Part shown: positions 1 to 64,000 of the stretch, one piece after another | Layout of the letters: each line of letters opens with the position of its first letter | Numbering within the stretch: position 1 is the stretch's first letter | Assembly (NCBI GenBank): GCA_947628135.1 | Contig: CANQYT010000001.1 | Location: forward strand, 129,285 to 193,284 | Length of the DNA: 64,000 bases | Reading direction: 5' to 3' | Source: an uncultured Clostridia bacterium | GTDB lineage: Bacteria > Bacillota > Clostridia > Christensenellales > CAG-314 | Notes under the pieces: generated by a model | What the model saw: the letters and a program-made list of their open reading frames with translations, nothing else | The model's database searches: none | What the model was told of the DNA's origin: nothing | Position numbers and translations under genes: made by a program

Positions 1-1
1 G

Positions 2-649
2 GGCATTTCCAACGGCACGCTGTATCCCGCCTATTTCGGAGAGGAGGTAAATTTCCTCACCGACGAGGCTGTCAAGGCTGATTACGTCGCCACCGCCGAC
101 AAGAAACGCAGCAGTCCCGCCCGTCAGAACAGTTACAATATGACGGTGCTTGCCGCGGTGTACGCGCGTTTGGGAGAGGGGGACAAGGCTGAGAAATGTC
201 TTTCCAACGCCGTAAAGGGCTGTATGATGAACAATCTCGCGTTTGTGGACAAGGATTGGCGCGGTATGGGTATTTGCGGCAGCGGCGTGTGGACTCCCGT
301 CCAACTCAACGTCAATATGGTGTTTGCGCACGCGGTACAGCAAATGCTGATGTATTCGCACAACGACGTGCTTAGCATATTCCCCGCGTTACCCAAAAGT
401 TGGGGCAGCGCAAGTTTCGAGGGCTTTGTCGCGGAAAACGGCATAGAAGTGTGCGCGTACTACGACGCGGGCAAAAAGACGTTGCGCGTCCGTCTCGAAA
501 GCAAAAAGGAAACGCGTATTCGGCTGTTCTTGCCGAATTTCGTAAAGAAACTCGTCAAATCCACCCTTCCCGACAAGACGGAGGGCGTAGACGTCTCCCT
601 CACCCTTCCCGCGGGCAGGAGCGTCGAACTGTCCTACAAAACGAGGTGA
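2..649 (+). CDS. glycoside-hydrolase-like protein, C-terminal part (5' end lies outside window)
   Basis: The frame of ORF 140..649 stays open back to position 2. The segment IFPALPKSWGSASFEGFVAENGIEV resembles the LLPALPxxWxxGSxxGLxARGGFxV region near the C-terminus of GH95-type hydrolases. Family recalled from memory only. Confidence 0.5.
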   Translation, partial: GISNGTLYPAYFGEEVNFLTDEAVKADYVATADKKRSSPARQNSYNMTVLAAVYARLGEGDKAEKCLSNAVKGCMMNNLAFVDKDWRGMGICGSGVWTPVQLNVNMVFAHAVQQMLMYSHNDVLSIFPALPKSWGSASFEGFVAENGIEVCAYYDAGKKTLRVRLESKKETRIRLFLPNFVKKLVKSTLPDKTEGVDVSLTLPAGRSVELSYKTR

Positions 650-653
650 GTTT

Positions 654-1358
654 ATGCAATTGAAAAAACTCGATCTGCTCAACGAAGGCAAAACGAAACG
701 GCTTTGGGCTACAAACGACCCGCGCCTTGCGATAGCGGAATTTTACGACGACGCTATGATGTATCACGGCAAACGCAAGTTGTATTTCGACGGCAAGGGC
801 GCGCTTACCAACGAGATAAACATAATTCTTATGCAGATGTTGGAAAAAAACAACATTCCCACTGCGTTCGTGGACAAGTATTCGGACAATTCCGCCGTGG
901 TGCGGCTTGCGGAAATGCTGCCCATAGAGGTGGTCGTGCGCAACTACGCCGCAGGCACTATGCCCGACAGGTTGGGGCTAAGTTACCACAGCAAGTTGAG
1001 ATCGCCCGTTTTGGAGTTCTGCTACAAAAACGACGACCTCGGAGACCCTTTCATCAACGAATATCACGCATACGCGATGGGGCTTTGCACGCAGGAAGAG
1101 ATGTCGGCTATGTGCTACAACGCAATGCGCATAAACAAAGTGCTTACCGACCTGATGAAAAAAGTAGGCGTGATAGTGGCGGATTTCAAAGCGGAATTCG
1201 GACGCGTAAACGGCAGATTGCTCGTCGCCGACGAAATTTCTCCCAACGTCGCGCGCTTTTGGGACAAAGACACGCTGAGACGTATGGACGACGAGGGCAG
1301 AAACCCCAAAGGGGAGTACATTCGCCTGTTGGAGTTGTTGAAACAGATAGATAACTGA
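654..1358 (+). CDS. purC: phosphoribosylaminoimidazole-succinocarboxamide (SAICAR) synthase
   Basis: 234 aa. Typical PurC N-terminus (LLNEGKTKRLWATNDP), the IEVVVRNYAAG motif and a C-terminal ADEISPNVARFWD segment. Confidence 0.9.
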   Translation: MQLKKLDLLNEGKTKRLWATNDPRLAIAEFYDDAMMYHGKRKLYFDGKGALTNEINIILMQMLEKNNIPTAFVDKYSDNSAVVRLAEMLPIEVVVRNYAAGTMPDRLGLSYHSKLRSPVLEFCYKNDDLGDPFINEYHAYAMGLCTQEEMSAMCYNAMRINKVLTDLMKKVGVIVADFKAEFGRVNGRLLVADEISPNVARFWDKDTLRRMDDEGRNPKGEYIRLLELLKQIDN

Positions 1359-1396
1359 AAAAAGCGTAAAGCGCGTAGAGCAAGGAGGCGCTGCAA

Positions 1397-1870
1397 ATGA
1401 AATGTATGTACTGCGGCTGTGAGGACAGCAAAGTTGTCGATTCCCGTTCCACCGACGACGGAAGAAGTATCCGCCGCCGCCGCGAATGTATTGCGTGCGG
1501 CAAACGTTTTACCACCTTCGAAACAATTGAAACAGTACCCTTTCTCGTGATAAAGCGAGACGGCACTCGTCAGATATACGAGCGTTCCAAGATAAAAAAC
1601 GGCGTTTTGCGCGCCTGCGAAAAGCGTCCCATATCTATGGCGCAGATAGACGAACTTGTGGACAATGTGGAAAAGGCGCTGTACAACAGTCTTGACGAGG
1701 AGATAACCTCGCAGAAAATCGGCGATATGGTTATGGAGCAACTCAAAGAGTTGGACGACGTTGCGTACATTCGTTTCGCCGCCGTTTACAGACAGTTCAA
1801 GGACAGCGCGACGTTCTTCGAGGAAATGAGCAAAATTTTCAACACGGGCAAGGGCAAGAAGAAACGCTGA
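1397..1870 (+). CDS. nrdR: transcriptional repressor NrdR
   Basis: 157 aa. N-terminal zinc ribbon MKCMYCGxxxSKVVDSR...RRRRECxxCGKRFTTFE followed by an ATP-cone. Confidence 0.95.
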   Translation: MKCMYCGCEDSKVVDSRSTDDGRSIRRRRECIACGKRFTTFETIETVPFLVIKRDGTRQIYERSKIKNGVLRACEKRPISMAQIDELVDNVEKALYNSLDEEITSQKIGDMVMEQLKELDDVAYIRFAAVYRQFKDSATFFEEMSKIFNTGKGKKKR

Positions 1871-2430
1871 TGAAGAACCTCGAACAGGAATTGAAACTTA
1901 TGCTCACGGAGCGGGAGTACGGACTGCTTGCGGAGCGCGCGGACGGTCAGCCGCAGTTGCAGACCAACTACTATTTCCGTTGCGGCGGCATTGCGTCGGA
2001 CGAAATGGTGCGCATACGCCGCAAAGGAGAGGTCTATACGCTTTGTTACAAGCGGCGGCTGTCCCAACAGGACGGAGTGACCGTGTGCGACGAGCGCGAG
2101 TGTCCCATTTCCGCCGAACGCTTCGGCTACATACTCAAACGCGGAGTATCCGCAGACGAAATGAACAAACTGTTGGACGTCAAGGTAAATTCTCCCTTGA
2201 CGTTGGCGGGCAGTCTGGATACCTACCGTTCTGCGTTTATGCTGAGCAATTGGCTTATCGAGTTGGACAAAAACGTCTATCTCGGCGTAATCGATTACGA
2301 ATTGGAGTGCGAAAACCGCGACGTAAGCCAACTTTCCGCACTGCGAAATTACCTTTACTACACATTCGGAATAACGGGAGAAGCGTCTCTGCCCAAGTCG
2401 GAACGCTTTTTTCGGGCGTTGAGCAAATGA
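1870..2430 (+). CDS. CYTH-domain protein (triphosphatase / class IV cyclase-like)
   Basis: 186 aa. Starts with an ExExK-like EQELKLML, then QTNYYF, VRIRRKG, and IELDKNVYLGVIDYELECE, matching the CYTH beta-strand pattern. Its start overlaps the nrdR stop. Confidence 0.6.
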   Translation: MKNLEQELKLMLTEREYGLLAERADGQPQLQTNYYFRCGGIASDEMVRIRRKGEVYTLCYKRRLSQQDGVTVCDERECPISAERFGYILKRGVSADEMNKLLDVKVNSPLTLAGSLDTYRSAFMLSNWLIELDKNVYLGVIDYELECENRDVSQLSALRNYLYYTFGITGEASLPKSERFFRALSK

Positions 2431-3074
2431 AACTGAACAAAACTTACAAGTATATTATTTTCGACTTCGACGGCACGCTCAACAACACTTCGCCGGGGAT
2501 ATATGCCACGTTCACTGCGGTACTCGCGCACTTCGGCAAGGACGCGTCTACCGTCGATTTGTCGCGGCACATAGGACCTCCTCTTACGGACAGTTACACG
2601 CGCTTGTTGGGCGCGCGGCGTTGCGCCGAAGCGATAGAACTGCACAAAAAGATATTCGCCGAAACAAAAGCGGCGGAAAACAGTTTTTTGTACGACGGAG
2701 TCACGGATATGCTCGACGCGCTCAAACGAAGCTGCAAGTACGTGCTTGCCGTTGCGTCCAGCAAGTACGAACCGCACGCGATAGAGTCGCTTGCCTATCA
2801 CCGCATAGCCGACTACTTTCAATACGTGTACGGGCAGACGGAAAAGCGCGGTTTCAAAAAGGACGTATTGCGGCAATTGACAGAGGACAACGGTTGGGAG
2901 CGTTCGCTGTGTCTGATGATAGGGGACACTCTGCACGACGTGGAGGGCGCGCGCTGTTGCGGTATAGACGCCGTTGCCGTCACCTACGGCTTCGGAAAGG
3001 AGTCGGAACTTGCGGCGGCTCACCCCGTTGCGCTTGTTCGCTCGCCCAAAGAAATTACGGAGTTGCTTATTTAA
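2427..3074 (+). CDS. HAD-superfamily hydrolase (phosphoglycolate phosphatase/PpaX-like)
   Basis: Internal Met (residue 150) of ORF 1980..3074 gives MKLNKTYKYIIFDFDGTL (HAD motif I DxDGT). Motif IV GDTLHDVEG lies near the C-terminus. The upstream part of the long ORF overlaps the CYTH gene. Confidence 0.85.
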   Translation: MKLNKTYKYIIFDFDGTLNNTSPGIYATFTAVLAHFGKDASTVDLSRHIGPPLTDSYTRLLGARRCAEAIELHKKIFAETKAAENSFLYDGVTDMLDALKRSCKYVLAVASSKYEPHAIESLAYHRIADYFQYVYGQTEKRGFKKDVLRQLTEDNGWERSLCLMIGDTLHDVEGARCCGIDAVAVTYGFGKESELAAAHPVALVRSPKEITELLI

Positions 3075-3075
3075 T

Positions 3076-4737
3076 ATGAAACGAACCGACTACAAAAGTT
3101 ATTTCAAAAACGTAATAGTACCTGTATTTGTATACGGCGCGCTCACAGGTTTGGTGGTGGGTACGATAGTGTACTTTTTCAAGTGGGTAGCGGAGTGGCT
3201 CACGGAAAGATCCGCCGAAATTTACCGCTTTGCGCAGACGCATTGGTACATAGCGGTAGCCGTTGTCGCCGCGGCGATATTGCTCGCCGTAGTGGAGTAT
3301 TTTCTGCAAAGATGGTCGTCCGAAACAAGCGGCGGAGGTATTCCGCGCGCGGAGGGCGTACTGCGCGGACTGCTCACCTTTCGGTGGTTGCGCACGGGCG
3401 TAGCGGTAATATTGAACAGCTGGATAAGTTTCTTTGCGGGTTTGCCCTTGGGAAGCGAAGGACCGAGCGTTCTTCTCGGCACTGCGATAGGCGGCGGCAC
3501 AAGCAAATTGCCCCTTTCTCACAACAGTTGGGATCGCTACATAATGACGGGCGGCGCGTGCGCGGGTTTTGCCGTAGCCACCAACGCCCCTGTAACGGGC
3601 ATTTTGTTCGCGCTGGAAGAAACGCACAAACGCTTCACCCCGATGATATTTCTTATGGCTATGAGCAGCGTGCTGTTCGGAGTTACCGCGTCCAATCTGT
3701 GGTCGCTGGCTTTGGGACAAGCCCCGTCGCCCCTTTTCGATTTGATGGGGGCGGAGGGCGAAAAACTCGTTATGGGAGCGTTTGCGCTCAAAGACATCTG
3801 GATACCGTTACTGCTCGGCTTAGCCGTCGCGGCGTTGGCGATAGGGTACAATCATCTGGTGTTTTGGATAGGTAAACTGTACGATTCCAAGTTGAAAAAA
3901 ATTCCCCAATGGGTACGCCTCGTCATCGTGTTTGCGCTGACGGCGGTCATCGGCTTGATAGCATTCGGCGATTTCGACGGTACAAACGCGCTGTTCGGCG
4001 GCGGCGGACTTATCAAAGGTCTTGCCGAAAACAAATTTCCGTGGAGAATAATATTCGTTCTGTTGGCGATACGTTTCTTTATGATAGCCTTTTCAACGGG
4101 CAGCGGCGCAACGGGCGGAGTGTTCATACCGATGCTGAGTATCGGCGCGCTGTTGGGCGCGTTGCTGGGAAACGCTTTCGTCGCTATTGGTATGCAAAGC
4201 GAACTGTTTCCCACTGTGGTGATGCTTACTATGTCGGCGTTTATGGGCGCAACCACGCGCGCGCCCCTCACCGCGTTGGTGTTTATGGTGGAAAGCACCT
4301 GGTCGTTCAGCAATCTGTTTTACGTTGCTATCACCGTCTTTTTGAGTTACTTCCTCTGTGAGATATTCAAAACCGAACCGCTGTACGACGTGCTGCTGGA
4401 ACGTATGATATCCAAACAAAACGACGGCAAAAAATGCGAAATAGTCCGCCTCTCCTACACAGTGCGTAAGGGGGCGTTCGCCGTCGGCAAAGCGGTGCGC
4501 GACGTGCTGTGGCCCGCCAACACCAAGGTGAGCGAAATAGCGGCGGGCGACGTTACGCGAATGGACGACGACGGCGAGAGAAAACTGCACGTCGGGGACG
4601 TTCTCACCATCATCACCCAAACGTACGACCTACCCGCAACGGAAAAGGAACTGCGGGAAATTTTGGGAGAGCAGTCCCCTCCCGAAACGCCGTCCGATAG
4701 CCCCGACGAGGTTTCCCCCGCCGATTCGCAAGACTGA
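3076..4737 (+). CDS. ClC-family voltage-gated chloride channel / H+-Cl- antiporter with C-terminal TrkA-C-like domain
   Basis: Start taken at Met 35 of ORF 2974..4737. ClC selectivity motifs GSEGPSV and GGVFIPML are present, with many TM segments and a soluble C-terminal domain. Confidence 0.9.
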   Translation: MKRTDYKSYFKNVIVPVFVYGALTGLVVGTIVYFFKWVAEWLTERSAEIYRFAQTHWYIAVAVVAAAILLAVVEYFLQRWSSETSGGGIPRAEGVLRGLLTFRWLRTGVAVILNSWISFFAGLPLGSEGPSVLLGTAIGGGTSKLPLSHNSWDRYIMTGGACAGFAVATNAPVTGILFALEETHKRFTPMIFLMAMSSVLFGVTASNLWSLALGQAPSPLFDLMGAEGEKLVMGAFALKDIWIPLLLGLAVAALAIGYNHLVFWIGKLYDSKLKKIPQWVRLVIVFALTAVIGLIAFGDFDGTNALFGGGGLIKGLAENKFPWRIIFVLLAIRFFMIAFSTGSGATGGVFIPMLSIGALLGALLGNAFVAIGMQSELFPTVVMLTMSAFMGATTRAPLTALVFMVESTWSFSNLFYVAITVFLSYFLCEIFKTEPLYDVLLERMISKQNDGKKCEIVRLSYTVRKGAFAVGKAVRDVLWPANTKVSEIAAGDVTRMDDDGERKLHVGDVLTIITQTYDLPATEKELREILGEQSPPETPSDSPDEVSPADSQD

Positions 4738-4867
4738 CTTGCGGCGATATTTTCGTTTTACATTGCGCGCGCAACAAATTTTTTGTCAAAATGTTGCAAA
4801 ATATTAGACAAATCGCAAATGTGTGTGTATAATTAAATATATCCTAATAGGAAAGGAGTGTAACGTT

Positions 4868-5038
4868 ATGGCTCACAAAATCAGTAATGATTGTATTGCT
4901 TGCGGCGGTTGCCAAAGTGTTTGCCCCTGCGACGCTATCAGCGAAGGCGACGGCAAATTCGAAATTGCGGCAGATCTCTGCGTAGATTGTGGTGCGTGCG
5001 CAGCACAATGTCCGGTCGGCGCTATTGAAGAGGCTTGA
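4868..5038 (+). CDS. 2x[4Fe-4S] ferredoxin
   Basis: 56 aa from internal Met MAHKISNDCIACGGCQSVCP...CVDCGACAAQCP (two CxxCxxCxxxCP clusters). RBS GGAAAGGAG lies upstream and a terminator downstream. Confidence 0.9.
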   Translation: MAHKISNDCIACGGCQSVCPCDAISEGDGKFEIAADLCVDCGACAAQCPVGAIEEA

Positions 5039-5053
5039 CCGCCAATCTTTTCG

Positions 5054-5078
5054 CCCGAAGCGATGCTTCGGGTTTTTT
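5054..5078 (+). terminator. rho-independent terminator after the ferredoxin gene
   Basis: Hairpin CCCGAAGC-gatg-CTTCGGG followed by TTTTTT. Confidence 0.8.
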
Positions 5079-5324
5079 GTTGCAAAAAATCTTTCCGCGC
5101 ATACTTTTTCGGACGTTTTTACGTCGCCCGACTTTGCGGTGTTTTTCTTCGGGAACTGCGCCTCGCCGCGCAACCAAAAGGGCGATTGCGGACAAGCGCG
5201 GCAACTGCGGCGCGAGCAGTTTGTCTTTAAGCAAGGCGTTGGGCAGTCGGGTTTTGCCGCTTTTTGCGCACGCGCGCGCATTTTTTTACTTTACTAATCG
5301 CAAGCGATGAGGTAAAATAAACCT

Positions 5325-6062
5325 ATGGTAACGTTGAAAGCGCAAGAAACGATAGAAGATCTTCAATGCGACGGTCTGCGGCTTATACAATCGACAAAGG
5401 AGTACCGCTTCACGACGGACGCGGTGTTGCTTGCCAACTTCTGCAAGGATATGCGCGGCAAACTCTGCGTGGAGTTCGGCGCGGGCAGCGGCGTTGTGAG
5501 TATACTCGTCGCCCGCAAAAAACACCCCAAGCGTGTAGTGGCATTGGAAATTCAGCCGCAACTTGCCGATATGATGAAGCGCAGCGTACAACTCAACGGA
5601 CAGCAGGACGTTGTCGAAGTGTACGTTGCCGACCTCAAAGACGCCTGTCGGTACGTAAAGGACGCCGACGTCGTGGTGTGCAACCCTCCCTATCGCAAGG
5701 TGGGCAGCGGCGAGCGGCAACAGCAAAGCAACATCGCGCTGTGCCGTCACGAGATAGCGGCGACCCTTTCGGACGTCATCGTCAGCGCTTCCGCGGTACT
5801 CAACAATCGCGGCAGTTTGTATCTGGTACATCAGGCGAGCCGCCTTTGCGAGATAGTGACTTTGTGCCGCGACAGCGCACTTGCCGTAAAGGAGATACTG
5901 CCCGTATGTCCCACGCCCTCGCGCCCGCCGAATCTGGTGCTGATACGCGCGGTAAAGGGCGGCGCGGCGGATTGCAAACTGCTTTCTCCGCTGTACGTCA
6001 CGGACGAAGCGGGCAACTACACGAAGCAGGCGTCCGCTTGGTACGGCTTAGCGGACAATTGA
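5325..6062 (+). CDS. SAM-dependent methyltransferase, tRNA (adenine-N6) TrmN6/YabB-like
   Basis: 245 aa. SAM-binding motif VEFGAGSG and catalytic NPPY (VVCNPPYRK). Sits upstream of rsmI, as yabB does in Bacillus. Confidence 0.75.
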   Translation: MVTLKAQETIEDLQCDGLRLIQSTKEYRFTTDAVLLANFCKDMRGKLCVEFGAGSGVVSILVARKKHPKRVVALEIQPQLADMMKRSVQLNGQQDVVEVYVADLKDACRYVKDADVVVCNPPYRKVGSGERQQQSNIALCRHEIAATLSDVIVSASAVLNNRGSLYLVHQASRLCEIVTLCRDSALAVKEILPVCPTPSRPPNLVLIRAVKGGAADCKLLSPLYVTDEAGNYTKQASAWYGLADN

Positions 6063-6141
6063 ACGCGCTTACTGCGGAGGATTTTCCGCAGAGTAATTTT
6101 TGGGTCTCGGTTTGCTTACCGCGCCGACCCAACGGAGCAAT

Positions 6142-6924
6142 ATGGTATATTTCATTGCAACGCCGATAGGAAATCTCGGCGAGATAACTTTTCGTGCGGT
6201 GGACACGTTGAAGAGCGTTTCCGCGATATTTTGCGAGGACACGCGCCACAGCAGGATACTGTTGGAACGCTACGCAATTTCCAAACCCACGTACAGTTAC
6301 CACAAATTCAACGAGGCAAAACAGACGGAATTTGTCTTGTCCTTTTGCGAACGGGGCGAGGATGTGGCTGTCATCAGCGACGCGGGAATGCCCTGCGTCA
6401 ACGACCCGGGGCACACATTGGTCAACGCGCTCAAAGAAAAGGGCTATCCCTACACGGTAGTCAGCGGTCCGAGCGCGTTCGTCAATGCGTTTGTGCTAAG
6501 CGGCTACGAACCGCCCTTTACCTTTTACGGTTTTCTCCCGGACAAGAAGAAGGACCGCGACAATCTGCTGGACGCAAGCGTTGGCGTAGCGATATTTTAT
6601 CTGTCGGTACACGATCTGAAAGAAAATATGTCCTATCTTGCCGAACGGCTGGGGGACAGGGAGTGCTGTCTGGTAAAGGAACTCACCAAGTCGCACGAGC
6701 AAGCGCGTTTTTGCCGTTTGAGCGACGAGATAGAGGACGACAAGGGGGAATTCGTGTTGGTGGTAAACCGCGGAAAGGACGTCAATCCGTTGTGCGCGCT
6801 GTCCGTAAGCGAACACCTCGATTACTACATCAGGGACGGTATGAGCAAGTCCGACGCGATAAAAGCCGTCGCGAAAGACCGAAATCTCCCCAAAAACGAG
6901 ATATACAAACAAACCTTGCGGTGA
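6142..6924 (+). CDS. rsmI: 16S rRNA (cytidine1402-2'-O)-methyltransferase
   Basis: Internal Met 15 of ORF 6100..6924 gives MVYFIATPIGNLGEITFRAVDTLKSVSAIFCEDTRHS, the canonical RsmI N-terminus. Confidence 0.9.
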   Translation: MVYFIATPIGNLGEITFRAVDTLKSVSAIFCEDTRHSRILLERYAISKPTYSYHKFNEAKQTEFVLSFCERGEDVAVISDAGMPCVNDPGHTLVNALKEKGYPYTVVSGPSAFVNAFVLSGYEPPFTFYGFLPDKKKDRDNLLDASVGVAIFYLSVHDLKENMSYLAERLGDRECCLVKELTKSHEQARFCRLSDEIEDDKGEFVLVVNRGKDVNPLCALSVSEHLDYYIRDGMSKSDAIKAVAKDRNLPKNEIYKQTLR

Positions 6925-6932
6925 CGCCGCAC

Positions 6933-6967
6933 GCCCGACCGTGTCAGGTTCGGGCAAATTTTTTTTT
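6933..6967 (+). terminator. probable rho-independent terminator after rsmI
   Basis: Imperfect hairpin GCCCGACC...GGTTCGGGC followed by AAA and a T9 run. Confidence 0.55.
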
Positions 6968-7144
6968 CGTCACTGCACCAAAACGCCGTCGTTGTGCGTT
7001 TGTATTATGTCGTGACTGTACGAACACGCGTGTGACGGTCGCAAAAAAAATTTTTCGCTGACCTGCAATAAAATGAGCCTTGTCCGCGTTTATATTACGT
7101 CGAAGGCAACGACAGAATAAAACTTCGGGTAAGCGAAAGGAGAA

Positions 7145-7729
7145 TTGATAAAAAAGCGAGGAAACAAACAAAAGATGTCATCTGAAAACTACATAAGACC
7201 TCGTCGGAGAGAACTTGACAACGCCATATACGGCATTGCCAACGGCGAGGAGGGATCACTCAAAGTTCTCTACAATTTGAGCGGCAGCGCAATTTACGCT
7301 TACGCGCTCACTCTGACGGGCAACGTCTACGACGCCGAGGACGTGATGCAGGAAACGTTCGTAAAGATATACGACGCGTCTCCCAACTACGTATCGCGCG
7401 GCAATCCGATGGGTTGGATATTGCGCATAGCCAAGAACCTATGTTTCGACAAGTTCCGCGCGCGGTCGCGTTTCGAAACGGTATCGGACGAGCAGTTGGA
7501 ACGTCAGTTGGCTACCACAAACGCCGACGCCGAAGAGAGACTGCTGATACGAAGTTGTCTCGACAAGTTGGACGAGGACGAACGCGCGATAGTGGTTATG
7601 CACGCGGTAGGCGGTATGCGGCACAGAGAAATTGCGTCCGAGCGCAAAATTCCGCTCAACACAACGCTCTCCAAGTACAAACGGGCGCTTGTGAAACTAC
7701 GTAAAATATTGGAAGGAGAAGAAAAATGA
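7145..7729 (+). CDS. ECF-type RNA polymerase sigma-70 family factor
   Basis: 194 aa. Region 2 (AEDVMQETFVKIY...WILRIAKNLCFDKFR) and region 4 (HAVGGMRHREIASERKIPLNTTLSKYKRAL). Start is ambiguous: TTG at 7145 or ATG at 7175. Confidence 0.85.
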   Translation: MIKKRGNKQKMSSENYIRPRRRELDNAIYGIANGEEGSLKVLYNLSGSAIYAYALTLTGNVYDAEDVMQETFVKIYDASPNYVSRGNPMGWILRIAKNLCFDKFRARSRFETVSDEQLERQLATTNADAEERLLIRSCLDKLDEDERAIVVMHAVGGMRHREIASERKIPLNTTLSKYKRALVKLRKILEGEEK

Positions 7730-9156
7730 AAAACAAAAAAATAGAAAACAAAGTCGCACAAAGTTTCAGCGACGCCAAACCGGACGTTTACGACGCCGTA
7801 TCGGCGCAATGTCCCACGCGCGCTTCGGCAAGTACGGCGGCAAAGAGAAGTTCCGTCGGCGGTTGGAGGATAGCGACCTGCGCGCTTGCCGCGATATTGG
7901 TGGTGGCTATCGTGTTCGGCGGAGTAGCCCTCGGACTGAGGGGCGGCAGTACGGCGGTTGCGGCTACCGTAACGTTGGACGTAAACCCCAGCATATCCGT
8001 TTCCGTTGACAAAAACAACTACGTCGTCGGCGTGGAAGCGCTCAATATGGACGGCGAAAAAATCATCGGCGATATGGATTTCAAAGGCTCTCACATAGGC
8101 GTTGCTGTATACGCGCTTATCGGCAAAATGGTGGTAAACGGCAAACTCAGCCTTGACGCAAATTCCATTTTGGTATCTATCGAAGCGGCTCAAAGCGATT
8201 ACGACGCGCTGTTGGACATAGTCTCCAACGAAATAGAGTATATGTTCGGCGACGCGAGCATAGTGTCCCAACGTCTGGACGACACCGCAAGGGCAAGAGA
8301 ACTTTCGGAAAAATACGGAATTTCCGTCGGCAAGGCGCAGTTGATAGTCAAGATACTTGACAAAGTGCCCGGCAAGTACGCGGAAGAACAACTTGTTTCT
8401 CTCAAAATCAACGAACTCAACCTAATTCTCGACGGTCTCGGAATGGCGGGCGAAGAGGTCGCTCAGACGGGCAGCGCCAACGACGGCAAGTATATCGGGC
8501 GCGAAGCGGCGATAGCCGCGGCTCTTGCAACGGTATCCGTAGGGCAACCCCCCGCAAACGTGCGCTGCAAGATGGATTTCGAGGACGGCGCGATGATATA
8601 CGAAGTGGAATTTGTCCACGGCGATTGGGAGTATGAAATAGGCATTGACGCCTTGACGGGCGAAACGTTGAGTTACGAGCGCGAACCGCTTACCAAGGTG
8701 CAGGGCACGCCCGTTTCGCAGGAAGAGGCAAAAGCAAAGGCGTTGGAACTTGCGCAAGTGCCCCAAGAGGACCGCGCAAACCTCACCGTCCACGCGCAAA
8801 CAAAGACCGACGACGGCGAAACGGAGTACGAAATCAACTTCGTCTACAACGGATACGCGTACGAATTCGAGTTGGACGGTTTCGGCAACGTGCGCGCCGC
8901 TTCCAAAAGGCAACCCTCTGCCACGGGAACGTTGGGATACGACGACGTCAAGCAACGCGTCGTCGAGGAAGTGACCAAGAACAGCAGATTTACATCTTTG
9001 AAACTTTCCGAAATACGCGATTGGGAGATAGAATTGGACTACGAACGCGGCAACAAGGTGTACGACATCGAATTTAAGTGGAACAACTACGAATTCGATT
9101 GTAAGTTAGACCCCAACACGGGCGCATTCACCTTCGAAGCGGAAATAGACGATTAA
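7726..9156 (+). CDS. anti-sigma-factor-like membrane protein with repeated PepSY-like extracellular modules
   Basis: Start overlaps the sigma gene stop by 4 nt (ATGA). One TM segment (CALAAILVVAIVFGGVALGL). The C-terminal half has repeated ...YEVEF / YEINF / YDIEF modules typical of PepSY. Confidence 0.6.
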   Translation: MKNKKIENKVAQSFSDAKPDVYDAVSAQCPTRASASTAAKRSSVGGWRIATCALAAILVVAIVFGGVALGLRGGSTAVAATVTLDVNPSISVSVDKNNYVVGVEALNMDGEKIIGDMDFKGSHIGVAVYALIGKMVVNGKLSLDANSILVSIEAAQSDYDALLDIVSNEIEYMFGDASIVSQRLDDTARARELSEKYGISVGKAQLIVKILDKVPGKYAEEQLVSLKINELNLILDGLGMAGEEVAQTGSANDGKYIGREAAIAAALATVSVGQPPANVRCKMDFEDGAMIYEVEFVHGDWEYEIGIDALTGETLSYEREPLTKVQGTPVSQEEAKAKALELAQVPQEDRANLTVHAQTKTDDGETEYEINFVYNGYAYEFELDGFGNVRAASKRQPSATGTLGYDDVKQRVVEEVTKNSRFTSLKLSEIRDWEIELDYERGNKVYDIEFKWNNYEFDCKLDPNTGAFTFEAEIDD

Positions 9157-9176
9157 CTTCGACCCCCACTCAAAAA

Positions 9177-9201
9177 ACGCTCTCGCAACGAGGGCGTTTT
9201 T
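9177..9201 (+). terminator. rho-independent terminator after the sigma/anti-sigma pair
   Basis: Hairpin ACGCTCTCG-caa-CGAGGGCGT followed by TTTTT. Confidence 0.75.
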
Positions 9202-9351
9202 CATTGCAAAAATTGTTGACAGCAAAGTTTGCAAAAGCGCTTGCCGCGGCGTTACAATGTATACGAGGGGCAGGAGGGACTTGCGCTTCTCGGCGGGAAA
9301 CTTTGGGGACTGTGTTTTTCCCGAAACTAAAAAAAGGAGAAATGAGTTTTT

Positions 9352-9981
9352 ATGGATCTCGCAACTTTTTTGTCGCGTGCGTGCGAATTTTTCGCCGAAA
9401 GCGGCAGCGCGTACTTCATTGCGTACGCGGCGGCTACTTGTTTGCTTACCCAAGCGGTAAAAAAACTTTTCGTCAACAAGGCGAAAGTGGACGTTTTTCA
9501 CAAGTTCGATTGGGCGCGCGTTTTGCCCTTCGTTTTCGGGGCTGGCTTTGCCGCTCTGGACGTGTTTGTTGTGCGCGGCGTGCGCGTTTTCGACGCGGGC
9601 ACGGCGTTGCAACTTGTCGCGTCGGCGCTGGCGATAGGTTCGTTGGCGACCTGCGCTTTCCGCTTTGTGAAGAGCCTGTCGGGGCAAAGTCTTTCCGACT
9701 TGATGAAAAACGATTTTTTCGGAGCGTTCTACACCCAATTGCTGTACTTCGGCAACGTGCGGCAGCGTATAGCCGACAAGCAACTTGATTTCCGCGATTT
9801 CATTTCGCAGGTAAAGTTGCTTGCCTCCGACGCCGAAATCATTTACAGAGATGAGGGCAACGCCGACGCAAAGCGCTGCCGTCTTGCGGGGCTGCTGAAA
9901 GGCATAATCGACGACGGCAGTATCGAAGCCTGCGTCAACGTTCTCAACGACGCATTGATGAAACTTACTTCCGACAAGTAG
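9352..9981 (+). CDS. hypothetical membrane protein
   Basis: 209 aa ORF with AAGGAG upstream. Three hydrophobic segments in the N-terminal half. No recognisable family. Confidence 0.55.
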   Translation: MDLATFLSRACEFFAESGSAYFIAYAAATCLLTQAVKKLFVNKAKVDVFHKFDWARVLPFVFGAGFAALDVFVVRGVRVFDAGTALQLVASALAIGSLATCAFRFVKSLSGQSLSDLMKNDFFGAFYTQLLYFGNVRQRIADKQLDFRDFISQVKLLASDAEIIYRDEGNADAKRCRLAGLLKGIIDDGSIEACVNVLNDALMKLTSDK

Positions 9982-10082
9982 CATAGCAATGGGGCTGTCC
10001 GCAGTGACAGCCCTTTTTGTTGTTGACAAAAACGCCGCGGGATACTATACTGTTAGCAAATCGGCTCAAAGCGGTGAAATTT

Positions 10083-10628
10083 ATGGTAAACGCACAGGAA
10101 CATTTCGACAAGGCTTACGACAACTACACCGAAGCGCTCGCGCTGATAGAGGAAATTTGCGCCTCCGACAAGCGTAACGCGCACAACGTCGAACAACTGC
10201 GCAGGCAGTTCGACGTAATAGTGCAGTACGTCCTGCTCAAAGTTGCGATAGCCGACGGCGAATTTTCCGAAATAGAGGGCGCGTTTATCGACAATCTCAC
10301 GGACAATATGAAGATACTTCATTTGTTGGGTTTGGGCGGAGATGAGTACAATTGGCAGTTTGCGGGCATACACCTGCACCTTTGGCAGATAGAGACTGTC
10401 ATCGACAAGGTGGAAAAACTCGCCTATGCGCCGATGTTCGATTTCGCAAAGAAATTCGCTCCCGTCGCTGCGCACACCGACTGCCTTGACAAATTGTTCG
10501 GCTACGTAAAAACCATCGCCGCCTGCTTCATTTTGTGCGACGGCAACGGCACTCAGAGGGAAGTTGCCGTGGCTTTGGATGTAGTGCAACGCTGTCTTGT
10601 AAACCCGTGGCAAAATGCCGCAAAGTAG
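10083..10628 (+). CDS. hypothetical helical protein (possibly TerB-like)
   Basis: Internal Met 23 of ORF 10017..10628. The segment KVAIADGEFSEIEGAFID weakly recalls TerB-type ADGxxxxxE. Call is tentative. Confidence 0.45.
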   Translation: MVNAQEHFDKAYDNYTEALALIEEICASDKRNAHNVEQLRRQFDVIVQYVLLKVAIADGEFSEIEGAFIDNLTDNMKILHLLGLGGDEYNWQFAGIHLHLWQIETVIDKVEKLAYAPMFDFAKKFAPVAAHTDCLDKLFGYVKTIAACFILCDGNGTQREVAVALDVVQRCLVNPWQNAAK

Positions 10629-10703
10629 TTTTCGCGGCATTTGACAAACTTGTTTCCGATACGCCCCGCCCAAGCGGCGGCGTTTTTTTTATTTTACCTT
10701 TTA

Positions 10704-11210
10704 TCAAAGGTAGGCTTTCAGCGATTCGAATTTCCCCTCTTCGAAACGCAGTATCTGTTTCTGCAAAGAGGTCACTTCCGGGTTGACGTCGGAGTCCTCT
10801 CTTATCATACGGTACAGATCTATTATACCGTTGAGCGTGCCTTGCAGCATAATTTTCGCTACGTGCGTGATACTTTTGTCCGCCATCATTTTCGCTTTGA
10901 TTCCCATATTCGCCATTGTCTGAGCAAATTTGGGCGCGGGCGTGGGATCGAAATTGAGATTTTCGCACAATTCGTCCAACTGTTCCACGTATCTGTCGTA
11001 TTGTTCCACCTGCTTGTGCAAAGCCTTTGTCACTTCCTGTTTTTCCACGTAGGGCAGCAAGGTTTTTATGCAACTTTGCGCCATAGTTACGTTTTTGTAC
11101 AGTTCGCTCATAGCCTGACGCGTTCTTTCCACGTTGCAGTTGTTTTCCGTCACGGGCTGTTCCGTCGTTTCGGGCGCGTTCTTTTTGCCGTTAGTCGTCG
11201 TCATCTTCAA
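10704..11210 (-). CDS. hypothetical helical-bundle protein
   Basis: 168 aa ORF. Predicted all-helical by composition. Its start codon overlaps the stop of a small upstream ORF. Confidence 0.55.
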   Translation of the reverse strand: MKMTTTNGKKNAPETTEQPVTENNCNVERTRQAMSELYKNVTMAQSCIKTLLPYVEKQEVTKALHKQVEQYDRYVEQLDELCENLNFDPTPAPKFAQTMANMGIKAKMMADKSITHVAKIMLQGTLNGIIDLYRMIREDSDVNPEVTSLQKQILRFEEGKFESLKAYL

Positions 11211-11340
11211 ACGCCTCCTCCCAACTCAGATGTACGTCCTCTATCTGCAACCAATCGGGCTCGAAATCGTCGAACAGGCGATTGCGGCAGGTTTCGTAGT
11301 TCGCGTAGTATTCGTGATTGTTCTGTTTGCTCTTTGCCAT
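11191..11340 (-). CDS. small acidic protein (49 aa), below the ORF-track cutoff
   Basis: Hand translation of the reverse strand gives MAKSKQNNHEYYANYETCRNRLFDDFEPDWLQIEDVHLSWEEAFEDDDD*. It is preceded by ACAGGAGGTAGTT (GGAGG, 5-nt spacer). Its stop lies inside the first codons of the 10704..11210 gene. Confidence 0.45.
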   Translation of the reverse strand: MAKSKQNNHEYYANYETCRNRLFDDFEPDWLQIEDVHLSWEEAFEDDDD

Positions 11341-11462
11341 AACTACCTCCTGTGTTTGGAAGTAGTATGAGCATATCTCGCGCGATTATGCTTTTCGCCG
11401 CCGAGTAAAAGGGGCGGAAGTGAATTTTGTAAAAAATCTTTTGCGCTGTTTGCAATCGTTTG

Positions 11463-12407
11463 TCAGCGCAGCGCGGTTTCCTGCGTAAATTCGCGCACGG
11501 CGTTTTCGTATCTCGGCTTGTCCGTCATATAACTCAACCCGTGCCCCGCGTCGGGAAACGTCAGCAGTTTCGCGTGATCTTTGCAGGCGGCGTACAGTTT
11601 ACGGCTCATATCGCAGGGCACAATGTCGTCCTCTTCGCCGTGTATCAGCAGTATGGGCAGGTCGGTGTTCGCAACGGCTTTCAACGCCGTCGCCTCGTCG
11701 GGGTCGAATCCGCCGAAGATTTTCGCGGCGGCGTTTATCAGCGGGGTCATAATTTTCGTCGACAGTCCGAGTTTTGCGCAACTGTCCGCGATTATTTCCG
11801 AGGGCGCGGCGTATGGGCTGTCCGCGATGATGCCTCTGACGTTTTTGGGCAGATCCAACTCGCTTGCCGAAAGCACGGTAGACGCTCCCATCGACACGCC
11901 CACCAGCCATATCTGCGTATCTTTGCCGAACCGTTCGAGCGCGTAATTTATCCAACTTACCACGTCGAACCTTTCGCGTATGCCGAAAGTGATGGTGTGC
12001 CCCTCGCTTTCGCCGTGAGCGCGCAAATCTATCAACAGCGTGTTGAAGCCGCTTTCCCGCGCGAGTTTGTTGCCTCCGCAAAAGTCGCGTACGCTCGTGC
12101 CGCGGTAGCCGGGCACTTGTATCTGCAACGGCGCGCCCTCCGATACAAAGTAGTATCTTGCGGAAAGTTTCAGCCCGTCGAAACTCGTCGTGTACACCCG
12201 TTCGTAGGGCGTTTGCTCCATTTCGGAGATAAGCGCGTACATCTTGTCGCGGTTATGTTCGAAATGTTTGCTTTTGGGCAAACGGTAGTGATTTTCCGTC
12301 TTGTGCCGCCTCTGGTAGAAGGGCAGATAATAGCATACGAACAGCAACGCGATAGATACAAGCCCAACGCAGCAAACTACTATCAAAAAAATACAAAATC
12401 CTATCAT
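11463..12407 (-). CDS. alpha/beta-fold hydrolase with N-terminal membrane anchor
   Basis: 314 aa. N-terminal TM segment, nucleophile elbow GVSMGAS (GxSxG), and a late HGEEDDIVP...GH motif consistent with a Ser-Asp-His triad. Confidence 0.8.
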   Translation of the reverse strand: MIGFCIFLIVVCCVGLVSIALLFVCYYLPFYQRRHKTENHYRLPKSKHFEHNRDKMYALISEMEQTPYERVYTTSFDGLKLSARYYFVSEGAPLQIQVPGYRGTSVRDFCGGNKLARESGFNTLLIDLRAHGESEGHTITFGIRERFDVVSWINYALERFGKDTQIWLVGVSMGASTVLSASELDLPKNVRGIIADSPYAAPSEIIADSCAKLGLSTKIMTPLINAAAKIFGGFDPDEATALKAVANTDLPILLIHGEEDDIVPCDMSRKLYAACKDHAKLLTFPDAGHGLSYMTDKPRYENAVREFTQETALR

Positions 12408-12600
12408 AGTATTCGTCCTTTGTCTCCACTGTACCGCTTTTTCACACGTTTGTCAAGCATAGATTTTTCTTCGGCGTTTTTCGGCAATGTTTTACGTAAC
12501 GTCGATTTGCCGACAATTTTACATCGGCAAAGTAAATTGTCCGCAAGTTGTGTAGTGAAGTTGCGCGCGCACAGCCGCAACCGTTTGCAGAACCGCCCCG

Positions 12601-12634
12601 AAAAAAAACGACCTCGGCATACGCAGTCGAGGTC
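12601..12634 (-). terminator. rho-independent terminator (minus strand) after the XRE gene
   Basis: Reverse strand reads GACCTCG-actgcgtatgc-CGAGGTCG followed by T8. The hairpin overlaps the stop codon. Confidence 0.75.
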
Positions 12635-12848
12635 ATTTCTTAACGATGAGAATATCGTCGGCGGAACAATCGAGAAAGTTACACAATTTGGACAGCACCG
12701 CAAGCGTAGGCTGTATACGTCCCGACACGTATTGCGACACGGTCGGTTTTGTCACGCCTATTGCTCGGGCGATCTCCGTTTTCGTTTTGCCCGACGTTTC
12801 TATTTCCCGTTTCAGATTTTCGCTTATTTGTTCATCTAAGGATTTCAT
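12633..12848 (-). CDS. XRE-family helix-turn-helix transcriptional regulator
   Basis: 71 aa. KTKTEIARAIGVTKPTVSQYVSGRIQPTLAVLSKLCNFL is a canonical Cro/C1 HTH. Confidence 0.85.
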   Translation of the reverse strand: MKSLDEQISENLKREIETSGKTKTEIARAIGVTKPTVSQYVSGRIQPTLAVLSKLCNFLDCSADDILIVKK

Positions 12849-12857
12849 TCTTCTATA

Positions 12858-12872
12858 TTAGGCAATACCTAA
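12858..12872. promoter_or_regulatory. 15-bp palindromic operator candidate 1 (TTAGGCAATACCTAA)
   Basis: TTAGG/CCTAA inverted-repeat arms around a 5-nt centre (CAATA). Lies in the divergent intergenic region between the XRE gene and the 13031 gene. Confidence 0.55.
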
Positions 12873-12888
12873 ATATTGCGCTTTATAG

Positions 12889-12903
12889 TTAGGCATTACC
12901 TAA
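12889..12903. promoter_or_regulatory. 15-bp palindromic operator candidate 2 (TTAGGCATTACCTAA)
   Basis: Second near-identical palindrome, 31 bp centre-to-centre from the first (about three helical turns). Confidence 0.55.
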
Positions 12904-13030
12904 TAATACTACTGCATTTCTACATAGAAATTATAATAATGTTGTGCGATTGTCGATTCAGAATGTATGGTTGACTATCACTTCAATTTGGACAGACTTT
13001 GTCGTGCAAGAATAGTATAAGGAGTAAAAA

Positions 13031-14434
13031 ATGAGCGAACAGAAGAACATTTCTAAAAAGAAAAAAATAATTATAGCGGTCGTTGCGGCTGTTGTGGCAA
13101 TCGCGTTGCTGGTGACAATTTTAGTGTTGTGCTTGCCCAATGATTCCAAAAACCCAACACCGGATAACCCAACCCACACGGAACATATTTGGGATGAATG
13201 GGAAACTTTCAAACAAGCGACGTGTACCGAACAGGGAGAGCTTAGACGTAAATGCACTCAATGCGATGCGTATGAAACAATGCCCGAAAAGGAATTGGGA
13301 CATATTCTCGATCCAAAAACAGAACAAATCAAAGAACCTGCTACTTGTATTGATGCAGGAGTTATACAAGGTAAATGCAGTCGTTGCGGGCAAACTGCCG
13401 AGAGACCAATAGCCGCTTTGGGTCACAGTATGGAGTGGAGTATCGACGAAAATACGCACGTAAAGAAATGCACTCGTTGTAAGCAACAGGAAGGTACGCC
13501 CGAGCAACATATATTTAACGGAGAAAATCAGTGTACAGAATGTGGTTACACAAAGCAAACAAGCAAACACTATGTTCTTTCCGAGGATGGCAAAACACTC
13601 ACTTTCGGCAGTTATCCGCAGAGTGAAGTGACTGATAATGCGCTAATATCCAACCTTAATGCGGAGATACAAAACAAATTGCCGTCAAGCGATGATCTGA
13701 ACAGTTGGACGGATTACGGTTACTATATTCAAGGGAAAGTACAAAGTTATATGTGGTACATAGATGTGGAGTACAAAAGTGATAAATACCGCGGTGTATA
13801 CTTTACCGAGTACCGTCCGGAAAATGCAGGCTATGGCACGGGAAATTCAAACAGCAAGCAGGACGAAAACGGATATACAACAGAAAAGGTATACTGGTTC
13901 AAGTTTGAACCTATTACTTGGAGAATACTGACGCAAGAAAACGGAAAAGCATTTGTTGCTGCCGATATTATCCTCGACAGCAGGGAGTTTGACGCATTGG
14001 GTTCAAACAACTACGCCGCAAGCGGAATACGCAAATGGCTCAACGATGCATTTTTAAAAACGGCATTAGCAAATTTGGAAGATTACGTAGTCGTTACAAA
14101 CGTTGACAACAGTGCCGATTCAACCGGAGTTACCGACAACAAAAACATTTGTGAAAATACAGACGACAAAGTATTTTTGCTTAGTTATGCGGAAGTATTA
14201 AACGAGGATTTAGGATTTGATTTTGACACACGCAAACATCAAAGCACTGATTACGCCAAAATTCAAGGCGTCAACAAGAGTTCCTCGGGTTATGGATATT
14301 GGTTGCTCCGTTCGCCCTCATCGGACACAACTTTCGACGTGCGTGCTGTGCATACCTCAGGTATGGTATCCGATGAACGTCGAATGAGTGAAACATCAAG
14401 CGGTATCGTGCCCGCATTGTATATGGTTTTGTAA
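13031..14434 (+). CDS. membrane-anchored extracellular protein with Cys-rich repeats and a DUF6273-like C-terminal domain
   Basis: 467 aa. N-terminal TM anchor. Three CxxC-containing repeats (ATCTEQG..KCTQCD, ATCIDAG..KCSRCG, KCTRCK..QCTECG). Then FGSYPQSEV, ITWRIL, KVFLLSYAEV and YWLRSPS motifs, which I recall as typical of DUF6273. Confidence 0.65.
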   Translation: MSEQKNISKKKKIIIAVVAAVVAIALLVTILVLCLPNDSKNPTPDNPTHTEHIWDEWETFKQATCTEQGELRRKCTQCDAYETMPEKELGHILDPKTEQIKEPATCIDAGVIQGKCSRCGQTAERPIAALGHSMEWSIDENTHVKKCTRCKQQEGTPEQHIFNGENQCTECGYTKQTSKHYVLSEDGKTLTFGSYPQSEVTDNALISNLNAEIQNKLPSSDDLNSWTDYGYYIQGKVQSYMWYIDVEYKSDKYRGVYFTEYRPENAGYGTGNSNSKQDENGYTTEKVYWFKFEPITWRILTQENGKAFVAADIILDSREFDALGSNNYAASGIRKWLNDAFLKTALANLEDYVVVTNVDNSADSTGVTDNKNICENTDDKVFLLSYAEVLNEDLGFDFDTRKHQSTDYAKIQGVNKSSSGYGYWLLRSPSSDTTFDVRAVHTSGMVSDERRMSETSSGIVPALYMVL

Positions 14435-14459
14435 AAAAGAATTTGCACAAGTTTTTTTT

Positions 14460-14498
14460 CACCCCATATCGCGTTTTTGCGGTGTGGGGTGTTTTTTT
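14460..14498 (+). terminator. rho-independent terminator
   Basis: Hairpin CACCCCA...TGGGGTG followed by T7. Confidence 0.75.
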
Positions 14499-14827
14499 GA
14501 GGGAGAAATCGCTCGCCGCAGACGGTTGCGGATGTCGCCGCGCGTTCGTTTTGCACGCCCGTTTCACCCGCTCAACGAACAAGCGTTTTGCCTATATCGT
14601 CGTTTTGTTTTGCGTATGCCGCCGCAAATTACGTCGGGAAAGTCTCGCGCAATGCAAATCTTCAAGTAAAATGGCGAAAACAGCGAAATTTCGTTTGACT
14701 TTTCTCCCTTTTTAATGTAATATATATCTCAGCCGCGTAAAACGGGTTTTTTGTCAAGCGCTTTTTCGCCGCCGCATCGACGGGAAAGTCACCCTATTAG
14801 CGAGTCTTATCAGGAGGTAAAAGTAAT

Positions 14828-15136
14828 ATGTACGCAATCGTAAAAACAGGCGGAAAACAGTACAAGGTTACGGAAGGTCTCGTATTCGAAACGGAACTTC
14901 TCGACGCCGAAGTAAATTCCGCAGTGGAACTGGAAGTTGTGCTTGCGGCGGACGGAGACAAGGTTCTCACGGGCGCAGAGGCGGCAAACTGCAAGGTTAC
15001 GGCAACGGTAGTAGAACACGGCAAGGGAAAGAAGATAAACATCTTCACCTACAAAGCCAAGAAGAACGTCCGTCACCGTCAAGGTCACAGACAGCCCTAC
15101 ACCAAGCTGAAAGTTACAGGCATCACTTTGGGCTGA
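14828..15136 (+). CDS. rplU: 50S ribosomal protein L21
   Basis: 102 aa. Starts MYAIVKTGGKQYKVTEG. Confidence 0.97.
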   Translation: MYAIVKTGGKQYKVTEGLVFETELLDAEVNSAVELEVVLAADGDKVLTGAEAANCKVTATVVEHGKGKKINIFTYKAKKNVRHRQGHRQPYTKLKVTGITLG

Positions 15137-15465
15137 TGACAGACGTAAAGATCACTCGCAAAAACAATTCCGTCGTTGAAGTGACGGCGTGCGGACACAC
15201 GGGTTACGCGCAAAGCGGCGAGGACATCGTGTGCGCAGGCGTTTCCACTCTGATACAGTCCGCGTTGCTCGGTCTGTTGCAGGTGGCAAAGATAAACGTA
15301 CGCTACAACGTCAACGAGGAAGAAGGCTCTCTCAGGATAACTCTGCCGGAGCGTCTCACAGCGGAAGAGCGGCACGACGCCGACGTAATTCTCAACACGA
15401 TGCTGTGCGGCTTGCAGGATTTCTACACGGAGTATTCCGACTTTATCAATTTGGAGGTAATTTGA
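15136..15465 (+). CDS. prp: ribosomal-processing cysteine protease Prp
   Basis: 109 aa between rplU and rpmA. Contains the ACGHTGYA...DIVCAGVS motifs of Prp/YsxB. Confidence 0.9.
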
Positions 15466-15466
15466 A

Positions 15467-15748
15467 ATGATGTTCATAAAGTTGCAGTTGTTCGCCCACA
15501 AGAAAGGAATGGGCAGCACAAAGAACGGACGCGACAGCGAAAGCAAACGTCTCGGCGCAAAGCGTGCCGACGGACAGTTCGCCCGCGCCGGAAACATTCT
15601 CGTCAGACAGCGCGGTACGCATTTCCACCCCGGCAACAACGTCGGTATCGGCAAAGACGACACCCTGTTCGCTTTGATAGACGGCGTTGTCAAGTTCGAG
15701 CAGAACAAAACGAGAAGACAAGTTTCCGTCTATCCCGTTGCGGAGTAG
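15467..15748 (+). CDS. rpmA: 50S ribosomal protein L27 (with N-terminal propeptide)
   Basis: 93 aa. [10 protein letters not shown]|[20 protein letters not shown]. The extension ending in FA before HKKG is the Firmicutes Prp cleavage context. Confidence 0.97.
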
Positions 15749-15761
15749 AAATTTTTTCGAA

Positions 15762-15789
15762 AACGAGGTTGAGCGCAACCTCGTTTTTT
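15762..15789 (+). terminator. rho-independent terminator of the rplU-prp-rpmA operon
   Basis: Hairpin AACGAGGTT-gagcgc-AACCTCGTT followed by a T run. Confidence 0.85.
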
Positions 15790-15885
15790 CAAAGCCGCCG
15801 CAAGTTGTTTTTTGCCGCTTTGCCGCAATCGAACAATGACGCGCGCAATTGAGAAAATTCATTCCGAAGAAACGCAGGTACACTT

Positions 15886-16728
15886 ATGAATTTACCATTG
15901 GCATTCACTTACGACTCGCAATATTTTTCCGTGCGCGACACGCTGGAATGCGGTCAGATATTCCGTTACAAGCGTCTTGACAACGGCAGATACGCCGTTT
16001 TTTCGAGGGACAAGTACGCGGAACTTGACGCTGTGGGCGAAAAAGTGGAAGTCTACACGACGGACGGAGAGTATTTTTACCGCTTTTTCGATTTGGAAAC
16101 GGACTACGGAGCAAAGGTCGAGCGCATATCCGCCCTTTCCCCGATAATGAAGCGCGCGGCGGAGTGCGGCAAAGGTATCCGCATACTCAATCAGGATCTC
16201 ACCGAAATGATTTTCAGTTTCATCATTTCGGCAAACAACAACATCAAGCGTATCGGCGGGATAATAGAGCGTATCTGCAACCAATTGGGCGAGGACACTC
16301 CTTTCGGCAAGGCGTTTCCGTCCGTTGAGGCTATCGCCGACAGCCCCGTCGAACTTTTTTCCCGTTTGGGCGCGGGCTACCGCGACAAGTATCTCGTCGC
16401 CACCGCGCAAAAACTGCTTGATTACGACGTGCGCTCGCTTTACGCTTTGGACAGCGCGTCCGCGCGCAAGCAGTTGCTTACGTTTTGCGGGGTAGGACCG
16501 AAAGTTGCCGATTGCATATTGCTTTTCGGAATGCACCGCGGAGACGTTTTCCCCGTGGACACCTGGCTCAAAAAGGTATACCACGCCTACTTCGAGCAGG
16601 GACATCGCGATTGCGAAATATCGACCTTTTTCTGCAACTTGTTCGGAACGGACGCGGGGCTTTGCCAACAATATTTGTTTTATTTTCAAAGAAAGTATGG
16701 ACAAAACGCCGCAAATACTGTACAATAA
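15886..16728 (+). CDS. ogg: HhH-GPD DNA glycosylase (8-oxoguanine glycosylase / DNA lyase type)
   Basis: 280 aa. HhH-GPD signature FCGVGPKVADCILLFGMHRGDVFPVDTWLKK with the catalytic K and D. Confidence 0.8.
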   Translation: MNLPLAFTYDSQYFSVRDTLECGQIFRYKRLDNGRYAVFSRDKYAELDAVGEKVEVYTTDGEYFYRFFDLETDYGAKVERISALSPIMKRAAECGKGIRILNQDLTEMIFSFIISANNNIKRIGGIIERICNQLGEDTPFGKAFPSVEAIADSPVELFSRLGAGYRDKYLVATAQKLLDYDVRSLYALDSASARKQLLTFCGVGPKVADCILLFGMHRGDVFPVDTWLKKVYHAYFEQGHRDCEISTFFCNLFGTDAGLCQQYLFYFQRKYGQNAANTVQ

Positions 16729-16754
16729 AAAGAAGTGACAACGGAGGTAATACA

Positions 16755-17831
16755 ATGCTTAGAGACAGAAATATCTCTTTCTTTATTGACGTAGACAACG
16801 TAGGACTCAAAAGCGACAATTACGTCAACGTTATGGAACAGCTGAACGGAATGGGCGTCATTCTCAGCGGCAAGATCTACGGCGCGGGAGAGCGCAAACA
16901 CAAGGAGATCTACGCCGACGCGGAATTGCACGGCTACCGTATCGAACGCCCGATGCGCGTAAAGCGCCGCGGCAAAAAGGAATTCGACCCGCGTATTTAC
17001 GTGGACGTGGTGGACGCCGTAGCGCGCACGCCCGCCATCGACGCGGTTTGCGTAATAGCCCAACCCGCAGATATGGTCTATCTGTACAGTTATCTGCGCT
17101 CGCGCGGAATAAAGGTCATCGCGCTTGACAACGCCGACGACGCAAGTTGCGCGTTCATCGACGAAGTGATAGACCTCGGTATCGTGTTGGAACTTAAACT
17201 TCCCAAACAGACTGCGCCCGCAAAGCGCGCCGAACCCGCTCGTCCCGCGACTCCCGCCGAACAGCAACCCGCTCCCGCCGACGGGCTGGATCGCACCGAC
17301 GAACTGCTCCGCGAGATAGAACGTTTGCGTTCCTCCGCCGCGGAGGAGACGCCGCGTTCCGACGCTCCCGCCGCCGCGCAGGAAACCGAACGGCACGCGG
17401 AGACGACTTCCGACGAGCAAATTGCCGAAACCGACGACAAGCAAAGTACCGAAGCCGACGGCGAACAAACGGCGAGCATAGTGGACGAGGCGAAGTCCCT
17501 GCTGGAACGCATTGCGGAAATGCGCGATTCCGCTTCGCACGAAACTTCCGAACAGTCGGAGGAAACTCCGAGCGAACAAGCGGAAGAGCAAACGGAGGAG
17601 CAAACGGAACAACAGTCCGCCCCCGCCGCGCAGGAACAAACGCAAGCGGAAGAAGTTGCACAGCCGCAAGACGCGCCCGCAACGGAGACCGCCGCACAGC
17701 CCGCGCAACGCACTTCCGTATCCAACGACAGCGATCTCATCAGGCGCATAGAGGAAATACGCCGCAACAGCCAGGGCGGCGACGAAGACTTCATCGCCGA
17801 AATCAAAAAACTGCTCGACGGTTTGGAGTGA
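16755..17831 (+). CDS. NYN/LabA-like domain protein with a long acidic low-complexity C-terminal half
   Basis: Met 91 of ORF 16485..17831, with GGAGG upstream. The N-terminal ~150 aa (ISFFIDVDNV...VCVIAQPADM...IKVIAL) looks like a NYN domain. The remainder is P/A/E/Q-rich. Confidence 0.65.
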   Translation: MLRDRNISFFIDVDNVGLKSDNYVNVMEQLNGMGVILSGKIYGAGERKHKEIYADAELHGYRIERPMRVKRRGKKEFDPRIYVDVVDAVARTPAIDAVCVIAQPADMVYLYSYLRSRGIKVIALDNADDASCAFIDEVIDLGIVLELKLPKQTAPAKRAEPARPATPAEQQPAPADGLDRTDELLREIERLRSSAAEETPRSDAPAAAQETERHAETTSDEQIAETDDKQSTEADGEQTASIVDEAKSLLERIAEMRDSASHETSEQSEETPSEQAEEQTEEQTEQQSAPAAQEQTQAEEVAQPQDAPATETAAQPAQRTSVSNDSDLIRRIEEIRRNSQGGDEDFIAEIKKLLDGLE

Positions 17832-17860
17832 TAGGGTAGGTTTTCAACCAAGCACAGAAA

Positions 17861-17889
17861 GTCCGTTCTTCGGGAACGGGCTTTTTTTT
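17861..17889 (+). terminator. rho-independent terminator
   Basis: Hairpin GTCCGTTC-ttcg-GGAACGGGC followed by T8. Confidence 0.75.
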
Positions 17890-18048
17890 GCGCTTGTTTT
17901 TCGACGTCGGCAACCTTTTTCTGCGGACGAACTTCGTTTTCGAGGCGCAATATATTGTAACTTGGTATACAATACTATACTTGACAACTTCCCGCCGAAG
18001 TGCTACCATATATCCATAATGGATAATTGTGTCCGCAAGGAGAAAAAA

Positions 18049-18621
18049 ATGACGATCAGACCTTATCAGAAGAAAGATTTTCGTTTTGTGGAGGACATCT
18101 GCATAGCCGCAAGCAAGTATGCCGACGACGACACTCCGCTCAACCGCGCGATATGGTGCAGTATGTACTGCGATTACTATCTGGACAATCAGCCGGAACT
18201 GTGTTTTGTCTCCGTTGACGAAGAGGACGTGCCCGTAGGTTACGTGTTGGGCGCGGCGGATATGGACGACTACCGCGACCGTATGCAGGACTTGTATCTT
18301 CCTCTCGTGCGCAAGGTGTCGGGCGGCGATTACTTCCGTTTCGTTGCCGAAACCAAGGTGTGCGAGCGGTATATTCGCGACGGATATACGGCGCATCTGT
18401 ACCTCAACACTGCGGAGGAACACCGCGACGCGGAGTTGGAAGCGCAGTTGCTTTCCGCATTGGAAAACAAACTCAAAGAAATGTTTGTGGAAGGGCTGTA
18501 TATCATCGCGGGGCAAAAGGACAAGGAAAAGCGCGAGTTTTTGGAAAAATACGGCTACGAGGAAATAGACTACCTCACGGGCGCGGTCGTCTACGGCAAA
18601 AAGTTGTACACAGAGGACTGA
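18049..18621 (+). CDS. GNAT-family N-acetyltransferase
   Basis: Met 30 of ORF 17962..18621, preceded by AAGGAG. MTIRPYQKKDFRFVEDICI and later strands fit the GNAT fold. Assignment moderate. Confidence 0.6.
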   Translation: MTIRPYQKKDFRFVEDICIAASKYADDDTPLNRAIWCSMYCDYYLDNQPELCFVSVDEEDVPVGYVLGAADMDDYRDRMQDLYLPLVRKVSGGDYFRFVAETKVCERYIRDGYTAHLYLNTAEEHRDAELEAQLLSALENKLKEMFVEGLYIIAGQKDKEKREFLEKYGYEEIDYLTGAVVYGKKLYTED

Positions 18622-18624
18622 CAG

Positions 18625-19011
18625 ATGTATTTTTCGCAACCCATAGAAGAAAAGGACGCGCTGTCGCTCAGCGCAGTGACGTTGGCGTTCGTTGGGGACG
18701 CGGTACACAGTCTGTACGTGAGGTGCGCGCTGTCGCAAAGCGGAGTAAGACCCGCGGTTTTGCACGAAACCGCTTCCGACAGGGTCTGCGCTTCGGCTCA
18801 GGCGGCGCTCGCCGAGAAGTGGCTCAATGACTTCACCGAAACGGAAAGGGAAGTTTACCGTCGCGGGCGCAACGGCAGTTTGCATCACAGGGCAAAAAAT
18901 CAGTCCTCCTCCGACTACCGCAAAGCCACGGGTTTCGAAGCGGTGCTGGGCTTTCTGTATCTTACGGGACAGGAAGCGCGGCTCAAACAAATTCTGGAAA
19001 CACAGTTATGA
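18625..19011 (+). CDS. mrnC: mini-ribonuclease III
   Basis: 128 aa. LAFVGDAVHSLYVR and YRRGRN motifs. Sits upstream of rlmB and sigH, as in Bacillus. Confidence 0.9.
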   Translation: MYFSQPIEEKDALSLSAVTLAFVGDAVHSLYVRCALSQSGVRPAVLHETASDRVCASAQAALAEKWLNDFTETEREVYRRGRNGSLHHRAKNQSSSDYRKATGFEAVLGFLYLTGQEARLKQILETQL

Positions 19012-19706
19012 AGATAGAAGGCAGAAACAGCGTGCTCGAAGCGTTGCGGTCGGAGGAAGTTACGGTCAATTCCCTCACCTGCGAAAAGGGCAGATCGGAC
19101 AGCGTAACGGCGCTTGCGCGGCAACAAGGCGTAAAGATAACTTTTGTGGACAAGTCCGTGTTGGACAAGATGTGCCCCGACGGCAAACATCAGGGGTACG
19201 TCGCCGAAGTTACCGATTTTCACTACTGCGAAGTGGAGGATATCCTCTCGGCGGAACACCCTTTCGTGGTGGTGCTGGACGGTTTGTCCGATCCGCACAA
19301 TTTCGGCAGTATAATACGCGTGTGCGAATGTGCGGGAGTGGACGGTATCATAATAGGCAAAAACCGTCAAGTGGCTGTCACGGATACGGTAGTGCGCGTT
19401 TCGGCGGGGGCGGCTTCCCACGTCAGGATAGCGCGCGTCACCAACGTACACGCCGCAATCAAACAATTGCAGCAAGCGGGCGTTTGGGTGTACGCGCTGG
19501 ATATGGACGGGCAGGAGATCACGTCCGCTCGGCTTACGGGTGCGGTGGCGCTCGTGGTAGGCGGCGAGGGCAGCGGAATTTCCCCCTACACAAAGAAGTG
19601 CTGCGACGGAGTTGTCTCCTTGAAGTTGAAAGGCAAGGTCAACTCTCTCAACGCGTCGGTGGCGTGCGGTATCGCGCTGTACGAGGCGCTCAGACAAAGA
19701 GGTTAG
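19008..19706 (+). CDS. rlmB: 23S rRNA (guanosine2251-2'-O)-methyltransferase, SpoU/TrmH family
   Basis: 232 aa. SpoU motifs LDGLSDPHNFGSIIR, LVVGGEGSGIS and LNASVACGIALYE. Confidence 0.85.
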   Translation: MKIEGRNSVLEALRSEEVTVNSLTCEKGRSDSVTALARQQGVKITFVDKSVLDKMCPDGKHQGYVAEVTDFHYCEVEDILSAEHPFVVVLDGLSDPHNFGSIIRVCECAGVDGIIIGKNRQVAVTDTVVRVSAGAASHVRIARVTNVHAAIKQLQQAGVWVYALDMDGQEITSARLTGAVALVVGGEGSGISPYTKKCCDGVVSLKLKGKVNSLNASVACGIALYEALRQRG

Positions 19707-19707
19707 T

Positions 19708-20250
19708 TTGGACGAACTTATTTTACTTGCAAAAAACGGCGACGAAGCCGCTACCGAACGGTTGGTTTCCGACTACAAAGGTCTGATACGTTCCCTTGCC
19801 AACAAATTTTATCTTGTGGGCGGCGACAAGGACGATTTGTTGCAGGAGGGAATGTTGGGCTTTATCTACGCCGTAAAAAAGTACGACGAGGACAAGGGCG
19901 CTTTTCCCGCGTTTGCCGAATTGTGCGTGTTGCGGCAGATACTCGGCGCGGTCAAGCGCAGCAACGGTGCAAATCAGCGTCCGCTCGGCGAACGGGTCGA
20001 TCTCGACGCACTCTCGCACGTAGCCGACGGCGCAAACAATCCGTTGGAAACGGTTTTGCAAAGGGAATTTTTCGACGACGTTGAAAATGCCGTCAACACC
20101 CGTCTCACTCAGACGGAACGCCGCGTTATCACGCTGTTTGCCGAGGGTTACAGTTACGACGACATAGCGGACAAACTTGGCAAAAGTCACAAATCGGTAG
20201 ACGGCGCGCTTCAACGCGCGCGCAAAAAACTGCTTAAACATATCAATTGA
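19708..20250 (+). CDS. sigH: RNA polymerase sigma factor SigH-like
   Basis: 180 aa, TTG start. DDLLQEGMLGFIYAVKKYDEDKGAFPAFAELCVLRQI matches SigH region 2. Conserved position after mrnC-rlmB. Confidence 0.75.
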   Translation: MDELILLAKNGDEAATERLVSDYKGLIRSLANKFYLVGGDKDDLLQEGMLGFIYAVKKYDEDKGAFPAFAELCVLRQILGAVKRSNGANQRPLGERVDLDALSHVADGANNPLETVLQREFFDDVENAVNTRLTQTERRVITLFAEGYSYDDIADKLGKSHKSVDGALQRARKKLLKHIN

Positions 20251-20269
20251 CAAAGGAGCATATCGCAAA

Positions 20270-21757
20270 ATGAGCTACGTAGCGCTGTACAGAAAATACC
20301 GTCCTCAGACTTTCGACGAAGTGATAGGACAGGAACACATCGTCACCACGTTGCGCAATCAGATATTGCAGGACAAGGTCTCTCACGCTTATTTGTTCTG
20401 CGGAACGCGCGGAACGGGCAAGACGAGTACCGCAAAGATATTCGCCCGCGCCGTCAACTGTCCCCACGCCAAGCAAAACAACGGCAATCCCTGCGGCAAG
20501 TGCGATATTTGCCGTACGTCGGGCAGCGCCAACCTGGACATCATCGAGATGGACGCGGCAAGCAACAACGGCGTCGATTACGCCCGCGACATACGCGAAA
20601 AGGTGCAATATCCGCCCGTAAACGGCAAATACAAAGTGTACATCATCGACGAGGTGCATATGCTTTCGGTGGGGGCGTTCAACGCTTTGCTCAAAACTTT
20701 GGAAGAACCTCCCGAACACGCGCTGTTTATTTTGTGTACCACAGAGGTGCACAAGATACCCGCTACCATTCTGTCCCGCTGTATGCGTTTCGATTTCCGT
20801 CTCGTGCCCACGCAGTTGCTTGCACAGCACGTCGCCCGCATATACGACGCGGAGGGCAAGCAGTATTCCAAGGAAGCCGTTGCCGCCATCGCTCAGGCGG
20901 GGGAAGGCAGCGTGCGCGACAGCGTTTCCATCGCGGACAGGTGCTATTCCGTCTCGTCGGGCAAGTTGGAGTATTCCGACGTGCTTGCGGTGTTGGGCGT
21001 TTCCTCCAAGAGCGGCATAGTTTCGCTTGCCAAGGCGATATTTTCCAATTCCACCGCGGACATACTCACGGAGATAAACAAACTCGTTACGGACGGCAAG
21101 GACGTTGCGCGTCTCAACAAGGATCTGTCGCTGTACGTCAGGGATCTGCTCACTGCCAAGGTGTGCCCCGACGCAAACGGCATATTGATGCTTCCGCAAG
21201 AGGATTTCGACCAACTCAAAGAAATTGCCGACGGCGTCACCGTCAAGAAACTGCTGTACGCCGTGGATTGTTTCGTAAATGTCGAAACGGGGTTGAAATA
21301 CGCGCTTTCCCCGCTTATGCTGTTCGAAGCGACGGCGTTGAAAGTGGCTTGCGGCAGCGGAGAAGTGGACGCGGACGGGCTGGACAAGCGTATCACCCGT
21401 TTGGAGAATTTATCCGACTCTCCCGCTAAAAACGGGTCGCTGTACGTAGTGGACGTCACCGACCCCAAGTCGGTATGGCGTGGCATAAAACTTTCGTTGG
21501 ACAAACGGGGCGAACCTTTGCTCACGGGAGTGTGGAGCGACGTAAAGGTAAGTTACGACGCTCAGCGCAACTACGTGTTGAAGTGTTCCGAAGGCTCTTA
21601 TTGGCTGATAGAAAACAAATACAAAAAACTTTTGCAGGCGGAACTTGCGCGCTTCATCACGGGGCAACTCGTGGTGGAACGGGACAACGTCCCCTCTCAA
21701 AGCGAAATAGACAGACAACTCAACGGTCTGGGCAAAAACGTCAAATTCGACGACTGA
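20270..21757 (+). CDS. dnaX: DNA polymerase III subunit gamma/tau
   Basis: 495 aa. YRPQTFDEVIGQEH, Walker A GTRGTGKTS, the Zn module CxxCxxC, and IIDEVHML. Confidence 0.95.
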   Translation: MSYVALYRKYRPQTFDEVIGQEHIVTTLRNQILQDKVSHAYLFCGTRGTGKTSTAKIFARAVNCPHAKQNNGNPCGKCDICRTSGSANLDIIEMDAASNNGVDYARDIREKVQYPPVNGKYKVYIIDEVHMLSVGAFNALLKTLEEPPEHALFILCTTEVHKIPATILSRCMRFDFRLVPTQLLAQHVARIYDAEGKQYSKEAVAAIAQAGEGSVRDSVSIADRCYSVSSGKLEYSDVLAVLGVSSKSGIVSLAKAIFSNSTADILTEINKLVTDGKDVARLNKDLSLYVRDLLTAKVCPDANGILMLPQEDFDQLKEIADGVTVKKLLYAVDCFVNVETGLKYALSPLMLFEATALKVACGSGEVDADGLDKRITRLENLSDSPAKNGSLYVVDVTDPKSVWRGIKLSLDKRGEPLLTGVWSDVKVSYDAQRNYVLKCSEGSYWLIENKYKKLLQAELARFITGQLVVERDNVPSQSEIDRQLNGLGKNVKFDD

Positions 21758-21782
21758 AAAAAATATAATTTAGGAGACAAAT

Positions 21783-22139
21783 ATGGGAAACAAATACGGT
21801 TACAACGGCGCGGGCGGCGGACACGGCGGTTTCGGCGGCGGCAATATGCAAAGTCTGATGAAACAAGCGCAGCAAATGCAGCAAAAACTGCAAGAGGCGC
21901 AGCAGGAGTTGGAAGAACTCGAAGTTACAGGCGCTGCTTCCGGCGGATTGGTGGAAGTGACCTGCAACGGCAAAAAGACCGTCCTCTCCGTCAAGATCAA
22001 GGCGGAAGCGTGCGATCCCGACGACGTGGAAATGTTGGAAGATCTCGTCCTCGCCGCCATCAACGACGCGTATGCAAAGGCGCAGGCGGAAGAGGACCGC
22101 ATAATGAAGCCTTTCGGCGCAATGAAAGGATTGATGTAA
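21783..22139 (+). CDS. ybaB: nucleoid-associated protein YbaB/EbfC
   Basis: 118 aa. MQSLMKQAQQMQQKLQEAQQELEE...GGLVEVTCNG. Sits between dnaX and recR. Confidence 0.9.
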   Translation: MGNKYGYNGAGGGHGGFGGGNMQSLMKQAQQMQQKLQEAQQELEELEVTGAASGGLVEVTCNGKKTVLSVKIKAEACDPDDVEMLEDLVLAAINDAYAKAQAEEDRIMKPFGAMKGLM

Positions 22140-22140
22140 A

Positions 22141-22731
22141 ATGCCCGATTACATCGAACCGATAGAAAAACTTATCAGGCAATTCTCCCGTCTGCCGGGG
22201 GTAGGCTCAAAGACGGCGCAACGCTATGCGCTTACGGTGCTTTCTATGAACGACAAAGACGCGCAGGCGTTTGCCGACGCCATTGTCGAAGCCAAGAGCA
22301 AAGTCACCGTCTGTTCCGTATGCGGCAACTACACCGACGTAGACCCCTGTCATATCTGCCGCACACGCGACGCTTCCACGATATGCGTCGTGCAGGAAGC
22401 AAAGGACGTGTTGGCGGTGGAACGTTTGGGCGAATACAAGGGCGTATACCACGTGTTGGGCGGCGTGCTCAATCCATTGCGCGGAGTGGGGCGCGACGAC
22501 ATCAGGCTTGCGGAACTTTTCCGCAGGCTTACGGGCGACGTGCGCGAGGTCATTCTCGCAACGGACACTTCCGCCGAGGGCGAAGCCACCGCAACGTATA
22601 TCGCGCGTTTCGTCAAGCAGTACGGCGTAAAGGTCACGCGGCTTGCGCAGGGAATAAGTATCGGCAGCGAGTTGCAGTACGCCGACGAAGTAACGTTGTC
22701 CCGAGCGTTTCTCAATCGCAAGGAGATATAG
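22141..22731 (+). CDS. recR: recombination protein RecR
   Basis: 196 aa. LPGVGSKTAQR HhH, a C4 zinc finger CSVCGNYTDVDPCHIC, and a Toprim domain. Confidence 0.95.
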   Translation: MPDYIEPIEKLIRQFSRLPGVGSKTAQRYALTVLSMNDKDAQAFADAIVEAKSKVTVCSVCGNYTDVDPCHICRTRDASTICVVQEAKDVLAVERLGEYKGVYHVLGGVLNPLRGVGRDDIRLAELFRRLTGDVREVILATDTSAEGEATATYIARFVKQYGVKVTRLAQGISIGSELQYADEVTLSRAFLNRKEI

Positions 22732-22869
22732 CGCGGTTTGTAAGGGCGTTTTGCCGCGGGCGACCCACTGCGGAAAAGTTGATTTGCGGTAAACGCCGAA
22801 ATCGGTTTTGCGGCGGTTTGCGGCAGAGCGTTGTCGGAAATGCCACGCGGAAGTTTTGTTTGTAACACT

Positions 22870-23118
22870 ATGAGATTGGACAAATTTTTGAAAGTATCGC
22901 GAATACTCAAACGCAGGACGGTCGCGCAGGAAGCGTGCGAAGCGGGCAAAGTAGACGTCAACGGCAGACCTGCCAAGTCGGGCTGTCAACTCAAAATAGG
23001 CGACGTCGTTTGCGTACACTTTGCGGGCGGAGCGCTCACTTTCCGCGTAAAAATGCTGCGCGAATCGGTAAAGAAAGAGGAAGCGGAACTGATGTACGAG
23101 ATAGTGACGGAACTATGA
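22870..23118 (+). CDS. rqcP: S4-domain RNA-binding protein, YabO/RqcP (Hsp15-like) type
   Basis: Met 14 of ORF 22831..23118 gives MRLDKFLKVSRILKRRTVAQEACEAGKVDVNG, which closely resembles Bacillus YabO as I recall it. Confidence 0.65.
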   Translation: MRLDKFLKVSRILKRRTVAQEACEAGKVDVNGRPAKSGCQLKIGDVVCVHFAGGALTFRVKMLRESVKKEEAELMYEIVTEL

Positions 23119-24176
23119 GGTATGCCATCGTGGTCGCGGCGGGCAATTCCACCCGCTACGGCAAAGACAAGTTGGAGGAAAATTTGCTCGGCGGCACTGT
23201 CTTGTCTCACAGCACGGAAGTTTTTCTCCCGATAGCCGACAAAGTGGTGGTCGTTGGACGGCACGTTGCGGGCACGGCGTTCGCAGAGGGCGGACAGACC
23301 CGCGCGCAGTCGGTGTACAACGGCTTGCAAAGCATTCCCGACGACGGCGTTGTGGCAATTCACGACGGCGCGCGTCCGTTCGTTACGCGTTCTTTTGCGG
23401 AAAAACTTTTCTCCGAGGCGGAGCGGTACGGCAGCGCGATACCTCGTCTGCCTCTGACGGACGCTTTGTACCGCGACGGCAAACAGCCCGTTGCGGCAAA
23501 CAGAGAGGAATTTTTCTGCGTGCAGACTCCGCAGGTTTTCGATACGGTGCGGCTCAAAGCGGCTTACGACGCTGCGGCAAAACGCGGACTGTCGGGCTTC
23601 AACGACGACGGCTCGGTTTTTGCCGCAAACGGCAATCCGTTGCATTTCGTAGAGGGGCTGCGTTCCAACGTAAAACTCACCTATGCCGACGACGTTCCTC
23701 GGTTTCGGGTGGGCAACGGTTTCGACGTTCATCCTTTTACGCAGGGCAACGGCGTTGTGTTGGGCGGCGTAACGATACCTTTCGGCAAAAAGTTGCAAGG
23801 TCATTCTGATGCGGACGTGCTTTGTCACGCCGTGTGCGACGCGGTGCTGTCGGCAAGCGGCAACAAGGACATCGGCTGCCAATTTCCCGATGACGACCCC
23901 GCCTACGAGGGAATTTCCAGCGTTGTGCTTTTGGAAAGGTGCGTCCGACTTGCGCAGGAGAGCGGTTACGAAGTGGTCAACGTCTCCGCTACGGTTATTT
24001 GTCAAGAACCGAAAATTTCCCCATATGCCGACGAGATGGCTTGCCGAATTGCGCAAGTTTGCGCCCTGCCTCCTCGGTGCGTAAGCATCTCCGCAACCAC
24101 GACCGAACGTCTCGGCGCGCTGGGCAACGGAGACGGTATCGCCGCGGAAGCGACGGCGTTGTTGCGCCGCGCGTAG
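23115..24176 (+). CDS. ispDF: bifunctional IspD/IspF (MEP cytidylyltransferase / MEcPP synthase)
   Basis: Met 61 of ORF 22935..24176. The N-terminal half has AAGNSTRYG...HDGARPF (IspD). The C-terminal half has RVGNGFDVHPF...GHSDADVLCHAV (IspF). Confidence 0.85.
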   Translation: MRYAIVVAAGNSTRYGKDKLEENLLGGTVLSHSTEVFLPIADKVVVVGRHVAGTAFAEGGQTRAQSVYNGLQSIPDDGVVAIHDGARPFVTRSFAEKLFSEAERYGSAIPRLPLTDALYRDGKQPVAANREEFFCVQTPQVFDTVRLKAAYDAAAKRGLSGFNDDGSVFAANGNPLHFVEGLRSNVKLTYADDVPRFRVGNGFDVHPFTQGNGVVLGGVTIPFGKKLQGHSDADVLCHAVCDAVLSASGNKDIGCQFPDDDPAYEGISSVVLLERCVRLAQESGYEVVNVSATVICQEPKISPYADEMACRIAQVCALPPRCVSISATTTERLGALGNGDGIAAEATALLRRA

Positions 24177-24197
24177 TTTTTGCCGAACGGCAAAGTT

Positions 24198-24689
24198 TCA
24201 GGAATATTTTTTCAGCATATCTTTGAACGTTTCGAGGTGCAGTTGCTCGTCGAGGATTATCCTCTGTATGAGCGCCGCCACCTTTTCGTTTTTCAGCGCA
24301 AAAAGCATTTTTTGGTAATCGGCGATGGCGTTCATTTCGCTTTGAATGTCGTCCATCAGCATTTTTACGGGCGACGTCGCTCTGCTCACCTGCGACGTAT
24401 TGAAATATGCGTAGGTGTTGGGGCACTGCACGTAACGCGGAGGAGTGCCAAGTTTCAGCATCGCTTTGCCGAGCAGATCGACGTGGTGCATTTCGGCGAG
24501 GGCAACGGAAAACAGCGCGTCCGCGTCCTCTTTGTTTGCAATGTCGAAGTAGAATCTGTGACCTATGTATTGAAGCACGGCGGCAACTTCCCCTTTCAGC
24601 GTTGCGTAGGCGAAAGAAATTATGTTGCCGCTGCGTACGTCCGCAGTCAATTCGGAAACGGACGGGTAAGGTAAATCGAGTACGAGCAT
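24198..24689 (-). CDS. ferritin-like di-iron protein (Mn-catalase/CotJC-like family)
   Basis: Met 22 of ORF 24198..24752, preceded by AAGGAG. Two ExxH motifs (LAEMHHV and LDEQLHL) are spaced as in ferritin-like four-helix bundles. Confidence 0.6.
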   Translation of the reverse strand: MLVLDLPYPSVSELTADVRSGNIISFAYATLKGEVAAVLQYIGHRFYFDIANKEDADALFSVALAEMHHVDLLGKAMLKLGTPPRYVQCPNTYAYFNTSQVSRATSPVKMLMDDIQSEMNAIADYQKMLFALKNEKVAALIQRIILDEQLHLETFKDMLKKYS

Positions 24690-24770
24690 TTTCACGCGGA
24701 TCTCCTTGTTCAGTGTATGTCGAAGCGTCGCGTTGTGACAAAGCAAACGCAAAAATCATATTTTGATTGT

Positions 24771-25802
24771 ATGAAGTTATCCGTAACTTTGATAGTGCGC
24801 AACGAACAAGCCAATCTTGCCCGATTGCTTCCGCAGTTGGGCTTTGCCGACGAGATAGTGGTGGTGGACACCGGTTCGGAGGACGAAACGGAGTCCGTCG
24901 CGCTTTCTCACGGCGCAAAACTTTTCCGCTTTGCGTGGAAAGACGATTTTTCCGCGGCTCGCAACTACGCGCTCAAAAAAGCGAGCGGCGACTACGTAAT
25001 GTGGTTGGACGCGGACGATTTTCTCCCGCCGAAAACGCAAAAATTGTTGATGGGGTGGAAAAAATCCAACCCCACCGCCGATTTTTACTACGCAAGATAC
25101 CGAATGGACGGAAGTTTTCCATTTTGGTTCTGGCGGGAGAGGGTGGTGCGCAATTGCAAACAGTGCCGTTTTCGTGGGTTTATCCACGAGGCTATCGTCC
25201 CTTTCGGGCAGGTCGCCTATTTGGATTGCGAAGTGGTACATCGTCCCGCCTGTTCGCACCAAAGGCGCAATCTGCTTATCTACCGCAATGCGGCGGCAAA
25301 GGGCAAAAGGCTGAGCGCGCGGGACAAATATTACTTCGCCCGAACGCTCGTCGACAACGGTTTGTTCGACGAGGCTGTGCCCCTGCTCAAAAAGTTTGTT
25401 TGTTCCTGCCGCGCGGGGGCGTACGACAAGCGGGAAGCGTACAAATTGCTTGCCGCGCACGCATTGAGCGAGGGCGATTCGCGCGCCGCGTTGAGTTTTC
25501 TTGCCCGTTCCGTTCGTCTGTTGCCGCCGGACGGCGAAGTTTGCTGTCTGTTCGGGGCAGTTTATTTCGGCGCGGGCAATTGGCAGTTTGCCTCGGAGTG
25601 GTATCGTTTGGCGTATTCGTCCCGCAGTCAGGGCGGCTTCGTCAACGAGTACTACAACGGTTTTTTGCCCTGCGTACAACTTTCGGTGTGCCTGTACCGT
25701 TTGGGACGTAAGGAGGAGGCGCGCGAGTTTCACCTTGCCGCAAAGTCCGTTGCGCCCACCCACCCCACGGTGCTTGCAAACGACGTCTTTTTCGCCGATT
25801 AA
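24771..25802 (+). CDS. family-2 glycosyltransferase with C-terminal TPR-like region
   Basis: Met 19 of ORF 24717..25802. LSVTLIVRNEQANL...VVVDTGSEDET and WLDADD (DxD). The helical repeats in the C-terminal half look TPR-like. Confidence 0.75.
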   Translation: MKLSVTLIVRNEQANLARLLPQLGFADEIVVVDTGSEDETESVALSHGAKLFRFAWKDDFSAARNYALKKASGDYVMWLDADDFLPPKTQKLLMGWKKSNPTADFYYARYRMDGSFPFWFWRERVVRNCKQCRFRGFIHEAIVPFGQVAYLDCEVVHRPACSHQRRNLLIYRNAAAKGKRLSARDKYYFARTLVDNGLFDEAVPLLKKFVCSCRAGAYDKREAYKLLAAHALSEGDSRAALSFLARSVRLLPPDGEVCCLFGAVYFGAGNWQFASEWYRLAYSSRSQGGFVNEYYNGFLPCVQLSVCLYRLGRKEEAREFHLAAKSVAPTHPTVLANDVFFAD

Positions 25803-25931
25803 CGCAACGTTTCTCTGTTTTTCCGTGCGTAAACGCCCTCCGTGCGGATAATTGCGCGGAGAGTCTTGCCGCATATAAAATATTTCGATACGGTCATAAA
25901 AATTAGCGATAGCGCCTGTACCCGTTTTCAC

Positions 25932-25960
25932 TTGACACCTTTGACATAAAAAACTATAAT
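25932..25960 (+). promoter_or_regulatory. sigma-A-type promoter of the pgk operon
   Basis: TTGACA, a 17-nt spacer, then TATAAT. Perfect consensus, located 61 nt upstream of the pgk start. Confidence 0.8.
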
Positions 25961-26021
25961 TGTATAGGACAAAGTTGCGTTTTTTCGCAACGAACAAAAA
26001 AAACTACAAGGAGCAACTCAG

Positions 26022-27335
26022 ATGAACAAAAAAAGCATCAGGGACGTAAACGTAAAAGGCAAAAGGTGTCTTGTCCGCGTAGACTTCAACGTACCTATGA
26101 AAGACGGAGTCATTACGGACGAAAACCGTATCAACGGCGCGCTTCCCACCATCAAATATCTTATGGAGCAGGGCGCAAAGGTAATTCTTTGTTCGCACTT
26201 GGGCAAGCCGCACAACATATTCACTCCCGGTTTCAAACTCAACAAAAAGGAAAAAGCGGCGTTGGAAGCGCTGCCCGAAAGCGAGCGCGAAGCGGCTAAG
26301 CAGGAGATGATAGCAAAGGCGTTGAAAGGGGACGCGAAGAAATTCAGCCTCCGTCCCGTTGCGGAACGTCTCAATCAGTTGCTTGACGGCAAGGTGACCT
26401 TTGCCACGGACATAGTGGGCGAGGACGCGCAAAAGAAAGTCGCCGCTTTGAAGGACGGCGAAGTCGTGCTTTTGGAAAACACCCGTTTCGACGCGGGCGA
26501 AGAGGCGCGCGATGAAGAATTTTGCAAAAAACTTGCGGCGTTTGCCGACGTTTACGTAAACGACGCTTTCGGAACGGCTCACCGTTCGCACGCCAGCACG
26601 GCGGCTATCGTAGAGTACGGTTTCGTAAAGGTCGCGGTGTGCGGTTTCCTCATCGAGAAAGAACTGTCCGTAATGGCGGACGCGCTCGACCACCCCGTTC
26701 ACCCGTTCGTGGCTATTCTCGGCGGCGCAAAGGTAAGCGACAAACTCAACGTCATCAACAATTTGCTCAACAAGTGCGACACGCTTATCATCGGCGGCGG
26801 AATGGCTTACACCTTCCTCAAAGCGCAGGGCTACGAAATCGGTAAATCTCTGCTCGACGAAGAGAAGTTGGACTACTGCCGCGAGATGATGTCCAAGGCG
26901 GCAGCCGAGGGCAAGCGTATCGTTCTGCCCGTAGATACGGTCACCATTCCCGAATTTCCCAACCCCATCGACGCTCCCGTGCAGACCGAAGTGGTGGACG
27001 TCGCGCATATCCCCGCCGATCGCGAGGGCGCGGACATCGGACCTAAGAGCTGCGAACTGTTTGCGGATATCATCAAGCGGGCAAAGACGGTCATCTGGAA
27101 CGGACCTATGGGCGTATTCGAAAATCCCACCCTTGCCAAAGGCACAAACGCCGTGGCAAAGGCAATGGCGGAAAGCGACGCAACCACGATCATCGGCGGC
27201 GGCGACAGTGCGGCTGCGGTAGCGCAGTTGGGCTATGCGGACAAGATGAGCCACGTCAGCACGGGCGGCGGCGCAAGTCTGGAACTGTTCGAAGGCAAAG
27301 TGCTGCCCGGTATCGCTTGCCTCAACGACAAGTAA
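26022..27335 (+). CDS. pgk: phosphoglycerate kinase (with an internal insertion)
   Basis: 437 aa. RVDFNVP, SHLGKP and GGGDSAAAV motifs. There is extra sequence between HLGKP and FSLRPVA. Confidence 0.95.
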
Positions 27336-27336
27336 A

Positions 27337-27534
27337 ATGAAAGACGCGCTTCGCAAGTATATCAACGCGGAAATATCCGTGTACACCCACGGCAGCGACG
27401 GCTATTCCGAGGGCATTTTGCAAGAGGTGACGGACAGCGTTCTCGTTTTGGAAACGAAAGGGCGCGGCGGCGTCAGAGAAACGATAATACCTCTTTGTCA
27501 GATAGTCAAGATCGTTGCGCAAAACAAAATATAA
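27337..27534 (+). CDS. small hypothetical protein (65 aa) inside the glycolytic operon
   Basis: ORF starts 2 nt after the pgk stop. The beta-rich pattern [27 protein letters not shown]...[10 protein letters not shown] hints at an Sm/LSm-like fold. No family recognised. Confidence 0.45.
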
Positions 27535-27552
27535 AAATTTCACGGGCGGAAT

Positions 27553-28320
27553 ATGAAAAACAAAATCATCGCAGGCAATTGGAAAATGAACAAGACCCGC
27601 GCCGAGGCGGAAGCGCTGCTCAAAGAACTTCTTCCCCTCGTTGCGGACGCGGCTAACACGGTCATCGTGTGCGTACCCTACACCGATTTGTATTCGGCGG
27701 TGGAACTTACCCGCGGCACAAACGTACACGTGGGCGCGCAAAACTGCCATTGGAAGGAATCGGGCGCATTCACGGGGGAAATCGCTCCCTCAATGCTCAA
27801 AGAATTGGGCGTAGAGTACGTGGTGATCGGGCACAGCGAACGCCGCACCTACTTCGGCGAAACGGACGGCACGGTGCTTGCCCGCACCAAAGCGGCGCTT
27901 GCGGCGGGTCTCAAACCCATCGTATGTATAGGCGAAACGCTTGCCGAGCGGCAAAGCGGACGTATGGAAGAGGTGCTTACTCGTCAGGTTACGGAAGGCT
28001 TCAAGGACGTAACCGCCGAGCAACTTGCCGACGTGATAGTAGCCTACGAACCCGTCTGGGCGATAGGCACGGGCGTGACAGCCACCGACGAGCAAGCCAA
28101 CTCCGCGATAAAATTCGTTCGCAAACTGTTTGCGGACAAATACGGCAAAGCGGCGGCGGACGCGCTGTACATACAGTACGGCGGCAGTATGAACGACGCT
28201 AACGCCGCGGGACTGTTGGCGATGTCCGACATCGACGGCGGACTTATCGGCGGCGCAAGCCTTGTAGCGGCTAAATTTGCCGCGATAGTACACAGTTACC
28301 CCTCCGACGGCAAACGTTGA
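27553..28320 (+). CDS. tpiA: triose-phosphate isomerase
   Basis: 255 aa. IAGNWKMN, VIGHSERR, AYEPVWAIGTG and YGGS motifs. Confidence 0.97.
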   Translation: MKNKIIAGNWKMNKTRAEAEALLKELLPLVADAANTVIVCVPYTDLYSAVELTRGTNVHVGAQNCHWKESGAFTGEIAPSMLKELGVEYVVIGHSERRTYFGETDGTVLARTKAALAAGLKPIVCIGETLAERQSGRMEEVLTRQVTEGFKDVTAEQLADVIVAYEPVWAIGTGVTATDEQANSAIKFVRKLFADKYGKAAADALYIQYGGSMNDANAAGLLAMSDIDGGLIGGASLVAAKFAAIVHSYPSDGKR

Positions 28321-28426
28321 CGCATTGACGTCGCGCAAACGCTTTCGGTTCGGTCGTTTCTAATACAGTGCGGTTTCGCACGGCAAAGTCATATCACGCC
28401 GCAAACATTGCGGCATAAGGAAGTTT

Positions 28427-29989
28427 ATGGACAAACAAATAACAGCGCTTATCATTATGGACGGCTACGGTCTGTCCAAGCAGGCAAAGGGCAACGCGAT
28501 AGGGGTGGAATGTTCCCCCTACGTCAGGTATCTGATGCACACTTATCCCACCACGCAACTCAACGCCAGCGGTCTTGCCGTCGGCTTGCCGGAGGGGCAA
28601 ATGGGCAACAGCGAAGTTGGACACCTCAACATCGGCGCGGGCAGAGTCATCTATCAGGACCTCACCCGCATAACGAAATCCATCAACGACGGCGATTTCT
28701 TCGAAAACCCCGCTTTTCTTGCGGCGATAGATTCCGCCCTCAAAAACGGCGGCAAAATGCACTTGATGGGGCTTTGTTCCGACGGCGGAGTACATTCGCA
28801 CATCACGCACCTCTATGCGCTCATCGAACTGTGCAAGCGGCGCGGGCTGGACAACGTGTACGTGCATTGCTTTATGGACGGGCGCGACGTGTCGCCCACA
28901 AGCGGCGCGGGATACGTCCGCCAATTGCAAAACAAGATGGACGAGTTGAATTTCGGCGCGATAGCCACCGTTTGCGGCAGATACTATGCAATGGACCGCG
29001 ACAACCGTTGGGATCGCGTGGAAAAGGCGTACGATATGCTGTTGGGCAATTGCGACAACAGGGCGGACAACGCCGTTGACGCATTGGAAGCAAGTTACGC
29101 TCAGGGCGTAACGGACGAATTTGTACTGCCCACGGTGATTACAAGGGAGGGCTCGCCCGTTGCCACGGTGGAAAACGGCGACAGCGTCATCTTCTTCAAC
29201 TTCCGTCCCGACCGCGCCCGCGAGATGACCCGCGCGTTCACCCAAAGCGGTTTCGACGGTTTTTCACTGCACGGCAAACAACGCCGCGTGCATTGGGTGT
29301 GTATGACGCAGTACGACGAAAAGTTCGAGGGCGTCGACGTTGCTTACCGTCCCGAAACCTACGTCAACACGTTGGGCGAATATCTTGCCAAGTTGGGCAA
29401 AACTCAACTTCGCATTGCGGAAACGGAAAAATACGCGCACGTCACTTTCTTCTTCAACGGAGGAGTGGAAGCCCCCAACGACAACGAAAGCCGTATCCTC
29501 GTGCCCTCTCCCAAGGTAGCCACTTACGATTTGCAGCCGGAAATGTCCGCGGAGGAAGTGTGCAACCGCGCGATGGCGGAAGTGGAAAAGGGCAAATACG
29601 ACGTAATGATACTCAACTACGCCAACTGCGATATGGTGGGGCACACGGGCGTAATTCCCGCGGCGGAAAAAGCCGTCGCCACGGTGGACCAATGCGTGCG
29701 CCGTCTTGTGGAGTGCATACTCAGCAATGGCGGCAGAGCGTTCGTCACGGCGGACCACGGCAACGCGGAAAAAATGCTGGACGACGACGGACAGCCTTTC
29801 ACCGCGCATACCACCAACAAAGTGCCTTTCATTCTCGTGGACGAGCAGTTGCGGGGCAAAGCAACGCTGATAGAGGGCAACTTGTGCGACATCGCGCCCA
29901 CAATGCTGTACGTAATGGGCGAACCTATCCCGCAGGAAATGACGGGAAAGGTGCTTATCACGCGCAAACGCAGCAGAACCGCGCGCTGA
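28427..29989 (+). CDS. gpmI: 2,3-bisphosphoglycerate-independent phosphoglycerate mutase
   Basis: 520 aa. IIMDGYG, MGNSEVGHLNIGAGR and ADHGNAE motifs. Confidence 0.95.
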   Translation: MDKQITALIIMDGYGLSKQAKGNAIGVECSPYVRYLMHTYPTTQLNASGLAVGLPEGQMGNSEVGHLNIGAGRVIYQDLTRITKSINDGDFFENPAFLAAIDSALKNGGKMHLMGLCSDGGVHSHITHLYALIELCKRRGLDNVYVHCFMDGRDVSPTSGAGYVRQLQNKMDELNFGAIATVCGRYYAMDRDNRWDRVEKAYDMLLGNCDNRADNAVDALEASYAQGVTDEFVLPTVITREGSPVATVENGDSVIFFNFRPDRAREMTRAFTQSGFDGFSLHGKQRRVHWVCMTQYDEKFEGVDVAYRPETYVNTLGEYLAKLGKTQLRIAETEKYAHVTFFFNGGVEAPNDNESRILVPSPKVATYDLQPEMSAEEVCNRAMAEVEKGKYDVMILNYANCDMVGHTGVIPAAEKAVATVDQCVRRLVECILSNGGRAFVTADHGNAEKMLDDDGQPFTAHTTNKVPFILVDEQLRGKATLIEGNLCDIAPTMLYVMGEPIPQEMTGKVLITRKRSRTAR

Positions 29990-30124
29990 CGGCGCAAAGT
30001 CAACTTAATTTCGATTTTTATTTGAAATAAGTTGCAAAATAGTGCGCGCTGTGCTACAATATACAAGCGTAACAAGCGACAAAAGGGCAGAACGCGCCCT
30101 TTTATATAGACGGAGGTCACAAAA

Positions 30125-30418
30125 GTGTTGAATTTTATTGCGTCTACGGCGGACGTAGTAGCCGGTATCCGAATCGCCCTCGCGGCAATCATCTTGATCG
30201 CCATCGGTTTCATAATTTTCGTAGTGATGAAGCAATCGGGCAACTCCGACGGTACGGAAGCCTTCACGGGCGGCTCAAAGTCCGACGACAACGAGTCCTA
30301 CTACGGCAAAAACGCAGGTTCGCGCCTCGAAGCGCGTCTCAAACTGTGGACGTACATTTGTGCGGGCGTAGTTGCGGTTTGCTGCATTGCCCTCATCATT
30401 ATGGCAGCGGTCTTGTAA
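30125..30418 (+). CDS. secG: preprotein translocase subunit SecG (long form)
   Basis: 97 aa, GTG start after GGAGG. Two TM helices flank a G/S-rich loop (KQSGNSDGTEAFTGGSKSD). Sits between gpmI and rnr, as in Bacillus. Confidence 0.65.
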   Translation: MLNFIASTADVVAGIRIALAAIILIAIGFIIFVVMKQSGNSDGTEAFTGGSKSDDNESYYGKNAGSRLEARLKLWTYICAGVVAVCCIALIIMAAVL

Positions 30419-30523
30419 CGTAACGGAAACTTCTCTCTTGGCGACTAACGTAAGTTTAGCCGCCTTTTTTGTAGGCGCGCCGCCGTTGCGTAAAAACAAA
30501 CGAAAGAGGATACAATTTTACAA

Positions 30524-32626
30524 ATGGATATCACACAACAACTTTACGAAATATTGAGCAATTCGCATAGCGATTGGTTTTCGACAAAGCAACTGTACGA
30601 AATGCTTCACGCCCGCACCCCTGCCGAACGTAAAGAAGCGGCGGCGGCGCTTCGCCGTATGCGGGAAGAGCGTCTGCTTGTGTACGACAAGCGCAACAAC
30701 CGCTACCGCAAGGTGACGGACAGAGATTTCGGCACGGCTGTTTTTCAGTCGAACGCCAAAGGCTTCGGTTTTCTGCTTGTGGAAGGGGGCGACGACTTGT
30801 TCGTTCCTCCCAACAAAACAAACGGCGCGTTTCACCGCGACAAAGTGCTGTACCGCAAGACGGACGGCGCGCGCGGCGAGGCGGAGGTAGTCAAGGTGTT
30901 GGAGCGCGGTATGCCCCGCCTTGTCGGCACGTATTGCAAAAGCAGAACTTCGCGTTTCGTCTCTCCCGACGAACGGCGTTTCGTAAGCGACGTATATATT
31001 CCCCCGAAAAGGGATATGGGGGCGCAAAACGGACAAAAAGTAGTCGTGCGCGTAACCTATTACCCCCGCGACAACCGCAACGACGCCGAGGGGGAAATAG
31101 TCTCCGTGTTGGGCTTCCCCGACGAACGCAACGTAGATATGCTTTCCGTCGCGGCGAACTACAATCTTTCGCAGACCTTCCCCGAAGCGGCGGAAAAAGC
31201 CGCCCGCGCCCTCCCGCAGAAAGTGACCGCAAGCGACCTTGTCGGCAGGCGCGATCTGCGCGGCGAGCGCATATTTACCATCGACGGCGAGGACGCAAAA
31301 GACCTTGACGACGCAGTCGGTATCACGCAAAACGCCGACGGCAGTTTCACTTTGGGCGTACACATCGCGGACGTAAGTCACTACGTACCGCTCGGCGGCG
31401 AAGTGGATAGCGCGGCGTTCGAGCGGGGCACAAGCGTCTACTTTCCGCAGACGGTGTTTCCTATGCTGCCCACGCCTCTCAGCAACGGCATATGTTCGCT
31501 GTACGAGGGGGAGGACAGGCTCGCTCTCTCCTGCGTAATGCGCATAACGGGCGGCGGCGAAGTCGCGGACTTCCAACTGTTCCCGTCGGTAATACGCAGT
31601 TGTCACCGAATGACTTACGCCGACGTGCAGAGTATTCTGGACGGCGACAAGGCGCTTGCCTCGCGCTACTCGGACATAACGCCCGACCTTTTCGCAATGG
31701 ACAGGCTCGCCCGAATACTTTCCGACAGGCGCGGCAAACTCGGCAACATACCCTTTGCCACGCGCGAAGTGAGTTTTGTGTACGACGATGACGGCGAAGT
31801 GATGGACGTAGTTCCGGCGGAGAACGGCTTTTCCCACGAGATAATAGAGCAGTTTATGCTTGCCGCCAACGAAACCGCGGCGCGTTTTGCAAGGGAGTCG
31901 GGCTGTCCCTTTGTGTACCGCGTCCACGCCAAGCCCGATTCGGACAAACTCGACGTTTTGTTTGCGCTTATGCGCAGTTTGGGCATAGACGTCAAACGTC
32001 CCAAGCGGTACGACAACGCTGTTTTGCAGGACGCGCTTGCAAAGGCGTCGCAAACGCCCTATTTTGCGCTTGTCAACGACGTAATGCTTCGTTCTATGCA
32101 GAAAGCAGAGTACAGCGACGTCAACAAAGGACATTTCGGTCTGGCTTCCGATTGCTACTGTCATTTCACCTCGCCGATACGTCGATATGCCGATCTCACC
32201 GTTCACCGTATGATAAAGCGCGCGCTAAGCGGCGACCCCCGTTTCACTGCCGACGACAGACGAATCTGCCGAGAGGCGGCATTGCGCGCAAGCGCCCGCG
32301 AAAAGTCCGCCGACGAAGCGGAGCGCAAAGCGGACGACGTAAAGAAGTGCGCCTACGCCTCGCGCATAGTGGGCAAGGAGTTCGAAGCGGTCGTAAGCGG
32401 CGTAACCGAGTGCGGACTGTTTGCGGAACTGCCCAACACCGTGGAAGGCTTCCTTTCCGCCGACAAATTGGGCGCGGTGCAGTACGACGCGGATAGGTTT
32501 TGTTTGCGGTGCGCTTCGGGCAGGTACAGCCTCGGCGACAAAGTGCGCGTGCGCGTCTCGTCGGTGGACAGGCAGGCTTGCCGAATAGATTTCGACCTCG
32601 CCCCGCAAAAAGTACCCGCAAAGTAG
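30524..32626 (+). CDS. rnr: ribonuclease R
   Basis: 700 aa. RNB domain motifs (TIDGEDAKDLDDAV, HFTSPIRRYADL) and a C-terminal S1 domain. Confidence 0.95.
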   Translation: MDITQQLYEILSNSHSDWFSTKQLYEMLHARTPAERKEAAAALRRMREERLLVYDKRNNRYRKVTDRDFGTAVFQSNAKGFGFLLVEGGDDLFVPPNKTNGAFHRDKVLYRKTDGARGEAEVVKVLERGMPRLVGTYCKSRTSRFVSPDERRFVSDVYIPPKRDMGAQNGQKVVVRVTYYPRDNRNDAEGEIVSVLGFPDERNVDMLSVAANYNLSQTFPEAAEKAARALPQKVTASDLVGRRDLRGERIFTIDGEDAKDLDDAVGITQNADGSFTLGVHIADVSHYVPLGGEVDSAAFERGTSVYFPQTVFPMLPTPLSNGICSLYEGEDRLALSCVMRITGGGEVADFQLFPSVIRSCHRMTYADVQSILDGDKALASRYSDITPDLFAMDRLARILSDRRGKLGNIPFATREVSFVYDDDGEVMDVVPAENGFSHEIIEQFMLAANETAARFARESGCPFVYRVHAKPDSDKLDVLFALMRSLGIDVKRPKRYDNAVLQDALAKASQTPYFALVNDVMLRSMQKAEYSDVNKGHFGLASDCYCHFTSPIRRYADLTVHRMIKRALSGDPRFTADDRRICREAALRASAREKSADEAERKADDVKKCAYASRIVGKEFEAVVSGVTECGLFAELPNTVEGFLSADKLGAVQYDADRFCLRCASGRYSLGDKVRVRVSSVDRQACRIDFDLAPQKVPAK

Positions 32627-32719
32627 CAAAAAGTCGCCCTGTGTTTACTTAAAGTTTACCTTTGTATAGTATTATGTAAAATACAATAGAGGGCATTTGC
32701 CCGCAGAGGTACGGTACTG

Positions 32720-33178
32720 ATGATAGACAAAATTCTCCCTTGGATAGGCGGCGTGTTCGCCGTCGTGGGGTTGATACTGATATTCTTCGACGTAATTTCC
32801 ACCATCAAACGCCGCGACAAAACCAAGACCAACATCGTGGGTCTCGTACTGTTGTCCGTCGGCGTAGTGGGTTACGCCGTCACGGATCTCATTCTGCCCG
32901 CGGCAATGCCCGACGGCAGCGGTTGGCCCGCCCTCGCCTCCCTTGTGTGGATAGTGATGTTTTGGGTGTACGTGGTGTTGGACGCGGTCACAACTTGGGG
33001 CGACATACGCGTTGCGCACCGCAAAAAAAAGCAACGCCGCGCCGACGAACAAATTTCCCACCCCGACGCTCGGGGCGACGAAGCGGTGGAGGAGGCGGAG
33101 CGCCTTTGGGAGGAACACTCGCACGATTTGGTGCAGGAGGAACAATTGCAGTCGGAGCAATCCGCCGACAAACGCTGA
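32720..33178 (+). CDS. hypothetical membrane protein
   Basis: 152 aa. Three TM segments followed by a charged C-terminal tail. Confidence 0.5.
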   Translation: MIDKILPWIGGVFAVVGLILIFFDVISTIKRRDKTKTNIVGLVLLSVGVVGYAVTDLILPAAMPDGSGWPALASLVWIVMFWVYVVLDAVTTWGDIRVAHRKKKQRRADEQISHPDARGDEAVEEAERLWEEHSHDLVQEEQLQSEQSADKR

Positions 33179-33194
33179 CAAACGCTGACAAACT

Positions 33195-33653
33195 ATGACT
33201 AAACTTATTTCCACCAACAAAAAAGCCTATCGCGACTACACCGTAGTCGAAACGTTGGAGTGCGGAGTCAACCTCATCGGTTGCGAAGTCAAATCTTTGC
33301 GCAAAGGCGAAGTCAACCTCGCCGATTCTTGGTGTCGCATAACCAACGGCACGCTGATTCTCGTCAACTGCCACATAAAAAACTACGACAAAGGCAGTTA
33401 CAGCAACGTAGAGTCCCGCAGGGACAGGCGTTTGCTTGCGCACAAACGGGAAGTTATGCGCCTGCTCGGCAAGGTAAAGGAAAAGGGCTATTCCGTCGTA
33501 CCCACCAAGTTGTATTTCAAGGACAGCCTCGTCAAGGTGGAAGTCGCCCTCGTCAAAGGCAAGCGCAACTACGACAAAAAGGAAGCCATTCGCAACAAGG
33601 ACGTGGAACGCGACGTTCAGCGAGTATTAAAAGACTATTCGGAATCACGTTAG
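33195..33653 (+). CDS. smpB: SsrA-binding protein
   Basis: 152 aa. NKKAYRDYTVVETLECGVNLIGCEVKSLR...LLAHKRE. Confidence 0.95.
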   Translation: MTKLISTNKKAYRDYTVVETLECGVNLIGCEVKSLRKGEVNLADSWCRITNGTLILVNCHIKNYDKGSYSNVESRRDRRLLAHKREVMRLLGKVKEKGYSVVPTKLYFKDSLVKVEVALVKGKRNYDKKEAIRNKDVERDVQRVLKDYSESR

Positions 33654-33655
33654 AT

Positions 33656-33968
33656 TTTCCGACCACACGTGCGGCGGTCGATTGCTTGCTACTGCGTAAC
33701 GCTTGCGCAATCGACGGTTAAATAGACAACATTTACAAAACCGACTTCCTCGTCCGAAGTCGGTTTCTTTTTATACAGTGAGTAACATTATCCTGTGCGC
33801 TAACGCGCCGCCGCAGTCGGACTTGGGAGTGGTGCAGGAAACCTGCACGGTCGGATAAACCTTTCGCCGGGGTCTCCCATACCCCCGGCATCCCCGGGGA
33901 GGACGCAAAGCTTCGGTACACGCCCGAACTTTGCGGAGTTTGGTTGAAACTTTCCGACCACACGTGCG
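33656..33968. repeat. 18-nt perfect direct repeats (TTTCCGACCACACGTGCG) bracketing a 277-bp segment
   Basis: Copies at 33656-33673 and 33951-33968 (period 295 bp). The enclosed segment holds a terminator hairpin and, at 33863-33899 on the minus strand, a 37-nt GC-rich motif also present at 41309-41345. Confidence 0.8.
33741..33772 (+). terminator. rho-independent terminator downstream of smpB
   Basis: Hairpin CCGACTTC-ctcgtcc-GAAGTCGG followed by TTTCTTTTT. Confidence 0.75.
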
Positions 33969-34039
33969 ACAAGTCGTATCGGGTATTCGGTGAAAAAAGG
34001 CTTCACTTCGTGTGCCGCACCTAACAGGGTGCGGCACAC

Positions 34040-35095
34040 TTGTTGCAGATTATTCACATCAACTTGCAACTCAAAAAAGACCTTCCCCGTCACGGGTAAG
34101 CCGTTACGGGGAAGGGGGACTGCGCTCCGCGCGGTGGAAGAGGGATACTCGAAATCAACAATATCCATATTTTTCTCCTTACTCTCTACAACTTTGTCCG
34201 CAGGAAACTTATATTGTATCGCAATCGACCTTATTAACCTTCCCCGTCACGGGTAAGCCGTTACGGGGAAGGTGTCGCCCGACGGGCGACGGAAGAGGGG
34301 TTCTTTGAAACCAACTTACTTCTTTGCCCCCCCCCCTCTTTCGTCTGCTACGCAGCCACCTTCCCCGAAAGTCGCGCTTGCGCTGTTGACTGTCGGGGAA
34401 GGTCTGTTGCTAAACTGCACTTATGACTGCAAATACAGTGTGTTTTTGAGACGTTGTTTTTGTTATCGGTAAAATTGACAAAACAAGTGTAATTTGTTTT
34501 TTCTCTCACTCTGTCTACAACAACTTACATTAAACACTTTCCAACTTGTCTATATTCTTTTTCTCTCACCCCGTCCGCAGGATACCCACATCAACTCGCA
34601 ACTCAAAAAAAACCGTCCCCGTCAATTACGCACCGCGGAATTTACGGGGAAGGTGTCGCCCGACGGGCGACGGAAGAGGGTTTTATTGAAACCAACTTTT
34701 TTGCCCCCTCTTTCGTCTGCTACGCAGCCACCTTCCCCGAAAGTCGCGCTTGCGCTGTTGACTGTCGGGGAAGGTCTGTTGCCGAATTGCACTTATGACT
34801 GTAAATACAAGTGTGTTTTTGAGACGTTGTTTTTGTTATCAGTTGAATATACAAAACGGTGTAATTTGTTTTCTCTCACCCCGTCCGCAGGAAACCCACA
34901 TCAACTCGCAACTCAAAAAAAACCGTCCCCGTCAATTACGCATAGCGGAATTTACGGGGACGGGGGACTGCGCTCCGCGCGGTGGAAGAGGGCTTTTCCG
35001 AACCCAACTGTTTTTATCTCCAAGTCGGCGCGGCGCGCCCCGCAGGGGGCGGTAAGCCCAATGTCCAAAGTCGGGACGCAAAAACAAGTTTTTAC
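34040..35095 (+). repeat. modular hairpin-repeat array A (4 units)
   Basis: Heads GTCCGCAGGA(A/T)AC at 34196, 34573 and 34883, plus a head-less first unit. The hairpin CC(G/T)TCCCCGT...ACGGGGA(A/C)GG occurs 4 times. Two units carry the long second hairpin CCTTCCCCGAAAGTCGCGCTTGCGCTGTTGACTGTCGGGGAAGG. No plausible CDS. Confidence 0.9.
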
Positions 35096-35100
35096 ACTAT

Positions 35101-35616
35101 TTATAGAGTATTCGCCTCAACATTTGACATAGAGCCATTTTGTTTGCGCATAGTTTTCACCGCAACGGCGGACAGCGCCAGCACAGTTGCGATCAGCGCA
35201 ATGTTCACGGCGGGTACTACCGCAAACAAAGCCGAAATCTCAACCAACAGGAAACTGTACACGCTGTAAACAGTCACAAGCGCAGCGGAAATGCAAACCA
35301 CCACAAGGCACGCAACTATTGCGCCGTACTTCTTGCCGTTGCAAAGCAGTACTATCCACACGACGGCAAGCGCAATGGCGGGTGGCAACGCCGTGAAGAA
35401 CCACAACACAACGATAACCATCGCGCCCAAAACCTGTCCCAACGCCTCGCCCAGTTCCTCCGAGGTCGTTGTTTCCGTCTCGCTTGGGGCGGTCTCGGTT
35501 TGCGAGCCGTTGCTCGCCGATATGAGCGCAGGCGTAATCACAAACGAAGCCAACAGCCACACGATGAGTATCGGCAGCAAAATTTTCAAAGCCGTTACAG
35601 AACGTAAGTTTTTCAT
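35101..35616 (-). CDS. hypothetical integral membrane protein
   Basis: 171 aa. Signal/TM at the N-terminus, a T/E-rich linker, then three or four TM helices. Confidence 0.55.
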   Translation of the reverse strand: MKNLRSVTALKILLPILIVWLLASFVITPALISASNGSQTETAPSETETTTSEELGEALGQVLGAMVIVVLWFFTALPPAIALAVVWIVLLCNGKKYGAIVACLVVVCISAALVTVYSVYSFLLVEISALFAVVPAVNIALIATVLALSAVAVKTMRKQNGSMSNVEANTL

Positions 35617-35699
35617 ATCTACCTCCGCAAAAATGTTGTAACGTTGCCGAGTTTAGCACTTTTTATGTGCAAAGTCAACACCTTTCGTCAAAATATTTT

Positions 35700-36353
35700 T
35701 TACTGCTTGTCTTGCTCGTCCCTTTCGCTTTGCGTTTCGCCGTCCCTTTCGGCAATCATTTTGCGCAGTTTGCTTGCGTGGTAGTAGCAGTTGCAGCGGC
35801 TCAGTCCCAACTGCTCGCTCACCTGCGCAATGGTCAACTTGTCCGCAAAGTACAGCGCAAACACCTGTACAAACTGTTCTGAGTAGCGGCTTTGCGGACG
35901 TCCGAAACGCACCCCGCGCAGTTTTGCGGAGGCAATGCCCTCTTTCTGCCGTTGGCGTATGTTTTGCCGTTCGTTTTCCGCCACAAAGGACAGCACCTGC
36001 AACACCACGTCGGAAATAAACTTTCCCATCAGGTTGTCCGTTCTTTCCCTTGTGTCCAACACAGGCATATCCAGCACCGCAATGTCCGCGCCTATTTCCC
36101 GAGTAATCGCTTTCCATTCTTCTATTATCGCGTCGTAATTTCTTCCCAACCTGTCAATGGACTTTATCACCAGCAAATCGTCCTTTTTCAGCACGGCAAG
36201 CAGTCGTGCGTACTGTTCCCGTTCGAAGTCTTTTCCGCTTTGCTTGTCCACAAAGACGTTTTGTTCGTCAATTCCCATCTGCGCAAATGCGTCCAACTGC
36301 CTCGCCACACACTGATCCTGCGAGGAGACCCTCGCGTAAGCATACATCGTCAT
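35700..36353 (-). CDS. serine recombinase, resolvase/invertase (Hin/Gin/Tn3-resolvase) type
   Basis: 217 aa. N-terminal catalytic domain YAYARVSSQDQ (catalytic Ser), LLVIKSIDRLGRN, ENERQNIRQRQKEGI, and a C-terminal HTH (LTIAQVSEQLGLSRCNCYY). Confidence 0.9.
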   Translation of the reverse strand: MTMYAYARVSSQDQCVARQLDAFAQMGIDEQNVFVDKQSGKDFEREQYARLLAVLKKDDLLVIKSIDRLGRNYDAIIEEWKAITREIGADIAVLDMPVLDTRERTDNLMGKFISDVVLQVLSFVAENERQNIRQRQKEGIASAKLRGVRFGRPQSRYSEQFVQVFALYFADKLTIAQVSEQLGLSRCNCYYHASKLRKMIAERDGETQSERDEQDKQ

Positions 36354-36494
36354 AATTGTACTTTTATCCTCCTTGATTTTGTTTTGACGAATTTCTCGCC
36401 GCTTTCGGCAAGTTGATATCTATTTTAGCCAAATTTTCCGAGATTTCAAACCGTGTTGTCGAAAAAAACGAAAAATTGAAAAAAAATTTCAAAA

Positions 36495-36514
36495 AAAAGT
36501 AGGATTTAACTAAC
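36495..36514. repeat. left inverted repeat of the candidate invertible promoter segment
   Basis: AAAAGTAGGATTTAACTAAC. The reverse complement of 36668-36687 is AAAAGTAGGATTTTCCTAAC. That is 18/20 matching, with a 13-bp perfect core. Confidence 0.6.
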
Positions 36515-36556
36515 TTTGACGAAACGTCGTATTTTTTTGCTCGTTTCAACGTCATA

Positions 36557-36577
36557 CCTGCCGTGAGGCGGGTTTTT
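36557..36577 (+). terminator. small plus-strand terminator inside the candidate invertible segment
   Basis: Hairpin CCTGCC-gtga-GGCGGG followed by TTTTT. The reverse strand has no T run after the hairpin, so it is unidirectional. Confidence 0.5.
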
Positions 36578-36630
36578 GCGGGCTTTTCGCCGCGCTTTGT
36601 GCCGTTGCAAAGCGAGTTTGCAATACATCT

Positions 36631-36659
36631 GTTATACACCAATCGATTTTCTTTGTCAA
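36631..36659 (-). promoter_or_regulatory. near-consensus sigma-A promoter on the minus strand inside the candidate invertible segment
   Basis: Reverse strand reads TTGACA (36659-36654), a 17-nt spacer, then TATAAC (36636-36631). It currently fires toward the recombinase gene and away from the 36725 operon. Confidence 0.6.
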
Positions 36660-36667
36660 TGATTTTT

Positions 36668-36687
36668 GTTAGGAAAATCCTACTTTT
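36668..36687. repeat. right inverted repeat of the candidate invertible promoter segment
   Basis: GTTAGGAAAATCCTACTTTT, the partner of 36495-36514. It ends 37 nt before the ATG at 36725. Confidence 0.6.
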
Positions 36688-36724
36688 ACTAACACTCGGA
36701 CGGCACGTAGAAAAGGGGGTAAAT

Positions 36725-38302
36725 ATGCGTGATATAACGCTGACAAACGGCGGCAAACGCCGTGCAATATTGGCAGTTTTTGTTGCGGTAGCGTTGCTCG
36801 GCGCGGCTTTTGCGTTGTTTTTTGCGCCTGCGGCAAATGCCGCCCGCAGTGATACGGATTGGGTAACTGTGGGCGAAACTGTGCTTGCCCGCTCCTCCGA
36901 CGGCACAACCAAGTTCAACAAAAATTCGCTGGAAGCGCTGTACGGCTATCTCACCGCAGAGGGGACGTACTCGTCCGTTGCCGCTGCGGCACAGTCGGGC
37001 AAAACTTCCGCCGATTTCCGCACCCTCAACGGCGGAAAAAACGTTTCCGTCTATTTCGGCGGTTTCGAGTGGGACGTAGTGTACCTCACCACGGCGCAGA
37101 ACGGCGGTGGCAACACCAATAAAGGCGACGTCATTCTCGACTTGTGGCGTTCGGTGGACGATAATATGACTTATGCCAAAGACGCTGTTATACACTTCAA
37201 TGCCCCTATGTCTAATACAACCGTTAGGTATCCATCGATGTTGTATTCTGTGTATTATTCGCGCGTGGTGGGGTTAAATATCGGCGGGGCTTATAATTCC
37301 ACTAGTAGAGGGAGCTCTTTGGATTATGTAAATCAAGACGCCAATCATCAGTACGCCCGCTTTACTATGACCGAAGATCAGGGCGTATCGGGCAGTTTGA
37401 CGCAGTTCATTGCCACGCCCGTGCAGGTAGGCTATCAAGAACACGAGTGGGACGAAGCAACGTCCAACGCAATTAATTCGAACAAATATTATTGCCCCAA
37501 CGACGCCTACGGAGTTCCGGAAGTCGGTGGACAATGGATACGTAATGAGTTTAATTTACTTGAACGAGGTGATGATGAAGAACGTCCGGCAGTGGCAAAA
37601 TACGACGCTTGGAAGAACGACTATCTTTGGTTGGCTTCTATTTCTGAAACGGGTTTTGAGGATGACGTTGGCAACGGTATTTGGGATACTGATGTCTCTC
37701 TTCGGAGTTCTATTGAACTAAAAAGTTCTCGTCTGTCGACAAAAATAACTTTGTTACGCTCTCACAAAGGCGATACTCGTAGTGGGGGTTATTTTAGTAC
37801 ACTCGACGAGTCTGGTAACCAAGGAACTTTGACTGGTACCAGCAACGGTGTCGTTCGCCCCGCATTGCACCTCAATCTCACCCAAGCCAACGACAATTCG
37901 GAAGAGCCGTCGTTGTCCTACACGTTTGAATTGCCCGACTCGGTGGAATTTGCCGTCCAAGACGGGGTTGCAACTGCAACTATCAACGTCACGGCGAGCG
38001 ACATATACGTCCCCGCGGGCAAAACTCTCACGCTCTATGTAAAAGACAACGAAGGTCTACTCGAAAACACATTTTACCTTTGGAACGGCGGTACTAAGAA
38101 GGAGTACACCCTTTCCGCCTCGGGAGGGAACGCCGTCGAAAACGGTGCATTCGACCCCCTCTACGGCAAGATGATTTGGCAGTTGTCGAACGACAAAACT
38201 ATTGCTTCCGAAACGTTTACTATCACGCTTACCCTTGTCTCGTCTCCCACACGTGCGGGCACTTGGCAGGACGCGCTGACATTCACCGCTGTGGTCACTT
38301 AG
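36725..38302 (+). CDS. secreted large protein of unknown function (distant DUF6273-like features)
   Basis: Met 55 of ORF 36563..38302, preceded by AAAAGGGGG. Signal peptide RRAILAVFVAVALLGAAFALFFAPAANAA. Motifs FGGFEWDVVYL, DYLWLASISE and ITLLRS loosely echo the 13031 protein. Confidence 0.6.
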   Translation: MRDITLTNGGKRRAILAVFVAVALLGAAFALFFAPAANAARSDTDWVTVGETVLARSSDGTTKFNKNSLEALYGYLTAEGTYSSVAAAAQSGKTSADFRTLNGGKNVSVYFGGFEWDVVYLTTAQNGGGNTNKGDVILDLWRSVDDNMTYAKDAVIHFNAPMSNTTVRYPSMLYSVYYSRVVGLNIGGAYNSTSRGSSLDYVNQDANHQYARFTMTEDQGVSGSLTQFIATPVQVGYQEHEWDEATSNAINSNKYYCPNDAYGVPEVGGQWIRNEFNLLERGDDEERPAVAKYDAWKNDYLWLASISETGFEDDVGNGIWDTDVSLRSSIELKSSRLSTKITLLRSHKGDTRSGGYFSTLDESGNQGTLTGTSNGVVRPALHLNLTQANDNSEEPSLSYTFELPDSVEFAVQDGVATATINVTASDIYVPAGKTLTLYVKDNEGLLENTFYLWNGGTKKEYTLSASGGNAVENGAFDPLYGKMIWQLSNDKTIASETFTITLTLVSSPTRAGTWQDALTFTAVVT

Positions 38303-38346
38303 CGCCGCGCTGAGTTTTTGGGAATTGCAACAAGGAGACAAACACA

Positions 38347-38874
38347 ATGAACTTCGATTCTAAACGTGACAAAAAACTTCTGCTGACGGTAATTGCGTTG
38401 TTGCTGTTGGCTATGCTAACCGATCTACTTCTGTGCGTCTTGATGCTGGGCTACAAGCCGAGCGGAGACGTCACTTCCTCCTCCGGTGGCGGCGGCATTG
38501 GGTTCGACCCCGACGTTTCGGACGAACGTCCGGGCACGGTTACGCAAACGCAAAGCGTATCCGTGGCGGGTTTCTCGAAACTTACAATGCCGCCCGACGC
38601 CGACACAATTGCAATAGATTTGTACAACCCCGAGGAAAACTTCGGCTTGTACTATCTGACGTTTGAGTTGCGCTTGCGCCTTGACAACGGCGAATACGAA
38701 ACGCTGTACAAGTCCGGCTTGGTGGGCGCAGGCAAACACATCTATCAGATAACCCTTTCCCACGCGCTTAGCGCGGGCGAGTACTCGGGAGAGTTGTTTA
38801 TTCAGCCCTACCGTATGTCCGATATGTCCCCCACAAACACCGTGACGGGCAACCTGACGATAATAGTTAAGTGA
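38347..38874 (+). CDS. membrane-anchored extracellular protein, unknown function
   Basis: 175 aa. N-terminal TM (LLLTVIALLLLAMLTDLLLCVLML), a G/S linker, then a beta-rich domain. Confidence 0.55.
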   Translation: MNFDSKRDKKLLLTVIALLLLAMLTDLLLCVLMLGYKPSGDVTSSSGGGGIGFDPDVSDERPGTVTQTQSVSVAGFSKLTMPPDADTIAIDLYNPEENFGLYYLTFELRLRLDNGEYETLYKSGLVGAGKHIYQITLSHALSAGEYSGELFIQPYRMSDMSPTNTVTGNLTIIVK

Positions 38875-38925
38875 TGAATACGAGTAGGTCTCGTGTTTAT
38901 AAAAAAATATGGAGGTAACAAAACA

Positions 38926-39462
38926 ATGACAAAGACAATGACAAAGACCGCTTTGATAGTTTTCGCGGCAGTGTTGGTGCTGGCTGCGGTGTGCGTTGCA
39001 TTCGCTTGCACGGGCACGGCAAATGCGGCTGGACTCGCCAGCGATGGCAGTAACACCGGCTCGGTACAGGTGACGTACAGTGTTGAGGGCGGTTGGGCAG
39101 TAACAATTACCGACGGACCGATCAACCTTAAACCCGACCAAGAACAAACCATCACCGTAGAAGTGACCAAAGCCGTTTTGGGTGACGGTGAAACACTTTC
39201 GATAACGATCGAAAGCGAACACGACTACAAACTTGTACACGGCAGCGACTCTTTGGCTTACACCGTAAAGAAAGGCGCAACAACTTTCAGCTCAAGCGAA
39301 AAGACCGTTCTTGAAAATATCGACGGTACAACCGACCTTTCCGCAAACGGCAAAGCGGACTTGACAGTCAAACTTGAACAAGCCACCGCAAGCCAAGCCA
39401 AGTACGAAGGCGCGTACACCGACACGCTCAACTTCACGGTAAACACGAACGGCGGCGACTAA
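38926..39462 (+). CDS. secreted beta-rich protein, unknown function (pilin/WxL-like C-terminal strand)
   Basis: Met 12 of ORF 38893..39462, preceded by GGAGG. Signal peptide ending TANAAG. The C-terminus YEGAYTDTLNFTV resembles terminal strands of surface-fibre or WxL-type proteins. Resemblance only. Confidence 0.55.
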   Translation: MTKTMTKTALIVFAAVLVLAAVCVAFACTGTANAAGLASDGSNTGSVQVTYSVEGGWAVTITDGPINLKPDQEQTITVEVTKAVLGDGETLSITIESEHDYKLVHGSDSLAYTVKKGATTFSSSEKTVLENIDGTTDLSANGKADLTVKLEQATASQAKYEGAYTDTLNFTVNTNGGD

Positions 39463-39555
39463 CAAATTTCGTCTGGCGGTAGCGGTGCGCTTTGCCCGCT
39501 GCCGTCAAACGGCGTTGCGGTACAACAAATCAATGCAAAGGTAGGAGTAAAAATT

Positions 39556-40410
39556 ATGCTTGGCATTTTGGCAGATTCCATTTTCGGCACGCACGTAGAT
39601 TCCATTGCGGACATTCTGTTTTGGATAGTTTTGGCACAGGTGTTGCTTTTTGCCGCCGTGGAGGTGTGCATAGTAATTTTGTTACGCCGACCGAAAGACG
39701 CCGACCAATCGACCGAACAGCGCTCTCCCGAGCAGTCGCCCGCACCGAGCGGCGACGTTGCGGCGAGCGTTGCGGCGGAGCAGGTAGCCGCAGAGCAAGT
39801 AGTTTCGGAGCAGATTTCCGCAGAGCAGGTTGCGCCTCAGCAACAAGAGGCGGCGCAGCCCGCCCCCATCCTTGTTGACACGGCGGACTCTCACGAAGCG
39901 GGCGTCTTGCGCTACGACAAAAGTTTTGTGGCGCGTCTGATACAGTCGGACGATTGGCTCAAAGACCGTTACAACGTGTTGAAGAACGAACTTTTGAGTT
40001 ACAAAGGCGTAAAATGCCGTTACAATTGGAAGCGCGAAACTTTCAAAGCGGGCAAAAAGTACGTTGCTCGTCTGTTGTTCCGCGGCAAAACGCTGTGCGT
40101 TCTGTATCCGCTCGACCCCGAGACATATCCTGCCGACAGCGCATATCGCGCGGAAGCGGTAAACGCTCCCACGTTGACGGACACGCCGTCTATGTATCGC
40201 ATACGCAACGAAAAGCACTTCAAAGTGGCGCTTGCCCTGCTAAACGCGACGGCGAGGGAACTCGGGCTGACCCGTACCGCCCGTATCCCCGAGGACTACT
40301 ATATGCCCTACGAGGGTACTTTGCAACTCATAGAGCGCGGCTTGGTAAAGAGAAAAATCAAGTCCGCGAGCGAAGAGGCGATTTTCACGCGCAAAAACGG
40401 CGACGATTGA
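39556..40410 (+). CDS. membrane-anchored protein with an AEQV-repeat linker and a conserved C-terminal domain of unknown function
   Basis: 284 aa. N-terminal TM, a low-complexity repeat AAEQVAAEQVVSEQISAEQVAPQQQ, then a globular part (YDKSFVARLIQS...GKTLCVLYPLDP). Confidence 0.55.
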   Translation: MLGILADSIFGTHVDSIADILFWIVLAQVLLFAAVEVCIVILLRRPKDADQSTEQRSPEQSPAPSGDVAASVAAEQVAAEQVVSEQISAEQVAPQQQEAAQPAPILVDTADSHEAGVLRYDKSFVARLIQSDDWLKDRYNVLKNELLSYKGVKCRYNWKRETFKAGKKYVARLLFRGKTLCVLYPLDPETYPADSAYRAEAVNAPTLTDTPSMYRIRNEKHFKVALALLNATARELGLTRTARIPEDYYMPYEGTLQLIERGLVKRKIKSASEEAIFTRKNGDD

Positions 40411-40463
40411 CGGGCACGGCAGAGATCTGCACCCCGCCGTGGTACAACCATTTCAGCAAAAAA

Positions 40464-40499
40464 CAGCGCTTTCCACCTTGGAACGCGCCGTTTTTTTTT
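40464..40499 (+). terminator. rho-independent terminator closing the 36725-40410 operon
   Basis: Hairpin CAGCGCTTTCCA-cc-TTGGAACGCGCCG followed by T9. Confidence 0.75.
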
Positions 40500-40514
40500 G
40501 CCATTTGACTATTC

Positions 40515-41110
40515 TGTACGTGCCCTGTCCGCAGGAAACTCGCATTGTACTGCAACAAAACAACCTTCCCCGTCACGGGTAAGCCGTTACGGGGAAGGTG
40601 TCGCCCGACGGGCGACGGAAGAGGGGCTTTTCCGAAACCAACTCAATCCCTCGCCCCTCTTTCGTCTGCTACGCAGCCGCCTTCCCCGAAAGTCGCGCTT
40701 GCGCTGTTGACTGTCGGGGAAGGTCTGTTGCAGAATTGCACTTATGACTGTAAATACAGTATTGTTTTGAAACGTTATTTTTTTACTTTCTTTTTTAACT
40801 TTTCATCTATCAAATTTATTTACAATGTTCTGATTACCTTTTTTTGACCGCTTGTTTGTGTAGTTGTTTTTTATGTAAAAATTGTCTATATTATTTTTCT
40901 CCCACCCCGTCCGTAGGAAATTCACATCAAACAATTACAAACTTGTTCATTTTTTCTTTCACATTGTCCGCAGGAAACCCACATTGTATTGTGACAATAA
41001 AAACCGTCCCCGTCACGGGTAAGCCGTTACGGGGAAGGTGTCGCCCGACGGGCGACGGAAGAGGGGTTGTTGAACCCGACTGTTTTTATCTCCAAGTCGG
41101 CGCGGCGCGC
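40515..41110 (+). repeat. modular hairpin-repeat array B (3 units)
   Basis: Heads at 40527 (exact), 40909 (GTCCGTAGGAAA variant) and 40966 (exact). Unit 1 shares a 63-nt identical block and a 77/78 block with array A unit 1. Same orientation as array A. Confidence 0.9.
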
Positions 41111-41490
41111 CCCGCAGGGGTCGGTTGCAAGGAACGCCGTCAACCGAACCGACTTGCGTTTGGTCGGAACACACTTGCGTTTAATCGGAACATCATTACA
41201 AAATAAAATAGGAATTTGAGTGAGCGCAGGGCGTGTGGACACAACGCACAAGCGGAAAAAACTCAAATTCCGTCTGCAATCGGCGACAGGCGCGGCGATT
41301 GCAGCCCACCCCGGGGATGTCGGGGGTAGGGGAGACCCCGACGAAGTGTAAAAAAAAGAAGGCGCGTGCAGCGACTTCCTCAGTAGCCCGACCAAGTCGG
41401 CGCGGCGCGCCCCGTAGGGGTCGGTTGCAAGGAACGCCGTCAACCGAACCGACTTGCGTTTGGTCGGAATATACTTGCGTTTGGTCGGAA
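41092..41490 (+). repeat. 300-bp-period tandem duplication (about 1.3 copies) abutting the typA stop codon
   Basis: A ~99-nt block CCAAGTCGGCGCGGCGCGCCCCG(C/T)AGGGGTCGGTTGCAAGGAACGCCGTCAACCGAACCGACTTGCGTTTGGTCGGAA... starts at 41092 and again at 41392. It includes an internal 23-nt repeat, ACTTGCGTTT(GG/AA)TCGGAA. The 37-nt GC-rich motif sits between the copies at 41309-41345. Confidence 0.85.
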
Positions 41491-41491
41491 C

Positions 41492-43315
41492 TTATTTTTT
41501 GTTATTTCTCGCCCAAACGCGCATACGTTCGGAGTGGTCGAGAATTTGTTTGCGCAGGCGTATGGACGACGGTGTAACTTCCACAAGTTCGTCGTCGGCG
41601 ATAAATTCCAGACACTGTTCCAAACTCAGTACCGTAGGGGTGGTAAGTTTCAGCGCCTCGTCCGAGCCGCTTGCGCGGTTGTTGGTGAGGTGTTTTGTTT
41701 TGCACACGTTTACCGTGATGTCGTCCTCGCGGCTGTTTTCGCCTACTATCATTCCCGCGTAGACGGGCAAGCCCACTCCGACGAACAGGCGGCATCTTTC
41801 CTGCGCGTTGAACAGTCCGTAAGCGGTGGTGACTCCGTCCTCCCAGCACACGAGGCTGCCGCGAGTGCGTTCCGCCACTTCCCCTTTGTACGGTTCGTAG
41901 CCGTCAAGTACGCTGCTCATAATGCCGAATCCCTTTGTATCCGTCAGCAGTTCGCTGCGGTAGCCGAAGAGGGCGCGGCTCGGTATGCGGAATTCCAATT
42001 TTGTGCCGCCTTGGTTGTCCGGCGACATATTGATGAGTTCCGCTTTGCGCGTGCCCAATTTGTTCATCACAGCCCCGACGTAGGCGTCGGGCACTTCCAC
42101 AACGAGGTATTCTATCGGTTCGCAGGTAACGCCGTTTATCTCTTTCATTATCACTTTGGGGCGGGACACGGCAAATTCGTACCCCTCGCGGCGCATATTT
42201 TCTATCAGTATAGACAGGTGCAATTCGCCCCGTCCGTACACTTTGAAGCAGTCGGCGCTGTCCGTTTCTTCCACGCGCATACTGACGTTTGTTTCCACCT
42301 CGCGGAACAGGCGCGCTCTCAGGTGTCTGCTGGTGACGTATTTGCCCTCTTTCCCCGCAAACGGGCTGTCGTTTACGCGAAACAGCATACTTACCGTCGG
42401 CTCGTCTATGTTGACGAAGGGCAGCGGTTCAACGCAGTCGATAGAGCACAGCGTTTCGCCGATGTTGATGTCCGCGATGCCGTTTACCGCAACGATGTCC
42501 CCCATCGAGCCGCTTTCGCAGTCCACGCGTTTCAGTCCCTCAAATTGGTACAGGCGCGCCACTTTCGCGGTGGTAAAGGTGTTGTTTCTGTGGCACAGTA
42601 TCACTGGCTGACCGACGGACAGTTTGCCGCGGTTTACTTTGCCTATGCCTATGCGCCCCACGTAGTCGTCGTAGTCGATGTTGCAGATGAGCAGCTGCGT
42701 TCCGCCCTCTATGTCGCCCTGCGGCGCGGGAATTTCCGTCAGAATTGCGTCCAGCAGCGGGCGCATATCCGTACCGTGAGCGTCGAGGCTGTCGCTTGCC
42801 CAGCCCTGCTTTGCCGAAGCGTAAACTATTTTGAAGTCGAATTGCTCGTCGTTTGCGCCCAACTCCACAAACAACTCCATTATCTGCTCGCGCAGTTCGT
42901 GTTCGTCGAACTCGCCCTTGTCCACCTTGTTGATGACGACAAGCGCCTTTTTGCCCAAGCCGAGTGCCTTTTTGAGTACGTAGCGCGTTTGCGGCATACA
43001 GCCCTCTATCGCGTCCACGAGCAGCAGCACCCCGTCCACCATAGAAAGAATCCGTTCCACCTCGCCGCCGAAATCGGCGTGTCCGGGCGTGTCCACGATG
43101 TTGATTTTTACCCCGTTGTAGTGTACGGCGGTGTTTTTTGCAAGTATCGTTATGCCGCGCTCGCGTTCGATGTCGTTGCTGTCCATAACCCTTTCCGCAA
43201 CCACTTCGTTTGCGCGGAATACGCCGCTTTGCCTCAGCAACTGATCCACTAGCGTCGTTTTGCCGTGGTCTACGTGAGCGATTATTGCTATGTTACGTAC
43301 GTCTTGTCTTGTCAT
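41492..43315 (-). CDS. typA: translational GTPase TypA/BipA
   Basis: 607 aa. [33 protein letters not shown] and NKVDK. Confidence 0.95.
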
Positions 43316-43591
43316 TTTTTCTCCGCAAGTGAGCGCCTTTTGCGCCGACTTGATTGGTCGTGATATTCTTTGATTTGTTCTTCAAAATTATACTCCTTGC
43401 GCCGCCGCTTAGTCAAACGAATGGGCAAAGGCAACGCGCTTTTTTTTTGATTTTTTTGCCGCTGTAAGTTAAATTTACAAAAAAATTCCAAACGCAACCG
43501 CAAGTTTACATAATGAAACTTAAAATCGGTGGCGCTAAGCGCGATTTTTTGATACAATAAAAGCACAAAACAAATTGTGAGGAGCAACGCG

Positions 43592-46135
43592 ATGACGTTA
43601 GGCGACAAATTGAGCAGACTGCGCAAACAGCACAACTACACGCAGGAACAGCTTGCCGACATAGTGGGAGTGTCCCGACAGTCGATAAGCAAATGGGAAA
43701 GCGACGCCGCTTACCCCGAAACGGACAAACTCATAGTTTTATCCAAACTTTTCCACTGCACGGTGGATTATCTTCTCAACGAAGATATAGATGAACCCGC
43801 TTCGCCCGCCGCAGTACAAGCGGACAAAGGCAAAGCGCTCGGTATGGGCGTGCTTAATTACTCTCCGTCCGTCGTTTTCCTCGTTTGGGCGTTGTCGCTG
43901 TGGGCAATGTTTGCCATAAACACGGTAAAAGGGATAGATTCCAACCTGTACGGCGTTGTGGCAAGCAACGTTTGGTTGGATGTGCGCCCCGCGATGTGCG
44001 TGCTGTTGTGTTTTGCGGGCGTAGCCACTCTCTACGGCGTGGCAATGACAGTGTGCCGACGTTTTGCAGCCGACTCGGTAAACGCCCTGCTACTTTACGT
44101 AAGTTACGCGCTGTATGCGGCGGTGTTCGGGTGCGCGTTGGCGTTGTTGGTGCAAACGGCGTATCTCGGTTCTGTCAAGGGCGCGTTGGCGGCGACGACG
44201 TTTGCCGTCACGGTGATATTTGCCGTGTTGCAGACGGCAGCGGCTCTTTTGAGAAGTTACTTTTTCGACACTCTGAAAAACGCCGCGCAGAAATTTTCGC
44301 AAGGGGTAACGCTCGCGGGAAAATGGTTTTGGGCAAAACGCGTAGTTACCTTTTCCGTCACGGCGGCGCTGATAGTGTGCATAACTCTCTCGGTGGCGCT
44401 GCCCGTAACGCTTTGCAGTCCTCTGCGTTTGAGCGTTGCCGAGAACATAAGTTTCGGCGATAGCTGCCTGCAAGTACGCAAAAAGTTGGGCAGTCCGCTG
44501 GACGTGACGGCTTTGGAAGAATATATGGATTCGGAATACACGTCGGAGCAGATGAAGAACGTCGATTTGTACTGCACGCCCAAAGCGCGCAGATACATCA
44601 ACGAAACGTTGCGCCTGATAAAATTGATGGACGGCGACGCAAGACCGAACGGCAACGAGTTGGCGATAGCATCGACAAAGTTGTTGCAGTTGAACAATTA
44701 CCTCTCCACGCTGAAAATGAAAAACCTTGCCGTCGAGTACGACGACCAAGGCGTATGCTGTGTGGAATTTGACAACAAATGCAACGGTCTGGGCGCAGAT
44801 CAAGTCAAATGGAACAAACGCGGAATACACAAACAGCGCGTGGAATTGCTGGACGCCGCGCTGCCTTTCGGCACTTCTCCCGAGGACGCCGATATGAGGT
44901 ATCGCGTGTACTACGCCGACGGCAGTTACCGAATGGACAGGATGGCAAACGTTTCGGCGGAGGGAAATTACAGAGACGGTTGGCAGTTAACGTGGAGCGA
45001 CGGTTGGGGTACTTATTCCCAAACGGTGTACGAAGAAGTAACTTCCGACGGTATCCGCGGCATTTCGGGCTACGCAAGTTTCGCGCTTATTCCGTTGTGG
45101 GGCGGCGGTTACAAACTTTCGCTGTCGGCAAGCAACGTTTCCGGCACGGACAACTTCGATGAGTACCGCGATCAAATATATGAAGTGGAGTTGCAAGACG
45201 GTTTGACGGAAATCCCCGACGACTGTTTCAGCGGGATAAGTTGGATAGCGGAAATCGTCCTGCCCGAAAGCGTCACGCGGATAGGCAAGCGCGCTTTTTA
45301 CAACTGTACCAACTTGCAAAGCATAGAACTTTCGCCCAACCTCACCGAGATAGACGACAGCGCGTTTGAGGGTTGTACATTGCTGGGGCGGGTAGAGGGA
45401 GAGTCCTCGCTTACGCGGATAGGTAAGCGCGCTTTCTACGGCTGTACCCTTTTCGATGGCTGGGCATATATTCCCGACACTATAAAAACAATCGACGACT
45501 ACGCCTTTTACAATTGCGAATCTTTCGGTCTGAGGTGGAATGAAACGTATCTGCCGAGCAACGCAATCAGAATAGGCGATGGCGCATTTCAGAATTGCAC
45601 CTCGCTGCGTCAACTGTATTGCAACAATTACAATCTGAGCAGCGGAATGCTGTTAATAGGCAAATATGCTTTTGCCGGGTGTACGGGTCTTAATTGGGTA
45701 GAATTCGACGGCGGTAACGGCGATTATTCCACAACGGTCGGGCTTTCTCCCCATTGCTTTGAAGGCTGCACCGAGTTGACGACTTGCTACATCAACGTGT
45801 ATTACAGTATTCCTCAATACGCCTTTGCCGACTGCACGAATCTCATTTGTTTTGCAGATAAAAGCTGGGGTTCAGAGGGCTTTAAGTATGTAGAAATTAT
45901 CACAAGTTGCGCTTTCCAAAATTGCTTGGTGCTGCAAGCGATGAATTTCTACGCGCTTACAACCATACAGGCGCGCGCTTTTGAGGGATGTAACGAGGTC
46001 GAATTAAACGTTTCCTATCACAAATGGTCGGTAACAAACGGAGTCCAGACAAGAACGGTAGAAAACAACGGCAACTTCCTTTTCAACAGCGACATTTCCA
46101 CTTATGTGGACTTCACTTGGACGGCAGTGGAATAA
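43592..46135 (+). CDS. XRE-HTH / multi-pass membrane / BspA-type leucine-rich-repeat fusion protein
   Basis: Met 6 of ORF 43577..46135, preceded by GAGGAG. N-terminal HTH (YTQEQLADIVGVSRQSISKWESD), about 6 hydrophobic segments, and C-terminal repeats such as IGKRAFYNCTNLQSIELSPNLTEIDDSAFEGCTLL. Confidence 0.75.
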   Translation: MTLGDKLSRLRKQHNYTQEQLADIVGVSRQSISKWESDAAYPETDKLIVLSKLFHCTVDYLLNEDIDEPASPAAVQADKGKALGMGVLNYSPSVVFLVWALSLWAMFAINTVKGIDSNLYGVVASNVWLDVRPAMCVLLCFAGVATLYGVAMTVCRRFAADSVNALLLYVSYALYAAVFGCALALLVQTAYLGSVKGALAATTFAVTVIFAVLQTAAALLRSYFFDTLKNAAQKFSQGVTLAGKWFWAKRVVTFSVTAALIVCITLSVALPVTLCSPLRLSVAENISFGDSCLQVRKKLGSPLDVTALEEYMDSEYTSEQMKNVDLYCTPKARRYINETLRLIKLMDGDARPNGNELAIASTKLLQLNNYLSTLKMKNLAVEYDDQGVCCVEFDNKCNGLGADQVKWNKRGIHKQRVELLDAALPFGTSPEDADMRYRVYYADGSYRMDRMANVSAEGNYRDGWQLTWSDGWGTYSQTVYEEVTSDGIRGISGYASFALIPLWGGGYKLSLSASNVSGTDNFDEYRDQIYEVELQDGLTEIPDDCFSGISWIAEIVLPESVTRIGKRAFYNCTNLQSIELSPNLTEIDDSAFEGCTLLGRVEGESSLTRIGKRAFYGCTLFDGWAYIPDTIKTIDDYAFYNCESFGLRWNETYLPSNAIRIGDGAFQNCTSLRQLYCNNYNLSSGMLLIGKYAFAGCTGLNWVEFDGGNGDYSTTVGLSPHCFEGCTELTTCYINVYYSIPQYAFADCTNLICFADKSWGSEGFKYVEIITSCAFQNCLVLQAMNFYALTTIQARAFEGCNEVELNVSYHKWSVTNGVQTRTVENNGNFLFNSDISTYVDFTWTAVE

Positions 46136-46504
46136 AACAATTTGACAACGGAAAAGTTTCGGCAAACTGCCGCACATAGAAAGTTGAAAGTGACCCGTTG
46201 CGGTCACTTTTTCAATACATTTTGGGGATAGTAGCGGTGTGTGGATTTCTTGAAAAAGCGTTTTGTCCAATAAATGGTCAAGCGGCGAGGGTTTTGCAGT
46301 AAAAACGAATCGGTTCTTCGCACCCGCAAGAAAATCCGTCGTCATTCCGAAATAATCGGCAATTGCGGCAAGTTTGGATAGGATCGGCTCGCACTCGCCC
46401 CTCCAAAGACTTATCACCGATTCGCCTACGTTCAATTCCTTTGCCAACCCGATTTGTCCTATTCCTTTTTCCTGCCGCAACGGTTTCAACATTTCCGCAA
46501 ACAT
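46004..46504 (-). CDS. XRE-family HTH protein (3' extent doubtful)
   Basis: The N-terminal 60 aa form a Cro/C1 HTH (IGQIGLAKELNVGESVISLWRGECEPILSKLAAIADYF). The C-terminal ~45 aa of the ORF overlap the convergent 43592..46135 gene by 132 nt. Confidence 0.45.
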   Translation of the reverse strand: MFAEMLKPLRQEKGIGQIGLAKELNVGESVISLWRGECEPILSKLAAIADYFGMTTDFLAGAKNRFVFTAKPSPLDHLLDKTLFQEIHTPLLSPKCIEKVTATGHFQLSMCGSLPKLFRCQIVLFHCRPSEVHISGNVAVEKEVAVVFYRSCLDSVCYRPFVIGNV

Positions 46505-46711
46505 TTTTTGCGCCGTCGGACTTCTTCATTACGTCAAGTCGTTTTTCTGCGCAACGCCTCGTTCTCTCTCAAAGACCGCTCGTTTATTCTGCCGCAACCT
46601 TTTGTAAATGCGCTGTTTGCATATTGTCATTACCCCTCATATCGAAAAAAAAGTACTTGACTTTCGTCCGCAATGTGAATATACTGTAAACAAAACAAAG
46701 GAGGAATATAT

Positions 46712-47044
46712 ATGTATTGTAAAAATTGCGGAAACGAAATAGACGATCGCGCAGCCGTATGTCCCAAATGCGGCGTTTCCACGGGTATAGTAACGGCGGT
46801 GCAGAACACCAACGTGCTTGCGATAGTGGGGTTTGTTTTGTCGTTTTTTATGTCCATCGCGGGACTTGTTTGCAGCATAATCGCGCGCAAGCAGATACGC
46901 GAAAGCGGTGAAAAAGGTATGAGTTTTGCAACTGCGGGAATGATAATCTCCATTGTTTCTATGGTTTTGTCCGTTGTGGCGGTGATTATCTCTTTGTTGA
47001 TTGTTTTCGTTTTCGCGTCAAGCATACCTTACTACTATCAATAG
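46712..47044 (+). CDS. zinc-ribbon plus DUF4190-like small membrane protein
   Basis: 110 aa. MYCKNCGNEI...CPKCG followed by two TM helices. GGAGG upstream. Confidence 0.7.
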   Translation: MYCKNCGNEIDDRAAVCPKCGVSTGIVTAVQNTNVLAIVGFVLSFFMSIAGLVCSIIARKQIRESGEKGMSFATAGMIISIVSMVLSVVAVIISLLIVFVFASSIPYYYQ

Positions 47045-47055
47045 TAATTGACAAA

Positions 47056-47088
47056 AGCGTCTCACTAAAAAAACGAGACGCTCTTTTT
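47056..47088 (+). terminator. rho-independent terminator
   Basis: Hairpin AGCGTCTC-actaaaaaaac-GAGACGCT followed by CTTTTT. Confidence 0.75.
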
Positions 47089-47221
47089 GCACACATTTTG
47101 CAAGACGTGCGGGTTTTCGGGAAATTTTTTGAGCGATCGAATGCAATGTGTTCCGCAATGCAAGCGGGACACTTTTTTTTGCTGCGCGGCATATACTGTC
47201 ACATAAACCGAGGAGTAAACT

Positions 47222-48994
47222 ATGTGCGGAATTTTCGGGGCAATATGCGACGGCGCGGTGTCAAACACCCTCAAAGCGTTGAAACTGTTGGAGTATCGCG
47301 GGTACGATTCGGCGGGTATAGCCGCTTTGCGCAACGACAAAATAGACGTATACAAGACGGAAGGACGTATTGCCGCCTTGCAGGAACTTATGCGCGGCGT
47401 GCCCGAATCGGACGTCGCAATCGGTCACACGCGTTGGGCGACGCACGGTTCGGTATGCACGGCAAACGCGCACCCGTTTCTTTCCCCCGACAAAAAATTC
47501 GCGGTGGTGCACAACGGGATAATAGAAAATCACTTGCAATTGAAGCGGGAACTCGGCAACGTGCGTTTCACCTCCCAAACGGACAGCGAAACCGTCGCGT
47601 ACCTGTTGGAAAAGTACTTCGACGGCGACGTTATGCGCACTTTGCTCACCGTCGCGCGCAAATTGCAAGGTTCTTTCGCGATAGCGGTGCTTGCCCTCTG
47701 CGAGCGCAAGATCTACGCTCTGCGCAGCAAAAGTCCGCTTGTTGTCGGCACTTCCGCAGACGGTGTTTTTCTCTGTTCGGACGTGCGTTGTATCTCCCGT
47801 TGGGCAAGCCGAGTTGCGGTGTGTCCGGACGGCTCTGCCGTGGAAATTTCGGCAGATGGGGTGCGAATTTTTGATTTTTCGGGCGCGCCGATACAGCCCG
47901 ATTTCTTTGTGCCCGAGCGTGCCGAACAGGCGGCAGGCGCAAACGGCGACTTTATGCTCAAAGAGATTTTCGAAATACCTCACAGGCTGCGCCTCGCAAA
48001 ACAAGGCTACGTAAACGGCGGCGGTCTGCGCCTGTCCGTTGCGGAGGCGCGCCGATTCCGACGCGTCTATCTCATCGGTTGCGGCACTGCGCACAACAGC
48101 GGTTTGCAGGCAGCTTCTTCGGCGCGTCGCTTGTTGGACGTAGACTTGCTGCCTGTTGTGGCAAGCGAGTTTATTTACGGCGACTATCCCGTTGGCGCGG
48201 ACGCGTTGGCGTTTCTTATCAGTCAAAGCGGCGAAACCGCCGACACCGTGCGCGCGGCGGAACGGGTCGCAAGCCTCGGCGGGGTAACGTACGCCGTTAC
48301 CAACACCTCCGAGTCCTCCCTCGCCTTTGCCTGCAAGTACACGGCGAATATATGCGCGGGCGGCGAATATGCCGTTGCAAGCACCAAGGCGTACAACTGT
48401 CAGTTGATGACTCTCGCTTTGCTGCTGTCCGAATTGGGCGTGCTACGCGGCTCGGTTACGGCACAAAGCCACGCCGAACTTTTGCGCAATTCCGACGCCG
48501 TTCCCGACGCGGTGGCGCAGGTGCTGGACAAAAGCGCCGACGTCGCCCGTCTTGCGGAGGAGGTGGCGAGGTGCAAAGCGGTGTTTTTCATCGGGCGCAC
48601 AACGGACTATCCCACCGCCTGCGAGGGCAGTCTCAAACTTAAAGAAATCAGTTACATACACAGCGAAGCGTACCCCGCGGGGGAACTCAAACACGGTACG
48701 CTTGCGCTTATGGAATCGGACGTTTGCGTGGTGGCGGTGTCCACCGATCCCGCTTTGAAAGGAAAAACCGCCTCCTCCGTGACAGAGGTTACCGCAAGAG
48801 GCGCGCGCGCACTGTCCGTCGCACCCTACACATTCCCCGACGCCACGCCCCTCGTGATACCGCAAACCGACCCTTTCGTTGCCGCGATGGTGTCGGTAGT
48901 GCCGTTGCAGTTGTTGGCGTACTACACGGCAAAGCGCCTCGGACGGGACGTAGACAAGCCGCGCCACCTCGCCAAGTCCGTCACGGTGGAGTAA
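47222..48994 (+). CDS. glmS: glutamine--fructose-6-phosphate aminotransferase
   Basis: 590 aa. MCGIFG N-terminal nucleophile, two SIS domains, and the C-terminal ...KSVTVE. Confidence 0.95.
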   Translation: MCGIFGAICDGAVSNTLKALKLLEYRGYDSAGIAALRNDKIDVYKTEGRIAALQELMRGVPESDVAIGHTRWATHGSVCTANAHPFLSPDKKFAVVHNGIIENHLQLKRELGNVRFTSQTDSETVAYLLEKYFDGDVMRTLLTVARKLQGSFAIAVLALCERKIYALRSKSPLVVGTSADGVFLCSDVRCISRWASRVAVCPDGSAVEISADGVRIFDFSGAPIQPDFFVPERAEQAAGANGDFMLKEIFEIPHRLRLAKQGYVNGGGLRLSVAEARRFRRVYLIGCGTAHNSGLQAASSARRLLDVDLLPVVASEFIYGDYPVGADALAFLISQSGETADTVRAAERVASLGGVTYAVTNTSESSLAFACKYTANICAGGEYAVASTKAYNCQLMTLALLLSELGVLRGSVTAQSHAELLRNSDAVPDAVAQVLDKSADVARLAEEVARCKAVFFIGRTTDYPTACEGSLKLKEISYIHSEAYPAGELKHGTLALMESDVCVVAVSTDPALKGKTASSVTEVTARGARALSVAPYTFPDATPLVIPQTDPFVAAMVSVVPLQLLAYYTAKRLGRDVDKPRHLAKSVTVE

Positions 48995-49023
48995 TTTTGC
49001 GTCTGCGCAATCGGCAAAATCGG

Positions 49024-49268
49024 TTGACAAAATAAGGTGGAGTATATTATTATATAGTCAGTAGAAACTATTTCGTTCGGGCGCGTCGGAAAACTGTTGC
49101 GCAGTTGGGCGCGCAGGACGAACTTACAGGTGGTTATGTCCCGACAGATCGACAAATTCATCGGCAAGATGGGCACGCAGGCGGATCGCGTTTCTTTCGC
49201 CGCGCGTTTTGCGTCTGTTTTCGCAAGCCTGCCCGCCAAGACAAGCACTTTCAGGTGCTTGTTTTTTT
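49024..49268 (+). ncRNA. candidate stand-alone small RNA or orphan leader (promoter-to-terminator unit of about 210 nt)
   Basis: TTGACA (49024), an 18-nt spacer, then TATTAT. A GC-rich structured stretch follows. It ends in the hairpin AAGCAC-tttcag-GTGCTT plus T7 (49243-49268). No convincing RBS-led ORF. A separate consensus promoter follows at 49322. Confidence 0.35.
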
Positions 49269-49321
49269 GTTTGCCGCAAGCGGGCGAGCCGATTCGATTT
49301 GAAAAGTTTTTCAAATGGGTA

Positions 49322-49350
49322 TTGACTTGACCGTTTTGAAATGGTATAAT
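49322..49350 (+). promoter_or_regulatory. sigma-A-type promoter upstream of the RDD-family gene
   Basis: TTGACT, a 17-nt spacer, then TATAAT. Confidence 0.75.
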
Positions 49351-49499
49351 CTATTGAGCGAGAGGTATAAGCGATAGTTATGCCCTGTCGGCAAACAACG
49401 CCGATTCGACTAATTTTTTGGAGGAAAATATGCTTGGTTTGTCGATTGAACGTACGGAATGGCACTGTGCGGTAGACGACATTCGGGTATTGGAATAGA

Positions 49500-50375
49500 A
49501 TGATTTACGACGTGCAAAAAGCCGGCGTGCTAAAAAGATTTTCAGCGTTTTTGCTGGATTTTATATTGCTTTGCGTAGTGGCGGCGGGGTTTGCGTTTCT
49601 GCTGGCGTGGATAACGCAAGTGGACAAGTACACGGACACATTGCACGGCTACTACGAGGAGTACGGACAAAGGTACGGCGTAGATTTTGACATTTCCGCA
49701 GAAGACTATGGCAAACTTACGGACGAGCAAAGGGACGTGTACCAAGAAGCGTATTCGGCGATTTTCAGTGAAAACAGCGACGCAGTCAAGGCGTACAATA
49801 TGTCGATAATGTTGCCCATACTCATTACGACGATAAGCCTTTTGATTTCGTTCATAATTTTGGAGTTTGTCGTGCCGCTTTGTCTGAAAAACGGTCAGAC
49901 CGTTGGCAAAAAGGTGTTCGGTTTGGGAGTGGTGTTCAACAACAGCGTGCGCATAACAACCTTTGCGTTGTTTGTACGCTCTATATTCGGCAAATACACC
50001 ATAGGGACGATGTTTCCCGTGATACTTATTATGTTGATGTTGTATCAACAAATGGGTGCGATCATAGTATTGATTTTGGTTGCGGCGTTGGTGATTTTGC
50101 AATTGGCATTGTTTATCTTTACCAAGACGCACTCGTTCATTCACGATATATTGGCAAGCACGGTGGTAGTGGATTTGTCCTCGCAGATGGTATTCGAGTC
50201 CACGCAGGAGTTGATTTCCTACAAGGAGCAACTCAGCCGCGAGCAAGCGGAGCGCGAAGGCAAAACTCAATCGTTGGAACAACCCGTCAATTTAGATGAC
50301 GTACCCGTCGGAGAGGAACAAGCCTACATTGCCAAGGCGCGCGCCCAATCCCAAAAGTCCAAGAAAAAAAGATAA
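49500..50375 (+). CDS. RDD-family membrane protein
   Basis: 291 aa. N-terminal KRFSAFLLDFILL and multiple TM helices typical of RDD domains, followed by a charged C-terminal tail. Confidence 0.6.
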   Translation: MIYDVQKAGVLKRFSAFLLDFILLCVVAAGFAFLLAWITQVDKYTDTLHGYYEEYGQRYGVDFDISAEDYGKLTDEQRDVYQEAYSAIFSENSDAVKAYNMSIMLPILITTISLLISFIILEFVVPLCLKNGQTVGKKVFGLGVVFNNSVRITTFALFVRSIFGKYTIGTMFPVILIMLMLYQQMGAIIVLILVAALVILQLALFIFTKTHSFIHDILASTVVVDLSSQMVFESTQELISYKEQLSREQAEREGKTQSLEQPVNLDDVPVGEEQAYIAKARAQSQKSKKKR

Positions 50376-50396
50376 CACACTGTATCGGGGGTAAGA

Positions 50397-51143
50397 ATGG
50401 AAAAAATCATTTACAAAAAAGTTACCATATCGGTAGGAAGCAGTGACGACAGCGTGTCGATCCATTGTATTCGATTGAAAGGCGACGAAAAATTGGAAAT
50501 AGGCGAGCAAATCACCGTTCGCGGAGAATTGAAACGTCGCGACAGCCAATTGGAGTTCGGCAACGGATGTTCCTTTGTAAAGGATGTCGACGGACAAGTC
50601 GCCGAACCGAGCGTAGTATCAGCATTGAGGGATCTTCCCGAGGGCGAGTTCTACGCCGAGGGCTTTTGCGCGCTTACGGGTACTGTTTCCGTGATAGAAA
50701 AGGTGCAAAACGACGTTCCGCAAAAAACCACCTACCTCATTGGTTCGTTGACGATGTTTGTAGCCGCCGTATTTTATATGTTGATGTCCGATTTATCTTT
50801 CAAAAATACTGCGGACAGGTTGATAATTTCGGTGTTGTTGGCGTTTGGTAGCGCAATACTGTTCTTCTTGTCCGTCAACTTTACCGAAAAGCCCGTCGTA
50901 ATGTGGATATTCAAAGGATTGGGGTTGGCATTGGGCATGGGTTTTATAGTGTACTTGCACATTTTCCAACAATCCGAAACGTTTGACGCCATTTTGGAAG
51001 TTTTCCGCAGAAAGGGCATTTCGGGCGAATCCGAACTGTTGATGTCGCAGATAACAATGATAGTCACGCTTGCGCTCGGCTACATTTCCGTTGCGGGACA
51101 GGCGGCAAATACGGTGCTTGTCGCAGTGATAAAAGACAAGTAA
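50397..51143 (+). CDS. hypothetical membrane protein with a small N-terminal soluble domain
   Basis: 248 aa. About 110 aa of soluble beta-rich N-terminus, then four TM helices. Confidence 0.5.
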   Translation: MEKIIYKKVTISVGSSDDSVSIHCIRLKGDEKLEIGEQITVRGELKRRDSQLEFGNGCSFVKDVDGQVAEPSVVSALRDLPEGEFYAEGFCALTGTVSVIEKVQNDVPQKTTYLIGSLTMFVAAVFYMLMSDLSFKNTADRLIISVLLAFGSAILFFLSVNFTEKPVVMWIFKGLGLALGMGFIVYLHIFQQSETFDAILEVFRRKGISGESELLMSQITMIVTLALGYISVAGQAANTVLVAVIKDK

Positions 51144-51187
51144 AAGCAAAACAATTCAAGTAAAACAATATAAGGACGGAAAAAAAT

Positions 51188-52321
51188 ATGAAAGTTGTGT
51201 TGAAAGAACTAACCAAAATCTTTCCCGGCAGAACAAAAAAAGCGCCGGAAGTTGTTGCTGTCAACAAATTCGATTTTGAGATCCCCGACGGAAAACTGGT
51301 CGGATTGTTGGGACCTTCGGGCTGCGGCAAAAGTACCACGTTGTATATGATTTGCGGATTGCAGAAGCCGAGCAGCGGCAAAATATTCTTCGGTGACGAC
51401 GACGTTACCGAACTTTCGCCGGAAAATCGCGGGGTGGGGTTGGTTTTCCAAAACTACGCGCTGTACCCGCATATGACGGTCAAACAAAACATTTTGTTCC
51501 CGTTGCAAAACTTCAAGGGGGCGGACAGACTCTCCAAGTCGGAGATGTTGGAGCGCGCCTACAATGTGGCAAAGTTGGTGCAGATCGACGACCTTATGGA
51601 CCGCAAGCCCAGCGAACTGTCCGGCGGACAGCAACAGCGCGTCGCCATTGCCCGTGCCCTTGTCAAGATGCCCAGAGTTTTGCTTTTGGACGAACCGCTG
51701 AGCAACCTCGACGCACGTCTGCGTCTGCAAACGCGTGAGGAGATCAAGCGTATCCAGCGCGAAACGGGCATTACCACGGTGTTCGTCACCCACGACCAGG
51801 AGGAGGCAATGTCCATTTCCGACATCATAGTGGTGATGAAGTTGGGCGTGGTGCAGCAAATCGACAAACCGCAGACCGTTTACGAAGATCCCGTCAATTT
51901 GTTTGTTGCCAAGTTCCTCGGCACGCCGCCTATCAACGTGTTTGAGGGGTATGTCAGCGGCGGAAAGTTGTTTATCGGTGAGGATCGCGTTTTGGACGTG
52001 GACGGCGTAGAAGATCAAGACGTATTTGTCGGTATCCGTCCGGAAGGTTTCATCTACGACGAAAAAGGTCCTTTCCACTGCGCTTTGCGCAACGTCGAGG
52101 TTATGGGACGCGACGTATCCATTGTTTCCACCAACGGCGCTTCGCTCAACCCGATAATTCGTTCGATAGTGGACGCCGACAACAAGATAGACGTTTCGGC
52201 GGAAAAAGTTTCCTTCACCCTTAAACCCCACAAGGTATTTATATTCAACAAGGAAACGGAAGAGCGTATCCGTTTTGGCAAGAGCGAGCAAAACTCCCAA
52301 ACGTCAAGCAAGGAGGACTAA
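51188..52321 (+). CDS. carbohydrate-type ABC transporter ATP-binding protein (MsmX/UgpC/MalK-like)
   Basis: 377 aa. Walker A GPSGCGKST, signature LSGGQQQRVAIARAL, Walker B LLLDEPLSNLD, and a C-terminal regulatory beta domain. Confidence 0.9.
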   Translation: MKVVLKELTKIFPGRTKKAPEVVAVNKFDFEIPDGKLVGLLGPSGCGKSTTLYMICGLQKPSSGKIFFGDDDVTELSPENRGVGLVFQNYALYPHMTVKQNILFPLQNFKGADRLSKSEMLERAYNVAKLVQIDDLMDRKPSELSGGQQQRVAIARALVKMPRVLLLDEPLSNLDARLRLQTREEIKRIQRETGITTVFVTHDQEEAMSISDIIVVMKLGVVQQIDKPQTVYEDPVNLFVAKFLGTPPINVFEGYVSGGKLFIGEDRVLDVDGVEDQDVFVGIRPEGFIYDEKGPFHCALRNVEVMGRDVSIVSTNGASLNPIIRSIVDADNKIDVSAEKVSFTLKPHKVFIFNKETEERIRFGKSEQNSQTSSKED

Positions 52322-52325
52322 CACT

Positions 52326-53276
52326 ATGGTAGATGGCAAAAAACAATGGAAGGCTTGGCTGTACTTGTCGCCGGTTATACTACTGACGTTGGTATTTACT
52401 GTCTGGCCGATAATCAACACCGTGCGTATCGCCTTTCTCGACGACTACACCTTGATGGACGATGTCGGTGGAATGACGTTCTCGGTGGGTGTGTACAACT
52501 TCGAAAAAGTCATCAACTATCCGGAGTTTCTCACCTGTCTCAAAAACACTCTGTTGCTCACGGTCATCACAGTGCCCATTTCGACCTTTTTGGCATTGCT
52601 CATTGCAGTATGCCTCAACTCTATCAAAGCGCTCAACAGATTGTTGCAAACTATCTACTTTTTGCCCTATGTCACCAACACCATAGCGATAGGTATCGTG
52701 TTCTCCACGATGTTCAGTATGGTCGGTACGGGCTTTGGCGGAGCAAACCCCTATATCAGTACCGCAGGTATAATCAACAACATAATCGGCGTTTTCGGTA
52801 TCGAACCGGTCAATTGGGTCAATACGGGCTCAACTTATTGGGCAAATATGTTTGTTATGTGCGTGTACATCATTTGGAACGCGCTGCCTTTCAAGATACT
52901 CATTTTGTTGGGCGGTTTGCAAAGCGTCAACAAGCAGTACTACGACGCCGCCAAGGTGGACGGCACAAGTCGTGTGCGTACTTTCTTCCGTATCACCGTA
53001 CCAATGCTCAGTCCTATGCTCGCCTATGTAGTTATCACCGGTTTTATCGGCGGTTTCAAGGAGTACAGCAGTATCGTCGGTGTGTTCGGCGAGGAAATGG
53101 GACCTGCCGGCAACGAGGGTGCGCTCAACACAATGGTGGGATTTATCAACCGCAACTTGATGAGCGGCTCTCCGAGAGAGGGCATAGCAAGTGCGGGCGC
53201 GATACTTCTGTTTATAATAATTTTTGCTGTGACAATGCTCAATATGTACGTCAGCAAAAAGAGAGTTCACTACTAA
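52326..53276 (+). CDS. carbohydrate ABC transporter permease (MalF/UgpA-like)
   Basis: Met 18 of ORF 52275..53276. Six TM segments and an EAA-loop AAKVDGTSRVRTFFRITVPML. Confidence 0.85.
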   Translation: MVDGKKQWKAWLYLSPVILLTLVFTVWPIINTVRIAFLDDYTLMDDVGGMTFSVGVYNFEKVINYPEFLTCLKNTLLLTVITVPISTFLALLIAVCLNSIKALNRLLQTIYFLPYVTNTIAIGIVFSTMFSMVGTGFGGANPYISTAGIINNIIGVFGIEPVNWVNTGSTYWANMFVMCVYIIWNALPFKILILLGGLQSVNKQYYDAAKVDGTSRVRTFFRITVPMLSPMLAYVVITGFIGGFKEYSSIVGVFGEEMGPAGNEGALNTMVGFINRNLMSGSPREGIASAGAILLFIIIFAVTMLNMYVSKKRVHY

Positions 53277-53342
53277 GGAGAATTACTATGACGCAAAACT
53301 TTTCGTACATAACTGCGACGGCAGTTTTTCAGAGGTGAATAT

Positions 53343-54506
53343 ATGACAAACTTGCTTTCTTTGTCTCAAGGCGGAATGGTCGCCCTCTTAGTAATATTCG
53401 GCGTAGTGATCCTGTTGGAACTCTGTTACATAGGTTATCTGTGCTATTTACGCGCAACGGGTCGCAAACACTTTTCTTTGCGCCGCGAACGGCAAACGGT
53501 GACTCCTCGCGTTGAAACCCAAACCGACGATGGCTTTGCCCTCACAACCGAGTCCCTCGGCGACACCAAGGCGCTTGGCAAGGGCGTAATGAAAGAGCGC
53601 AATATAGAAACGGTAAAAAAGGTTCAAAAAGTTACCAAAATTATCGTCAAGATCTTGATCTATATCTTCTTGATAGCGGTAGCGATCAGCGTTCTGTTCC
53701 CCTTCTATTGGATGATAATTTCATCGTTGAAGTCCTACGACGAGTACGCATTGGAAGGCGACTTTGCCAGCCGCGTATCGCCCACGTTCTTTCCGCAAAC
53801 GATTTTGTGGAGCAACTACGCCGAGGCGTTCAGTACGGCAAATCTCGGTACTCTGTTTCTTAACACCGTGTTTGTCGGTATTGTTTCCACGATATTGTCG
53901 CTTATCATCACCGTGCTTGCGGCGTTTGCCTTTGCTCGGTTGCAGTTCCGCGGCAAAAACGTGTTGTTTGCAGCGTTGCTCGCCACAATGATGATACCGG
54001 GAGAACTGTTTACCATCACCAACTACGGTACGGTCACCAACATTCTCGGTTGGGGCAACACTTATACGGCGCTCATTGTACCTTTCCTCGTCAGCGTGTT
54101 TTACATTTATTTGTTGCGGCAAAACTTCTTACAGATACCGGACGAATTGTACTACGCAGCCAAGGTGGACGGTACGAGTGACCTCAAATACCTGTGGAAA
54201 GTGATGATTCCCCTGGCTTTGCCCACGATCATTTCCATTACCATTCTAAAAATGATGGGTTCTTGGAACAGTTACATTTGGCCTCGTCTCGTTGCCAACG
54301 ACGATTTGCACCAACTCATCACCAACGGTCTGCGCGACACTCAATTCAACGTATATTTGCCCGACGGCTCGATCGATCAGGACAAGATAAACTATCCCGT
54401 GCAGATGGCGGCGGTAACATTGGTGTCCATACCTTTGTTCCTTGTGTTCATATTCCTGCGCAAGTACATAATGAAGGGCGTCAGCCGTAGCGGCTTAAAA
54501 GGATAG
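53343..54506 (+). CDS. carbohydrate ABC transporter permease (MalG/UgpE-like) with an N-terminal extension
   Basis: 387 aa. An extra N-terminal TM plus about 80 aa of linker precede the canonical core. EAA-loop AAKVDGTSDLKYLWKVMIPLALP. Confidence 0.85.
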   Translation: MTNLLSLSQGGMVALLVIFGVVILLELCYIGYLCYLRATGRKHFSLRRERQTVTPRVETQTDDGFALTTESLGDTKALGKGVMKERNIETVKKVQKVTKIIVKILIYIFLIAVAISVLFPFYWMIISSLKSYDEYALEGDFASRVSPTFFPQTILWSNYAEAFSTANLGTLFLNTVFVGIVSTILSLIITVLAAFAFARLQFRGKNVLFAALLATMMIPGELFTITNYGTVTNILGWGNTYTALIVPFLVSVFYIYLLRQNFLQIPDELYYAAKVDGTSDLKYLWKVMIPLALPTIISITILKMMGSWNSYIWPRLVANDDLHQLITNGLRDTQFNVYLPDGSIDQDKINYPVQMAAVTLVSIPLFLVFIFLRKYIMKGVSRSGLKG

Positions 54507-54571
54507 AACTGTTTTATACAGTTTTATATAGTAACACTTTTGCAACAAAAAATAAAAAAAGGAGAATTTTT

Positions 54572-56044
54572 ATGAAAAAATTTATTGCAGTTACTCTTGC
54601 GATACTTTTGGTTGTATCGGCGGTATTCGTACTTGCCGCTTGCAATAATAATCGCAGAGGAGAGTTTGTCATTCCCGAGGGAGGATACGACGGCAGCGCT
54701 GTTACCATCACATTCATTTCGAGTATGGGACAGGACTACGGTACGATTTTGGATGAATATCTTGCACAATTTAAGGAACTGTATCCAAATATAACCGTCG
54801 ATCACCAACGCGGAGGCGACTATGACAGCAACCGAGACATTATCAAAACGCAATTGGGCAACAATCAAGCCCCCAACCTTGCGTTCTGCTACTCCGACCA
54901 CGTGGCTCTGTACAACAGGTCCAAGGCGGTGGTTGTGTTGGACAGCCTGATCGACAGCGACATTCAGCAGACCCACGCTGACGGTACTACGGAGCAGTTG
55001 GGCTTGACGGCCGCGCAAAAAGCCGACTTTATCCAAACCTACTACAACGAGGGCAAGAGTTTCGGCGACGACAAGATGTATATGATCCCGTTTGCAAAGT
55101 CCACCGAATTGATGTACTACAACAAGACGTCCTTTGATGCTTGGGAGCTTCCCGTGCCCGATCACTGGTTTGCCAGCGACGGTCTGGAAGGACTTGCCAC
55201 TGCCGATCACACCAGTATGGAGTACGCGCTTGCCTTCATAAAGGACAAGGACCCCAAATCCACCCCGTTGGGAGTTGATTCCGGTGCAAACTGGTTGATT
55301 ACGCTGTTTGAGCAGTTTGAAACGGGCTACACCAAGGCTACGGCGCCTCACTATCTGTTCGACAACGAAGACAACTACGAGATTTTGACAACGCTCAGAA
55401 GATGGTATCAAAACAACTGGTTTACAACCAGACAGTTGCTAAGCGGCACGTATACCAGCACGTATTTCACGTCCGCAAGTAGCGACCAAGGCAAGAAATC
55501 CTACATTTCCATCGGTTCTTCGGCAGGTGCGGCAAAGCAGGTCCCTGCTGCAAGTGCAAACTTTGATGTTGGCGTAACCATCATTCCGCAAAAGGCGGCG
55601 AACACGCCCATCAACCAATCCAAGGTCATTTCCCAAGGTCCCAGCGTTTGTCTGTTCAACTCCGACAACCCGCAGGAAGTTGTAGCAAGTTGGTTGCTTG
55701 CCAAGTTCCTTGTTACCAATGCGGAGTTTGAAGCTCGCTACGGTATGGCAGCAGGCTATTTGCCCGTCATTCAATCCGTTCAGCAATTGGACGGCTACAA
55801 GCAAAGGTTGGAACAAGCCGACACCAAGGAAAACATAGCAGGTATGGCTGCCAAACTGTGCTTGGACTATAAAGACGCTTTGTTCGTGTCTCCCGCTTTC
55901 TACGGTTCTTCCGAAGCGCGCGACCAGATGGACGCTTTGCTCAATGGATGCGTTATCTTGTTGACTGGCAGCACCGATGCAGCCGCTATCAGAAAAGGCA
56001 TTGAGGACCAGTTTAAGGACGCTCTTGCAAAATGCGAATATTGA
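54572..56044 (+). CDS. ABC transporter extracellular solute-binding lipoprotein
   Basis: 490 aa. Lipobox VLAAC, and the size and composition of a family-1 sugar SBP. Confidence 0.8.
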   Translation: MKKFIAVTLAILLVVSAVFVLAACNNNRRGEFVIPEGGYDGSAVTITFISSMGQDYGTILDEYLAQFKELYPNITVDHQRGGDYDSNRDIIKTQLGNNQAPNLAFCYSDHVALYNRSKAVVVLDSLIDSDIQQTHADGTTEQLGLTAAQKADFIQTYYNEGKSFGDDKMYMIPFAKSTELMYYNKTSFDAWELPVPDHWFASDGLEGLATADHTSMEYALAFIKDKDPKSTPLGVDSGANWLITLFEQFETGYTKATAPHYLFDNEDNYEILTTLRRWYQNNWFTTRQLLSGTYTSTYFTSASSDQGKKSYISIGSSAGAAKQVPAASANFDVGVTIIPQKAANTPINQSKVISQGPSVCLFNSDNPQEVVASWLLAKFLVTNAEFEARYGMAAGYLPVIQSVQQLDGYKQRLEQADTKENIAGMAAKLCLDYKDALFVSPAFYGSSEARDQMDALLNGCVILLTGSTDAAAIRKGIEDQFKDALAKCEY

Positions 56045-56064
56045 TACGCAGAGGTTAAATAAAA

Positions 56065-57495
56065 ATGAGAAACACAGCAAAATTATTAGTTATTTTGTTA
56101 GTATTTGGTGCGTGTTTCGGTATATTTGCGGCTTGTGAGCCCAAGCCCGACCACGAACATACGTGGGTAAACGGTGTTTGCACTCAATGCGACGCAGAGT
56201 ACGAACTTGTGGACTATGTTTCCCAACTCAAATTGGACGAAAACTCCTCCACAGAAAAGACCGCTCCCGGCGGCGCCGAACTTGTCCGTATGTATATCGA
56301 CGGAGACACAACGCACTTCAACGTTCCCGTAACCGACAAGCATCCCGAGGGCGTGCTTAAAGCGCGTTACCTTGCGGTAAACACGCCCGAGTCCACCGGT
56401 CAGGTAGAGCCTTACGGTAAGGTTGCGTCCAACTTTACCAAAAAGACCCTTCAAGACGCAATCGCAAACGGCGGCAAGGTTCTTGTTGAGTCCGACTCTG
56501 ACGAGTGGGAAAACGACAGTTACGGCAGAACGACCGCCTGGGTGTGGTACCAACCCGAGGCAAACGCCGATTGGCGCAACCTCAATCTCGAATTGTTGCA
56601 AAAGGGTCTCGGTTTCGGTTCTTCCGTAAGCGAAAACCGCTACGGTGAGACCTGCCTTGCGGCAGTAGAGCAGGCAATGCGGGCAAAACTTATTGTCCAC
56701 TCCGGCGTCAAGGACGAAAACTACTACTACGGTCAGGCACAGGAGATCACCATCAAAGAACTCCGCACCAACTTTGAAGAGTACGAACTTGTCAAGGTTG
56801 CTTTCGATGGATATGTTACCGCAAGTTATGACGGCACCAGTTACGTTCAGCAGTACGACGAAGAAGATGGTATTTGGTACGGCATTTCCGTGTTCTACAA
56901 CGGATCCGGTTCCGACATCAAAAAGGCACTTGCCGTTGGCAGTCACGTCCGCGTGGTAGGTACCGCCCAAGACTTCAACGGCACCTGGCAGGTTTCCGGC
57001 TTGTCCTACAACATCATCAACACCAAGGATCCCGCAAACACATTCAAGTTGGATGACGAAATACACGATATCGACCCTGTGGTGTTGACGATCGCTCAGT
57101 TCAATGCCAACAGAACGGTAGATGTAATTGACCACACTGCTGAAAGCGATGAAATCGTGTATGTTCCCAAGACCTATCCGCTGCATACTTTGTTGGTAGG
57201 CACTCGGGTCAAAATGGTGGACCTTATCGTAGATCACACTTACACAACACCTTCCGGCACAAGCAAGGACGCCTTCACTTTGTACTGCAAGGATAGCAGC
57301 GGCAATGAAATAACCGTTCGCACAGAGGTGCTTAACAAATGGAACGAAGAAACTCAACGTTACGAACTCGTTACCGCGGATGAATTCGAATGCAAAACGA
57401 TCACCGTTATCGGTATTGTCGATTGGTACAACTACGACAATCACAACGAATATCAGCTCCGCGTTGTCGACTACAACGACTTGATTCAAGCCTGA
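56065..57495 (+). CDS. secreted lipoprotein with a staphylococcal-nuclease (thermonuclease) domain and a C-terminal OB-like region
   Basis: 476 aa. Lipobox FAAC. SNase motifs IDGDTTHF, RYLAVNTPES, PYGKVASNFTKK, DSYGRTTAWVW and ELLQKGLG. Confidence 0.8.
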   Translation: MRNTAKLLVILLVFGACFGIFAACEPKPDHEHTWVNGVCTQCDAEYELVDYVSQLKLDENSSTEKTAPGGAELVRMYIDGDTTHFNVPVTDKHPEGVLKARYLAVNTPESTGQVEPYGKVASNFTKKTLQDAIANGGKVLVESDSDEWENDSYGRTTAWVWYQPEANADWRNLNLELLQKGLGFGSSVSENRYGETCLAAVEQAMRAKLIVHSGVKDENYYYGQAQEITIKELRTNFEEYELVKVAFDGYVTASYDGTSYVQQYDEEDGIWYGISVFYNGSGSDIKKALAVGSHVRVVGTAQDFNGTWQVSGLSYNIINTKDPANTFKLDDEIHDIDPVVLTIAQFNANRTVDVIDHTAESDEIVYVPKTYPLHTLLVGTRVKMVDLIVDHTYTTPSGTSKDAFTLYCKDSSGNEITVRTEVLNKWNEETQRYELVTADEFECKTITVIGIVDWYNYDNHNEYQLRVVDYNDLIQA

Positions 57496-57548
57496 AAAAC
57501 AAGTATAAAAAACGCAACAGACTTAAAAATAATAAAAAGGAGAGTATT

Positions 57549-58970
57549 ATGAAGAAAAAAATTGCATTGTTGCTTGCAGCAGTAATGGTTGTGGCAACTT
57601 TCGGAATGGTTCTTGCCGCTTGCGGGCTTTCCGACGAATCGATCCAGGCTCTTTACACTGAAATGAGCAGGTATCACCGCAACGACAAAGTCAATACCGA
57701 AGAAAACTACACCTTGATCGGACACATTACCACGATCACCGACGACGGCGAAGTGGATGCTTATGTTCGCTGGACATCCAGTTCCGACAAGGTGGTCATT
57801 TCCTCCGAAATGAACAACGCGGGTTTCTACACGGTTACTATTCCCGATCGTACTACCTTGACGGAGGATATCAACTACACTATTACGGGTACGCTTGTTG
57901 ACGCCGACGGAAAGGAGTACAAGGACGCTGACGGCAACCCCTACTCGGTTACACTCAATCGTGTCGTTCCCAAGTACACCTCTGAACTTGACATTGTAGA
58001 CACCCTCACCACGGGCAACTACAAGATCCTTATGCGTGATGAAACCAACGACAAGATTTGGTATGCCAAAGGAGAAATTTACGGTGGCTACTACCTTGCA
58101 ATAACCGAAGACAAAACCGAAGCCGCCGTTTTCACAATTACCGTAGATAACGGTAGCTACGCAATTCAAGTTAACGGCAAGTATCTCGAAGCCTACAAGG
58201 TTTACAATAGCAGCAAGGATAGATATTATGTAGACTTGCGCTTGGTCTCCACCCCCTCCACATCTGATGACCTGCTCACTCTCACTTGGGATACCGAACA
58301 CAAAACATTCTATGTTGATCTCAACGGAACAAACTATTTCCTTGGTGTAAACTACCAAAGCGGCACGACCACTCTGTACAGAGAGGCTATCGGTGCTTCC
58401 GACGCGAGATATGTTGACAGTGCAAACAACTTCCCCATTCATTTTGTTACAACGACCGACCAACCTGATGGCAGCGTTGACCAAGGTACCAAGTACGGCA
58501 TCAAGCAAGCGACCGAACTCCAAGTCGGCACCGACTACTACCTTGGTTTGTACAACACTCAGGTTAGCACCTGGTACTTCTTTACCGGTGTAATGGGCGG
58601 TTACAATAACTTCTACTTTGCCACCTCTGACAACAAGGACGAGGCAGCGGCAGTAGTTTTGGAATCGCACGAAGACGGCTACTACATCAAGGTCAAGAGT
58701 AGCGGCAAGTATTTGACTCTCGGACCTCGCAGCGGTGACTACACCAAGAGTACTTTGAGCCTTGAAGATACAGCGTCTACCGTTTGGAAGTACGACGAAA
58801 CGACTAAGTGCTTTACTACCGAGTTGACAAATGGTGAAAATACCTACAAATTCTACCTTGGCAACTACGGTGCAAACGTAGATTTAAGCGGACTTGCTCG
58901 TTTTGATAGTGGCAACTATCCCGCTTTGTTAGGTGAGATTGTTACTGCAAGCGAAGCTAAAACGGCATAA
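57549..58970 (+). CDS. lipoprotein of unknown function
   Basis: Met 54 of ORF 57390..58970, preceded by AAAGGAGAG. Lipobox LAAC. Beta-rich with internally similar halves (YYLAITEDKTEAAVFTI and FYFATSDNKDEAAAVVL). Confidence 0.7.
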   Translation: MKKKIALLLAAVMVVATFGMVLAACGLSDESIQALYTEMSRYHRNDKVNTEENYTLIGHITTITDDGEVDAYVRWTSSSDKVVISSEMNNAGFYTVTIPDRTTLTEDINYTITGTLVDADGKEYKDADGNPYSVTLNRVVPKYTSELDIVDTLTTGNYKILMRDETNDKIWYAKGEIYGGYYLAITEDKTEAAVFTITVDNGSYAIQVNGKYLEAYKVYNSSKDRYYVDLRLVSTPSTSDDLLTLTWDTEHKTFYVDLNGTNYFLGVNYQSGTTTLYREAIGASDARYVDSANNFPIHFVTTTDQPDGSVDQGTKYGIKQATELQVGTDYYLGLYNTQVSTWYFFTGVMGGYNNFYFATSDNKDEAAAVVLESHEDGYYIKVKSSGKYLTLGPRSGDYTKSTLSLEDTASTVWKYDETTKCFTTELTNGENTYKFYLGNYGANVDLSGLARFDSGNYPALLGEIVTASEAKTA

Positions 58971-59124
58971 CCTAAACCTCAACAGAAGAAGTTGACGATG
59001 TCGCAAATCGGATACCTGCAAGGTCGGTTTGTTCTGATTCAACAATGGACAATGGCTGTATCTTACGGGACTATGAGCGGCAACGCAAGCGGGCAAAGCC
59101 GACGTAAACTTCAATCAAAACAAA

Positions 59125-59156
59125 ACACCCGAGGATTTCCCCTCGGGTGTTTTCTT
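59125..59156 (+). terminator. rho-independent terminator preceding array C
   Basis: Hairpin ACACCCGAGG-atttcc-CCTCGGGTGT followed by TTTCTTT. Confidence 0.8.
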
Positions 59157-59189
59157 TGCCCGCGACCCGCCGCTAACCTATTTTCTACA

Positions 59190-61412
59190 TATTTTCTATT
59201 TTTCTTCCTGTCCGCAGGAAACATATATTGTATCGCAACCATTAAAACAACCGTCCCCGTCAATTACGCATAGCGGAATTTACGGGGAAGGGGGACTGCG
59301 CTCCGCGCGGTGGAAGAGGGGGTTTCCGAAATGATTTGTATACCCTTTAACAACCCGCTACGTCGGACGTGGTGGAAGAGGTTTTTTCCGAAACCCTATT
59401 ATTTTTCACACCGCGACATCGGAGATGGCTTTTCGAAATTTGTATATTCTCTGCCAACCCGCTACTTTCGACTTCCCTCTCACCCTGTCCGCAGGAAATA
59501 AATTTTGCACGGCGATGAAAGACCTTCCCCGTCACGTATGAATTTCTCCAATATGTATTTTTGCTATCACCTGTTCTAAATGTCTGTATTTTTTATTTCC
59601 CCTGTCCGCAGGAAACGTATATTGTATCGCAATCATTAAAACAACCGTCCCCGTCACGGGTAAGCCGTTACGGGGAAGGTGTCGCCCGACGGGCGACGGA
59701 AGAGGGTTTCTCCGAAATCAACTCACTCCCTTGCCCCTCTTTCGTCTGCTACGCAGCCACCTTCCCCGAAAGTCGCGCTTGCGCTGTTGACTGTCGGGGA
59801 AGGTCTGTTGCTCGATTGCACCTATGACCGTAAACACAGTGTGTCTTTGAGTAGTTGTTTTTGTTGTCAGTTAAATTCACCAAACGAGTTAGTTTGTTTT
59901 CTCACACTTTGTCCGTAGAAAATGCAAATCACCCGCAAAAAATTTGTATATTCCATATTTCATTTCTCTCCCTGTCCGCAGGAAATAAATTTTGCACGGC
60001 GATGAAAGACCGTCCCCGTCACGTGTGAATTTCTCCAATATGTATTTTTGCTATCACCTGTTCTCAATGTCTGTATTTTTTTTACCCCTGTCCGCAGGAA
60101 ACGTATATTGTATCGCAACTATTAAAACAACCGTCCCCGTCACGGGTAAGCCGTTACGGGGAAGGTGTCGCCCAACGGGCGACGGAAGAGGGTTTCTCCG
60201 AAACCAACTCATTCCTTTGCCCCCTCTTTCGTCTGCTACGCAGCCACCTTCCCCGAAAGTCGCGCTTGCGCTGTTGACTGTCGGGGAAGGTCTGTTGCTA
60301 AATTGCACTTATGACTGCAAATACAGTGTGTTTTTGAAACGTTGTTTTTTTGTTATCGGTAAAATACACAATGCAAGTGTAATTTGTTTTTTCTCACTCT
60401 GTCCGCAGGAAATAAATTATGCACGGCGATGAAAGACCGTCCCCGTCACGTGTGAATTTCTCCAATATGTATTTTTGCTATCACCTGTTCTCAATGTCTG
60501 TATTTTTTTTACCCCTGTCCGCAGGAAACGTATATTGTATCGCAACCATTAAAACGACCGTCCCCGTCACGGGTAAGCCGTTACGGGGAAGGTGTCGCCC
60601 AACGGGCGACGGAAGAGGGTTTGTTGAAATGATTTGTATACCCTTTAACAACCCGCTACATCGGACGTGGTGGAAGAGGGTTTTCCCGAAACTATTTTTA
60701 TTTTTCACACCGCGACATCGGAGAGGGCTTTTCGAAATTTGTATATTCTCTGCCAACCCGCTACTTTCGACTTCCCTCTCACCCTGTCCGCAGGAAATAA
60801 ATTTTGCACGGCGATGAAAGACCGTCCCCGTCACGGGTAAGCCGTTACGGGGAAGGTGTCGCCCAACGGGCGACGGAAGAGGGTTTCTCCGACGCCAACT
60901 CACTCTCTTGCACCCTCTTTCGTCTGCTACGCAGCCACCTTCCCCGAAAGTCGCGCTTGCGCTATTGACTGTCGGGGAAGGTCTGTTGCTCGATTGTACC
61001 TATGACAGTAAATAAAGTATGCTTTTGAAACGTTGTTTTTGTTATCAGTTAAATACACAAAGCAAGTGTAATTTGTTTTCTCTCCCTGTCCGTAGGAAAC
61101 GTATATTGTATCGCAACCATTAAAACAACCTTCCCCGTCACGGGTAAGCCGTTACGGGGACGGGGGACTGCGCTCCGCGCGGTGGAAGAGGGTTTGTTGA
61201 AATGATTTGTATACTCTTTAACAACCCGCTACATCGGACGTGGTGGAAGAGGGTTTTCCCGAAACCATTTTTATTTTTCACACCGCGACGTCGGAGAGGG
61301 CTTTTCGAAATTTGTATATTCTCTGCCAACCGCGCTGTCTAACGAGGTGGAAGAGGGGTTAATTGAAACCGACTCACTCCCTCGACCCCATCTTTTGTCT
61401 GTCGAAATGCCC
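59190..61412 (+). repeat. modular hairpin-repeat array C (9 units plus one degenerate head)
   Basis: Heads at 59210, 59487, 59604, 59974, 60090, 60401, 60517 and 60786 (exact GTCCGCAGGAAA), at 61088 (GTCCGTAGGAAA), and a degenerate one at 59911. Short (~115 nt) and long (~270-370 nt) units alternate. No RBS-led ORFs. Confidence 0.92.
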
Positions 61413-61449
61413 CTCAACTCGCGCGTTTGCGCGATTGAGTGCGTTTTTT
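61413..61449 (+). terminator. rho-independent terminator closing array C
   Basis: Hairpin CTCAACTCGCGC-gttt-GCGCGATTGAG followed by tgcgTTTTTT. Confidence 0.75.
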
Positions 61450-61686
61450 CTTTTCAAAAACCGCCTTTTTTGCAATTTTTACCCCCATTTGCGCAAAAAG
61501 TTTAGAATAACTAATCAAAACGTTTGACATTACTTAACCATTGCTATATACTGTCATTGTTGCCCGTGGCAAACAAATTTATTTTCGTATATGCAAGCGG
61601 TCGTGCTTGCGCCGTGAGATACGGCGGTACTGTAAATAACTTGTTGGTTGCCGTCGGGTATTTTTTTGTATCGGGAGGTGTCGATA

Positions 61687-62223
61687 TTGGTAGAAATAGG
61701 TCGAAAGATCAAGCAATACCGATTGCAGTTGGACTTGACTCAGGAGGAGTTGGCGCAGCGCACCGAATTGACCAAGGGATATATTTCCCAATTGGAAAAC
61801 GATCTCTGTTCCCCCTCCATAGCAACGTTGGAGGACATTCTCAACGTTCTCGGCGTGTCGCTCAACGAGTTTTTCGCCGAGCCGCGCCGCGAGCAGGTGG
61901 TGTACACCCCCAAGGACTACTTCGTTTCCGTAAGCGGCAACGTGGAAAGCGTCTGGCTCATTCCCGATTCGCAGGTAAAGCAAATAGAACCGATAATTCT
62001 CACGTTGAAAAACGGCGGCGAAAGCGCCGAGCGCAGTCCTTTCGAGGGCGAGGAGTTCGGCTATGTGCTGTCCGGCGAGTTGGAGTTGGAAGTGGGCGAC
62101 GAACGCTACACGGTAAAGGCGGGCGAATCTTTTTCGCTTAGCGGCACGCGCCAACACAAACTCAAAAACGTCAAAAAAACTCAAACCAAAGTGCTGTGGG
62201 TAACCACGCCGTCAAATTTTTAG
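61687..62223 (+). CDS. XRE-HTH plus cupin-domain transcriptional regulator
   Basis: TTG start within ORF 61648..62223, preceded by GGGAGGTG. HTH LTQEELAQRTELTKGYISQLEND and a C-terminal cupin (GEEFGYVLSGELELEVGDERY). Confidence 0.8.
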   Translation: MVEIGRKIKQYRLQLDLTQEELAQRTELTKGYISQLENDLCSPSIATLEDILNVLGVSLNEFFAEPRREQVVYTPKDYFVSVSGNVESVWLIPDSQVKQIEPIILTLKNGGESAERSPFEGEEFGYVLSGELELEVGDERYTVKAGESFSLSGTRQHKLKNVKKTQTKVLWVTTPSNF

Positions 62224-62232
62224 GAGGCAACT

Positions 62233-63690
62233 ATGGACGACAAAATAATCGAAATCAAAAACGTCTGCAAAAGTTACAGCGACAAACCCGTTGTAAAAAA
62301 CATTTCGCTATCCATTCGCCGCGGCGAATTTGTCACGCTTCTCGGTCCGTCCGGTTGCGGCAAAACTACCACGTTGCGTATGATAGCGGGTTTCGAACAG
62401 CCCACAAGCGGAACGATACTTTTCAACGGCGAGGACATCACGTTGCTGCCTCCCCACAAGCGCAACATCAACACGGTCTTTCAGAAGTATGCGCTTTTCC
62501 CGCACCTCAACGTGTTCGGCAACATCGCTTTCGGGTTGAAAATGAAAACTATCCCCGACGGTGAACCCACCGTAGACAAGCGCGGCAACCGCGTGCAGAA
62601 AATGCGCCACCTCACCAAGGCGGAAATAAAGGACAAAGTCAACGCCGCTCTCAAAATGGTGGACCTCGAAGACTACGGACACCGCGCCGTCAACAGCCTC
62701 AGCGGCGGACAGCAGCAGCGCGTAGCCATTGCCCGCGCCCTCGTCAACGAGCCGCAGGTGTTGCTTCTTGACGAGCCTTTGGGCGCGTTGGACCTCAAAA
62801 TGCGCAAAGATATGCAGTTGGAACTTATGCAAATGCACAGTCAGTTGGGCATAACCTTTGTGTACGTCACCCACGATCAGGAAGAGGCGCTCACGATGTC
62901 CGACACGATAGTGGTTATGAAAGACGGCGAAATTCAGCAAATAGGCACGCCCACCAAGGTCTACGACGAGCCTGCCAACGCCTTTGTCGCCGACTTCATA
63001 GGCGAATCCAACATTCTTTCCGGCACAATGGTAAGAGATTGCTGCGTGGACATTTCCGGGCACAAATTCGAGTGCGTGGACAAAGGCTTCAAGTACAACG
63101 AGCCCATCGACGTGATAGTGCGCCCCGAGGACATCAATATAGTGCCCGTCAACGACAAACAGTGTCTCATCGAGGCGGACGTGCTTAGTTGCGTGTTCAA
63201 GGGCGACCACTATCAGGTGACCGCGCTCACTCACGGCGACGAACGCAACGAGATAATCATTCACGACAACGTGGAAGTAAACGTCGGCGACGTTATCGGG
63301 CTGTACATCAAGCCGTTCGACTTCCACATAATGCACAAATCCCGTCTGATAAACGAAGTGGAGGGGGAAATGCACGACAAAAACGTCGTTTCTTTCTGCG
63401 GCGGACGTTTCGAGTGCGTAAGCGACATTCCCGATAACGCCCCCGTGCGCGTAAAGGTGGATTTCGACGACGTGGAACTCACCGACGACGAAGAGGACGG
63501 CACGATTGGCGCAACTATCATTTCCGCCATATACAAGGGCAGTTATTGGCAGTACATCGTGCGCACCGACACCTACTACGATTTCTTTGTGGACAACGAC
63601 TACGAGTGGAGCATAGGCGACCGCGTAGGCATCAAGATCGCCCCCGACAAACTGCAAATAGAGGAGGTACGCCGCGAAGATGAAGAATAA
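62233..63690 (+). CDS. potA: spermidine/putrescine-type ABC transporter ATP-binding protein (long form)
   Basis: 485 aa. GEFVTLLGPSGCGKTTTLRMIAGFE, TVFQKYALFPHLNV, LSGGQQQRVAIARAL, LLLDEPLGALD. Has an inserted segment after GLKMK and a long C-terminal domain. Confidence 0.8.
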   Translation: MDDKIIEIKNVCKSYSDKPVVKNISLSIRRGEFVTLLGPSGCGKTTTLRMIAGFEQPTSGTILFNGEDITLLPPHKRNINTVFQKYALFPHLNVFGNIAFGLKMKTIPDGEPTVDKRGNRVQKMRHLTKAEIKDKVNAALKMVDLEDYGHRAVNSLSGGQQQRVAIARALVNEPQVLLLDEPLGALDLKMRKDMQLELMQMHSQLGITFVYVTHDQEEALTMSDTIVVMKDGEIQQIGTPTKVYDEPANAFVADFIGESNILSGTMVRDCCVDISGHKFECVDKGFKYNEPIDVIVRPEDINIVPVNDKQCLIEADVLSCVFKGDHYQVTALTHGDERNEIIIHDNVEVNVGDVIGLYIKPFDFHIMHKSRLINEVEGEMHDKNVVSFCGGRFECVSDIPDNAPVRVKVDFDDVELTDDEEDGTIGATIISAIYKGSYWQYIVRTDTYYDFFVDNDYEWSIGDRVGIKIAPDKLQIEEVRREDEE

Positions 63691-64000
63691 ACCCAAATTC
63701 AAGTTCCGTTTGACGCGCCGCGCCTTCGCCTACCCGTATATGATTTTTATGCTTCTGTTCGTGGTAGTGCCGCTGGTGATAATTCTCATCAACGCGTTTC
63801 TGGACGACAACAAGCAATTCACGTTTCAAAACTTCGTGGAATTTTTCTCCGACGCGGGCGGCGGCTTGACGGTCCTCGGCAACTCCCTCGTGATAGGTCT
63901 TGTAACGACGCTTATCTGTCTTGTGATAGGCTACCCCGTGGCGTATTTTTTGGCAAAGTATCACGCAAGCAGCCGCGTGTTCGTACTGCTGTTCATTTTG
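63680..64000 (+). CDS. potB: ABC transporter permease, PotB-like (3' end outside window)
   Basis: Hand translation from the ATG at 63680 (overlapping the potA stop) gives MKNKPKFKFRLTRRAFAYPYMIFMLLFVVVPLVIILINAF... The frame stays open to the window edge. Confidence 0.6.
   Translation, partial: MKNKPKFKFRLTRRAFAYPYMIFMLLFVVVPLVIILINAFLDDNKQFTFQNFVEFFSDAGGGLTVLGNSLVIGLVTTLICLVIGYPVAYFLAKYHASSRVFVLLFIL

Follow-up and report, generated by a model that had tools for sequence, protein, structure and literature searches.

Arrays A and B, the two runs of repeats that bracket a 5.4-kb block of six genes between smpB and typA in an uncultured Clostridia bacterium, are probably two of at least three clusters, within the window (the whole analysed stretch of 64,000 nucleotides), of a lineage-specific, high-copy family of modular hairpins that resembles REPINs and BIMEs. 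They would not be the boundaries of a mobile island, because the hairpin family is scattered across this gut genome and its relatives. An earlier note on this DNA had taken the two arrays as the ends of a composite mobile unit, an idea weakened by the finding of a third array and of 25 further loci in related metagenome-assembled genomes (MAGs), nor the observation that A and B are not closest kin.

The repeats themselves are exactly as first described. Positions 34238-34300 and 40564-40626 are identical over 63 nt, as had been reported, within a longest identical block of 65 nt (34236-34300 and 40562-40626), and the block CCCCTCTTTCG...GGTCTGTTGC indeed matches at 77 of 78 positions (34333-34410 versus 40654-40731). 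Every copy in A and B lies on the + strand, which bears out the direct orientation, and in length these direct repeats suffice in principle for homologous recombination. The tail said to close both arrays does recur, as the 41-nt sequence CTGTTTTTATCTCCAAGTCGGCGCGGCGCGCCCCGCAGGGG found exactly twice (35008 and 41080), but it does not belong to the arrays: it is a module that trails the convergent genes of the minus strand, and downstream of array A it is best taken as the trailer, on that strand, of the 171-aa gene. Chance is excluded as the origin of the repeats, since the 31-nt hairpin core matches at nine places in the window where 100 shuffles predict 0.00.

The family is built on a core module of 65-73 nt, in which an invariant 10-bp outer stem (CCKTCCCCGT / ACGGGGAAGG) encloses a variable inner hairpin; the module further contains a second, freely co-varying hairpin and the invariant linker GGAAGAGG. 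The module is paired with a degenerate copy of its own sequence in inverted orientation, and with P-box and spacer modules the two make up units of 0.3-0.5 kb that are stacked head to tail. The right arms in the window are such degenerate inverted copies, with a weak minus-strand match (34 bits), and outside the window the module often forms inverted doublets about 25 nt apart (L026, L030, L036, L041, L043 and L046). The features are collected in Table 1, among them an array of this family, the third, which lies at about 59190-61450 and had been overlooked in the earlier note.

Table 1. Features of the window around the three hairpin arrays (positions counted from its first nucleotide; a dot marks an unassigned strand).
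Feature	Position	Strand	Remarks
smpB 3' trailer	33655-33967	+	18-nt direct repeat TTTCCGACCACACGTGCG (33655-33672, 33950-33967) around insert X of ~280 nt
Insert X	33673-33949	+	smpB terminator 33738-33766; T-like motif 33805-33826; arm of 40-nt inverted repeat 33863-33902
S start module of array A	33999-34053	+	GGCTTCACTTCG, GC hairpin, then CTTGTTGCAGATTATT
Array A	34054-35019	+	Four core modules: 34080-34146, 34237-34301, 34612-34682, 34922-34994
Array A right arms (two)	34334-34410, 34706-34782		Degenerate, inverted
Array A P boxes (three)	34196, 34573, 34883		GTCCGCAGGAWA
Array A AT-rich spacers	34446, 34819		TTGAGA-N18-TAAAAT-like motifs
T tail	35020-35060	.	CCAAGTCGGCGCGGCGCGCCCCGCAGGGG...
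171-aa protein	35101-35616	-	Multi-pass membrane protein without family match
217-aa protein	35700-36353	-	Small serine recombinase, invertase type; N-terminal Resolvase domain, C-terminal HTH
Candidate invertible promoter segment	36495-36687	.	IRL 36495-36514 AAAAGTAGGATTTAACTAAC; IRR 36668-36687 GTTAGGAAAATCCTACTTTT
Four-gene operon	36725-40410	+	Secreted or membrane-anchored proteins, none matching a known family
Operon genes	36725-38302, 38347-38874, 38926-39462, 39556-40410	+	525, 175, 178 and 284 aa
Operon terminator	40454-40500	+	Intrinsic, bidirectional-type, directly before array B; -19.7 kcal/mol, z = -4.1; A-tract/stem/U-tract
Array B	40515-41091	+	Two core modules: 40563-40627, 41003-41067; AT-rich spacer; final U-run 41080-41091
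Array B right arm (one)	40655-40731
Array B P boxes (three)	40527, 40909, 40966
typA 3' trailer	41092-41491	-	Two 100-nt direct repeats (41092-41191, 41392-41491), 95% identical
Array C	59190-61455	+	Six core modules: 59250, 59644, 60130, 60557, 60821, 61128
Array C right arms (three)	59735, 60222, 60913		Also nine P boxes
Array C flanking terminators	59122-59153, about 61412-61455

A covariance model of the core module found 53 strong copies in the 218 kb sampled. The window holds 12 of them, exclusively on the + strand, and the other 41 come from 25 loci in three or four rabbit-gut Clostridia MAGs. The pattern scan likewise gave 25 loci in 3-4 Clostridia MAGs, with 11-12 loci per MAG despite assembly breaks. 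Over the 53 aligned copies 94% of the cells are paired, compared with 41-66% when the partners are slid; hairpin 2 has six pairs, of which four have changed on both sides, and nearly all of the 37 variants (21 of the inner hairpin, 16 of hairpin 2) fold. Judged by identity, array A is not the nearest kin of array B, whose unit is 80.5% identical to the units of array C versus 75-76% to those of array A.

All 25 pattern matches fall outside predicted genes, and the module lies 3' of a co-oriented gene in 18 of the 20 that could be scored; in the window, terminators stand ahead of each array. The picture we propose is that the hairpin clusters lie at the 3' ends of genes, within non-coding DNA and just past the terminator of the upstream gene and nearly always co-oriented with it. 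The six genes between arrays A and B, which codon statistics confirm as real, would then form two transcription units, a lineage-restricted secreted-protein operon on the one hand and a membrane protein with a small serine invertase on the other, whose 3' ends point outward into convergent gaps with smpB and typA. Such gaps would be the places where the hairpin family accumulates, and the arrays would bracket the six genes because the 3' ends of both units face into them.

The catalytic domain of the recombinase (residues 4-148) matches Pfam PF00239 at 3.9e-26. The best match of the protein, over the full length, is PHROG 125 'DNA invertase' (2e-46), and the match to the Mpi family is weak (52.8 bits, the cut-off being 272). 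An integrase of the tyrosine, large serine or IS607 type was considered and rejected in view of the 217-aa length, the C-terminal position of the HTH, and an IS607 score of 25 bits against a cut-off of 110. Serine-invertase switches (the Hin/Gin family; Mpi of Bacteroides) consist of a small serine recombinase beside a promoter segment bounded by inverted repeats. The present locus shares with them the domain order of the recombinase and a consensus promoter, set between inverted repeats, directly upstream of a surface-protein operon. The repeats, of 20 nt and 90% complementary, are 153 nt apart; a TTGACA-17-TATAAC promoter lies between them on the minus strand (36631-36659), and the right arm ends 37 nt upstream of the ATG of the operon. 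In the homologue on contig L051, which keeps the four-gene order, both arms have changed together (GTACACT/AGTGTAC) and a perfect TTGACA-17-TATAAT stands at the equivalent place. Most likely, then, the invertase flips the adjacent 193-bp promoter segment (phase variation), and it is unlikely to excise the island; the surface-protein operon of this gut commensal is probably phase-variable. The 525-aa family numbers only 9 clusters among 5.8 billion proteins. The locus differs from the known switches in its weak Mpi match and in that the segment was met in one orientation only in 11 contigs (nine carrying the recombinase, the TypA contig L012 and the homologous switch of L051). A search of JGI metagenomes for the inverted-junction pattern gave 0 matches, in metagenomes that seem to be without this organism.

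That the arrays are the ends of a mobile unit, the 5.4-kb island being deleted or circularised by RecA or a recombinase and polymorphic in the population, we regard as quite improbable. Like genomic islands and composite transposons, the locus has direct repeats, with their 65-nt identical and 77/78 blocks, around accessory-looking genes that include a serine recombinase, and its surroundings vary. In the relative L052, flanked as here by RNase R-hyp-SmpB and, opposite, by TypA and an HTH-LRR gene (SmpB 83% and TypA 90% identical), a single ABC/FtsX gene takes the place of the island; L048 and L049, also with TypA at 90%, have other neighbour genes, and in L050 and L051 the operon lies in different genomic contexts. 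Two contigs of 99.9% identity depart from the window path close to where array A begins and continue into different genes: L003 does so at 33952 (~90 nt before array A, at the right end of X), and L005 at 34054, where the S module has ended and array A has its first base. These departures might reflect true rearrangements at the repeats instead of chimeric assembly. Against excision, the same family makes up the third array and at least 25 other loci, the repeats flanking the genes are dispersed and not sister copies, and the recombinase is a small invertase/resolvase type with inverted repeats of its own, not a large serine or tyrosine integrase. The smpB-typA interval is thus variable between species, since L052 carries the ABC/FtsX gene with neither island nor array, but the single hybrid array that the comparison had been expected to reveal is not there either. 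Nor was an empty site, a hybrid array or an excision junction found among the 22 contigs carrying SmpB, TypA or the recombinase. In the nine independent recombinase contigs the gene order of the island is kept (9/9), and a contig that reaches an island edge stops within array sequence; L015 and L016, only 86% identical over the surface genes, keep the island with array repeats at both ends. Relatives in phages or plasmids were not found. Arrays do occur at many other loci, which is one half of what the earlier note had named beforehand as speaking against its proposal.

It is very improbable that contigs have been mis-joined at the repeats and that, on the real chromosome, the island does not lie between smpB and typA. 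All short-read contigs do break inside or at the arrays, and L003 and L005, which join smpB to other genes, come from the same samples as the island contigs L012/L019 and L017. The link from typA through array B to the island is, however, repeated at 100% identity in the independent contig L012; L014 covers the island and the inner parts of both arrays at 99.97%; and L010, from a 97% strain, joins smpB to an array of the hairpin family. Moreover, smpB and typA are ancestral near-neighbours according to L052, and identical proteins are on record on a contig of 225,898 nt.

A different question is whether the arrays act as RNA. They might be non-coding RNA genes in tandem, or a single long RNA of modular build, transcribed on the + strand from internal promoters or by read-through, with stable hairpins and CU-rich loops that regulate, act as sponges for proteins or block 3' exonucleases; we think this rather unlikely. 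The wobble pairs point to the sense strand (7 G.U versus 0 A.C in the module stems), as does the G.U pair of the stem GGAAGAGGG/CCCTCTTTC, GNNA or CUUG tetraloops are frequent in hairpin 2, and the short single-stranded motifs between the variable hairpins are conserved across species. Besides the co-orientation with upstream genes, a + strand terminator closes array C and U-runs close arrays A and B. A TTGARW-N17-20-TWRAAT motif occurs in five units, but such promoter-like motifs belong to the repeat and show no enrichment over shuffles, and a promoter scan did not bear out the promoters spotted by eye ahead of the arrays in L032 and L043. The two strands fold equally well, and every array begins past an intrinsic terminator. 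No Rfam family reaches its threshold in the window, and Gut-1 (RF01706) has no match there even at E <= 1. In the sister-species arrays, though, a module with three hairpins separated by GUGAAGU aligns to the whole Gut-1 model at 49.4 bits (E = 1e-8), just short of the gathering threshold of 50; other scores are 46.1 and 37.4 bits. Both Gut-1 and these arrays have been met in gut metagenomes only. Weinberg et al. (2010, PMC2864571) proposed Gut-1 as a non-coding RNA that stands alone; in the present arrays the module forms one piece of a bigger mosaic in tandem. A tentative extension, to which we give a minor share of belief, is that the arrays are transcribed as long tandem multi-hairpin RNAs of a superfamily in which the orphan Gut-1 is one module, located at gene ends of an uncultured Christensenellales-like gut lineage; they could act as RNA, possibly as a protein sponge or a 3' exonuclease barrier, and would have spread without a recognisable RAYT-type transposase. 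An RNA role overlaps with the hairpin-family explanation, as it concerns the same DNA with an RNA-level function added.

The preferred reading, that of a dispersed REPIN/BIME-like family, has parallels among known systems. The REP, BIME and REPIN elements of Proteobacteria (Bertels & Rainey 2011, PMC3116915; PMC3337134) are likewise extragenic, high-copy, lineage-specific imperfect palindromes, with hairpins kept by compensatory change, a preference for 3' gene ends, inverted doublets with a short spacer, and mosaic arrays with linker motifs. The present unit differs in its length of 65-73 nt with two hairpins and invariant linkers (REP sequences measure 20-40 nt), in the absence of GTAG at the 5' end of the core module, in the strictly one-stranded arrays of up to 2.3 kb in the window, and in its host, an uncultured Clostridia lineage. 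A weak tblastn search of 387 kb for a Y1/RAYT-type transposase, with approximate RayT and IS200 TnpA queries, gave nothing below E = 0.8. REPIN/BIME-like biology would extend to a Firmicutes lineage without an evident RAYT. Modular intergenic repeats are also known from Firmicutes, among them the pneumococcal BOX elements (boxA-boxB(n)-boxC), which combine hairpin boxes in variable number over 100-300 nt. BOX elements and the arrays have in common the modular hairpin boxes, the intergenic location and the Firmicutes hosts; they differ in that there is no sequence similarity and that the arrays are of kilobase scale. For practical purposes, a 'mobile island' call that is appealing but has weak support is corrected, and the family, which occupies about 6% of the window and breaks every short-read assembly of the organism, bears on MAG quality and on the reading of synteny in this lineage. 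The orphan Gut-1 motif gains a genomic context, as one module of the tandem mosaics that uncultured gut Clostridia carry.

Some smaller elements around the arrays recur as well. The S module also opens the arrays in L032, L033 and L043, and L048 has a version without the hairpin 3' of typA. The T motif occupies the equivalent relative position 3' of typA (41092, 41392), and a related motif lies in + orientation 3' of smpB (33805-33826). In the strain contig L010, which is without X, the 18-nt repeat runs straight into array sequence, and the 200-nt segment between the typA-trailer repeats carries the second arm of the 40-nt inverted repeat (41306-41345), being an inverted partial copy of X.

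The evidence best supports reading the arrays as clusters of hairpin repeats from a lineage-specific, REPIN/BIME-like family that builds up at the 3' ends of genes, and the six genes between arrays A and B as an operon for secreted proteins that carries its own invertase switch. The repeats themselves are as the earlier note had described them: a 63-nt block at 34238-34300 is identical to 40564-40626 (the maximal identical block of the two arrays being 65 nt); a second block (CCCCTCTTTCG...GGTCTGTTGC) matches at 77 of 78 positions between 34333-34410 and 40654-40731; a common 41-nt tail (CTGTTTTTATCTCCAAGTCGGCGCGGCGCGCCCCGCAGGGG) stands at 35008 and 41080 and at no third site in the window; every repeat copy lies on the plus strand; and the two arrays do enclose six genes. 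The window contains nine occurrences of the 31-nt hairpin core, where shuffled sequences give an expectation of 0.00. A and B are, however, no special pair, because the long unit of array B is nearer to the units of array C (80.5% identity, core 94-95%) than to those of array A (merely 75-76%, core 83-90%). Array C lies 18 kb downstream of the other two, with a gene for a secreted protein on one side and an ABC-transporter gene on the other, and holds extra module types (e.g. ...ACCCGCTACATCGGACGTGGTGGAAGAGGG... and truncated P-box/hairpin units). The bracketing, formerly taken as a possible mark of a composite unit, is no signature of such an element: two gene ends face outward, and arrays placed at these would bracket the six genes for that reason.

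Coordinates of the features in the window and of the Gut-1-like modules in sister-species contigs
Feature	Position	Strand	Remarks
Insert after smpB, ~280 nt, with flanking repeats	33655-33967		Flanked by 18-nt direct repeat TTTCCGACCACACGTGCG
Terminator before array A	33738-33766		Intrinsic, of upstream gene
S module	33999-34053		Start of array A
Array A	34054-35019	+	
Recombinase, 217 aa	35700-36353	-	N-terminal Resolvase domain, C-terminal HTH
Inverted repeats, 20 nt	36495-36514 and 36668-36687		Between recombinase gene and 525-aa gene (ATG at 36725)
Promoter-like TTGACA-17-TATAAC	36631-36659	-	Inside the inverted repeats
Terminator before array B	40454-40500		Intrinsic, of upstream gene
Array B	40515-41091	+	
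Inverted partial copy of smpB insert, with flanking repeats	41092-41491		After typA, between two 100-nt direct repeats; 40-nt core, 90% identical
Terminator before array C	59122-59153		Intrinsic, of upstream gene
Array C, 2.3 kb	about 59190-61455	+	Larger than A and B; same modules
Terminator closing array C	about 61412-61455		
Gut-1-like module	L024 617-696		Sister-species array
Gut-1-like module	L033 4866-4945		Sister-species array
Gut-1-like module	L035 2372-2451	-	Sister-species array

All three window arrays lie 3' of a plus-strand gene, the case of array C, whose placement rests on a 526-aa plus-strand ORF (57390-58970), being less secure. A gapped pattern for the core module, searched against a collection of species-representative genomes, identified 25 loci, all from rabbit-gut 'uncultured Clostridia' MAGs (12 in Lapin-002__bin65, 11 in Lapin-012__bin87, one in bin45, and one on a probably mis-binned contig), with many of the matches at contig ends. 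Genes were predicted with a simple caller based on codon statistics, which recovers the window's known genes; by its calls the matches fall outside predicted genes at 25 of 25 loci and have a same-strand gene upstream in 18 of 20 scorable cases (the exceptions being contigs L032 and L043); transcription or replication direction could be the cause of this orientation bias. The synteny search found smpB, typA and the island genes at none of the 25 loci, the pattern had no match in JGI metagenomes or viral contigs, and nothing related to the island or array C turned up in the plasmid and phage collections beyond the recombinase catalytic domain. Upstream of array C, two long ORFs overlap on opposite strands (57390-58970, plus; 57486-58670, minus); the codon scorer favoured the minus-strand ORF, and weak Big_6/Ricin-lectin matches speak for the plus-strand protein.

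The core module, a two-hairpin repeat of 65-73 nt, consists of an outer stem (CCKTCCCCGT/ACGGGGAAGG), constant across species, around an inner hairpin that varies (21 different sequences); a further hairpin, hairpin 2, with 16 variants; and an invariant linker (GGAAGAGG). Nearly all variants of the two hairpins fold, and the loops of hairpin 2 are often GNNA or CUUG. A covariance model finds 53 strong copies (scores above 48 bits) in the window and MAG loci: 12 in the window, all on the plus strand, and 41 in the MAG loci, on both strands and typically in inverted pairs with about 25 nt between the copies. In the alignment of these copies, which is fitted to the model and hence leans towards structure, standard pairs occupy 94% of cells versus 41-66% with slid partners, four of the six pairs of hairpin 2 change on both sides, and seven of the ten outer-stem pairs never vary. 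The full window unit is made up of a P box (GTCCGCAGGAAAC); the core module; a CU-rich loop with closing stem GGAAGAGGG/CCCTCTTTC; a right arm; and an AT-rich spacer carrying a TTGARW-N17-20-TWRAAT motif. It folds about equally on both strands (z = -6.1 and -5.2). The right arms (CCCTCTTTC-hairpin-ACCTTCCCCG...CGGGGAAGGT) match the covariance model on the minus strand with 34 bits and, to judge from this match, are degenerate inverted copies of the core module. Arrays in L032, L033 and L043 likewise start with the S module. All three window arrays open shortly downstream of an intrinsic terminator belonging to the preceding gene. At the end of arrays A and B stands a U-run and then the T motif, whereas array C closes with an intrinsic terminator. 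The T motif makes better sense as the trailer of the convergent minus-strand gene: it is found 3' of the 171-aa gene and of typA, and a related motif lies 3' of smpB in opposite orientation. A hairpin-less S module (GGATTCGCTTCGTTGCAGATT) lies directly after typA in L048 (11850-11875), a relative without arrays, and could represent either an ancestral or a target form of this module.

No Rfam family reached the gathering threshold anywhere in the window, and permissive E-values brought out none in the arrays either. The arrays of sister species carry extra modules, one of which consists of consecutive hairpins with GUGAAGU between them and aligns over the full length of Rfam Gut-1 (RF01706), scoring 49.4, 46.1 and 37.4 bits, below the gathering score of 50 bits. 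Gut-1 is a candidate non-coding RNA known from human gut metagenomes only (PMC2864571). By these alignments the repeat family is related to this orphan motif, although the window itself contains no Gut-1 match, and the Gut-1-like modules set the motif within the tandem mosaic arrays found in uncultured Clostridia. The arrays may act as RNA, with evidence on both sides: the Gut-1 link, the tetraloops, the conserved single-stranded motifs, the terminators and the wobble pairs of the stems (seven G.U versus no A.C, sense strand for all) argue for an RNA role, but the terminators upstream of the arrays and the lack of confirmed promoters argue against it. Promoters noted by eye upstream of the L032 and L043 arrays were not confirmed by the scan. 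As to other known classes, CRISPR, integron attC sites and iterons do not match in spacing and anatomy; a CsrA sponge was rejected on GGA motifs lying in stems, not loops; the P box does not suit a Sigma-H or Bacteroidetes-type reading, and the host belongs to the Clostridia; and a hammerhead-like CUGAUGAG motif in relatives' modules has a non-canonical core and no Rfam match. A search for a Y1/RAYT transposase, a weak test, found nothing in the sampled DNA.

An identical recombinase is present in nine independent contigs, with the island gene order kept in all nine. Contigs that reach the island edge all end there in array sequence, and three shorter contigs break off within the island genes at one end or both. 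Among the nine are two from strains only 86% identical over the surface genes and 97.8% on the recombinase side. Contig L012 reproduces typA, array B and the island at 100% identity, and L014 matches the island plus the inner portions of the two arrays at 99.97%. In L052, from a relative with the same flanks on both sides (protein identities to the window: SmpB 83%, TypA 90%, HTH-LRR 43%), a single 873-aa ABC/FtsX gene occupies the interval, smpB is followed by a plain terminator, and both the island and module matches are absent; in other relatives the genes next to typA or smpB differ. Because of this differing content, the interval counts as variable when species are compared, in support of part of what the earlier note proposed. 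Nothing indicates that the arrays caused the movement, and no empty site occurs in any contig examined. Homologous recombination between A and B is possible in principle; the resulting deletion would be expected to be rare, and none was seen among these contigs. Two contigs, L003 and L005, depart at 99.9% identity from the window path at 33952 and 34054 into other genes, with breakpoints coinciding with repeat-module boundaries; coverage is about 4x, and either real rearrangement or chimeric assembly may lie behind them. In L003, which leaves the window path after smpB, a second copy of the tRNA-Arg(CCG) 3' end lies about 190 nt from the gene (5520-5545 and 5711-5787), resembling an att site.

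The recombinase matches a 'DNA invertase' best (PHROG 125, 2e-46, full length). Its scores against IS607, XisF and Ccr are far under the cut-offs, and an IS607-type transposase is rejected on domain order as well. The inverted repeats next to its gene enclose 153 nt. A distantly homologous operon (525-aa protein 42-43% identical, four-gene order kept) lies on L051, a 6.6-kb contig with no recombinase and no arrays; its switch region (2155-2320) has the same architecture, with a perfect TTGACA-17-TATAAT at the same spot, and the inverted-repeat arms have changed together (window GTAGGAT/ATCCTAC, L051 GTACACT/AGTGTAC). Segment 36495-36687 is, on this sequence comparison, a candidate invertible promoter. 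Its promoter faces the recombinase in all contigs seen, an orientation that would be the OFF state for the operon; the inverted junction had no matches in JGI metagenomes, where the repeat family was not found either. The operon proteins have signal or anchor segments and belong to no known family, the 525-aa family comprising only nine clusters in 5.8 billion proteins. Against window 35024-40585, contigs L015 and L016 are 86-87% identical in the surface-protein genes and 97-98% on the recombinase side, with no alignment at all over 37148-37347, a pattern suggesting that the secreted proteins are under diversifying selection or undergo recombination. The 284-aa protein contains an (A/S)EQV-type low-complexity stretch, encoded by five copies of a 15-nt tandem repeat (39761-39845).

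The gene order leading to the island, pgk-tpi-pgm-secG-rnr-smpB, is the classical order in Firmicutes, where ssrA is usually next. No tRNA or tmRNA adjoins smpB here (33654-34040), and neither ARAGORN nor Rfam found a tmRNA in the whole 64 kb. The insert after smpB is absent in the strain contig L010 and, together with its inverted partial copy after typA, resembles a further small element of a mobile or duplicating kind.

Follow-up and report, generated by a model that had tools for sequence, protein, structure and literature searches.

A candidate promoter inverton beside a small serine recombinase in an uncultured gut Clostridia bacterium, and inversion of a homologous segment

Can the promoter that lies between a serine recombinase gene and an operon of envelope proteins, in an uncultured gut Clostridia bacterium, be turned over so as to transcribe the one or the other? 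The original prediction, made on a 64-kb window (the whole stretch of DNA that was analysed), had proposed an inverton with this layout: a serine recombinase, a promoter segment bounded by repeats and a promoter-less operon for envelope proteins. The layout held when it was set beside the sites of homologous loci and the inversion seen in one of these, P0035. We consider it highly probable that the window locus is a functional promoter inverton run by the adjacent small serine invertase.

The inverted-repeat arms, AAAAGTAGGATTTAACTAAC (36495-36514) and GTTAGGAAAATCCTACTTTT (36668-36687), are separated by 153 bp. Re-read from the sequence, they were exactly as had been claimed, matching at 18 of 20 positions with a 13-bp perfect core. 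We counted inverted repeats with 20-nt arms, no more than 2 mismatches, a 10-nt exact seed and a spacing of 30-440 bp. The window holds one repeat of this quality, against a mean of 0.017 per window in 60 first-order Markov simulations; this is lower than the earlier estimate of the number expected by chance (on the order of 0.1-0.3), and the repeat is not a chance one even when its context is put aside. No other copy of the repeat motif was found in the 64-kb window, even when 3 mismatches were allowed.

Comparison with homologous loci shows that the arms belong to larger, 26-bp hix-like sites, each composed of a 12-bp half-site, a 2-bp centre and a second 12-bp half-site (Table 1). The predicted arms are thus real but incomplete, since the sites reach 6 bp further on each arm. 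Across related loci the half-sites have the consensus GTTAGnAAAAGT. The outer half-site of the distal site agrees with it at every position, and that of the proximal site is a degenerate A-run; this asymmetry of a degenerate proximal and a good distal outer half-site is seen in every related locus. In serine invertases such as Hin and Gin, the asymmetric 2-bp centre sets the polarity of a site and so makes two sites 'inverted'. The centres found here, AG and CT, are asymmetric and mutual reverse complements, and the two sites are consequently in inverted orientation. The hix-type plan of two inverted 26-bp sites (12+2+12) with an asymmetric centre is therefore present in the window, and the same plan recurs at five homologous loci. 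By analogy with the exact inversion between L045 and L047 described below, the crossover would fall at the centres, and the DNA actually turning over would run from centre to centre (~36503-36679, ~179 bp), both inner half-sites included. The junctions expected in the inverted form are predicted to read TTTCAAAAAAAAGTAGGATTTTCCTAACAAAAATCATTGAC and CGTTTCGTCAAAGTTAGTTAAATCCTACTTTTACTAACACTCGG.

Table 1. Features of the predicted switch and its neighbours in the window
Feature	Position	Strand	Description and basis
171-aa polytopic membrane protein gene	35101-35616	-	ORF; hydrophobic segments at residues 3-36 and 55-157
Small serine recombinase, 217 aa, predicted invertase	35700-36353	-	PF00239 and PHROG 125
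Predicted fixed recombinase promoter	36422-36449	-	TTGAAA, 16 nt, TAAAAT; 10/12 consensus match; unchanged in strain contigs
Predicted recombinase-proximal recombination site	36489-36514	+	TCAAAAAAAAGT AG GATTTAACTAAC; by analogy with the sites of L045/L047, L010 and L062
Invertible-segment core, 153 bp	36515-36667	.	Sequence and repeat search
Plus-strand hairpin, terminator-like	36556-36577	+	RNA fold; 7-bp G+C-rich hairpin 36556-36573, then UUUU G
Predicted invertible promoter	36631-36659	-	TTGACA (36659-36654), 17 nt, TATAAC (36636-36631); faces the recombinase at present
Predicted distal recombination site	36668-36693	+	GTTAGGAAAATC CT ACTTTTACTAAC; read from the sequence and by comparison
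Gene 1, 525 aa, putative adhesin	36725-38302	+	Hydrophobic segment at residues 11-40; C-terminal pilin-like beta-sandwich
Gene 2, 175 aa, N-terminal membrane anchor	38347-38874	+	ORF and hydrophobicity; no family match
Gene 3, 189 aa, secreted	38893-39462	+	Signal-like segment; ATG 38926 is the likelier start
Gene 4, 284 aa, membrane-anchored	39556-40410	+	Conserved C-terminal domain; homologue adjoins the inverton in L010/L051

The recombinase to the left of the segment matched PF00239 (Resolvase) at 3.9e-26, with 92 bits against a cut-off of 23, and PHROG 125, 'DNA invertase', over its full length (2e-46). Small serine recombinases have a short C-terminal helix-turn-helix domain and a total length of about 180-220 aa. 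The window enzyme falls within this range and aligns with Tn3 resolvase over residues 1-190; the helix-turn-helix-like Pfam matches found in it were sub-threshold only. In the catalytic domain of such enzymes Ser10 is the nucleophile, and R8, D67, R68 and R71 are also diagnostic. An alignment of the recombinase with six relatives showed Y6, R8, S10, D36, D67, R68 and R71 to be invariant. Pairwise comparison of the window gene with those of other strains gave synonymous to non-synonymous changes of, for example, 5:0, 9:3 and 7:4, and the gene is thus under purifying selection. Intact, with every catalytic residue in place and maintained by selection, the enzyme looks active.

In family terms the enzyme stands apart from the classical invertases. 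Among solved structures its best matches were Sin/Bin3 (1.5e-23) and the Tn3 and gamma-delta resolvases (~1e-18), with Gin further off (4e-11), and the enteric and phage invertases are thus not its closest relatives in sequence. Its best NCBIfam match, the Mpi family NF009949, scored 52.8 bits where the cut-off is 272, and the enzyme is therefore not a member of that family. It had originally been described as a Hin/resolvase-type serine recombinase: the PF00239 match bears out the serine recombinase, whereas membership of the Hin family does not stand, given that the Sin and Tn3 resolvases are closer than Gin. Since the enzyme is nearer to Sin and Tn3 than to Gin, and is not an Mpi, 'Hin-type' describes its mechanism and not its family.

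The predicted fixed promoter of the recombinase lies outside the segment, between the proximal site and the recombinase start codon. The invertible promoter would consequently add to transcription of the recombinase, without being its sole source, and would be unneeded for basal expression of the invertase. Downstream of the recombinase, and in the same direction, lies the gene for the 171-aa membrane protein, which adjoins the recombinase in all strain contigs that are long enough. This gene has a promoter-like site of its own (35678-35650), and its product had no family match in Pfam, NCBIfam, PADLOC or PHROGs. It is a possible second output of the invertible promoter when that promoter faces left.

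Within the segment, the predicted minus-strand promoter pointing at the recombinase was found, and in our own scan it was by far the best sigma-70-like match in the segment on either strand. Its -10 hexamer ends in C and not in the highly conserved T, which is a real weakness; a stricter consensus scan omits this promoter because it accepts only T as the final -10 base. In all 15 strain contigs the two sites and the hexamers of the promoter are conserved. On the other strand, a small terminator had been proposed. The hairpin is present, but its U-tract is short, and the element can only be called terminator-like; substitutions in L003 and L004 fall in the hairpin loop and flank and leave the stem unharmed. 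A second small hairpin with a T-run is found at 36517-36529.

To the right of the segment there is little space. The distance of 37 nt between the right repeat and the ATG at 36725 was correctly given, and only 31 nt remain beyond the full 26-bp site, a stretch which contains the ribosome-binding site. A consensus scan from 36506 to the ATG at 36725 found no plus-strand promoter-like site, in agreement with the earlier observation that no other -35/-10 pair precedes the operon, and no promoter-like sequence was found in the short gaps within the operon. With no room for a promoter in 31 nt and none inside the operon, transcription of the operon must therefore emerge from the segment. The segment thus has the features by which an inverton is recognised operationally: it is intergenic, it is flanked by inverted repeats, it has a promoter inside and it adjoins a gene start. 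Rfam reported no known RNA element at gathering thresholds in the whole window, and none at E <= 1 in 36300-36760; on this result, a riboswitch or other known RNA was rejected as an account of the intergenic region. The window contains no tRNA or tmRNA, and the recombinase is therefore not placed at a recognisable integration target.

We then compared the locus with those of related recombinases (Table 2). In a scan of species-representative genomes the closest enzymes, 70% identical, came from uncultured rabbit-gut Clostridia, followed by Christensenellales-type MAGs at ~60%. No relative exceeded 70% identity in that scan or 62% in a scan of public metagenomes, the window species being absent from both sets. 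A site pair is common to the closest relatives (57-70% identity) and is found 73-135 bp ahead of the start codons of their recombinases. The segments between these sites each contain a strong promoter, in most cases one with an extended -10 (L010, L012, L015, L045 and L062), and the centres at all site pairs are asymmetric and mutually reverse-complementary (AG/CT, AA/TT or GT/AC). The P0070 relatives, 59% identical, have no site pair upstream of the recombinase, and not every member of the wider clade therefore adjoins an inverton.

Table 2. The window locus and related recombinase loci
Locus	Recombinase identity	Centres	Distance between sites	Promoter orientation	Gene adjoining the distal site
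Window	query	AG/CT	153 bp	towards recombinase	gene 1 (525 aa)
L010/L051	70%	AA/TT	192 bp between 21-bp arms	towards recombinase	homologue of window gene 4
L012	61%	GT/AC	~90 bp	towards recombinase	lipoprotein
L015	59%	GT/AC	~156 bp	towards recombinase	SipW-type signal peptidase
L045-L050 (P0035)	61%	AG/CT	79 bp	both orientations	LoaP antiterminator
L062-L071 (P0053)	61%	GT/AC	78 bp	away from recombinase, 10/10	lipoprotein

The gene adjoining the distal site of the related loci always starts close by and has an envelope- or surface-related function. The lipoproteins of L012 and L062 were identified from lipoboxes read directly, the signal peptidase of L015 from TIGR02228 (69 bits against a cut-off of 52) and the antiterminator of L045 from the LoaP model (138 bits against a cut-off of 125). 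The protein that follows the L015 signal peptidase, which has no family match, may be read as TasA-like from its signal-peptide motif.

In one of these homologues, P0035, inversion is seen directly in the assemblies. An identical P0035 recombinase is found in six places (L045-L050) from independent assemblies. The promoter of this locus (TTGCAA, 17 nt, TGcTACAAT) points to the recombinase in two of them, L045 and L046, and to the LoaP gene in three, L047, L048 and L050. Between the central dinucleotides lie 103 bp whose sequence in the first group is the exact reverse complement of that in the second, and the flanks of the two orientation groups are 100% identical over 500 bp on the left and 700 bp on the right. 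A single base that differs between the P0035 inner half-sites (T vs G) moves with the segment. This puts the exchange at the central AG/CT or directly beside it, in accordance with the hix-like model. The proximal outer half-site of P0035 is as degenerate as that of the window, yet the locus inverts. The remaining contig, L049, listed together with 8 further similar places, begins inside the segment, as is to be expected of an assembly from a sample that holds both orientations. A homologous locus assembled in the opposite orientation, which the original prediction had put forward as a check, was found in P0035, which occurs in both forms, and in P0053, where the promoter points away from the recombinase in ten of ten assemblies. 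Because the orientation of the promoter varies both between and within species, the repeats do not merely flank a fixed recombinase promoter.

The window species presents a more uniform picture. Further strain contigs were collected by four exact-protein look-ups, with the window recombinase and three variants; their recombinases are either the same as that of the window or share more than 90% identity with it. Samples that contain the species are the Logan runs ERR10663720, ERR10663723, ERR10663724, DRR848763, DRR855136, DRR855145, DRR855158, SRR27728184 and SRR27728186 and those from which the ENA assemblies ERZ27249022, ERZ27249032, ERZ27249041, ERZ27249276, ERZ27249386, ERZ27249512 and ERZ27249684 were made. 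In all 16 assemblies (the window, L001-L008 and L072-L078) the promoter faces the recombinase, and the inverted form was absent from all 15 contigs other than the window. These contigs are consensus assemblies at 1.6-5.7x coverage, which for that reason show only the majority orientation in each sample and cannot show a minority form. Two contig ends near the sites, that of L078 (which begins 2 nt ahead of the distal site) and that of L009 (which ends 67 bp upstream of the recombinase), were considered as inversion breaks and rejected, as strain SNPs adjoin both. Since 16 of 16 assemblies share one orientation, inversion at the window locus is something that we infer and do not see. The earlier claim of an OFF-state inverton therefore stands as regards its layout and the inversion of a homologue, and for switching in the window species itself, where the opposite form appears in 0 of 16 assemblies, it is still a matter of inference. 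The OFF majority of 16/16 is in itself odd, for if the promoter boosts the invertase in this orientation, OFF should be the less stable state.

What would such a switch control? All four proteins of the operon have exactly one N-terminal hydrophobic segment, consistent with the earlier description of the operon as encoding signal-peptide or TM-anchored proteins, and none had an above-threshold match to a family of Pfam, NCBIfam, PHROG or PADLOC. Homologues of gene 1 are rare, only 10 being found among 5.8 billion proteins. One strain (L003), whose recombinase is identical to that of the window, has a gene 1 product with 64% identity. The AF2 model of gene 1 has a moderate mean pLDDT of 62.8, within which residues 380-525 form a confident beta-sandwich. 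The best Foldseek PDB matches of this model were the chaperone-usher pilin domains CfaE, PapGII, CfaB and CsuA/B (E 3e-4 to 4e-3); FimG was also among the pilin-domain matches and extends the range to 3e-4 to 1e-2. Gene 3 ends in a motif, YTDTLNFTV, that resembles ALTFTAVV, which is the C-terminal strand of gene 1, and BLASTP detected no significant similarity between the two proteins. From this short C-terminal motif, gene 3 is possibly a fibre subunit, pilin-like and paralogous to gene 1. The domain of gene 4 gave no informative match, either in a PDB-sequence profile search or in Pfam scans of 21 homologues.

Between the window and L003, nucleotide identity is 97% over 35019-37148; 37149-37346 cannot be aligned; and identity is 83% over 37347-39339. 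The operon is thus hypervariable between strains, a pattern as expected of surface antigens or phage receptors. From the fold resemblance of gene 1 and the SipW-type operon behind the L015 switch, we would take the operon to encode an adhesin or fibre system. Small serine recombinases have also been linked to defence genes (PMC13552941). Of the operon proteins, gene 4 alone had a PADLOC match, below threshold, to Aga1 (17 bits, E 8.9e-4), and no match was obtained with PHROGs; a reading of the operon as a defence system or as phage-derived is unsupported by either.

These observations are accommodated by the following scheme. The recombinase would bind the two predicted hix-like sites at 36489-36514 and 36668-36693, cleave at both centres, rotate and religate, and so turn over ~179 bp carrying the sigma-70-type promoter. 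In the present orientation transcription from the promoter would enter the recombinase gene, and might continue into that of the 171-aa membrane protein, while the two plus-strand terminator-like hairpins would shield the operon from rightward transcription; the operon would at present be silent. Once inverted, the promoter would stand ~167 nt ahead of the ATG at 36725 (assuming a transcription start ~7 nt past the -10 hexamer), and the four-gene operon would be transcribed. The outcome would be phase-variable expression of secreted or anchored proteins that are hypervariable between strains, probably an adhesin or fibre structure. A stronger version of this scheme, which we put forward only tentatively and think rather doubtful, is that of a minimal, enhancer-independent two-way toggle: one promoter would drive by turns the operon or the invertase, together with the membrane-protein gene, and invertase dosage and switching rate would depend on the state of the switch.

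The uniform orientation of the window species could also be explained by a locked or decaying inverton, in which inversion has stopped or become too rare, the promoter just boosts the recombinase, and the operon is expressed otherwise or never. The single orientation of all 16 assemblies would follow directly, and the degenerate outer half-site of the proximal site and the imperfect -10 hexamer are in keeping with decay. We nevertheless think this unlikely. Consensus assemblies at 1.6-5.7x cannot reveal a minority orientation, and the P0035 homologue inverts with a proximal outer half-site that is equally degenerate. Moreover, the recombinase is under purifying selection, the two centres are intact and compatible, as are the two inner half-sites, and in two strain contigs (L072 and L073) the two arms match perfectly, 20/20. 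Taken with the conservation of the promoter and the sites, the selected recombinase, these perfect arms and the compatible centres argue for a switch that still works.

Two further readings dispense with inversion altogether. Resolvases of the Tn3 and gamma-delta type are autoregulatory and bind to res sites located between divergent genes, and the window enzyme is nearer in sequence to resolvases than to Gin. The sites might by this comparison be res-like operator or accessory sites at which the recombinase represses its own and the divergent promoter, with no DNA being inverted. We regard this as very improbable. A Tn3/gamma-delta res site has three adjacent dimer subsites in direct copies and a transposon or plasmid context, whereas the locus has two dimer-type sites, inverted and 153 bp apart, with no transposase gene nearby and no cointegrate context; in addition, the homologous P0035 system physically inverts and the P0053 promoter faces the opposite way. 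There is, finally, the possibility that an A/T-rich inverted repeat arose by chance in an A/T-rich intergenic region and has no function. The repeat is indeed A/T-rich, as had been pointed out from the start, but a window should by chance contain only ~0.017 of this kind, the arms have been conserved from strain to strain, and the motif adjoins homologous recombinases in other species. This conservation of the sites across species appears effectively to refute a chance origin, to which we attach a negligible probability.

The locus shares with Hin/hix of Salmonella, and with Gin, Cin and Pin, a small serine recombinase, 26-bp sites with an asymmetric 2-bp centre, inverted placement of the sites and, in the window by prediction, the switching of a surface structure. 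The sites of Hin/hix consist of 12-bp imperfect inverted half-sites, and a promoter on the invertible DNA turns a surface structure on and off; the segment, of ~1 kb, includes the hin gene, and a Fis-bound enhancer is needed. In contrast, the recombinase gene of the window type lies outside the segment, which measures ~105-220 bp from centre to centre across the related loci (~105 bp in P0035 and P0053, ~179 bp in the window). Segments this short (79-194 bp between sites) leave no room for an internal enhancer. In layout the locus resembles Mpi of Bacteroides fragilis, which likewise combines a serine invertase outside a short promoter-only segment with control of a surface structure. Mpi is encoded outside the promoter-only invertible segments (~200 bp) of capsular-polysaccharide loci and acts on many dispersed loci. 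The window, unlike Mpi, has one invertase beside one site pair, with no other site in 64 kb; the consensus GTTAGnAAAAGT differs, and the host belongs to the Clostridia and not to Bacteroides. UpxY stands behind Mpi-controlled promoters, and the NusG paralogue LoaP, as the first regulated gene at L045, parallels it (PMC11685472). As judged by sequence and arrangement, the locus would be closest in mechanism to the Hin/hix class and closest in layout to Mpi, and a member of neither family.

The same logic, a short invertible promoter beside a recombinase and a surface operon, is found in fimS with FimB/FimE in E. coli and in cwpV and flgB with RecV in Clostridioides difficile, and the pilin-like domain of gene 1 resembles chaperone-usher pilins. 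The fimS, cwpV and flgB switches rely on tyrosine recombinases and 9-21 bp repeats, with a different chemistry, whereas the window enzyme is a serine recombinase with hix-like sites. The locus also resembles the gut invertons catalogued by PhaseFinder, DeepInverton and in hCom2, with which it has in common an intergenic promoter segment, inverted repeats, surface genes together with an invertase, and a gut Firmicute host (PMC11892184, PMC11602134). In the hCom2 survey, invertases near invertons were generally placed beyond the reach of the inverton promoter (PMC11892184). In the window and the related loci, by contrast, the invertase gene always faces the inverton, and one of the two orientations reads into it. 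In the papers that we searched we found no description of this recombinase clade or of its site consensus.

Promoter inversion as a means of phase variation is long established, and such elements have been catalogued in thousands; the value of the present case is therefore incremental. It would add a documented serine-invertase promoter switch to the uncultured gut Clostridia related to Christensenellales, a group for which there is, to our knowledge, essentially no experimental genetics. With the 26-bp sites, the consensus GTTAGnAAAAGT and the likely crossover defined, read-level detection and in-vitro tests become straightforward. Adhesin and fibre structures of the kind that the operon probably encodes matter for colonisation, immune recognition and phage attachment. 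Should the two-way toggle prove true, the locus would depart from the gut-inverton pattern of invertases generally inaccessible to the promoter, and would represent a compact, self-contained switch with defined 26-bp sites.

When the window was compared with L003 and L004, two contigs of the same species that each carry a copy of the switch locus, a sharp identity boundary was found inside gene 1, the putative adhesin gene at the head of the switched operon (divergent region, 37149-39339). Upstream of about position 37148 the strains are 97% identical; past it, 200 bp cannot be aligned, and identity is then about 83% through genes 2 and 3. Such a sharp boundary within a gene points to diversifying selection on the switched operon or to the exchange of whole alleles there. 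The arms of the switch also vary within the species. In L072 and L073, two further contigs, the inner half-site of the distal recombination site (the site corresponding to window positions 36668-36693, some 300 bp ahead of the recombinase gene) reads GATTTAACTAAC as against GATTTTCCTAAC, and owing to this variant the arms form a perfect 20/20 repeat. Since the two adjacent substitutions are both towards the other arm, they point to arms that evolve in concert or are under selection.

Alignment of the recombinases placed a putative recognition-helix motif at residues ~184-192. The motif G-L-x-R-C-N is present in four recombinases whose sites start with GTTAG (the exception among these sites being GCTAG in one distal outer half-site), whereas two recombinases whose sites start with (T)GTAG have a different helix motif (KRDN and RVEN). 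In P0070, a relative without an upstream site, the putative motif differs again (KSSN). Judged from this small sample of sequences, the correspondence between helix motif and site start may reflect protein-DNA co-variation.

The C-terminal domain of gene 4 (~170 aa; LRYDKSF...WKRETFK...RGKTL...) defines a Clostridia family of unknown function represented in at least 123 proteins; in other proteins, the domain is joined with Big_3 or with L27A-like regions. At the homologous switch loci L010 and L051, the gene encoding this domain is the sole gene directly behind the inverton.

Coordinates of the dispersed repeat clusters and of the genes with the gene 4 domain
Feature	Sequence	Positions	Strand	Setting
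Repeat cluster	Window	34045-35053	+	Intergenic
Repeat cluster	Window	40526-41491	+	Intergenic
Repeat cluster	Window	59649-61163	+	Intergenic
Gene with gene 4 domain	Window	39556-40410		
Gene with gene 4 domain	L010	2726-3649		
Gene with gene 4 domain	L051	1224-2042		

A same-strand family of dispersed repeats forms three clusters in the window, two of which flank the block of recombinase, inverton and operon. The two parts of its core, CCTTCCCCGTCACGGGTAAGCCGTTACGGGGAAGG-TGTCGCCCGACGGGCGACGG-AAGAGGGG, occur in 9 and 8 near-exact copies (0 expected), and one repeat unit folds at -57.4 kcal/mol (z = -4.4), far more strongly than shuffled sequence; the family has no Rfam match. The ORF at 33195-33653 appears smpB-like on reading its translation. 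Neither a tmRNA nor any tRNA was found in the 64-kb window with ARAGORN and Rfam, and the region just past this ORF (33700-35100) is occupied by the repeat family instead.

At the loci of the homologous P0035 switch (L045-L050), the switch adjoins typical mobile-element genes, DUF3854 among them, downstream of the recombinase gene, and in L048 a different gene set lies past the flank that carries the antiterminator gene LoaP. The switch module may travel on mobile DNA.

Follow-up and report, generated by a model that had tools for sequence, protein, structure and literature searches.

Organization of the array

The stretch at 59190–61449 of the window, by which we mean the whole 64,000-nt piece of clostridial DNA analysed here, holds nine copies of the head sequence CTGTCCGCAGGAAA, six complete double-hairpin cores and three truncated short units, with no supported CDS. 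It is flanked by terminators on both sides, as predicted: on the left the two-way intrinsic terminator of the upstream operon (59122–59158; hairpin 59122–59153, with a 14-bp stem flanked by an A run and a T run), and on the right a hairpin at 61421–61444 followed by TTTTTTCTTTT. The two bracketing terminators could mark a separate transcription unit. All nine heads lie on the plus strand, with exact matches at 59208, 59485, 59602, 59972, 60088, 60399, 60515 and 60784 and one mismatch in the ninth at 61086; the original prediction had found all nine, with coordinates 2 nt too high. When up to 2 mismatches are allowed, CTGTCCGCAGGAAA occurs 17 times in the window, compared with 0.5 expected by chance.

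The units are 116–370 nt long and homologous to one another throughout. Direct-repeat family analysis separates their leaders into two versions, L1 (n = 5) and L2 (n = 4), which are homologous variants of one another and not spacers; a reading of the leaders as guide-like variable segments was rejected on this ground. Unit 1 (59208–59484, plus strand like all the following units) consists of a head, an L1 leader, a forward core with a b-type P2 and a long P1 apex (59242–59325, 73 bits in the covariance model), and a T-tail of degenerate cores (tail family D4/D6, 59304–59459). The three short units, of ~116 nt and 95–98% mutual identity, were delimited by repeat analysis (S1, 59485–59601; S2, 59972–60087; S3, 60399–60514); S1 has a head, an L2 leader and only the 5' half of P1, followed by unrelated AT-rich sequence and a T run, and folds poorly. 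Between them stand two long units. The first (59602–59971) comprises a head, an L1 leader, a forward core (59636–59711), a linker, an inverted core (59730–59812) and an AT-rich spacer, and scores 82 bits on the plus strand and 36 bits on the minus strand. The second (60088–60398) has covariance-model matches at its forward core (60122–60197) and its inverted core (60217–60299), the reverse complement of the inverted arm being collinear with the forward core, and ends in a spacer hairpin and a T tract. Unit 7 (60515–60783), defined by repeat families and the covariance model, contains a head, an L1 leader, a forward core (60549–60624) and a T-tail (60603–60758) with a degenerate core at 60643–60685. 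Unit 8 (60784–61085) is chimeric according to the direct-repeat families, joining an L2 leader to a long-unit body; its complete doublet (forward core 60813–60888, inverted core 60908–60990) is recovered by the covariance model and by folding. Unit 9 (61086–61454), placed by the head search and the covariance model, contains the mismatched head, an L1 leader, a b-type forward core (61120–61197), a T-tail (61176–61331), the last box (61349–61357) and the terminal terminator.

The repeat families thus agree with the two leader versions, the near-identical short units and the module shuffling in unit 8 that had been proposed, and the predicted anatomy of modules, shuffling and hairpins is borne out. 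Tandem Repeats Finder reported nothing in the array because the units are mosaic and have no fixed period. The description of the units as hairpin-dense holds for the long units, one of which folds far better than its shuffles into a closed multi-branch structure (z = −5.95), but not for the short units, which are weakly folded (approximately −16 kcal/mol over 116 nt). Likewise, the region lacks a credible CDS, as claimed, but it is not free of ORFs, since ORFs of up to 146 aa cross it. The coding potential of these ORFs was rejected: they had no match in Pfam, they are not kept in paralogous units, and a comparison with 5.8 billion proteins returned one homologue, which was spurious.

The core element and its hairpins

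The basic repeat is a core of ~80 nt that occurs in both orientations, and not the head-to-tail unit from which the array had been thought to be built. The core runs from an A-rich tract through hairpin P1, hairpin P2 and the purine box GGAAGAGG(G) to approximately ATATCCGAAACCAAYT. P1 has the form CCKTCCCCGTCA-apex-TTACGGGGAMGG, and the sequence of P2 is variable. The core pattern TCCCCGTCA-N10-20-TTACGGGGANGG-N16-22-GGAAGAGG has six matches in the array and 12 in the window as a whole, where 0 are expected. On average, 5.7 of the 10 nt that precede P1 are A; directly 5' of P1 the forward strand is A-rich (AACAA, AAAGA, ATTAA) and the reverse strand carries GACA or CCCC. A head hairpin, CCUG-UCCG-CAGG, was also considered and rejected, as it is not conserved and is broken by CCG variants and by the MAG form CCATTCGCAG.

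The hairpins of the core are kept by compensatory change. Across 33 cores P2 is 99.4% paired, three of its five pairs have changed on both sides, and its covariation score was reached by 0 of 500 shuffles; the exchanges that keep the pairing are ACCGCC/GGCGGT, ACCACC/GGTGGT and GTCGCCC/GGGCGAC. The P1 apex has 15 sequence variants, most of which can pair into a short stem, in some cases only by accommodating an internal G.A/A.G mismatch. These compensatory changes imply that a single-stranded form of the element matters. An array of duplex-DNA sites bound by gyrase, a nucleoid protein or a regulator, comparable to the binding of gyrase or IHF at BIME-2 and RIB elements, would fit the invariance of P1, box and loops within a genome and the palindromic symmetry of the doublets. 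However, the P2 stem changes its sequence while keeping its pairing, which points to a folded single strand and not to a fixed duplex motif, and no candidate protein was identified; we consider such an array highly improbable.

The feature described earlier as a long-range partner, CCCCTCTTTC, plus a third hairpin is a diverged, inverted second core and not a module of its own. The covariance model matches the minus strand at this hairpin (~35 bits in the window, 60–67 bits in MAGs), and the inverted arm, once reverse-complemented, aligns collinearly with the forward core. The long unit is therefore an inverted doublet, as in REPIN/BIME, made of a core, a linker of ~30 nt and a reverse-complement core, about 190 nt in total. 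The spacing between forward and inverted cores is 20–30 nt at six sites in the window and five in MAGs. Cores are arranged singly, as inverted doublets, or in strings with a few linker modules, namely the pyrimidine tract with head and leader, the AT-rich spacer, the degenerate T-tail cores and the truncated short units. All 12 forward cores of the window lie on the plus strand.

Dispersal of the core family

The array belongs to a dispersed family and forms its largest local cluster among the loci found; it is not the single locus as which it had been presented. A second locus on the plus strand (34060–35020) contains forward cores at 34072–34149, 34229–34304, 34604–34685 and 34914–34997 and inverted cores at 34329–34411 and 34701–34783. 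The third (40520–41080, plus strand), downstream of bipA between convergent genes, contains forward cores at 40555–40630 and 40995–41070 and an inverted core at 40650–40732, and is reproduced at 100% identity by contig L031. The 12 forward cores of the window thus fall at three loci, all intergenic, and ~4.8 kb of the 64 kb (~7.5%) is built from core-family and allied modules, a very high repeat load for a bacterium. Beyond the window, four rabbit-gut MAGs hold 23 or more loci, all intergenic and many within 500 bp of a contig end; CANQCN, CANQND and CANQNJ are among the carriers. A metagenome scan with the strict core pattern gave 0 matches; the relaxed pattern gave mostly chance matches in coding sequence, with L038 and L049 as the only real distant relatives. 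Dispersed modules also make up 33654–34060, downstream of smpB; the idea that this region is a divergent tmRNA was rejected because the same modules also follow an unrelated gene in L003.

The original prediction had noted that the array would be reduced to a local satellite if both further copies and transcription were absent; such copies exist at two further loci of the window and in four additional genomes. A purely local satellite, for which blocks up to 98% identical to one another would speak as signs of recent local duplication, is already refuted by these copies. The same is true of an assembly artefact, since independent short-read contigs match the array's 5' end at 100% identity (L053, through 59702) and the 3' end at ~99% (L061 and L062).

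Variation between copies, strains and relatives

Within a genome the hairpin modules undergo concerted evolution. In a comparison of six long units from three loci, the conserved modules are P2 (97%), box (96%), box' (100%), P2' (100%) and P1' (99%), and the variable ones are the pyrimidine tract (46%), leader (55%), linker (67%) and spacer (73%). Loops are as invariant as stems inside one genome, and the conservation of P1 and the box extends across species. The P2 and apex variants are genome-specific (GTCGCCCRACGGGCGAC and ACTGCGCTCCGCGCGGT in the window, ACCGCCGTTAGGCGGT in bin87, ACCACCGACAGGTGGT in bin65), which indicates concerted evolution within each genome.

A close relative lacks the array at the orthologous site, and strains differ in its unit number. 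In that relative, whose flanking DNA is 88% identical over 7.4 kb, galK and fic occupy the array's position and no core is present there; nor was a core found in ~80 kb around bipA in four relatives (BipA identity 87–90%). GCA_947625725.1 and GCA_022508345.1 are close relatives that do not carry the family. In contigs from two other samples, 98.8% identical to the window in unique DNA, a short unit is joined directly to unit 9; they are without 571 bp, corresponding to two units, and the junction lies inside a head, so the unit-number variation that had been proposed as a check is present. No clean empty site or target-site duplication was found for a single core. Half-P1 junctions fall at the hairpin tip in the short units of the window and in bin87 alike, and the 14–16-nt duplications around them belong to P1 itself.

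Transcription, strand and termination

A role of the heads as promoters is not supported. A sigma-70-like match (9 of 12 positions) occurs at only two of the nine heads, and four promoter-like sites were found compared with 3.2 expected, with no enrichment over shuffles; no promoter is conserved at the heads. Strand assignment from comparing the minimum free energies of both strands together with G.U counts gave no consistent answer. All six doublets of the window fold slightly better on the plus strand, whereas the inverted arms in MAGs prefer the opposite strand, so that across the family neither strand stands out.

The array could nevertheless represent independently transcribed structured sRNA genes or one processed precursor. 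The long unit would then give an RNA of ~185 nt with five helices, closed by GCAAC:GUUGC from the leader and holding P1, P2, box:box', P2' and P1'. Its 5' end would lie immediately behind a -10-like TATATT of the leader, and its 3' end at the hairpin of the AU-rich spacer with its U tract. Consistent with this are the strongly folded, closed multi-branch long unit, the covariation of P2 and the P1 apex, the plus-strand preference of the window doublets, the G.U pairs of several plus-strand helices (box:box', b-type P2 and the T-tail hairpin), the TTTACC-17-TATATT sequence at two heads, and the canonical terminator that ends the last unit of an array insulated by terminators on both sides. However, the -35 element varies, L3-type leaders and MAG leaders lack the -10-like element, and promoter-like sites are no more frequent than expected; the preference of the MAG arms for the other strand, the genome-specific hairpin variants and the lack of structure in the short units also argue against sRNA genes. 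Core orientation is unrelated to the neighbouring genes (11 versus 13 relative to a gene transcribed toward the core). The random orientation, the absence of the array from the 88% relative, the concerted evolution and the lack of a conserved head promoter weaken any long ncRNA reading, and we regard sRNA genes or a processed precursor as unlikely. We give somewhat less weight again to the specific model in which the doublet long units would encode a new, multi-copy class of pseudo-symmetric five-helix RNA of ~185 nt, each copy being expressed from its own weak promoter within the head or leader and terminated in the AU-rich spacer. If real, this RNA could serve as a lineage-specific protein sponge or scaffold in these Clostridia.

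Termination offers another reading, in which the cores are domesticated terminators or insulators and the arrays provide fail-safe insulation and 3'-end protection. The opposite strand reads CU box, P2, P1 and U-rich tract, so a doublet would terminate from both directions. The A-richness upstream of P1 gives a U-rich tract after P1 on that strand, the inverted arms in bin65 are followed by T runs of 4–9, two of the three window loci adjoin convergent genes on both sides, and the array closes with a canonical terminator that shows homology to the P1' module. Yet only 11 of the 24 cores that an incoming gene would meet first are oriented as terminators, and cores as oriented terminators were rejected on this basis. 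Moreover, the genes adjoining the arrays have canonical terminators of their own (59122–59153 and ~33740–33775), locus C has no downstream gene that reads toward the array, nine units far exceed the needs of insulation, and the relatives do without the core family. We find this function rather improbable, slightly more so than the five-helix RNA.

Relationship to known systems

The core family is undescribed and known from a few uncultured rabbit-gut Clostridia. Rfam 15 gave 0 matches over the whole window at gathering thresholds, only noise at E ≤ 10 over 59000–61650 (E ≥ 1.6), and one tRNA across 20 MAG loci, which upholds the claim that the array is not an Rfam family. ARAGORN found no tRNA or tmRNA in the window, viral contigs and plasmid and phage collections contained no match to the core family, and the literature yielded no description of it. 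A hammerhead ribozyme, suggested by CTGATGAG...GAAA strings in bin87 modules, was rejected for want of an Rfam match and for a misfit of stem II.

Tandem organisation is shared with several other systems. Like CRISPR and ToxI, the array is tandem and non-coding, but it has no constant short repeat alternating with unique spacers; its mosaic units are homologous throughout, and cas, toxN and abiE were not found nearby, which confirms that it is neither. Tandem sRNA gene arrays, such as NsiR1 in Nostoc, also place short non-coding units head-to-tail. They resemble the array in the conserved 5' motif and 3' hairpin of each unit, whereas no conserved head promoter was found for the units here, which are mosaic, invertible and dispersed and are missing in a close relative. 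ERIC/IRU, Correia, RUP and other MITEs are likewise imperfect palindromes of 100–200 bp, intergenic, non-coding and variably present between close relatives, and the doublet arms are inverted repeats. In contrast to MITEs, no terminal inverted repeats bounded by a target-site duplication can be defined here and no parent IS was found, the arms hold covarying internal hairpins, and the elements form tandem mosaics.

The organisation matches the REP, REPIN and BIME series of proteobacteria and not a conserved RNA gene. The core family is extragenic, high-copy and hairpin-forming; it occurs as singles, inverted doublets and clusters mixed with a small set of linkers in alternating orientation; it has two arm types, comparable to the Y and Z types of REP; and its variants are genome-specific and concerted, with a patchy distribution among relatives. 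P1 has the shape of the REP "long hairpin", defined as a basal stem, a small internal loop and a second stem (PMC6006769). The differences are also clear. The REP hallmark, a GTAG or GTGG tetranucleotide 0–2 nt 5' of the hairpin (PMC6006769), is absent 5' of the core hairpin on both strands. The core has two hairpins and a purine box in ~80 nt, compared with one hairpin in the 20–40 nt of REP, its clusters reach 2.3 kb, and its host belongs to a Clostridia lineage and not to the proteobacteria. REP is mobilised by RAYT/TnpA-REP, and searches of the window and of ~480 kb of related DNA gave no RAYT. Because the window doublet arms are unlike in apex and P2, they cannot zip into one long hairpin as in REPIN.

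Pneumococcal BOX, previously put forward as the closest organisational analogue, is a more distant one than REP/REPIN/BIME in a comparison by organisation alone (PMC3049150). BOX shares the modular, intergenic design, the Gram-positive host, the variable module number and the predicted stable stem-loops. However, its linear boxA-(boxB)n-boxC order is fixed, with complementary A and C ends, whereas the hairpin cores here lie either way round; there is no visible sequence resemblance, and the unit and arrays here are much larger.

Proposed origin and significance

On balance, the array is probably the largest local cluster of a lineage-restricted, multi-copy and amplifying family of mosaic intergenic repeats whose cores are copied in trans. 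The cores would be non-autonomous DNA elements, copied within the genome by a trans-acting enzyme that recognises the folded single strand, and the arrays would grow, shrink and shuffle by recombination or template switching at heads and hairpin tips. Effects on transcripts, which may include stable 3' hairpins and termination by P1 and its U-rich tract on the opposite strand, would be side effects and not the array's reason to exist. Among the functions first suggested, non-autonomous hairpin elements fit best of the three, and the ncRNA array is weakened. Since the search for a transposase, a Y1/HUH enzyme or a reverse transcriptase was negative both in the window (Pfam) and in ~480 kb of related DNA (IS200 TnpA probe), mobilisation is purely our inference; a functional RNA or a protein-binding site would also fit the invariant loops and the P1 and box shared across species. 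If the cores are transcribed, the conserved double hairpin and purine box would constitute a new RNA motif.

The core family is a possible parallel to REP, REPIN and BIME outside the proteobacteria, without the REP hallmark and with no RAYT seen in the DNA examined. This suggests that hairpin-based intragenomic replicators evolved convergently, or that their mobilising enzyme is unrecognised. The polymorphism in unit number makes the arrays usable as strain markers. The core-family repeats also fragment the short-read MAG assemblies of this lineage, and in the window's own strain, too, short-read contigs break off within the arrays.

Results and Discussion

The repeat cluster at 59190-61449 fits an amplifying, non-autonomous repeat family with REP/REPIN/BIME organisation; a conserved RNA gene would not match our results. 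The family is dispersed and forms mosaic clusters, its hairpins covary, it occurs in both orientations and as doublets, and it displays concerted evolution at the sequence level and absence from an orthologous site. Within the array, the head CTGTCCGCAGGAAA is present in nine copies, all on the + strand, of which eight are exact (59208, 59485, 59602, 59972, 60088, 60399, 60515, and 60784) and one has a single mismatch (61086); the original prediction had nine heads but placed them 2 nt too high. Window-wide, 17 head matches with at most two mismatches were found against 0.5 expected. The predicted modules were all recovered by direct-repeat analysis: five L1 and four L2 leaders, the long hairpin P1, a second hairpin in two versions, eight copies of the box GGAAGAGGG, three near-identical short units of ~116 nt, three ~156-nt "tail" modules, and a chimeric unit 8 in which an L2 leader is fused to a long body. 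A terminator lies at each border, so the description of the region is borne out in its heads, modules, and borders. Tandem Repeats Finder detected no fixed period in the array. The region had been said to hold no credible coding sequence; ORFs of up to 146 aa do traverse it, but they are not kept from one paralogous unit to another and have no Pfam match, and a translated array ORF searched against 5.8 billion proteins retrieved a single, equally spurious relative. Independent short-read contigs reproduce both ends of the array (5' part at 100% identity, 3' part at ~99%), and it is therefore not an assembly artefact.

The array is not a single locus. The intergenic loci 34060-35020 and 40520-41080 are built from the same modules, and further copies occur in MAGs. 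The core pattern TCCCCGTCA-N10-20-TTACGGGGANGG-N16-22-GGAAGAGG occurs 12 times in the window against 0 expected and at 23 loci among 185,579 species-representative genomes, the carriers being rabbit-gut MAGs, of which Lapin-002 bin65, Lapin-012 bin87, and Lapin-012 bin45 are labelled "uncultured Clostridia bacterium". Cores of the bin87 type also lie at 4939-5433 of a 5.9-kb contig (L016) in Lapin-014 bin53, labelled Candidatus Gastranaerophilales (cyanobacteria-related); this is likely a mis-binned Clostridia contig, and horizontal transfer is a less likely explanation. Many of the 23 loci adjoin contig ends, and the window strain's own short-read contigs also stop inside arrays. Viral contigs, plasmids, and phages gave no match, nor did JGI/ENA metagenome contigs with the strict pattern; a relaxed pattern retrieved two relatives (contigs L038 and L049) that are real but distant, each present in one copy and having a short P1. 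Beside the solitary core of L049 (ERZ772860) are two unit copies (8640-8480 and 8190-8050), each with a perfect TTGCAT-17-TATAAT promoter, a structured segment of ~100 nt, and a terminator; they resemble a small RNA gene that has been duplicated and has no relation to the core family.

An alignment of 33 cores defines the unit as an A-rich tract (5.7 A within the 10 nt preceding P1), P1, a short joint (GGGGGA or TG), hairpin P2, the box GGAAGAGG, and a semi-conserved ATATCCGAAACCAAYT. In P1 the basal stem is invariant, a 2x2 internal loop comes next, and the apex stem varies; of the 15 apex sequence variants, most form a short stem, some of them only with an internal G.A/A.G mismatch. P2, left unconstrained by the search pattern, is paired at 99.4% and changes on both sides in three of five pairs (CG/UA, GC/AU, and CG/UA), with a covariation score reached by 0 of 500 shuffles. 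The pairing and covariation of P2, together with the apex stems, argue for selection on a folded single strand. Protein binding to the duplex fits poorly, as the compensatory changes alter the stem sequence.

The core covariance model matched the minus strand at 59730-59812, 60217-60299, 60908-60990, 34329-34411, 34701-34783, and 40650-40732. These matches coincide with what had been read as a long-range partner CCCCTCTTTC plus a third hairpin, and their reverse complements are collinear with the forward core (A-rich tract, P1-like hairpin, TGG, P2-like hairpin, GAAAGAGGG). The supposed partner and third hairpin thus make up an inverted core, and the long unit is an inverted doublet of two cores, which lie box-to-box across a ~30-nt linker with boxes that pair with each other. 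In bin65, a T run follows the inverted arm, which is nearly identical in sequence to the forward a-type core of the window. The predicted doublet fold comprises P1, P2, box:box', and P1', closed by the leader pairing GCAAC:GUUGC. Long units fold very well (z = -5.95); short units, at ~-16 kcal/mol, are not hairpin-dense, unlike in the first description.

Conservation across six long units from three window loci is mosaic: identity is high in P2 (97%), the box (96%), box' (100%), P2' (100%), P1' (99%), and TCTGTTGC (100%), and low in the pyrimidine tract (46%), leader (55%), linker (67%), and spacer (73%). P2 and the apex are uniform inside each genome and different between genomes, a sequence pattern of concerted evolution. 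In the nearest relatives by BipA (87-90% identity; "Clostridiales bacterium" MAGs and "Corallococcus sp. CAG:1435"), the ~80 kb surrounding bipA are free of cores, and plain terminators occupy the orthologous spacer. The same rabbit cohort also yielded the MAG GCA_947625725.1, which aligns collinearly with the window over the stretch from the ABC operon through the gene preceding the array (88% DNA identity) and again from 61495 onward (80%); between these flanks it has no core, and galK (galactokinase) and fic (Fic-domain) stand at the array's place (L063 8695-11911, orthologous to window 58970-61495). The gene before the array site differs in its C-terminal part between the two genomes (564 aa against 473 aa).

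An array of sRNA genes or one processed precursor is an unlikely reading. The very good folding of the units (z = -5.95), G.U pairs in several + strand helices, TTTACC-17-TATATT at two heads, and the flanking terminators would suit it; however, promoter-like sites are not enriched, neither the other leader types nor the MAGs have the -10-like element, neither strand is consistently favoured, and the mosaic conservation, concerted evolution, and orthologous-site absence speak against it. That the units form a new class of multi-copy structured RNA is quite improbable. Cores may act as terminators or insulators as a side effect, since on the opposite strand a U-rich tract comes after P1. Where a gene is transcribed toward a core, the first one it meets is "terminator-like" in 11 cases and "forward" in 13; these counts and the ordinary terminators already adjoining the arrays speak against such a role as the main function.

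As members of a non-autonomous repeat family, cores would be copied via a folded single strand that is recognised in trans, and recombination at the heads and at hairpin tips may remodel the arrays. Two further samples gave contigs (98.8% identical in unique DNA) in which a short unit is joined straight to unit 9 and 571 bp (units 7-8) are missing, with the junction within the head, which is probably a unit-number polymorphism. Short units and similar bin87 elements are cores cut at the P1 tip, after which come first unrelated sequence and next an intact P1; such junctions would be the trace expected from hairpin-stalled template switching or from hairpin cleavage and repair. The window is ordinary chromosome (purC, nrdR, dnaX, recR, ispDF, pgk, tpi, gpmI, rnr, smpB, bipA, glmS, and ABC transporters) with no transposase, reverse transcriptase, or cas domains found, and an IS200 TnpA probe had no match in about 480 kb of related DNA.

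Consistent with the original prediction, no Rfam family matches the window, the array, or the MAG loci. REPs are defined as extragenic high-copy palindromes with long-hairpin geometry, a 5' GTAG/GTGG, doublets and clusters, and an associated RAYT (Quentin et al., PMC6006769). The present family shares the extragenic high-copy palindrome, the hairpin geometry, and the doublets and clusters but lacks the 5' GTAG/GTGG, and so we do not file it as REP; its core is also larger, with two hairpins and a purine box, and its host is a Clostridia lineage. By analogy, it appears to work like REP/BIME while being a separate family. BOX, ERIC, Correia, and RUP elements have only the general category in common with it. 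We found no description of it in the literature; the family is real and previously undescribed, a variant of known bacterial interspersed structured repeats.

Other dispersed modules accompany the cores. In the window, secG-rnr-(152 aa)-smpB is followed by no detectable tmRNA gene, and ARAGORN and Rfam found no tmRNA anywhere in the window; the 400 nt after smpB (33654-34060) are made of such modules. One, a hairpin plus terminator (33659-33823), recurs in bin87 (L003 246-411, 82% identical), where the gene before it is an unrelated permease gene; a second copy is in L025 (1835-1931). In low-coverage contigs of the same species (L024 3758-4410 and L025 1697-2080), collinearity is lost downstream of smpB at the module borders 33952 and 34054, once after GTTGCAGATTATT, and each contig then runs into a different locus, reflecting either strain-level rearrangement at repeats or chimeric assembly. 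A second, unrelated repeat family, CCAAGTCGGCGCGGCGCGCCCCGCAGGGG...GACTTGCGTTTGGTCGGAAC, lies at 41092-41191 and 41392-41491, two 95% identical copies flanking a 200-bp hairpin-rich segment, and at 35000-35053; this module ends the core array of both locus A and locus B. Part of the segment (~41300-41345) is the reverse complement of ~33868-33905. Short GC-rich hairpin runs split by the constant heptamer ACTTCAC/GTGAAGT in four MAG loci (L007, L010, L018, and L021), with a 21-nt-period analogue ACTTGCGTTTRRTCGGAAC at window 41152-41192, are more of these genomes' modular repertoire.
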